Assembly: GCA_035387745.1 (NCBI GenBank)
Contig: DAOOON010000035.1
Coordinates: forward strand, 1 to 6,681
Source of the DNA: an archaeon
GTDB lineage: Archaea; Iainarchaeota; Iainarchaeia; Iainarchaeales; CSSED10-239
Direction: 5' to 3'
Length of the DNA: 6,681 bases
The translations under genes were made by a program, and so were the position numbers. Below the pieces are notes generated by a model, which saw nothing but the letters and a program-made list of their open reading frames with translations, was not told the DNA's origin and did no database searches. Positions 1 through 6,681 of the stretch are shown here, piece by piece; position 1 is the stretch's first letter; the number at the start of each line of letters is the position of its first letter.

Positions 1-10
1 CTTTTACTAT

Positions 11-721
11 TTGTATATGCCTAAAGGAAGTTCCAGCATCGGTAGAAAACAACCAAAAAGAATAGGCGACAGTGTTTTTATTGGAACACCACACGGAAAA
101 GAACTTGGCTATTCTACACATGCCAAACAAATGATTAGAGAAAACCCAGGACTCTTAAAAGCAGTGTATGAATTATCAAAAAGTAGAAAACCATTTTTAG
201 AAGACCCAAAAAGCAGATTTCAAATTTTAAGACAAAAACCAAAAGCAGGCCAAAACACTGATGCCTCTTATATTCTTAAATTAAAAGAAAAAAAATACTA
301 TATTAAAGAAGTAAATGATACTAGTATAGATAGAGACTATAGTTTTGATATTAAACACAAACACGGAAGAGACGGAGTAAGTGAACATCTAGCAATAGAA
401 TTACTAAAAGAACAAGGAATAAATGTCATTCCTGCACATTTCTCATATGTTGATCCAATATCTAAAAAAAGCTTTATAGTTTATGAATTCACACAACTTA
501 GAACTCTTGATGAGTTATATAAAACTGGAGAAATTACTTCTATTAGATATAAAAATATAAAAAAACAAGTAAAAGAAATAGAAGAAGAAATAAATAGAAA
601 ATTTCATTCTTTTGGATTAGATAAATATAAACAAATCTGGGATATACGTACAGACAATGTTTTCTATAGTACAGGAAAAAATAAATTTTATGTTTTTGAT
701 CCAATTTTATTAAAAAAATAA
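11..721 (+). CDS. Uncharacterised small protein with a protein-kinase-like (PKL) core, resembling RIO/Bud32/APH-type minimal kinases. The start is uncertain.
   Basis: A 236-aa ORF, preferred over its antisense frames. Motifs in kinase order: YYIKE (candidate VAIK-type Lys99); EHLAIELLKEQGINVIP (candidate alpha-C Glu followed by the 'gi-vP' pattern typical of APH/ChoK-like kinases); IVYEF..L hinge-like segment; WDIRTDN (Asp211-x4-Asn216, same spacing as HRDLKPxN); and FYVFDP (Asp230, 14 residues after Asn216, versus 13 in PKA for the DFG Asp). The ORF-track start is TTG at 11, the first ATG is at 17, and the frame stays open to the left window edge, so the gene may be 5'-partial. The ORF itself is likely real; the fold assignment is motif-based inference. 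Confidence 0.5.
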   Translation: MYMPKGSSSIGRKQPKRIGDSVFIGTPHGKELGYSTHAKQMIRENPGLLKAVYELSKSRKPFLEDPKSRFQILRQKPKAGQNTDASYILKLKEKKYYIKEVNDTSIDRDYSFDIKHKHGRDGVSEHLAIELLKEQGINVIPAHFSYVDPISKKSFIVYEFTQLRTLDELYKTGEITSIRYKNIKKQVKEIEEEINRKFHSFGLDKYKQIWDIRTDNVFYSTGKNKFYVFDPILLKK

Positions 722-727
722 GGAGGT
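721..727 (+). promoter_or_regulatory. Shine-Dalgarno site (AGGAGGT) for the HIT gene
   Basis: AGGAGGT lies 8 nt upstream of ATG 736 and overlaps the last base of the upstream TAA stop (719-721). It is complementary to the canonical 16S 3' end. Similar but shorter sites: GGAG at 4797-4800 before FEN-1, GGTGA (minus strand, 3315-3319) before the 2600-3307 gene, and GGAG at 1258-1261 before ATG 1268. Confidence 0.75.
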
Positions 728-735
728 AAATAAAT

Positions 736-1191
736 ATGGCAAAAGGATGTATGTTTTGTAAGATAGCAAAAGGGAAGGTGCCAAGCTATAAGATATATGA
801 AAACAAGAAGGTGATTGCTTTTCTGGATATCAATCCAATAGCTAAAGGACACACACTAGTGATTCCAAAGAAACATTTTGAAAACGTCTTTGATTGTAAA
901 GACAAAATTCTAGCAGAAATGATAAAAGCAACACAAAAAATTGCTCTTCACTATAAAGAGAAACTAGGATGTACTGGTGTAAATATCCTAAACGCTTCAG
1001 GAGCTTCAGCAGAACAACAAGTACCACATCTTCATTTCCACATAATACCAAGAATTGAAGGAGACGGACACAAGATTTGGCCAGTCACAGAACATGTTAC
1101 AGAAAACTTAGAAAGACTAGCAGAAGAAATAAAAATGGAAGACGAACTAGAACCAAAGAAAAAGAAAAAAACAGAAGAAAATAATGGCTAA
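736..1191 (+). CDS. HIT-family (histidine triad, Hint-like) nucleotide hydrolase/transferase
   Basis: The N-terminus CMFCKIAKGKVPSYKIYENKKVIAFLDINPIAKGHTLVIPKKH is the classic Hint-branch signature. The histidine triad HLHFHIIPR (HxHxHxx) is present. A strong SD lies upstream. The protein has a Lys/Glu-rich C-terminal tail. Confidence 0.9.
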   Translation: MAKGCMFCKIAKGKVPSYKIYENKKVIAFLDINPIAKGHTLVIPKKHFENVFDCKDKILAEMIKATQKIALHYKEKLGCTGVNILNASGASAEQQVPHLHFHIIPRIEGDGHKIWPVTEHVTENLERLAEEIKMEDELEPKKKKKTEENNG

Positions 1192-2593
1192 AAAGATTTT
1201 CTTTTCCATTCTTTTTTCATTTATTATATTTGGAATAATAATACTACCAGTATTTTTGGAGAAAGACATGAATTTAAAAATTAGAAAACCAGCAGTTTCT
1301 GGAACTTTTTATCCTTCTAGTCAATTAGCCTTAACTTCTCAACTTGAAGGGTTTTTTAAAGATACAGAAATAGAATATTCTGGGGAAATTATTAATGCTT
1401 TAATTGCTCCACATGCTGGTTATATCTATTCTGGAAAAACCGCAATGTTTGGTTATAAACAACTCTATATGGACCTAATCTTAAGAAAAGAAGACAGCTT
1501 TAAAGTAATAATATTAGCACCAAATCACACAGAATACACAAACAAGATAATAATTCCAGACTATAATTCCTTTAGAACCCCACTTGGAGATATTAAACTT
1601 AATTCCACAAAGATAAAAGCAGAAATAAACAACTCTCCACATGAGCAGGAACACGCAATTGAGGTTCAGCTTCCTTTTTTACAATATATCTTTAAGAAAG
1701 CAAATAAAGAATTTACAATTATTCCAATTATTGTTGGAGACGTTAATGCAGAAGAAATAAAGGCATTAGCAAAAGACATAAACTCAGAAATTACAGAAAA
1801 TACAATCATAATTGTCTCAAGCGACCTTTCACACTACCAGCCACAAGAGAAAGCACAAGAAATTGATAATAAAACTATACACAACATCTTGGACAGAAAA
1901 ACAACCGCAAGCCTTGACGCCTGCGGCTCTAACCCAATAAAGGTACTAGAAGAGATATCAATATTAAGAAGCTGGAAAGAACCAAAACTTCTAAACTACT
2001 CAACTTCAGGAGACGTCACAAGAGACAAGAAGGCTGTTGTTGGCTATGCTAGTATATCTTTTACAGAAGAAAAAGAACATCTTCTCTTAAGACTTGCACA
2101 CAGAACTATACAAAACGCATTTGATGCAAGAAAAGAAAATTTTTTTGATTTAGAACAATCTGTACCTAAAGAATACCTAGAACGAAAAGGAAGTTTTGTA
2201 ACTCTAACAATAAACAAAAGACTAAGAGGATGTATTGGGAATATTAAAGGCACAAAAACCGTATTTCAAGGAATAATTGATAACTCAAAGTTTGCAGCAT
2301 TTCAAGATCCTCGCTTTGATAGCCTAACAGAAAAGGAATTTGAAAAAGTTGATATTGAGATTTCTTTGCTGTCTAAGCCAGTTGATTGTAATCTTTCAGA
2401 CATAAAGAAAGGAGACGGAGTAATTATTAGACAAGGACTAGCAACAGCAGTTTACCTGCCACAAGTTTGGGAGCAGTTACCAGACAAAGATTCTTTTTTA
2501 GCAAGCCTTTGTGAGAAAGCAGGATTAGAATGGAATTGCTATAAAGAAAAAGCCACAAAGTTTCAAAGATTTGAAGTAGAAATAATTGAATAA
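1184..2593 (+). CDS. Fusion protein with an N-terminal Memo-like domain (AmmeMemoRadiSam system protein B type) and a C-terminal AMMECR1 domain (system protein A type). A possible N-terminal membrane anchor depends on the start choice (1184 or 1268).
   Basis: Memo part (about aa 33-293): KPAVSGTFYP, APHAGYIYSG, NH, EHAIEVQLPFLQ, SSDLSHY, DACGSNPI and VVGYASISF, covering the His/His/Asp-His/Cys metal-site positions known from MEMO1. AMMECR1 part (about aa 296-469): KGSFVTLT...LRGCIGN, FQDPRF and AVYLPQVW. The two domains join with essentially no linker. ATG 1184 overlaps the HIT stop by 8 nt (ATGGCTAA). The alternative ATG 1268 has GGAG 6 nt upstream and gives the canonical Memo N-terminus. 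Confidence 0.85.
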   Translation: MAKKIFFSILFSFIIFGIIILPVFLEKDMNLKIRKPAVSGTFYPSSQLALTSQLEGFFKDTEIEYSGEIINALIAPHAGYIYSGKTAMFGYKQLYMDLILRKEDSFKVIILAPNHTEYTNKIIIPDYNSFRTPLGDIKLNSTKIKAEINNSPHEQEHAIEVQLPFLQYIFKKANKEFTIIPIIVGDVNAEEIKALAKDINSEITENTIIIVSSDLSHYQPQEKAQEIDNKTIHNILDRKTTASLDACGSNPIKVLEEISILRSWKEPKLLNYSTSGDVTRDKKAVVGYASISFTEEKEHLLLRLAHRTIQNAFDARKENFFDLEQSVPKEYLERKGSFVTLTINKRLRGCIGNIKGTKTVFQGIIDNSKFAAFQDPRFDSLTEKEFEKVDIEISLLSKPVDCNLSDIKKGDGVIIRQGLATAVYLPQVWEQLPDKDSFLASLCEKAGLEWNCYKEKATKFQRFEVEIIE

Positions 2594-2599
2594 AAGAAA

Positions 2600-3307
2600 T
2601 TAGATTCTCTCAAAAGCCATTCTCTCTTTATTAAATCTATAACCCTTTGTAGTATTTGGTACAAATCTTATTTTCAACCCAAGAACATTTTGATAATAAT
2701 CAAACATAATTCTTTTTAATTCTTTATTGTAGGTTTCTATAAATGTTTTACCAGTTTTATTTTTTTGAAAATTAGCTATATCTTGGGCTCTGGTTTTTGC
2801 AGCACTTTGTTCTTTAAGTATTGCCTCATAAATGTTCCGTTGTAAAATAGATACATCTCTGGTTTTTGGTATAAAGAAATTATTTTCTATAAAAGTTATT
2901 GTTTTGGTAGTAAATAATACGCCTATTGCTCCAGATATTTCTCCAGTTTTACGATCAATATTTGAAATTGCAGTAAAGTTTTTTTTATATTTGAAATGTT
3001 CAAAAAATAATACAGATATATCATTTGCAGAAGGTAGTTCTTTTAATGGTCCGATTGTGTGAGTATGCACTATTTTGGATTTTTTGTGTTTAAATGCCTT
3101 TTTAAGTAATTTTTCATCAATTATTGTTCGATTTTTTTCTCGAGATTTGCTTATATTATAATATTCGTTTTCTACTTTTACAATAGCTACTTCTTTTGTT
3201 GTATATTCTGGTGTTTTTTTGATTGCTTCAGTTAGTGTATTATAGCCTTTTGAAGGCATCTTTGGTGTTTTTCTTCTAAAAGGATTTTTTATTTTTTTTA
3301 AAAGCAT
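2600..3307 (-). CDS. Uncharacterised protein with a JAB/MPN (JAMM)-like metal-binding motif; paralog A
   Basis: A 235-aa ORF with a GGTGA SD 7 nt upstream of its ATG, 13 nt downstream of the S2P stop. Motif order is Glu39 (TKEVAIVKVE), then His81-x-His83 (KIVHTHT), then Ser93-x-x-Asp96 (PSANDIS). This resembles the JAMM E...HxHx(n)SxxD signature and the RadC-like HNHPSG..PS..DI pattern, but with a longer HxH-to-S spacer (9 residues versus 7). The protein has a basic N-terminus. Its conserved C-terminal block LKIRF....GYRFN.E.M.FERI is shared with ORF 6225-6644. The ORF is likely real; the fold call is tentative. Confidence 0.45.
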   Translation of the reverse strand: MLLKKIKNPFRRKTPKMPSKGYNTLTEAIKKTPEYTTKEVAIVKVENEYYNISKSREKNRTIIDEKLLKKAFKHKKSKIVHTHTIGPLKELPSANDISVLFFEHFKYKKNFTAISNIDRKTGEISGAIGVLFTTKTITFIENNFFIPKTRDVSILQRNIYEAILKEQSAAKTRAQDIANFQKNKTGKTFIETYNKELKRIMFDYYQNVLGLKIRFVPNTTKGYRFNKERMAFERI

Positions 3308-3320
3308 CTATTTCTCACCA

Positions 3321-4706
3321 TTATAGAAAATAAGGAATAATATTTAATAATGCCAAGAAAATTAATACACATATAAAGAACCACATTACTTTCTTCATTC
3401 TCTTTTCTTCATTATTTTTCTTTTTATTTAGAAAATCACAAAATATAATCTGTGCCATAAACCCACCATCGAAAGGTATTGTTGGAAGAAAGTTAGTTGT
3501 TGCAAGTATGAAATTTAATAATGCAACCCATAAAATAACACTTAACAATATTTTATAAAAACTATAATCTTTTGGAACTTTAATAGTTTCATCAACCAAA
3601 ACGTCAGCAGTTATTCCTATATTTCCTAGTTCATTTGTAGTTATATACTCTGTTCTTGTAATATTTGTATCTAAATTTTTAACAACAAATTCATTTTCTT
3701 GATCTTTCTTTATATTTTTGGTTAAATCATTTCTGCTTTTTATAAGATTGCCATTAACTGAGATAATTAAATCATTTTTAACAAGCTTACCAAAGGCTGG
3801 ATTATCAAAAGAAGAACCACAAACTTCGGTTGTCGCAGTTACTTGACTTACAACAAGACCAATCTCTCGTTGATTGTCTATTGATGTGGTATAGTTTGCT
3901 ATTGGTGCAGAAATCAATAAATACACTATAAAGAAAATAATTGCAACAATCAGGTTACTTGTAGGACCTGCCGCATACATCTTTAGTTTCTTTTTATTGT
4001 CTATTTTTTTAAATTTTTCTTCATCTGGCTCAACATAAGCACCAAGTGGTAATATGCCAAGTAGCATTACACCAATGGACTTTAGCTTTATTTTTGCAAC
4101 GCGTAGCATTATTCCATGACTAAACTCATGAATAAAAGCCGCAGGGATTAATATCAACCAACCATACCAAGGAATAAAGAAATTTGTTTTAGGAACCTTT
4201 ACACCTGGAATAACAAGGCCAATACCTGGGCAAGCAACTTTCCCCACAAACATCTTCGCAATAATATCATATGCTGAAAAAAGCAATGCCCCTAGAATAA
4301 AACCAGACAATCCCATTATTCCGGTTAGTATTATTATCAAATAACTAATAAATTTAGGAATTAAAGGATTACCAAAAAACATACTTCCTGCTAATAAATA
4401 AGAAATATAAGTTGCAATCAATAATGAAATAATAAATATAAAAATTCTTTTCTTTTTTGTAGCCTTATCTTTAATTAAATAATCTACACCAAAAGGGCCA
4501 AAGCCAACAGCAACACCAAATACAGACATTGCAGTTAATGCTTTTTTATGTTTTTCTGCTAATTTATTTACACGTTTGATTAGAGATTTTGTATCAAGTA
4601 AAATTAAAATCCATAAAGTTGTTCTTTGTTTAAATACTAATCTTGCAAAAGTTGCACAAAATGCAGCAAAAGCAAAAACTAAAATAATCCATAAAGTAGT
4701 AGTCAC
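3321..4706 (-). CDS. Site-2 protease family (peptidase M50) intramembrane zinc metalloprotease with a PDZ insert, archaeal/MBTPS2-like type
   Basis: A multi-pass hydrophobic protein. It contains VIPGVKVP upstream of the HExxH motif (FIHEFSHGIM), then AAGPTSNL, a soluble PDZ-like insert (GLVVSQV...GKLVKNDLIISVNGNLI) and the second catalytic motif NFLPTIPFDGG (NxxPxxxxDG). The predicted start is GTG at 4704-4706 and the first in-frame ATG is 59 codons downstream, so the exact start is uncertain. Confidence 0.85.
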   Translation of the reverse strand: MTTTLWIILVFAFAAFCATFARLVFKQRTTLWILILLDTKSLIKRVNKLAEKHKKALTAMSVFGVAVGFGPFGVDYLIKDKATKKKRIFIFIISLLIATYISYLLAGSMFFGNPLIPKFISYLIIILTGIMGLSGFILGALLFSAYDIIAKMFVGKVACPGIGLVIPGVKVPKTNFFIPWYGWLILIPAAFIHEFSHGIMLRVAKIKLKSIGVMLLGILPLGAYVEPDEEKFKKIDNKKKLKMYAAGPTSNLIVAIIFFIVYLLISAPIANYTTSIDNQREIGLVVSQVTATTEVCGSSFDNPAFGKLVKNDLIISVNGNLIKSRNDLTKNIKKDQENEFVVKNLDTNITRTEYITTNELGNIGITADVLVDETIKVPKDYSFYKILLSVILWVALLNFILATTNFLPTIPFDGGFMAQIIFCDFLNKKKNNEEKRMKKVMWFFICVLIFLALLNIIPYFL

Positions 4707-4807
4707 TAATTATCCCATTCCTTAAAAGTATATTTATTGATATAATATATAAAGTATATTATATTTATATTAGTTATGTTATTTAATATAATTGTTGGAG
4801 ATTAAAA
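4707..4807. promoter_or_regulatory. Divergent intergenic promoter region between S2P (-) and FEN-1 (+), with TATA-like boxes and a 10-bp perfect inverted repeat
   Basis: This is the only substantial non-coding stretch in the window and is almost pure A/T. TATA-like TTTATATT lies at 4764-4771 and ATTTAATATA at 4781-4790 on the + side, with equivalent AT boxes on the - side. The inverted repeat is ATATAATATA (4740-4749), 5-nt spacer, TATATTATAT (4755-4764). GGAG at 4797-4800 lies 7 nt before ATG 4808. Confidence 0.5.
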
Positions 4808-5848
4808 ATGGGAGTAGCAATTGGGTCTTTAATTGAAGATTGTAAGAAAAGGATAGATCTTTCTGAATTTAAAGGCAAAAAATTTGGGTTTGATGCCTAT
4901 AATATGCTGTTTCAGTTTGTAACAACTATCAGAGGGATAGATGGTGAACCTCTAAAGAACGAAAACGGAGAAATTACTAGTCATTATTCAGGAATATTCT
5001 ATAGAATATCTAATGTTTTAAGTGCAGGTATTAAACCAGTGTTTGTTTATGATGGTAAAAGCCATGAACTAAAAGCAAAGACTAAACAAGATAGAAGAGA
5101 CAGAAGAGAAGCAGCAAAAGAAAAACTAGAAAAAGCAATAGTAGAAGAAGACATAGAAAGTATGGGCAAATTTGCAAGGCAGTCTGCAACAATCGATTCA
5201 AAAATTATTGACGAATCAAAAGAGTTGTTAACAGCAATGGGAGTTTCGTCTTTTACAGCACCAGGAGAAGCAGAAGCACAGATTTCTTATATGACTGCTG
5301 TTGGACAAACAGACTACTGTGTCTCTCAAGACTTTGATTGTCTTTTGTTTGGTTCTCCAAATCTTGTAAAAAATATAGGAGTAAGCGGAAAAAGAAAAGT
5401 TCCGTTTAAAAAAATATATGTTGACGTTTATCCATATATCCTTGAAAGCGAGCAAGTTTTTTCTAAACTTAATATCACAAGAGAAAAACTTATCTGGATG
5501 TCTCTTTTGATAGGAACAGACTTTAATGACAAGGTTGAGGGTATTGGCCCAAAAACTGCTCTAAAGCTTGTACAGGAAAACAATAGCTTTGAAAACATCT
5601 TAAAGCAACTAAAAGAAAAAAACAAAGAAATTGATTTTGATTACAAAGAAGTTATAGATATATTTCTTAACCCAGATATTGAAAAAAATCCAATCTATTA
5701 TAAGCCCATCTTTGACAGACAAAAGATAGAGCACATACTTATAGACAAAGCAAACTTTGAGGAAAAGAGAACAATAAACTATCTAAACGAATTTGAAAAA
5801 AAAAGAAACGAAGTAGATAAACAGAAAACGTTAAGTAAATGGTTTTGA
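4808..5848 (+). CDS. fen: Flap endonuclease 1 (FEN-1), archaeal type
   Basis: Aligns by eye along its full length with archaeal FEN-1: MGV.IG, FDAYN (Asp), GE.TSH.SGIFYR, KPVFVYDG (Asp), PGEAEAQ (two Glu), SQDFDCLLFG (two Asp) and GTDFN (Asp). It has an H3TH region (GIGPKTALKLV) and a C-terminal PCNA-interacting PIP box QKTLSKWF (5822-5845) directly before the TGA stop. Confidence 0.95.
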   Translation: MGVAIGSLIEDCKKRIDLSEFKGKKFGFDAYNMLFQFVTTIRGIDGEPLKNENGEITSHYSGIFYRISNVLSAGIKPVFVYDGKSHELKAKTKQDRRDRREAAKEKLEKAIVEEDIESMGKFARQSATIDSKIIDESKELLTAMGVSSFTAPGEAEAQISYMTAVGQTDYCVSQDFDCLLFGSPNLVKNIGVSGKRKVPFKKIYVDVYPYILESEQVFSKLNITREKLIWMSLLIGTDFNDKVEGIGPKTALKLVQENNSFENILKQLKEKNKEIDFDYKEVIDIFLNPDIEKNPIYYKPIFDRQKIEHILIDKANFEEKRTINYLNEFEKKRNEVDKQKTLSKWF

Positions 5849-5851
5849 AAT

Positions 5852-6238
5852 ATGCCAACAACAAAACCTAAACCAAAGCAAGTAAAAAGGCTAGCAAAGA
5901 AGTGGTTTGTAGAAACAAAACCAAAAGTTCAATTTACTAAAGTACTTTCTCAGTTTCCAAATGTAGATAAAAAAGAAATTGCACTAATAAAACATGGTGG
6001 GGCATATACTGATATTAGTATAAATCGACGAAAAGAAGTAGTTACTCCAGAAGATTATACTAGCTTTTTCCTTCGTAAATCCAATCCAAATGATTTTAAA
6101 AAAGAAAAAATTTTAGAAAAATCAGGGAAATTTGTAAAAAGATTAAATGCGAAGGAAGAACCAATATCTATACACACACACCCAATGTCTGATGGTGTTG
6201 CTTTCTTAATGTATAATGATATAAATGGCAATATATAA
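5852..6238 (+). CDS. N-terminal fragment of the JAB/MPN-like paralog B (carries E...HxH...D), ending at a frameshift
   Basis: The ATG lies 3 nt after the FEN-1 stop. KKEIALIKHG matches TKEVAIVKVE of paralog A, and ISIHTHP....LMYNDIN matches KIVHTHT....PSANDIS. The ORF stops 5 codons after the conserved Asp, and the homology to paralog A continues in the next frame. Confidence 0.5.
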   Translation: MPTTKPKPKQVKRLAKKWFVETKPKVQFTKVLSQFPNVDKKEIALIKHGGAYTDISINRRKEVVTPEDYTSFFLRKSNPNDFKKEKILEKSGKFVKRLNAKEEPISIHTHPMSDGVAFLMYNDINGNI

Positions 6239-6644
6239 TTATTTTAAATCAGCATCTTCAATGAAACAAAATGTTTCTATAGAGCTGGATAAAAATGGCA
6301 ACCAGATAGGAAGAACTTTCTTTAATGTGACTAAAGAGACTGCTTTAGCCGCGATTGAAATGCGTGGTAAAAATACAGACATAAGTTTTATGAATTTTTT
6401 ATTAAAACAAATTGATCTTAAGTATGAAGAAATTAATCTCCGGTTTACTCAGAAATATTACGGGTTATTTAAAAAAGCAAAACTAAAAAAAGATAGAGAT
6501 AGAATTCTAGATCAATGTAATTATGAAATAAATTCTAGATTACAAAGGTATTTTATAGATGTTCTTAAAATACGTTTTAAATTTCAGGCCATGCCAGGAT
6601 ATAGATATAATAACGAATTAATGAGATTTGAAAAAATAAAATAA
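6225..6644 (+). CDS. C-terminal fragment of the JAB/MPN-like paralog B (+1 frame relative to 5852-6238). With the upstream ORF it probably forms a frameshifted gene or pseudogene.
   Basis: IYNYFKS..VSIELDKNGNQIGRTFF matches FFEHFKY..AISNIDRKTGEISGAIGVLF of paralog A. The C-terminus LKIRFKFQAMPGYRYNNELMRFEKIK matches LKIRFVPNTTKGYRFNKERMAFERI. There is no SD before ATG 6225, and it overlaps the upstream ORF by 14 nt. Confidence 0.5.
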   Translation: MAIYNYFKSASSMKQNVSIELDKNGNQIGRTFFNVTKETALAAIEMRGKNTDISFMNFLLKQIDLKYEEINLRFTQKYYGLFKKAKLKKDRDRILDQCNYEINSRLQRYFIDVLKIRFKFQAMPGYRYNNELMRFEKIK

Positions 6645-6654
6645 GAAATACCAA

Positions 6655-6672
6655 AGAAAACAACAGTTTTCT
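6655..6672 (+). terminator. Small hairpin with a T-run downstream of the last ORF (candidate terminator)
   Basis: AGAAAAC-aaca-GTTTTCT forms a 7-bp stem with a 4-nt loop, and its 3' arm contains a T4 run. It lies 10 nt after the TAA at 6642-6644. It is short, AT-rich and close to the window edge. Confidence 0.25.
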
Positions 6673-6681
6673 GGGCTCAGA

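Follow-up and report, generated by a model that had tools for sequence, protein, structure and literature searches.

The JAMM motif has been described as E-x(n)-H-S/T-H-x7-S-x-x-D, and in AfJAMM its histidines H67 and H69 are located on β4, D80 on α2 and E22 on β2 (PMC300881). The JAMM fold is similar to that of cytidine deaminase (PMC300881). The closest described proteins are the stand-alone prokaryotic JAMM/MPN+ proteins (AfJAMM, Pyrococcus JAMM1 and the Caldiarchaeum Rpn11 homolog), the eukaryotic MPN+ deubiquitinases BRCC36, CSN5 and Rpn11, the bacterial JAB peptidases of ubiquitin-like conjugation and defence operons (BubCD, BilC and CBASS Cap3), which are encoded with or fused to Ubl, E1 and E2 partners, and RadC-like JAB proteins such as E. 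coli YicR.

In the window (the whole stretch of 6,681 nucleotides that was analysed), two members of an unannotated family, copy A and copy B, flank a divergent gene pair encoding an S2P protease and FEN-1. The open reading frames given in the sequence-only reading were recovered at the same positions, with the same gaps of 13 nt between S2P and A and 3 nt between FEN-1 and B, each pair being co-directional. The features are as follows:

2600..3307, minus strand: copy A, intact, 235 aa (ORF call and family HMM); a hypothetical protein in the NCBI TPA MAG record, flanked by HOZ36089 and HOZ36091
2603..2680, minus strand: C-terminal family-specific module of copy A, LKIRFVPNTTKGYRFNKERMAFERI (column conservation and model secondary structure)
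3020..3067, minus strand: JAMM-like core motif of copy A, H81-T-H83-x9-S93-x2-D96 (direct sequence reading)
3191-3193, minus strand: E39 codon of copy A, presumed general base (direct sequence reading)
3321-4706, minus strand: S2P/M50 protease gene (Pfam; context only)
3321..5848: divergent S2P/FEN-1 pair with a 101-nt AT-rich intergenic region, conserved neighbours (context only)
4808-5848, plus strand: FEN-1 gene (Pfam; context only)
5852..6644, plus strand: copy B, 264 aa when intact, disrupted in the window strain (ORFs, family HMM and DNA alignment)
5852-6238, plus strand: fragment 1 of copy B, 128 aa, carrying E42, H108-T-H110 and D123
5975-5977, plus strand: E42 codon of copy B
6173..6220, plus strand: core motif of copy B, H108-T-H110-x9-M-x2-D123 (sequence and alignment)
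6223..6225, plus strand: frameshift site, an A3 run against A5 in intact alleles (DNA alignment)
6225-6644, plus strand: fragment 2 of copy B, 139 aa, with the remaining core, the helical hairpin and the C-terminal module

By sequence comparison, A and B are real, distant paralogs, as had been proposed. BLASTP of A against frame-corrected B gave E = 8e-7 (3.7e-6 in a second run) with 25% identity across 243 columns, almost the full length, and a single family profile detected A (E = 4e-58) as well as the two fragments of B (1.7e-17 and 7.7e-32). All the shared sequence blocks listed earlier from visual alignment fall in conserved columns of the family. ORF 11-721 was also considered as a third paralog and rejected: it shows no significant similarity to either copy and is a member of another expanded family, one that faintly resembles HipA_C/kinase-like proteins.

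Word-indexed protein search was insensitive, with three matches per paralog and ten with a profile, and the family was recovered by exhaustive profile search, which, at E ≤ 1e-3, yielded only 29 representatives from 1.84 billion proteins. The genome collection was scanned with a tightened alignment, and conservation counts were taken over 52 non-redundant members. The family is confined to uncultured DPANN-type archaea, the titled records naming Iainarchaeum and Diapherotrites. Its description as unnamed proved correct: no significant match naming it was found in Pfam, NCBIfam, PHROGs or PADLOC, hmmsearch with the family profile against PDB sequences brought up nothing above noise, and a literature search on JAB or JAMM families of DPANN and Iainarchaeota gave nothing on it. 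Neither A nor B matched Pfam, and the gathering thresholds of JAB (PF01398), Prok-JAB (PF14464) and RadC (PF04002) were not reached; the best Pfam match across 34 members was to Prok-JAB at E = 0.08, in a single member. Since these curated thresholds were missed, the family belongs at most to the superfamily and not to those named families.

Copy B is one gene that has recently lost 2 nt from an A-run; this disrupting deletion is fixed in the window strain. The window reads GATATAAATGG at the site, while contig L016 (99.0% identical) and the ortholog in L005 (84%) read GATATAAAAATGG. With AA restored, the product is exactly the 264-aa protein P0004, so the frame correction made from the sequence was right, and the strain of L016, 99% identical to that of the window, has the gene intact. 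The A3 allele is also present in L025, L026, L028 and L029 (99.98-100% identical to the window), and an assembly artefact was ruled out because these four independent assemblies carry the same deletion. Programmed frameshifting or transcriptional slippage is unlikely, since the run is no longer than A3 and is simply A5 in intact alleles.

The E...HxH...SxxD arrangement pointed out in the sequence-only reading is a conserved JAMM-like site, kept in 45 to 52 of the 52 members depending on the column: E39 in 50, H81 in 51, T/S/N82 in 50, H83 in 52, S/T93 in 45 and D96 in 51. The four candidate catalytic residues (E39, H81, H83 and D96) are thus conserved in 50-52 of 52. The motif corresponds to that of the JAB/MPN superfamily with one deviation, the HxH-to-Ser spacing, which ranges from 7 to 13 residues in the family against the canonical 7; it is 9 in both A and B and 7 in paralogs 240 and 235 of L003. 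The insertion between E and HxH is large in copy B, and the motif Ser is replaced by Met in the copy B ortholog group, being present in the L003 ortholog P0006. At the C-terminus, the family consensus is ..F.P.PGY+FN....FEKI, with G222 and Y223 present in all 52 members, N/D226 in 50, and F215 and F232 in 48 each.

Structure prediction gave an AlphaFold2 model of copy A with pLDDT 94 and pTM 0.87, in which both His are placed at a strand end, the next helix opens with D96 and the first core strand with E39, a predicted layout that is the same as in AfJAMM. Residues ~151-207 are modelled as a long, variable helical hairpin preceding the C-terminal module, which would form three short β-strands at the extreme C-terminus. 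The model of intact copy B (P0004) has a pLDDT of 81 and the same topology as A. Both models show a predicted MPN α/β fold, with modest significance in Foldseek searches against the PDB (best E-values of 9.7e-3 and 4.2e-3, none at E ≤ 1e-3). BRCC36, CSN5, Rpn11 and BubCD are among the JAMM/MPN proteins named in the top matches. For copy A, the first six matches are chains from BRCC36 complexes (four of them), CSN and the proteasome, about half of the top 50 are entries that we take to be MPN proteins, and the Caldiarchaeum Rpn11 homolog 6fno_B is matched with a probability of 0.96 and a TM-score of 0.52. For copy B, the top match is BubCD (9ea4), a JAB/JAMM peptidase-E1 fusion, with a probability of 0.97; a proteasome chain and Prp8 Jab1 chains come next. 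In addition, family members weakly matched seven PADLOC JAB models (best E = 0.0016), and member P0009 aligns to a JAB model over residues 87-154. JAMM/MPN proteins are the best PDB matches for both models, but the curated JAB models stayed below threshold and the Foldseek E-values are marginal. The JAB/MPN reading is supported by the conserved motif, by these structural matches at marginal E-values and by a RadC profile alignment on the motif.

The family is probably a lineage-restricted, previously unannotated variant of zinc JAMM/MPN-type peptidases. Each protein would consist of a divergent JAB/MPN (JAMM) core, a variable two-helix hairpin and a strictly conserved C-terminal β module. In the proposed site, Zn2+ would be held by H81, H83 and D96, E39 would activate the water, S93 may line the oxyanion hole and T82 may brace E39, an arrangement known from AfJAMM and from metallo-(iso)peptidases of the Rpn11 type. 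The variable hairpin and the E-to-HxH insertion probably determine substrate or partner specificity.

A JAB fold without peptidase activity, RadC-like or cytidine-deaminase-like and acting on DNA or nucleotides, is unlikely. It would be in keeping with the similarity of the JAMM and cytidine deaminase folds (PMC300881) and with the three recurrent slots beside genes of nucleic-acid or nucleotide metabolism (FEN-1, TK and RpiA); FEN-1, thymidine kinase, rpiA and dUTPase would fit as neighbours, but they vary by lineage and are part of broadly conserved synteny blocks. The best profile-profile match is also to RadC-type JAB domains, a rank that carries little weight because RadC was the sole JAB profile compared. 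This hhalign match to a 7-sequence RadC profile (probability 83%, P = 9e-6) covers 26 columns, the HxH..PSxxD block of the shared JAMM motif only, and with YicR of E. coli alone in place of the profile the probability is only 20%. The HNHPSG and C-terminal DHI hallmarks, the RadC-specific invariant columns and the RadC N-terminal region are absent from the family, and its top structural matches are isopeptidases.

It is slightly less likely still that the JAMM resemblance is convergent or spurious and that the proteins have a different fold and chemistry. Every database match is indeed sub-threshold (Foldseek E ≥ 4e-3, HMM E ≥ 1.6e-3, hhalign over 26 columns). Against this, several separate weak signals agree on JAB, including the PADLOC, Pfam and RadC profile matches; the motif agrees in identity, order, spacing and the secondary-structure placement of each catalytic residue; and JAMM proteins are the top structure matches for two paralogs that are just 25% identical.

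The family forms tandem arrays of 1-6 copies, several of them split, which lie between housekeeping genes at a small number of fixed intergenic slots. Copy number differs among related genomes: 0, 1 or 3 on the S2P arm, and none, one, two (one split) or three (one split) on the arm of FEN-1. Family copies diverge several-fold faster than neighbouring genes: between the window and L003, copy B is 43% identical and FEN-1 86%, and dN/dS is ~0.31 for A (against the L001 ortholog) and ~0.17 for B (against L005) compared with 0.08 for FEN-1, these ratios being rough because dS is close to saturation. No ThiF/E1, E2 or ThiS/MoaD/Ubl Pfam domain was found among the called genes within ~10 kb of the arrays in L001, L003, L006, L008 and L009; thus, the association typical of the SAMP/JAMM, Bil, Bub and CBASS Cap3 systems is not seen over this distance, and the classical JAMM substrate class is left without support. 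Conserved ORFs of 95-100 aa adjoining the arrays were considered as Ubl-like candidates and discarded, as by eye they resemble membrane proteins of hydrophobic character.

Cargo of a virus, plasmid or defence island, with the arrays reflecting mobile-element activity, would fit the amplification in tandem, the fast divergence and the many pseudogenes. The best BFVD structural matches, at E = 1e-5, are to uncharacterised phage and giant-virus proteins, and the weakly matched JAB models come from defence systems. Nevertheless, a search of 2.9 million viral contigs (IMG/VR) brought up no relative, tblastn gave no match in 50,697 phage records, and the slots are fixed and syntenic with no integrase or transposase Pfam domain among the called genes at the arrays. 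The GC content matches the surroundings and no other defence-system component lies nearby. Mobile cargo is a poor candidate, slightly less likely than the two alternatives above.

The sequence-only reading had taken both copies to be kept in a mirrored arrangement, which the comparison of relatives does not bear out, and it had proposed testing whether adjacency to S2P or FEN-1 recurs in other genomes. That A, S2P, FEN-1 and B form a selectively maintained functional unit, for instance with JAB-like proteases working with S2P or FEN-1, is the least probable explanation and already largely refuted: the short co-directional gaps and the same adjacency in L001, L003, L005, L030, L035 and L043 speak for it, but L001 has no family copy after FEN-1, L035 has none after S2P and L003 has three on each arm, the closest homologs of copy A in L003 and L005 are on the FEN-1 arm, copy B is broken in the window strain with no visible change in its neighbours, and the adjacency is limited to the close clade of the window, the family lying elsewhere beside thymidine kinase (TK; as in L040 and L042, where FEN-1 is directly followed by L40e and the array is ~6 kb away) or, in a higher-GC lineage, after rpiA. 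The "mirror" arises because two array slots flank a conserved divergent gene pair; that A and B lie beside this pair is down to chance in the local gene order, and the tempting "S2P-FEN-1-JAB system" is dropped from the candidate new systems.

As a whole, the data are best explained, with somewhat better than even confidence, by a small DPANN family of divergent JAMM-core proteins carried in tandem birth-and-death arrays, for which the mirror layout is local and not a system. The family would have evolved by tandem birth and death at fixed slots, the window holding an intact A on the S2P side and a recently broken B on the FEN-1 side. With this assignment, a set of "hypothetical proteins" gains a name and a testable chemistry; in some archaea with very small genomes, they take up as many as six genes in tandem. 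A JAMM site with almost perfect conservation together with fast evolution, variable copy number, frequent pseudogenes and no nearby Ubl partner is an unusual combination, and it suggests that these organisms may use JAMM enzymes outside the known Ubl-linked roles. More speculatively, and with a low probability, the arrays could encode a fast-diversifying set of metallopeptidases for deconjugation or processing, used in conflict or host interaction in genome-reduced DPANN, or else the paralogs could assemble into MPN-MPN hetero-oligomers, which would be the prokaryotic equivalent of the pairs Rpn8-Rpn11, CSN5-CSN6 and BRCC36-Abraxas; either way, the PGY+FN module would be a novel means of binding substrates or partners.

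Compared with the known systems, the likeness to RadC-like JAB proteins is limited to the H-x-H...P-S-x-x-D block. The bacterial JAB peptidases of the BubCD, BilC and CBASS Cap3 type provide the best PDB match for B and the weak PADLOC matches, but their Ubl, E1 and E2 partners have no equivalent near the arrays. BRCC36, CSN5 and Rpn11 are the top full-length structural matches of A, and in both cases an MPN core is followed by long C-terminal helices; since the global RMSD is ~17 Å, only parts match and not the assembly. Co-encoded paralogous MPN proteins recall MPN+/MPN- pairs, but nearly all paralogs of the family keep the catalytic residues and are therefore not MPN-. The stand-alone prokaryotic JAMM/MPN+ proteins are similar to A and B in motif order and secondary-structure elements, with an E-to-His distance of 45 residues in AfJAMM and 42 in copy A. 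In contrast to them, the family is missed by curated JAB models, has no SAMP/Ubl or E1 gene nearby and occurs in tandem multi-copy arrays, and its proteins have a basic, disordered N-terminus, an HxH-to-Ser spacing of 7-13 instead of 7, and ~100 extra C-terminal residues that comprise the helical hairpin and the PGY+FN β module.

The proteins encoded by the window (G+C about 30%) match HOZ36089-HOZ36092 of an NCBI third-party MAG record, and the window contains no Rfam families. The presence of FEN-1 points to an archaeal source. Copies A and B of the family under study lie at the ends of two divergent arms:

11-721, plus strand: unnamed 236-aa protein with a faint HipA_C/kinase-like match only
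736-1191, plus strand: HIT hydrolase
1184-2593, plus strand: Memo-AMMECR1 fusion of 469 aa, overlapping the HIT gene by 8 nt
2600-3307, minus strand: copy A
3321-4706, minus strand: S2P/M50 protease with a PDZ-like insert
4808-5848, plus strand: FEN-1
5852-6238 and 6225-6644, plus strand: fragments of copy B

The gaps of 13 nt and 3 nt read earlier between each copy and its upstream gene are correct. The 101-nt S2P/FEN-1 intergenic region (4707-4807) is very AT-rich and has several TATA-like elements, with a GGAG 8 nt ahead of the FEN-1 start codon (ATG), which would fit a divergent promoter region of archaeal type. Memo and AMMECR1 form one fused protein here and in all relatives. The NCBI annotation, AmmeMemoRadiSam system protein B, uses a shorter start (441 aa); a radical-SAM partner is absent among the called genes.

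The paralogy of A and B proposed from the sequence alone was confirmed. Frame-corrected B aligns with A nearly end to end by BLASTP (E = 8e-7, 25% identity), and one family HMM finds both (E = 4e-58 for A, 1.7e-17 and 7.7e-32 for the B fragments). The family is very rare: of 1.84 billion cluster representatives, only 29 score E <= 1e-3. Genome and metagenome collections were scanned as well, bringing the set to 52 full-length members at <=90% pairwise identity. Three copies lie on Ga0074198_1000002, a 977-kb contig that amounts to a nearly complete genome. No significant match to the family was obtained from Pfam, NCBIfam or PHROG models or from PDB sequences, and no relatives were found in the viral collections searched. 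Titled records of members are "Candidatus Iainarchaeum" and "Candidatus Diapherotrites" MAGs or unnamed archaea. One member (L015 4106-4681, contig DAOWAC010000034.1, 35% GC) comes from a contig assigned to a Chloroflexota bacterium MAG; the contig is suspected to be archaeal and mis-binned rather than to carry a bacterial homolog.

The JAMM motif is published as E-x(n)-H-S/T-H-x7-S-x-x-D; in AfJAMM, E22 is on beta2, H67 and H69 on beta4 and D80 on alpha2, with S77 at the oxyanion hole and Glu braced by the residue that separates the two His (PMC300881). In the family, the equivalents (A numbering) are kept as follows: E39 in 50 of the 52 members, H81 in 51, T/S/N82 in 50, H83 in all 52, S/T93 in 45 and D96 in 51. 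The spacing from HxH to Ser is 7-13 residues, in contrast to the canonical 7; it is 9 in both A and B, and 7 in some paralogs. Member P0012 has lost H81 and D96; almost all remaining members look competent for catalysis.

The AlphaFold2 model of A has a pLDDT of 94 and a pTM of 0.87, and that of intact B (pLDDT 81) keeps the same order of elements. In both, Glu starts the first core strand, the two His end a strand and Asp starts the next helix. Foldseek searches of the PDB with the A model placed chains of the BRCC36 complex, CSN and the 26S proteasome at the top, the latter two presumably CSN5 and Rpn11, and about half of the top 50 matches are, by our assignment, MPN proteins. A Caldiarchaeum Rpn11 homolog matched with a probability of 0.96 and a TM of 0.52. 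For the B model, Citrobacter BubCD came first (probability 0.97), followed by a proteasome chain and Prp8 Jab1 chains; the BubCD N-terminal domain is a JAB/JAMM peptidase (bioRxiv 10.1101/2024.11.21.623953). Neither model gave a PDB match at E <= 1e-3. At the profile level, family members weakly match seven different PADLOC JAB models (best E = 0.0016), one of which aligns to P0009 residues 87-154, from HxH through the next two strands. Pfam Prok-JAB gave a single match (E = 0.08), while hhalign against a small RadC JAB profile assembled for this analysis gave 83% probability and P = 9e-6 over a 26-column motif block only. Motif counts, the top PDB matches of both models and the weak JAB/RadC profile matches support the JAB-like call of the sequence-only reading; these separate lines agree, though each is modest, and it is likely that the family has a fold of the JAB/MPN superfamily and an intact JAMM-type site.

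Against BFVD, the best viral structural matches of the A model are uncharacterised proteins. They include A0A8S5TR93 of Siphoviridae sp. ctss15 (E = 1e-5, TM 0.52), a Myoviridae 'minor capsid protein' and proteins of Mimivirus LCMiAC02 and Harvfovirus; these may be unrecognised viral JAB-like proteins. ATV ORF273 matched weakly in the PDB and BFVD lists alike.

Beyond the core, every member carries a two-helix hairpin and a C-terminal module. The hairpin (A residues ~151-207) differs widely between members, in sequence as well as in length, and a ~200-aa subgroup has almost none of it. The module has three short strands, always at the extreme C-terminus, and is highly conserved (G222 and Y223 in 52/52, N/D226 in 50/52, F215 and F232 in 48/52 each). 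Further family-specific invariants are K44, R56 and G126(-R127). The Arg after the invariant Gly was lost in A (G126-A127, window 2926-2931, minus strand) and its close orthologs, which read SGAIG or SGTVA there; G-R is found in 44/52 members. B-type proteins have a low-confidence insertion of ~35 residues between Glu and HxH, at what we take to be the Ins-1 position of eukaryotic JAMM deubiquitinases, after AMSH-LP.

Intact B-type proteins of 262-264 aa exist at 99% (P0004), 83% (P0005) and 42% (P0006) identity. In the DNA alignment, the window has an A3 run where L005 and L016, the contig with intact B, have A5, and inserting AA yields exactly the P0004 sequence, which bears out the earlier frame correction. 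The A3 allele is common to four independent assemblies (two from JGI and one each from ENA and Logan) that match the window at 99.98-100% identity; a strain 99.0% identical to the window supplies the intact allele. The run difference, the exact restoration and the recurrence in four assemblies therefore establish that B is genuinely and recently disrupted in this strain. The break falls just past the metal-binding Asp, where the core helix begins, and the disrupted copy is most likely a pseudogene.

Values of dN/dS, approximate because dS is near saturation, were ~0.31 for A, ~0.17 for B, ~0.08 for FEN-1 and 0.11-0.16 for S2P. Both copies are under purifying selection, yet change more rapidly than the neighbouring genes; B of the window is 43% identical to its L003 counterpart, and FEN-1 86%.

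A and B had been proposed as a system mirrored around S2P/FEN-1, with an adjacency that would recur. Related contigs did not uphold this:

L001 (A ortholog 62% identical): one copy on the S2P arm; none on the FEN-1 arm, where L40e, tRNA and 16S rRNA follow FEN-1
L003: three copies on the S2P arm; three on the FEN-1 arm, one split (40+177 aa)
L005: contig ends near S2P; on the FEN-1 arm a split copy resembling A (125+98 aa), followed by B
L035: none on the S2P arm; one on the FEN-1 arm
L043: one on the S2P arm; FEN-1 arm outside the short contig

In both L003 (37% identity) and L005 (42%), the closest A homolog is found not on the S2P arm but on that of FEN-1. A second low-GC genome group has arrays of 1-4 copies just upstream of thymidine kinase, with L40e directly after FEN-1, and a ~40% GC group has 1-4 copies just downstream of rpiA. 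Split or truncated copies occur in L014 (123+70) and L006 (N-truncated), besides window B, L003 and L005. Given the variable arm occupancy and the thymidine kinase and rpiA slots, what recurs in the family is therefore amplification in tandem at a small number of fixed intergenic slots, often accompanied by split or truncated copies, and not linkage to S2P or FEN-1.

A 50-aa zinc-ribbon protein, presumably ribosomal protein L40e (L001 7268-7420, plus strand; L003 12241-12393; L028 4386-4538), borders the FEN-1-side slot; in L001 it is followed by a tRNA and the 16S rRNA gene (features at 4946-6440 and 6989-7062, both minus strand). In eukaryotes L40e occurs fused to ubiquitin; that it lies convergently beside JAMM-like genes here is probably coincidental.

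Two other families are expanded in these genomes. One (~235-250 aa, tandem) includes window 11-721, three adjacent paralogs in L003 (1110-1862, 1912-2649, 2670-3389) and L001 12560-13276. This family, too, diverges quickly (67% and 53% identity, against 88% and 86% for FEN-1); its sole resemblance is the faint HipA_C/kinase-like match (E = 0.13), and it has no PDB sequence match. The other (~190-200 aa), which we label GNAT-like from sequence, lies near thymidine kinase-side arrays (L011 4584-6591, minus strand, with three tandem copies; L012 9819-10427; L042 12130-15645). Small enzymes seem generally prone to expansion into tandem paralogs in these genomes.

The results are most simply read as a rapidly evolving family, confined to one lineage, of putative JAMM-type zinc metallo-(iso)peptidases with a novel C-terminal module that undergoes birth-and-death evolution in tandem arrays; the window holds one intact copy (A) and one recently broken copy (B). 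No Ubl, E1, E2, integrase or transposase genes lie within ~10 kb of the arrays examined, and the lack of nearby Ubl machinery calls for caution about a deubiquitinase-like role. The JAB/MPN (JAMM) superfamily is already known; what would be new is a lineage-restricted variant of it with a novel C-terminal module.
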